From the IMG/VR virus record IMGVR_UViG_2617270963_000012: 14,754 nucleotides of DNA. The stretch is one strand, 5' to 3'. This stretch comes from a virus. Its lineage: Duplodnaviria > Heunggongvirae > Uroviricota > Caudoviricetes. The notes below the pieces were generated by a model. The model was not told the DNA's origin. It made no database searches and saw only the letters and a list, made by a program, of their open reading frames with translations. Both the position numbers and the translations under genes were made by a program. Of the stretch, positions 1 through 14,754 are shown piece after piece. How positions within the stretch are numbered: position 1 is the first letter of the stretch; each line of letters begins with the position of its first letter.

Positions 1-9891: not shown

Positions 9892-9916
9892 CATATCATT
9901 CGTCTGGAGCAATGAA

Positions 9917-11536
9917 ATGTCAGATATCACCGCAAATGTTGTGGTAAGCATGCCTTCGCAACTCTTCACTATGGCTCGTTCTTTTTAAGCCGTAGCCAAT
10001 GGCAAAATTTATATCGGTAAAATTGACACTGACCCGGTAAATCCTGAAAACCAGATTCAGGTTTATGTGGAGAACGAAGACGGTTCTCACGTCCCTGTTT
10101 CGCAACCAATCATCATTAACGCTGCTGGTTACCCTGTATATAACGGACAGATTGCCAAGTTCGTAACTGTGCAAGGTCATTCGATGGCTGTTTATGATAC
10201 GTACGGTGCGCAGCAGTTCTATTTTCCTAATGTGCTGAAGTATGACCCTGATCAGTTACGACAGGATTTGTCTTCACAGGGCGGCGTAAACTTAGTTAAT
10301 GGTGCCGTTAGTTATGATAATCTGGGTAGTGAATACGGGCTGAATCTCATAGGTGAATATGCCGAAATATCAAATTTACGGGATGTAGCACCATCTGTAG
10401 GTGATAAGGTCATGGTGAAGGAGCACACCACAGGACGTGGTTTGTTAGGTGGTGGTGTTTTCGTAGCTGTATCAGGGAATTACACAGATGATGATGGAGT
10501 ATTTATTTCGTCTGCTTCCCCATCTGTATATTGGGTACGAAGTGGCGCAGGTAGTCATGTTATAATTGAATGGTTCGGTGGCAAATCTGAAGATCAGAGT
10601 TTAGATCATTCTCCTATCCTGGCTAACGCACAGTTATATGAAGGTCGATCGATAGAGTTTCAGTACGGAAGCTACTACTTTACACCTCCATGCGTCATCA
10701 AGCCGTCTATGCATTTCATCGGCAGCGGTGGCGCTAAAACATTCTGGCGAAACAAAAATATAAATGCGGACGCCACGGTGTTCTTCGCCAACACCGGGAG
10801 TGCATCTTCTTGGGCTGAAAATACAGTGTTCGAGCGCATTCATTTTAGTAATGACTCCAGCTCTACCCCCAGCAATGCGGCTATATCACTGCAACATGCG
10901 AGTCTATTTAAATTTGATAAGTGCGGTTTTTACAAGGCACCGATTTACGCATCAGATTTACACTGGGTTACTTGGAATGGCTGCGTATTAATCGACAGTA
11001 TGACCACAATTAACGAGGCCAGTGTATCACCAGCATTTCCTATTAACGAGGGTCCAGCATTTATCGACTGCTATATGGTCAGATCCCCTATAGATATAAC
11101 TGATGTTGCCGATTTGAGACTAGTAGGCACTTCGATGTTTTACGGACCTTACGGCATAAAGTCAACGACACACCGACCTTTAGATTCAGGGGCGGATTCT
11201 CGGGGATTACCGGTATTTATAACTAATAGCGTAATTGACAATATTGACGGTTATTGCTTGGACCTTAACAGAGTGGCGGTAGGAACTATCACAAACAGCC
11301 TGTTCTCTGGAGGAAGAGTGTCAGGGACTCCAGCAATACGTGCAACAGAGGTTTTGGGACTTAGCTTTAACGCCAATGTTATCCATTTCGCCGGTCAGGA
11401 ATGCATGTACCTCTATGACGTGCAGAATATATTAATGGGTAATAACTGGCAACACTTTCGTAGGTGTACCCGGAGTGGTAGGGCAGACAGGGTCTGGAAG
11501 GACAGTTTATACAGCCATGGCAAATGTAGGCCTTAA
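9917..11536 (+). pseudogene. Tailspike gene with P22-type N-terminal head-binding domain, interrupted by an in-frame TAA at codon 24 (9986-9988); divergent receptor-binding domain
   Basis: ATG at 9917 with GGAG 7 nt upstream. Translation [58 protein letters not shown]...[11 protein letters not shown]...LKYDPDQ parallels the recalled P22 gp9 N-terminus (MTDITANVVVS...[24 protein letters not shown]...), with TAA where P22 has a Lys codon. The listed ORF 10067..11536 is the downstream part of the same frame, opening at GTG. Confidence 0.85.
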
Positions 11537-11658
11537 TGATAACTGATCACACTTGGATGCTGTATATAGATTTATGTGATTTCATGATTTATATGTTCAA
11601 TCAAGTTTTAAATGAAGCTTTATTGACTAAATAACAGTTACAGTCTTTTGATAAAGAA

Positions 11659-11679
11659 CTGGCAGCATGCTGCTGCCAG
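11659..11679. terminator. Hairpin between the convergent tailspike and gtrC-like genes; probable bidirectional intrinsic terminator
   Basis: ctggcagca / tgc / tgctgccag: 9-bp perfect stem (11659-11667 with 11671-11679) and 3-nt loop, flanked by A/T-rich sequence on both sides. Lies immediately 3' of the gtrC-like stop (11689) on the - strand and about 120 bp 3' of the tailspike. Confidence 0.6.
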
Positions 11680-11688
11680 TAAATATAA

Positions 11689-13479
11689 TTATTTCATCTC
11701 TATTGAAATTGAGCTAATACATGAGCTTGTGTCTGAGTTATATATTCTCACCTCGACATCAGGATAGGTTTTATCAATGTAGAAATCCATGTCAACTACA
11801 TTATTGATTTTAGCAATTAATTTTTTACCACCAAACGCTACAATATCACCTAATACATCACCTCTACCACTTTTTTCAATATGCATTTTATACATACCTT
11901 TCTTGAGAGGTTTGTATGGTCCTGTTACCAAGAATGTAGCACCGTCTTTTTTGCATACTTGAAATTCATCACTATAACCTAGAGAACCAAAGTATTTTGA
12001 ATTGGTTAACGTGTGAAAACCGGTAAATGGTATATTTATCCCGTCATTCCATACTAAGATAAACTTTGACATGACTTTATCAATTACATCAGGTCTTCCA
12101 TATTGCATTATTGCAGCGTCCATGTCTTCTTTACTATCAGCTATAATAAATGAATTGTTTTGCTCATAATTATTTATTTTAGCTAACCATAAAAATGGTT
12201 TTACACTTCCTTCATGGTTATTAAATACTACTGGCGATATCTCTGAACCACTATTTAATGAAACTGACGACGCAAACCAGAATGAAGCAAAACCTGCTTT
12301 AAGATTATGCTCCTTTATATATTTTGAAATATCATTAATTTCATGGTTTTTTTTATCTAATGAAATGGCGTTACCATAAATTATGGCACCGCTAACAAAA
12401 GACAAGGAAAGCAGGAATAAAGATGTTTTTTGGCTTATATTTACATTTCTACAAATAAATACAGCCCCGAAAATTACAGATGGAGCAATATATCTTATTG
12501 ATTCAACCGCTGATGGAATATTACTAAATAAGAATGCGCACGGCATTATAATCGCCGTAAGAAGCAAAGCTCTATCAATGGTTGAGAATCTTGTTATTTT
12601 TCTTGCATTAGAAGCAATGATGTAAACAAAGAACAATAGAAAGCACAGTCTAATTATGGATGAAAAAGACTGTAGCCCAATATCCATTCCAAAAAAATAT
12701 GCTTCGAAAAGACGTAATAAACCAACACATAAGAAATATAAGTTATTAATAAATTCTTCTTGTGTGGCAAACTTAGGATAACCTATTCCTGGCAATTGAA
12801 ATCCGCCAATTTCTTGCACGTAGTATAAGAGTGTTTTCGATAAAATAAAGGCAAGAAATATAGATGCCGCATAGTGCAGGTGAACTTTGTTTCGTTTGTA
12901 AAATAATTCAATTGCCAATGATGAAATTAAAGGTATCAAAAATGCGTATTTGCTTATGTCGTCGCTAAAAAATATGGCTAGGCTTAAGAGAAAAACAATG
13001 AGATAATGATGTATGTTAGCTTTGTATACAGTTGTTCTTTCTATTATAATATAAATAATTGCTGTATATAAATAAGCCCCAATATGTGATACGGCAAGGT
13101 TAAATATATTTGATGAATAAGCTCCTAGAATTCCAAATGAGAAGAATATTGCCCATGGCAACTTCTTTTTGTGATATGAAAGTATTATGCAGCATATTGT
13201 CAGAGCAGAAATAAGGATTGACGGAACTAAATATGATTGAACTTTATTACTGATACCTATTATATCCAGCAATGCATACCAAATAAGGTCTGTAAAATAG
13301 AAAGTTACGGTTGAAAGAAACCATCCTGAAAGTAGAATGTTTCCATTTGCTATGTCGTGTGAAATGATTACACCAGAAGCCTGATCAGAACTCGGGGTGT
13401 AACCATATCCAATGTAGCAATTCATCGCCACTAGAATAATAAACGAGATAAAAAGTAGTAATTTAAATCTTCTTGTCAT
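11689..13479 (-). CDS. GtrC-family polytopic membrane protein (596 aa); putative serotype-specific O-antigen glucosyltransferase
   Basis: Third gene of the gtr operon. Strong RBS AGGAG 7 nt upstream of ATG. Start overlaps the gtrB stop by 17 nt. N-terminal about 400 aa is very hydrophobic (about 10 or more predicted TM segments) and the C-terminal about 190 aa is hydrophilic. Markedly AT-rich by eye compared with the flanking genes. Confidence 0.7.
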
Positions 13480-14395
13480 TTATTTTCTCCTTTAAGATGT
13501 ATTTAGGTCTTGCCTTGGTTTCTATGTAAATCCTCCCGATGTACTCTCCAAGTACACCGATGCCGATTAGTTGGATCCCTCCAAGAAACAGAATGGACAC
13601 CAGCAGTGAAGGGTATCCTCGTACAGCATTTCCAAATGCGAGAGTGTCAAATATCATCCATGCGCCATACAGAAATGCTAGGCCAGCTACCACTAACCCG
13701 ATATAAGTCCATATGCGCAGGGGAAATGTTGAGAAGCTTGTAATCCCTTCGAGCGCAAGATTCCACAATTTCCATCCATTGAATTTTGAATTACCAGCAA
13801 CACGTTCTGCGCGGGAATATTCGACGATGTCTGTCGAGCCTCCTACCCAACTCAGTACCCCTTTCATAAAAAGGTTGCGCTCTGGCATAAGCTTGATATT
13901 TTCGACAACCTCACGGCTCATTAACCGGAAATCACCAACATTCTCTTCAATCTTTGGGTTGCTTATTTTATTGTGGAGCTTATAGAACCATTCTGCAGTC
14001 TTGCGCTTCAGTCTTCCATCTGTAGAACGGTCATAGCGCTTAGCCAGTACCATATCAGCCCCTGCCTTCCACTTTTCAATAAGATGAGGAATAACCTCAA
14101 TCGGGTCTTGCAGGTCAACATCAATTGGGATTATCGCATCCCCGTTTGCATGGTCTAACCCTGCAAATAATGCTGGTTCTTTACCAAAGTTGCGTGTAAA
14201 TGACAGCGGAACAACTAGCGGATCAGAAACAGCCAGAGCGTTAATGATTGACTCCGTAGCGTCTTTGCTTCCGTCATTTATGAAAACAATTTCCACTTCA
14301 TATGACTTCAACTCTTCGAATTCACGTACCGTTTTATAAAAAATTGGTATCGCTTCCTCTTCATTGAAGACAGGAACGACAAGAGATATCTTCAT
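13463..14395 (-). CDS. gtrB: Bactoprenol glucosyltransferase GtrB (GT2 family), 310 aa
   Basis: Translation [29 protein letters not shown]...[14 protein letters not shown]...[11 protein letters not shown]... matches conserved GtrB as I recall it, including GT2 DxD-type motifs and two C-terminal TM helices. ATGA overlap with the gtrA stop. Confidence 0.95.
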
Positions 14396-14754
14396 TTCGC
14401 ATCCCTAAAGACAATGAACTTTGAATAGACGAAACCGCACACCAGGCTGATGGCGGAGAAAGTGATAAGGGTGACCATCGGGGGAAGTGCGCATCTATCA
14501 GCAGCCCACCCGACGACAACACTCAATGTTCCCATGAATCCCACGTATAACAAGTAACGCATCGTTGTAGTCGATGCCTTGAATGTGAATTTTGCATTCG
14601 CGAAGAAGCTAAAACTCACAGCCACAACGAAACCTGCGAAGTTTGCCAGAGCCTGATTGGTATGCGCGGCATAGATACATACACCAAAAACCACCCAGTG
14701 TATAAGTGTGTTCAGCACACCAATCGAGGTGTACTTTGCAAATAGCTTTAACAT
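14392..14754 (-). CDS. gtrA: GtrA, small 4-TM flippase for undecaprenyl-phosphate-glucose (120 aa)
   Basis: 120-aa hydrophobic protein [31 protein letters not shown]... immediately upstream of, and overlapping, gtrB. The ATG coincides with the last three bases of the window, so the promoter and any phase-variation elements are outside it. Confidence 0.9.

Follow-up and report, generated by a model that had tools for sequence, protein, structure and literature searches.

The in-frame TAA at codon 24 of a tailspike gene raises the question of whether the stop is a genuine lesion of the gene, a functional signal, or a mistake in the assembled sequence. The gene lies in a stretch of 14,754 nucleotides (the window, whose coordinates are used throughout), which an exact-protein look-up placed at positions 2-14755 of contig JHDN01000022.1 in the Escherichia coli draft GCA_000601155.1. 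Complete E. coli genomes match the chromosomal flank of the locus (ybhB, bioABFCD, uvrB) at 99.1-99.5% identity. The same locus is present in two drafts with neighbouring accessions, GCA_000601175.1 (JHDM, L004) and GCA_000601335.1 (JHDL, L006/L020), which together with the source draft (JHDN) form a set of three sister assemblies. The first-pass annotation regarded the stop, together with an insertion sequence (IS) in the scaffold gene, as pointing to a non-infective prophage or to a sequencing error.

The tailspike frame and its family

The TAA is in frame with the ATG at 9917, and past it the frame stays open to the stop at 11536, for a total of 539 codons; the codons on its two sides thus belong to one tailspike frame, as had been stated. 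The stop differs from the AAA (Lys) codon by a single base, A>T at 9986 (TTTTAAA to TTTTTAA), which agrees with the first reading, since lysine stands at this place in the P22 gp9 structure and AAA in the relatives. The stated resemblance of the flanking codons to the N-terminal domain of P22 gp9 also proved correct. When codon 24 is read as Lys, the head-binding domain (PF09008) is matched over its entire length, and the product aligns from residue 1 to the solved structures of Sf6 gp14 (7sg7) and P22 gp9 (8tvr, 2xc1, 1lkt), both of which have lysine at codon 24. Gene callers place the start of a 489-aa ORF at GTG 10067, the first in-frame start 3' of the TAA. A product restarted there would lack the beginning of the domain, as the annotation had foreseen, with only profile positions 51-113 of PF09008 retained. 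The annotated tailspike starts of HK620, Sf6, Sf101, CUS-3, and VSe13 correspond to the same upstream ATG. The possibility raised in the annotation, that related functional phages begin downstream of the stop, is therefore not borne out, and we reject such a start in view of the upstream ATG and the lysine at the TAA codon in all functional relatives.

The frame shares the complete head-binding domain (PF09008, 1-113/113) with P22 gp9, Sf6 gp14, HK620 gp9, and the IME10 and Sf101 spikes; its residues 1-51 are identical to those of the IME10 tail protein save for the stop. The gene closes the late operon: it follows gp16 and immI and lies next to gtr and att, in the order coat, gp4, gp10, gp26, gp14, gp7, gp20, gp16, arc/mnt, tailspike, gtrCBA, and then ybhB-bioA. 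This placement, with gp16 and the arc/mnt gene on one side and the gtr cluster on the other, is likewise shared with the P22-family spikes. Unlike these, the frame in the window has a stop as its codon 24 and, towards its 3' end, a 161-nt deletion that shifts it. Its N-terminal domain and its position among the neighbouring genes mark the gene as a tailspike of the P22 family (Lederbergvirus). The beta-helix of such a spike is detected as a PF13229 match over residues 433-580 of an intact 596-aa relative. The receptor-binding body (window 10500-11446), on the other hand, is unrelated to the bodies of P22, Sf6, and HK620 and instead resembles tailspike 3 (TSP3) of CBA120 (PDB 6nw9 and 5w6f, E 2e-25). 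The match to TSP3 spans residues 210-565, and in the window the body is curtailed by the 161-nt deletion.

The surroundings of the gene also yielded several observations in their own right. An Arc/Mnt-type repressor gene (PF03869 and PF11423; 9535-9828, minus strand) lies between gp16 and the tailspike, with no ant gene beside it. A gtrA/gtrB/gtrC-like O-antigen glucosylation cluster (11689-14754) adjoins the spike body, and no Pfam family matches its 596-aa GtrC-like protein. The same spike body is found in E. coli GF66.2 and PSS-11, at 98.8% identity from window position 9996 on, while codons 1-26 of their spikes have diverged and an HNH endonuclease gene stands upstream in place of arc/mnt. 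The mosaic joint falls about 10 nt past the TAA site (window 9917-9996; L001 2922-3001).

Table 1. Features of the window and differences private to single sister assemblies
Feature	Position	Strand	Sequence or domain	Evidence or effect
Right end of 1310-bp IS3-family element (transposase 3' part and terminal inverted repeat)	1..474	+	rve, rve_3, rve_2	
Scaffold gene, 3' remnant	475..898	+	PF09306	Profile positions 150-258
Head_binding domain, codons 1-113, broken by TAA	9917..10255	+	PF09008	Profile 1-113/113, E 4.5e-67
Tailspike codons 1-23	9917..9985	+	MSDITANVVVSMPSQLFTMARSF	N-termini of IME10 and E. coli ET665 identical
In-frame TAA, codon 24	9986..9988	+	TAA	T in contig JHDN01000022.1 only; A in all other sequences examined
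First in-frame start 3' of TAA, codon 51	10067..10069	+	GTG	Weak AGG 5 nt upstream
Single remaining 12-bp direct repeat	11435..11446	+	ATGGGTAATAAC	Junction of 161-nt deletion
Out-of-frame tail, 29 aberrant codons and stop	11447..11536	+		Window versus L005 translations
Private difference, source (JHDN)	9986		TTTT[A>T]AAG	Makes stop
Private difference, source (JHDN)	14060	minus	GG[T>G]G, GGT>GGG	Synonymous, Gly112 of gtrB
Private difference, source (JHDN)	L003:15801	minus	GGG[T>G]G, GGT>GGG	Synonymous, Gly in bioA
Private difference, JHDL (L006 and L020)	6148		GGGG[T>G]AA	gp7 stop TAA to GAA; 258-aa gene call
Private difference, JHDL	L003:20046	minus	TT[G>T]T	Q25K in bioD
Private differences, JHDM	none			

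IS-associated loss and a deletion in the tailspike

The presence of an IS in the scaffold gene was confirmed: the window opens with the right end of an IS3-family element that abuts the 3' part of this gene. The element has 25-nt terminal inverted repeats and thousands of copies in E. coli, and all three draft contigs start within it. It adjoins the scaffold gene 461 nt into the coding sequence, and those first 461 nt are missing; the intact 294-aa scaffold genes of loci L011-L018 align from window position 475 only. The IS junction is shared by a complete E. coli genome, CP116919.1 (L014), which is 99.9% identical to the window from position 1. In that genome (7793-9566), a truncated erf gene lies on the far flank of the IS, such that erf is joined to the scaffold gene via the IS. 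Because erf is truncated at the IS, the immunity, replication, lysis, terminase, and portal genes, about half of a prophage, are missing there; its integrase frame is also broken. We infer that the source prophage has the same left-hand structure. By the IS3-family truncation of its scaffold gene and the IS-associated loss, the prophage, as read from its sequence, is a defective remnant. It resembles other defective P22-like prophage remnants of E. coli in the IS-cut scaffold gene and in a direct-repeat deletion in the tailspike, and differs from them in no respect of kind, being a typical example.

The second lesion lies near the 3' end of the tailspike gene. The intact 596-aa relatives L005, L007, L008, and L014 retain both copies of ATGGGTAATAAC, 161 nt apart, and the relatives that encode the 596-aa tailspike are 99.98% identical to the window, where a single copy remains. 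The loss of 161 nt shifts the frame, so that 29 aberrant residues stand in place of the final 86 in the 596-aa protein. The deletion junction is present only in the three sister assemblies and in L113, an IMG/VR copy that matches JHDM, and none of the complete E. coli genomes searched has it. An assembly artefact was considered as its source and rejected: three assemblies show the deletion separately, and 12-bp direct repeats flank it, so it is real. Through this frameshifting deletion, the tailspike gene is a pseudogene, whichever base stands at 9986. The uninterrupted frame of a functional P22-type tailspike is not found here, being broken both at codon 24 and by the deletion. Thus, the supposition of a non-infective prophage stands insofar as the prophage is defective, but it does so through the 161-nt deletion and the IS-associated loss; the TAA is better explained by an error than by decay.

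The base at 9986 and the private differences of the drafts

The T at 9986 has no counterpart in any sequence that was compared with the window. An A is found in both sister drafts (JHDM and JHDL), in L113, in the near-identical loci L005, L007, and L008 from metagenome and Logan assemblies, and in L014, where it occurs with the same IS junction. A genuine nonsense pseudogene would be expected to reproduce its stop among such loci, and the TAA was reproduced in no sister or near-identical locus. Among more distant relatives, codon 24 is AAA at the DNA level in IME10, Sf101, Sf6, CUS-3, the P22-like Salmonella phage VSe13, and the E. coli strains ET665 and GF66.2, while HK620 has AAA at codon 25, owing to one extra residue. 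The alignment with the N-termini of P22, Sf6, and HK620 that the annotation had proposed accordingly places lysine there in all three, and all six functional phages examined have A at the TAA site. Broader scans gave the same picture. A 42-mer with W at 9986 had 145 matches (41 metagenome, 103 viral, and 1 GTDB loci), every one of them with A. The interval 9950-10025 is covered in 881 complete E. coli records, with a best match of 75/76, so that there is no exact 76-mer match among those listed; the best of them have A at 9986. The TAA allele was not found in an exact 43-mer scan of the GTDB species representatives. A look-up of the IS-fused scaffold fragment for further assemblies of the same lineage returned the source contig alone, and a search for a Logan assembly of the source strain found none.

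A comparison of the sister contigs over 19.8 kb (JHDM) and 21.5 kb (JHDL) places this base in a wider context. The three contigs differ at only five sites, each private to one assembly (Table 1), and at no site are two sisters joined against the third. All five differences are transversions into the base of the neighbouring run, making a run of at least four. Only 5.1% of the possible substitutions in the region make such a change, so the probability that all five would do so is P = 3.4e-7, or about 2e-9 if the transition:transversion ratio is set to 2. Moreover, three of the five are, on one strand, exactly GGT>GGG, the strongest systematic-error motif of Illumina sequencing (Meacham et al. 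2011, PMC3295828). The likeness to the errors described there extends to GGT>GGG in three of the five differences and to adoption of the adjacent run's base in all of them, whereas the TTTT-A>T change that makes the TAA differs from the GGT>GGG motif. In contrast, the homopolymer signature is missing from the three differences (T/A, A/G, and C/T) that occur only in L005, a metagenomic relative. The sister singletons amount to about 1.5e-4 per base, even though the rare deletion and the IS junction, both of them real, are common to all three assemblies. In their effects, the five differences comprise one stop lost, one stop made, two synonymous changes, and one Q>K, a spread that fits what would be expected of noise. 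The loss of the gp7 stop in JHDL is probably also an error.

The complete genome record shows differences of another sort. Relative to the drafts, L014 has AG/GA swaps in GGC_CC contexts (window-equivalent 426-427 and 565-566) and two 1-nt homopolymer deletions (window-equivalent 7509 and 8308) that break gp16. These swaps and deletions look like long-read consensus errors in the CP116919.1 record.

Error, mutation, or function

The signature in the assembled sequences makes a consensus error the most likely origin of the TAA, a reading that we hold with good though not complete confidence, because the change of TTTT-A to TTTT-T belongs to the homopolymer-extending class of private differences. 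The stop would then have arisen in base calling or assembly of draft GCA_000601155.1 and would not be a property of the organism, and the true codon, like that of every relative, would be AAA (Lys24). Only JHDN has the variant, whose context is both typical of systematic error and common to the other private differences. Against an error stand the nature of the change, an A>T after TTTT and not the canonical GGT>GGG, and the size of the sample, the signature being drawn from five differences only. In addition, transient-misalignment (dislocation) mutagenesis can give real substitutions in the same context. Of the two outcomes that the annotation had offered, a sequencing error is thus the better explanation of the stop, with a T private to one draft and a homopolymer signature, but it is not linked to the IS in the manner proposed there.

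The foremost alternative is that the A>T change is a genuine nonsense mutation of very recent date, confined to this isolate and representing neutral decay in a tailspike that was already non-functional. The state of the locus lends this some plausibility: the tailspike already carries the shared frameshifting deletion, the scaffold gene is cut by the IS, and the related L014 lacks the segment from erf to the scaffold gene. With both the gene and the prophage already broken, there would be no selection against a stop codon, and TAA is a single base away from AAA. Nevertheless, we regard such a mutation as unlikely. Neither sister draft has the T, nor does any other sequence examined, and a context signature shared among the private differences is very unlikely for real substitutions (P ~3e-7). 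Further, about 1.5e-4 differences per base, none of them a transition and none at a shared site, would be odd for isolates that have rare structural lesions in common. A more general form of the argument is that all five homopolymer-extending transversions are real, having been produced by strand misalignment of the dislocation type or by a nucleotide-pool mutator at work in these E. coli isolates, in which case the tailspike stop would be a single neutral hit among them. This would account for the common context, but we consider it very improbable.

That the stop is functional, by readthrough or suppression or with the shorter product restarted at GTG 10067 as the real one, is scarcely credible: a weak AGG lies 5 nt 5' of that GTG, and gene callers do report the 489-aa ORF, yet the stop is conserved in no relative, AAA standing there instead, functional phages all start at the upstream ATG, and of the 113 positions in the head-binding profile the restarted product would retain 51-113 alone while still bearing the C-terminal frameshift. 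Suppression by a phage-encoded tRNA was likewise rejected, as a search of the window returned zero tRNA genes.

On the reading preferred here, a consensus error, the organism itself probably lacks the TAA, which is not to be read as biology. Were the stop real, it would add a further neutral lesion to a gene already dead, in a prophage that is itself a remnant. In either case its significance for biology is small, and recoding, readthrough, or a downstream start is without support. If the stop is an error, as is likely, it calls for caution with automated pseudogene calls in old draft assemblies, where artefacts can be recognized without recourse to reads by comparing sister assemblies and inspecting the sequence around each private difference. 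It is the 161-nt deletion and the IS-associated truncation, rather than the stop codon, that really inactivate this tailspike and its prophage.

What the first reader, a model, noticed from the sequence alone, without database searches (positions are those of the whole stretch)
11689..13479. Unusually long, AT-rich GtrC-family gene of unknown specificity
gtrA and gtrB are conserved and recognisable, but the third gene encodes 596 aa, longer than the roughly 420-510 aa I recall for characterised serotype-specific Gtr proteins. It has a polytopic N-terminal domain and a hydrophilic C-terminal domain of about 190 aa, probably periplasmic. It is far more AT-rich than gtrB and the phage late genes, consistent with separate acquisition. 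Its acceptor sugar and linkage cannot be inferred from sequence, so it may specify an uncharacterised O-antigen modification. The extra length might also reflect an added domain.
Basis: partly seen in the sequence, partly recalled or inferred. Interest (0 to 1): 0.6.

Follow-up and report, generated by a model that had tools for sequence, protein, structure and literature searches.

The report
Prophage O-antigen glucosyltransferase with sugar-binding tail
The long AT-rich gene after gtrA and gtrB is a real, intact, selected gene for a membrane glycosyltransferase that most likely adds glucose to the host's surface O-antigen; its extra length comes from a carbohydrate-binding-like end domain, and it belongs to a large protein family that no curated database names.

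Summary
ORF 11689-13479 (-) encodes 596 aa, has GC 0.32 against 0.43-0.51 in its neighbours, and overlaps the end of gtrB by 17 nt.

It is not a fusion artefact. Five collinear homologues of 596-597 aa are held, four traced to Salmonella, Enterobacter and Xenorhabdus. GC is uniformly low across the gene, and dN/dS is about 0.15 in every domain.

No Pfam, NCBIfam or PDB sequence match exists, and there is no detectable homology to three GtrC types from characterised converting phages (SfV GtrV, P22-type, HF4s-type).

An AlphaFold model (pLDDT 82) shows:
- a periplasmic alpha/beta domain;

Relatives occupy the gtrC slot after gtrAB in at least nine contexts. The close clade always sits tail-to-tail with a tailspike whose receptor-binding part is 72-83% conserved and 65% identical to that of Salmonella Cerro phages.

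The best reading is an Und-P-glucose-dependent O-antigen glucosyltransferase, possibly acting on a Salmonella O18-like mannose-rich backbone. I class it as a new variant of a known kind, of moderate interest.

The parts
14392..14754 (-). gtrA, 120 aa. Proposed flippase for Und-P-glucose. Its start codon is the last triplet of the window.
   Evidence: Pfam GtrA_DPMS_TM E 8.8e-14. PHROG 2224 'GtrA-like O-antigen conversion' E 8e-70. 91-95% aa identity to SfV and HF4s GtrA.
13463..14395 (-). gtrB, 310 aa. Und-P-glucose synthase (GT2). It defines the donor sugar.
   Evidence: Pfam Glycos_transf_2 E 8e-32. PHROG GtrB E 1e-177. 91% aa identity to SfV GtrB and 84-86% nt identity to SfV, SfI, SfII, SfIV and HF4s gtrAB.
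13487..13492 (-). Shine-Dalgarno AAGGAG, 7 nt upstream of the gtrC ATG. It lies inside the 3' end of gtrB, so the two genes may be translationally coupled.
   Evidence: Read directly from the sequence.
11689..13479 (-). The gtrC-position gene: 596 aa, predicted GT-C fold glycosyltransferase with three domains.
12355..13479 (-). Residues 1-375: membrane GT-C core with 11 TM helices, N-terminus in the cytoplasm. The first periplasmic loop (26-77) carries S31-D32, G46-N47 and W53. Other near-invariant periplasm-facing residues are H132, D173, R329 and Y330.
13384..13386 (-). Codon for D32, the candidate catalytic aspartate just after TM1.
   Evidence: At least 90% conserved in both alignments. 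Its position matches the catalytic Asp of GT-C enzymes, for example the essential D31 of C. youngae ORF12 (PMC11127046). The role is inferred, not tested.
12490..12495 (-). Codons for R329-Y330, a near-invariant pair at the periplasmic end of TM10 and candidate ligands for the donor phosphate or sugar.
   Evidence: At least 90% conserved. Analogous to R349/Y350 of ORF12, where R349A abolishes activity and Y350A leaves a trace. Inferred.
12034..12354 (-). Residues 376-482: periplasmic alpha/beta domain, shared by short and long family members. It contains G396, F400 and W401.
   Evidence: Model secondary structure with pLDDT 84-95 over most of the domain. It aligns in all 17 sequences, including the 487-536 aa forms. 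PHROG 13688 and 35399 cover this part.
11692..12033 (-). Residues 483-596: C-terminal beta-sandwich resembling carbohydrate-binding modules. This is the 'extra' length. The motif GPYxxLxxGxY is conserved among the long forms.
11658..11680 (-). Intrinsic-terminator-like hairpin 9 nt after the gtrC stop, lying between the convergent gtrC and tailspike genes.
   Evidence: 10-bp stem, 6 GC pairs, T-rich tail. Sequence.
9917..11536 (+). Tailspike gene convergent with gtrC. It is the co-inherited partner of this gtrC clade. In this window it is inactivated twice.
   Evidence: Pfam Head_binding E 6e-35. In-frame TAA at 9986-9988. 161-bp deletion relative to the intact 596-aa allele. Receptor-binding part 72-83% identical across loci that carry the close gtrC clade.

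Best explanation
The gene is the third, specificity-determining component of a prophage gtrABC serotype-conversion cassette.

Proposed mechanism:
1. [quoted passage not shown]
2. GtrA flips it to the periplasm.
3. The 596-aa protein, an 11-helix GT-C fold glycosyltransferase, transfers the glucose onto a defined sugar of the O-antigen.
4. This changes the host's serotype and masks the receptor of the phage's own tailspike.

Inferred details:
- D32 in the first periplasmic loop is the likely catalytic base.
- H132, D173, R329 and Y330 probably line the donor site.
- The extra C-terminal beta-sandwich probably binds the O-antigen backbone and holds the acceptor near the active site, as shown for the CBM of Citrobacter youngae ORF12 (GT136) and for EmbC.
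- The acceptor is probably the glycan read by the adjacent tailspike, possibly a Salmonella O18 (Cerro)-like mannose/HexNAc backbone.

Shown here: gene integrity, purifying selection, predicted fold and domain architecture, synteny with gtrAB, and linkage to the tailspike.

Inferred only: donor, catalytic residues, CBM function, acceptor and linkage.
For: Fold:
- The AlphaFold2 model has pLDDT 82.4 and pTM 0.81.

Topology: N-terminus in, 11 TM helices, C-terminus out, by the positive-inside rule. The conserved acidic residues face the periplasm.

Context:
- The ORF overlaps gtrB by 17 nt and has a strong SD.
- Relatives sit directly after gtrA-gtrB in E. coli P22-like and myovirus-like prophages, Salmonella, Xenorhabdus, two Enterobacter loci, Serratia, Pantoea and a psp-adjacent locus.

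Donor: GtrB is 91% identical to SfV GtrB.

Selection: dN/dS is 0.12-0.19 in all three domains against the Salmonella orthologue.

CBM:
- Precedent: the ORF12 CBM (residues 503-652) binds unmodified O-polysaccharide (PMC11127046).

Acceptor clue:
- The close gtrC clade (53-88% identity) is always convergent with a tailspike whose receptor-binding part is 72-83% identical. This holds even where the tailspike's N-terminal particle-binding domain differs, as in Enterobacter.
- That receptor-binding part is 65% identical to the tailspike allele unique to phages FSL SP-031, SP-038 and SP-049, which were isolated on serovar Cerro.
- A 73% identical gtrC lies in a serovar Cerro prophage.
Against: - There is no sequence-level homology to any characterised glycosyltransferase: Pfam, NCBIfam and PDB searches by single sequence and by profile, and hhalign against GtrV, P22-type and HF4s-type GtrC.
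- The assignment rests on a predicted structure built from a 17-sequence alignment, plus synteny.
- No experimental datum exists for any family member found here. All are annotated 'hypothetical'.
- One 32%-identical Citrobacter relative has no adjacent gtrAB, and one distant relative sits in a polysaccharide synthesis cluster. The family is therefore not restricted to Gtr cassettes.
- A review describes the published Salmonella O18 O-antigen as identical to a main chain without mentioning a side branch. Glucosylation of that antigen is thus undocumented.
- The prophage in this window has a dead tailspike, so it is decaying and expression of gtrC is unproven.
- Only one GATC lies upstream of gtrA, so the regulation known for P22-type gtr operons cannot be assumed.
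Confidence: 0.78

Rival explanations
1. It is a GT-C glycosyltransferase fed by GtrAB, but its acceptor is not the O-antigen. The acceptor could be another periplasmic or surface glycoconjugate, such as capsule or K-antigen, enterobacterial common antigen, LPS core or a protein.
For: The acceptor was not tested. A distant relative (P0018) lies in a non-phage polysaccharide cluster with an ABC transporter, a sulfotransferase-like gene, a GT4 gene and UDP-sugar enzymes. One tailspike relative in the phage database is annotated as colanic-acid degrading (H45).
Against: All close relatives lie in the classical prophage position gtrA-gtrB-gtrC next to a tailspike. The tailspike's receptor-binding part matches that of phages isolated on serovar Cerro. 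The established function of gtr cassettes is O-antigen glucosylation (PMC3688519; PMC7685785).
Confidence: 0.1
2. It is a GT136-type enzyme, like Citrobacter youngae ORF12, that transfers a pentofuranose or other non-glucose sugar rather than glucose.
For: The overall architecture is the same: 11 TM helices, a helical periplasmic element after TM1 and a C-terminal CBM. The pattern of critical residues is similar (D after TM1, a His, and an R-Y pair after about residue 330-350).
Against: The partners here are GtrB (91% identical to the SfV Und-P-Glc synthase) and GtrA, not a polyprenyl-phosphoribose synthase and a MATE flippase. The ORF12 fingerprint D31/E34/Y35/H106/H174/E176/R349/Y350 was not found in any of the 197 family proteins held. 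ORF12 is reported to hit the EpsG family in CDD, whereas none of 68 members here hits any Pfam glycosyltransferase family.
Confidence: 0.04
3. It is an acyltransferase-type 'GtrC', like the Salmonella family II/BTP1 proteins, which would explain a length near 600-640 aa.
For: Only the unusual length. One of 68 relatives gave a marginal Acyl_transf_3 hit (E 0.0017).
Confidence: 0.01
4. The long ORF is an artefact: two genes fused by a sequencing error or mutation, or a decaying pseudogene.
For: The neighbouring tailspike gene is demonstrably damaged in this window.
Against: The identical 596-aa protein is on 17 public contigs. Five collinear homologues of 596-597 aa are held, four traced to Salmonella, Enterobacter and Xenorhabdus. 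GC and GC3 are uniform across the domains. dN/dS is 0.12-0.19 in each domain. The same two-part architecture recurs in about a quarter of the 147 family representatives not already in the query alignment (39 are at least 580 aa).
Confidence: 0.01

Closest known systems
Gtr(type)/GtrC serotype-specific glucosyltransferases of converting phages: SfV GtrV, SfII GtrII, the P22 GtrC family and HF4s GtrC
   Same: It is the third gene after conserved gtrA and gtrB at the tailspike or att end of a temperate phage, and is AT-rich relative to gtrAB. It is a polytopic inner-membrane protein with a periplasmic loop after TM1 and a periplasmic C-terminal region. The long periplasmic C-terminal ends of GtrI, II, V and X have been hypothesised to confer serotype specificity (PMC3259042). 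The expected donor is Und-P-Glc.
   Different: No detectable sequence relationship: hhalign probability is below 4%, there is no Pfam Glucos_trans_II or DUF6056 match, and tblastn against 50,697 phage records finds nothing. It is 110-186 aa longer and carries an appended CBM-like beta-sandwich, which the papers read here do not mention for the Shigella and Salmonella enzymes.
Citrobacter youngae O1 ORF12, founding member of CAZy GT136 (Kelly et al. 2024, PMC11127046)
   Same: It is the GT-C enzyme of a three-component periplasmic O-antigen side-chain system, with 11 TM helices and a C-terminal beta-rich CBM after TM11. The ORF12 CBM binds the unmodified O-polysaccharide and is dispensable when the enzyme is over-expressed. 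ORF12 has an essential Asp just after TM1, an essential His and an R-Y pair (D31, H106, R349, Y350), compared with D32, H132, R329, Y330 here.
   Different: ORF12 uses Und-P-ribofuranose or -xylofuranose made by a PRPP-dependent synthase and flipped by a MATE protein. It is encoded in the chromosomal O-antigen cluster of an ABC-transporter pathway. Here the partners are GtrB and GtrA on a prophage. Sequence homology could not be tested because the ORF12 sequence was not obtainable. The E34/Y35 part of its fingerprint is absent here.
ArnT, PglB/AglB/STT3, PMT, ALG and mycobacterial Aft/Emb GT-C glycosyltransferases with solved structures
   Different: Sequence identity is 6-12%, and there is no sequence-level hit even with a family profile. 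Donors and acceptors differ.
CBM6/CBM35/CBM36/CBM4-type beta-sandwich carbohydrate-binding modules
   Different: Identity is 7-13%, there is no Pfam CBM match, and the ligand is unknown. Beta-sandwiches of this size also occur in non-carbohydrate-binding proteins, such as the GOLD and collagen-binding domains that appear lower in the lists.

Membership tests
Gtr three-component O-antigen glucosylation system (functional class 'GtrC / Gtr(type)') | The gene lies immediately downstream of gtrA and gtrB, on the same strand, in a prophage. | tested here: met
   In the window, gtrA is at 14392-14754, gtrB at 13463-14395 and the ORF at 11689-13479, all on the - strand, with a 17-nt overlap. The same order occurs in at least nine independent loci of relatives.
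Gtr three-component O-antigen glucosylation system (functional class 'GtrC / Gtr(type)') | Polytopic inner-membrane protein of the GT-C fold with a periplasmic loop after TM1. | tested here: met
Gtr three-component O-antigen glucosylation system (functional class 'GtrC / Gtr(type)') | Transfers glucose from Und-P-Glc to the O-antigen and converts the serotype. | not testable with these tools
   Needs LPS chemistry and serology. The donor is inferred from GtrB being 91% identical to SfV GtrB.
Pfam PF14264 Glucos_trans_II (P22 / SfII-type GtrC) | Match to the family HMM at or above the gathering score. | tested here: not met
   No hit for the query at E <= 0.01, nor for any of 68 relatives. Positive control: SPN9CC GtrC hits at E 3.8e-33. 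hhalign probability 4%.
Pfam PF19528 DUF6056 (HF4s-type GtrC, annotated as epsilon34-like) | Match to the family HMM. | tested here: not met
   No hit. Positive control: HF4s GtrC hits at E 2.5e-49. hhalign probability 0.2%.
SfV GtrV-type glucosyltransferases | Detectable sequence or profile homology to GtrV. | tested here: not met
   hhalign probability 0.2%. tblastn against all phage records, which include SfV, SfI, SfII, SfIV and HF4s (listed), gave no match at E 1e-5.
Acyltransferase-type 'GtrC' (Acyl_transf_3 + SGNH, Salmonella family II / BTP1) | An Acyl_transf_3 membrane domain. | tested here: not met
   No Pfam hit. The fold is GT-C.
CAZy GT136 (C. youngae ORF12) | Significant sequence similarity to ORF12. 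| not testable with these tools
   The ORF12 sequence (GenBank MH325883) is in none of the reachable collections. The SI holds no sequence text in the part read.
CAZy GT136 (C. youngae ORF12) | Architecture of 11 TM helices, a periplasmic element after TM1 and a C-terminal CBM; critical residues D31, E34, H106, R349 (Y35, Y350). | tested here: inconclusive
   The architecture is matched by the model. D32, H132, R329 and Y330 are conserved here, but there is no E/Y at +2/+3 after the Asp. The full fingerprint is absent from 197 family proteins.
CAZy GT136 (C. youngae ORF12) | Partnered with a polyprenyl-phosphoribose synthase and a MATE or SMR flippase. | tested here: not met
   The partners are GtrB (GT2) and GtrA.
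Beta-sandwich carbohydrate-binding modules (CBM6/35/36-like) | Beta-jelly-roll fold of about 100-130 aa. | tested here: met
Beta-sandwich carbohydrate-binding modules (CBM6/35/36-like) | Binds a carbohydrate ligand. | not testable with these tools
   Needs a pull-down of LPS or O-polysaccharide with purified residues 483-596, as was done for ORF12 503-652.

The most novel reading that the evidence does not exclude
This gene and the receptor-binding part of the adjacent tailspike may form a portable 'recognise-and-mask' pair for one O-antigen type. That pair moves between phage chassis and between at least four genera.

In this reading the CBM-like tail of the transferase and the tailspike read the same backbone, a Salmonella O18/Cerro-like mannose-rich repeat.

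The gene would then be the unidentified determinant of a lysogeny-dependent O-factor. Candidates, recalled from memory, are the variable O:6,14 factors of serovar Cerro or one of the still unassigned glucose side-branches of the E. coli O17/O44/O73/O106 group.

Its family has at least 5,600 clusters at 50% identity and no Pfam or NCBIfam model. On this reading it would be a major unrecognised branch of periplasmic GT-C glycan-decorating enzymes that merits its own CAZy or Pfam family.
Probability: 0.2. Interest if true: 0.6.

Novelty: new variant of a known kind. Interest (0 to 1): 0.4.

Why it matters
O-antigen side-branch glucosylation changes serotype, phage sensitivity and antibody recognition. 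[quoted passage not shown]

This gene is an intact, selected example of a GtrC type that annotation pipelines call 'hypothetical'. Its family is large, with 5,620 50%-identity representatives at E <= 1e-3, yet it has no Pfam or NCBIfam model. Genome-based serotype prediction and prophage cargo surveys will therefore miss it.

The appended CBM-like domain offers a tractable way to ask how Gtr enzymes find their acceptor. The strict linkage to one tailspike receptor-binding domain gives a sequence-based handle on acceptor specificity.

It is not a new principle. The three-component mechanism, GT-C enzymes with CBMs and the extreme sequence diversity of GtrC proteins are all established.

Tried and rejected
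**Searches for close or characterised relatives (all negative)**
- Megablast of the gene against 50,697 phage records and 5,426 complete E. coli genomes, and tblastn against the phages, found nothing. The gene is rare and absent from sequenced converting phages.
- Pfam, NCBIfam and PDB sequence searches with the single protein and with a 68-sequence profile found nothing useful. PHROGs gave only 'unknown function' fragments.
- Foldseek against BFVD viral models gave nothing below E 1e-3.
- The AFDB50 library was unavailable.

**Attempts to obtain a GT136 sequence for a direct homology test (all failed)**
- Neither accession tried from the paper's supplement (CP099034, BK026208) is in the local collections.
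- The gene of the 650-aa relative P0018 has no E. coli match.
- A protein search with P0018 returned only itself and cost one of the three searches.
- P0018's neighbours turned out to be UDP-sugar enzymes, not a pentofuranose system.
- A residue-fingerprint scan for ORF12 among the 197 proteins held was negative.

**Other dead ends**
- The genome-contig scan used a single peptide pattern and returned only 8 loci, all short forms.
- A hit for 'gtrC' in a serovar Cerro genomics paper was a false lead: the term matched the 'GTRCAT' substitution model.
- A Dam/OxyR phase-variation region like that of P22-type gtr operons was looked for upstream of gtrA in a related contig, since that region lies outside the window. 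Only one GATC was found, against four in the P22-type control.

**Readings rejected**
- The acyltransferase, pseudogene/fusion and pentofuranosyltransferase readings were all rejected; see the rival explanations.
Full report
**1. What is in the window**

The + strand up to about 10,260 is the late region of an Sf6/P22-like podovirus prophage, 96% identical to Shigella phage Sf6 over 77% of the query. It includes the injection proteins gp7, gp20 and gp16 and an Mnt/Arc repressor.

A tailspike gene follows at 9917-11536 (+). Convergent with it, on the - strand, lie gtrA (14392-14754), gtrB (13463-14395) and the ORF in question (11689-13479).

The window is 99.98% identical to contig JHDM01000019.1 of E. 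coli 1-110-08_S3_C1. In that contig the cassette abuts ybhB and the bio operon.

**2.

- The ORF is 596 codons, ATG to TAA.
- An AAGGAG ribosome-binding site lies 7 nt upstream, and the start overlaps gtrB by 17 nt.
- A terminator-like hairpin follows the stop.
- GC is 0.321 (GC3 0.261), against 0.43-0.51 for every other gene measured.
- Nucleotide similarity to the gtrAB of SfV, SfI, SfII, SfIV and HF4s (84-86%) stops at the 3' end of gtrB. The composition break therefore coincides with a cassette boundary.
- An open frame of this length in DNA of this composition has a chance probability of about 6e-21.

**3. It is a real, intact, selected gene and not a fusion**

- The identical protein is encoded on 17 public contigs.
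- Collinear homologues of 596-597 aa occur in Salmonella (73%), Enterobacter roggenkampii (60%), Xenorhabdus bovienii (56%) and an unnamed source (54%).
- Against the Salmonella orthologue, dN/dS is 0.15 overall: 0.14 for the membrane core, 0.12 for the middle domain and 0.19 for the C-terminal domain. For comparison, gtrB gives 0.02.
- GC is uniformly low in all three domains.

**4. Sequence databases do not name it**

- There is no Pfam, NCBIfam or PDB sequence hit. PHROGs gives only 'unknown function' families that cover fragments.
- Three GtrC proteins from converting phages were fetched as controls:
  - The P22-type protein (SPN9CC) hits Pfam Glucos_trans_II.
  - The HF4s type hits DUF6056.
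  - GtrV hits nothing.
- Profile-sequence comparison of the family with each control gives probabilities of 0.2-4%.
- This is in line with the literature. Salmonella GtrC 'families' share less than 18% identity with one another (PMC3688519).
- The word-indexed protein search found only 18 relatives.
- An exhaustive HMM search with the family profile found far more: 5,620 representatives (50% clusters) at E <= 1e-3 and 918 at E <= 1e-30.
- All named members are 'hypothetical protein'. One UniRef entry carries an automatic 'RgtA/B/C/D-like' glycosyltransferase label.
- None of 68 diverse members hits a Pfam glycosyltransferase family.

**5. Predicted structure**

AlphaFold2 with the 17-sequence alignment gives pLDDT 82.4 and pTM 0.81. 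The only very weak segments are residues 114-130 and 497-499.

The membrane core:
- Foldseek agrees, with STT3, AftD, PglB, EmbC and ArnT (TM 0.49).
- Treating the long helices as membrane spans gives 11 TM segments with the N-terminus in the cytoplasm. K+R counts are 3, 1, 1 and 3 in four of the cytoplasmic loops between helices, against 0, 0, 0, 2 and 0 in the five periplasmic loops.
- The residues that are at least 90% conserved in both alignments (S31, D32, G46, N47, W53, H132, D173, P183, R329, Y330) lie in the first periplasmic loop or at periplasmic helix ends.

The two periplasmic domains:
- Residues 376-482 form an alpha/beta domain present in every family member.
- Residues 483-596 form an all-beta domain.

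**6. Why it is long**

In the alignment, the eight relatives of 487-536 aa end at about residue 482. The nine long forms (596-650 aa) carry the extra beta domain with a conserved GPYxxLxxGxY motif.

Among the 147 family representatives not already in the query alignment, 39 are at least 580 aa and 104 are 470-560 aa. The long architecture is therefore a recurrent variant, not an oddity of this locus.

**7. Genomic context of relatives**

| Relative | Context |
|---|---|
| E. coli, this protein | ybhB \| gtrA gtrB gtrC >< tailspike |
| Salmonella, 73% | Same order, in a P22-like prophage |
| Serovar Cerro contig, 73% | gtrC >< tailspike, at a contig edge |
| Xenorhabdus, 56% | Same order, next to thrS |
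| Enterobacter, 60% | gtrA gtrB gtrC >< tailspike of a different phage type |
| E. coli short form, 487 aa | gtrC slot of a myovirus-like prophage at the same ybhB site |
| Short forms in Serratia, Enterobacter and Pantoea | Directly after gtrAB |
| 604-aa form | After gtrAB, next to the psp operon |
| Pseudomonas | gtrB about 4 kb away |
| Citrobacter, 607 aa | Exception: no adjacent gtrAB, beside an unrelated tailspike |
| P0018, 650 aa, 21% | Exception: in a polysaccharide synthesis cluster |

**8. Linkage to the tailspike**

- The intact allele of the adjacent tailspike is 596 aa, as in related E. coli contigs.
- It is 72-83% identical between the E. coli, Salmonella, Cerro and Xenorhabdus loci.
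- In Enterobacter the tailspike has a different N-terminal particle-binding domain (Tail_spike_N). Its residues 134-616 are nevertheless 73% identical to residues 114-596 of the E. coli protein.
- The receptor-binding part and this gtrC clade therefore travel together across phage chassis.
- In the phage database the best full-length matches (65% over residues 50-596) are FSL SP-031, SP-038 and SP-049. All three were isolated on serovar Cerro and share a tail-fibre allele unique to them (PMC3728262).
- According to a review, the O-antigen of Salmonella O:18 (K), the serogroup of Cerro, is identical to the Man/GalNAc main chain of Y. pseudotuberculosis O:2c/O:4a (PMC5399914).
- This supports, but does not prove, that the acceptor is such a backbone.

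**9. Mechanism proposed**

- Donor: Und-P-glucose. GtrB is 91% identical to SfV GtrB. The pathway is as reviewed in PMC7685785 and PMC11127046.
- Catalysis occurs at the periplasmic face by a GT-C enzyme, with D32 as the likely base and H132, D173, R329 and Y330 around the donor phosphate and sugar.
- These roles are inferred by analogy with C. youngae ORF12. There D31A, E34A, H106A and R349A abolish activity and Y350A nearly does.
- The CBM-like domain would bind the unmodified O-polysaccharide. This was shown for ORF12 residues 503-652, which bind deribosylated LPS and are dispensable when the enzyme is over-expressed.
- The biological outcome would be serotype conversion and masking of the tailspike receptor.

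**10. Comparison with known families**

- By position, fold and predicted role, the protein is a Gtr(type)/GtrC enzyme.
- By sequence, it is a member of none of the GtrC families tested.
- Its closest described analogue in architecture is GT136 ORF12. That enzyme works with a different donor-synthesis and flippase pair, and I could not obtain its sequence.
- A CBM on a GT-C enzyme is known from EmbC, AftD and ORF12. The papers I read do not mention one for the classical Gtr proteins.

**11. Verdict**

It is an uncharacterised GtrC-position GT-C glycosyltransferase from a large uncurated family. The extra length is explained by a CBM-like domain, and the tailspike gives a testable lead on acceptor specificity.

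It extends a well-known system rather than revealing a new one. I rate interest at 0.4.

Noticed in passing
window 9986-9988 (tailspike gene 9917-11536, +): There is an in-frame TAA at codon 24 of the tailspike gene (AAA to TAA, in the conserved 'SFKAVANGK' motif). All three related public contigs compared (L001, L002, L003) have A at 9986, so the nonsense change is unique to this window. This is why the ORF list starts the tailspike at GTG 10067.
   Followed up: yes
window about 11435-11446: The window and the two E. coli 1-110-08 isolates (L001, L003) lack 161 bp of the tailspike 3' region that L002 and L004 retain. The deletion lies between 12-bp direct repeats (ATGGGTAATAAC). It shifts the frame and gives a 539-aa product instead of 596 aa. 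The prophage tailspike is thus damaged twice while gtrABC stays intact.
   Followed up: yes
window 14060 (gtrB): This is the second difference from all the public contigs compared. It is a synonymous GGT/GGG (Gly) change in gtrB.
   Followed up: yes
window 9535-9828 (-) and 9920-10180 (-): An Arc/Mnt-type repressor gene sits between gp16 and the tailspike, with Pfam Arc and Repressor_Mnt hits. The 86-aa ORF at 9920-10180 on the opposite strand of the tailspike start has no family hit and is probably spurious.
   Followed up: partly
L002 8338-8520 (upstream of gtrA, outside the window): The spacer between ybhB and gtrA contains what I recognise from memory as the phage-lambda att core (reverse complement of GCTTTTTTATACTAA), followed by sequence that looks like the lambda attP P arm. 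This Sf6-like prophage therefore appears to be integrated at attB-lambda next to the bio operon. The short-form gtr prophage (L008-L010) uses the same site.
   Followed up: partly
L002 8278-8725, compared with L017 2153-2505: Only one GATC lies upstream of gtrA in the E. coli locus, against four in the P22-type SPN9CC control. I found no sign of the Dam/OxyR phase-variation region described for Salmonella gtr operons. OxyR sites were not searched for.
   Followed up: partly
L011 2367-4190 and L012: A 607-aa Citrobacter relative (32% identity, with the CBM-like tail) stands alone, without gtrA or gtrB. It lies between thrS and a tailspike with an unrelated receptor-binding part. It would have to rely on Und-P-sugar made elsewhere in the genome.
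   Followed up: partly
L029 1209-5815: A 604-aa relative follows gtrAB. An Acyl_transf_3 gene lies about 0.5 kb upstream, and the locus sits next to the psp operon with no phage genes in view. This may be a fixed chromosomal island that modifies O-antigen by both acetylation and glycosylation.
   Followed up: no
L021 (MAG labelled Bacillota, JAEXAX010000025.1): This contig carries gtrA and gtrB that are 87-90% identical to the E. coli proteins, plus a short-form relative. A 4.5-kb contig of this kind is most likely a mis-binned enterobacterial fragment.
   Followed up: no
L014 144-8588: The most distant relative used (P0018, 650 aa, with a CBM-like tail) lies in a non-phage polysaccharide cluster. 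Its neighbours are an ABC-transporter ATPase, a sulfotransferase-like protein, a GT4 enzyme, an NAD-dependent epimerase/dehydratase and a UDP-glucose dehydrogenase. No GtrB-like gene is visible in the 8.6 kb held.
   Followed up: partly
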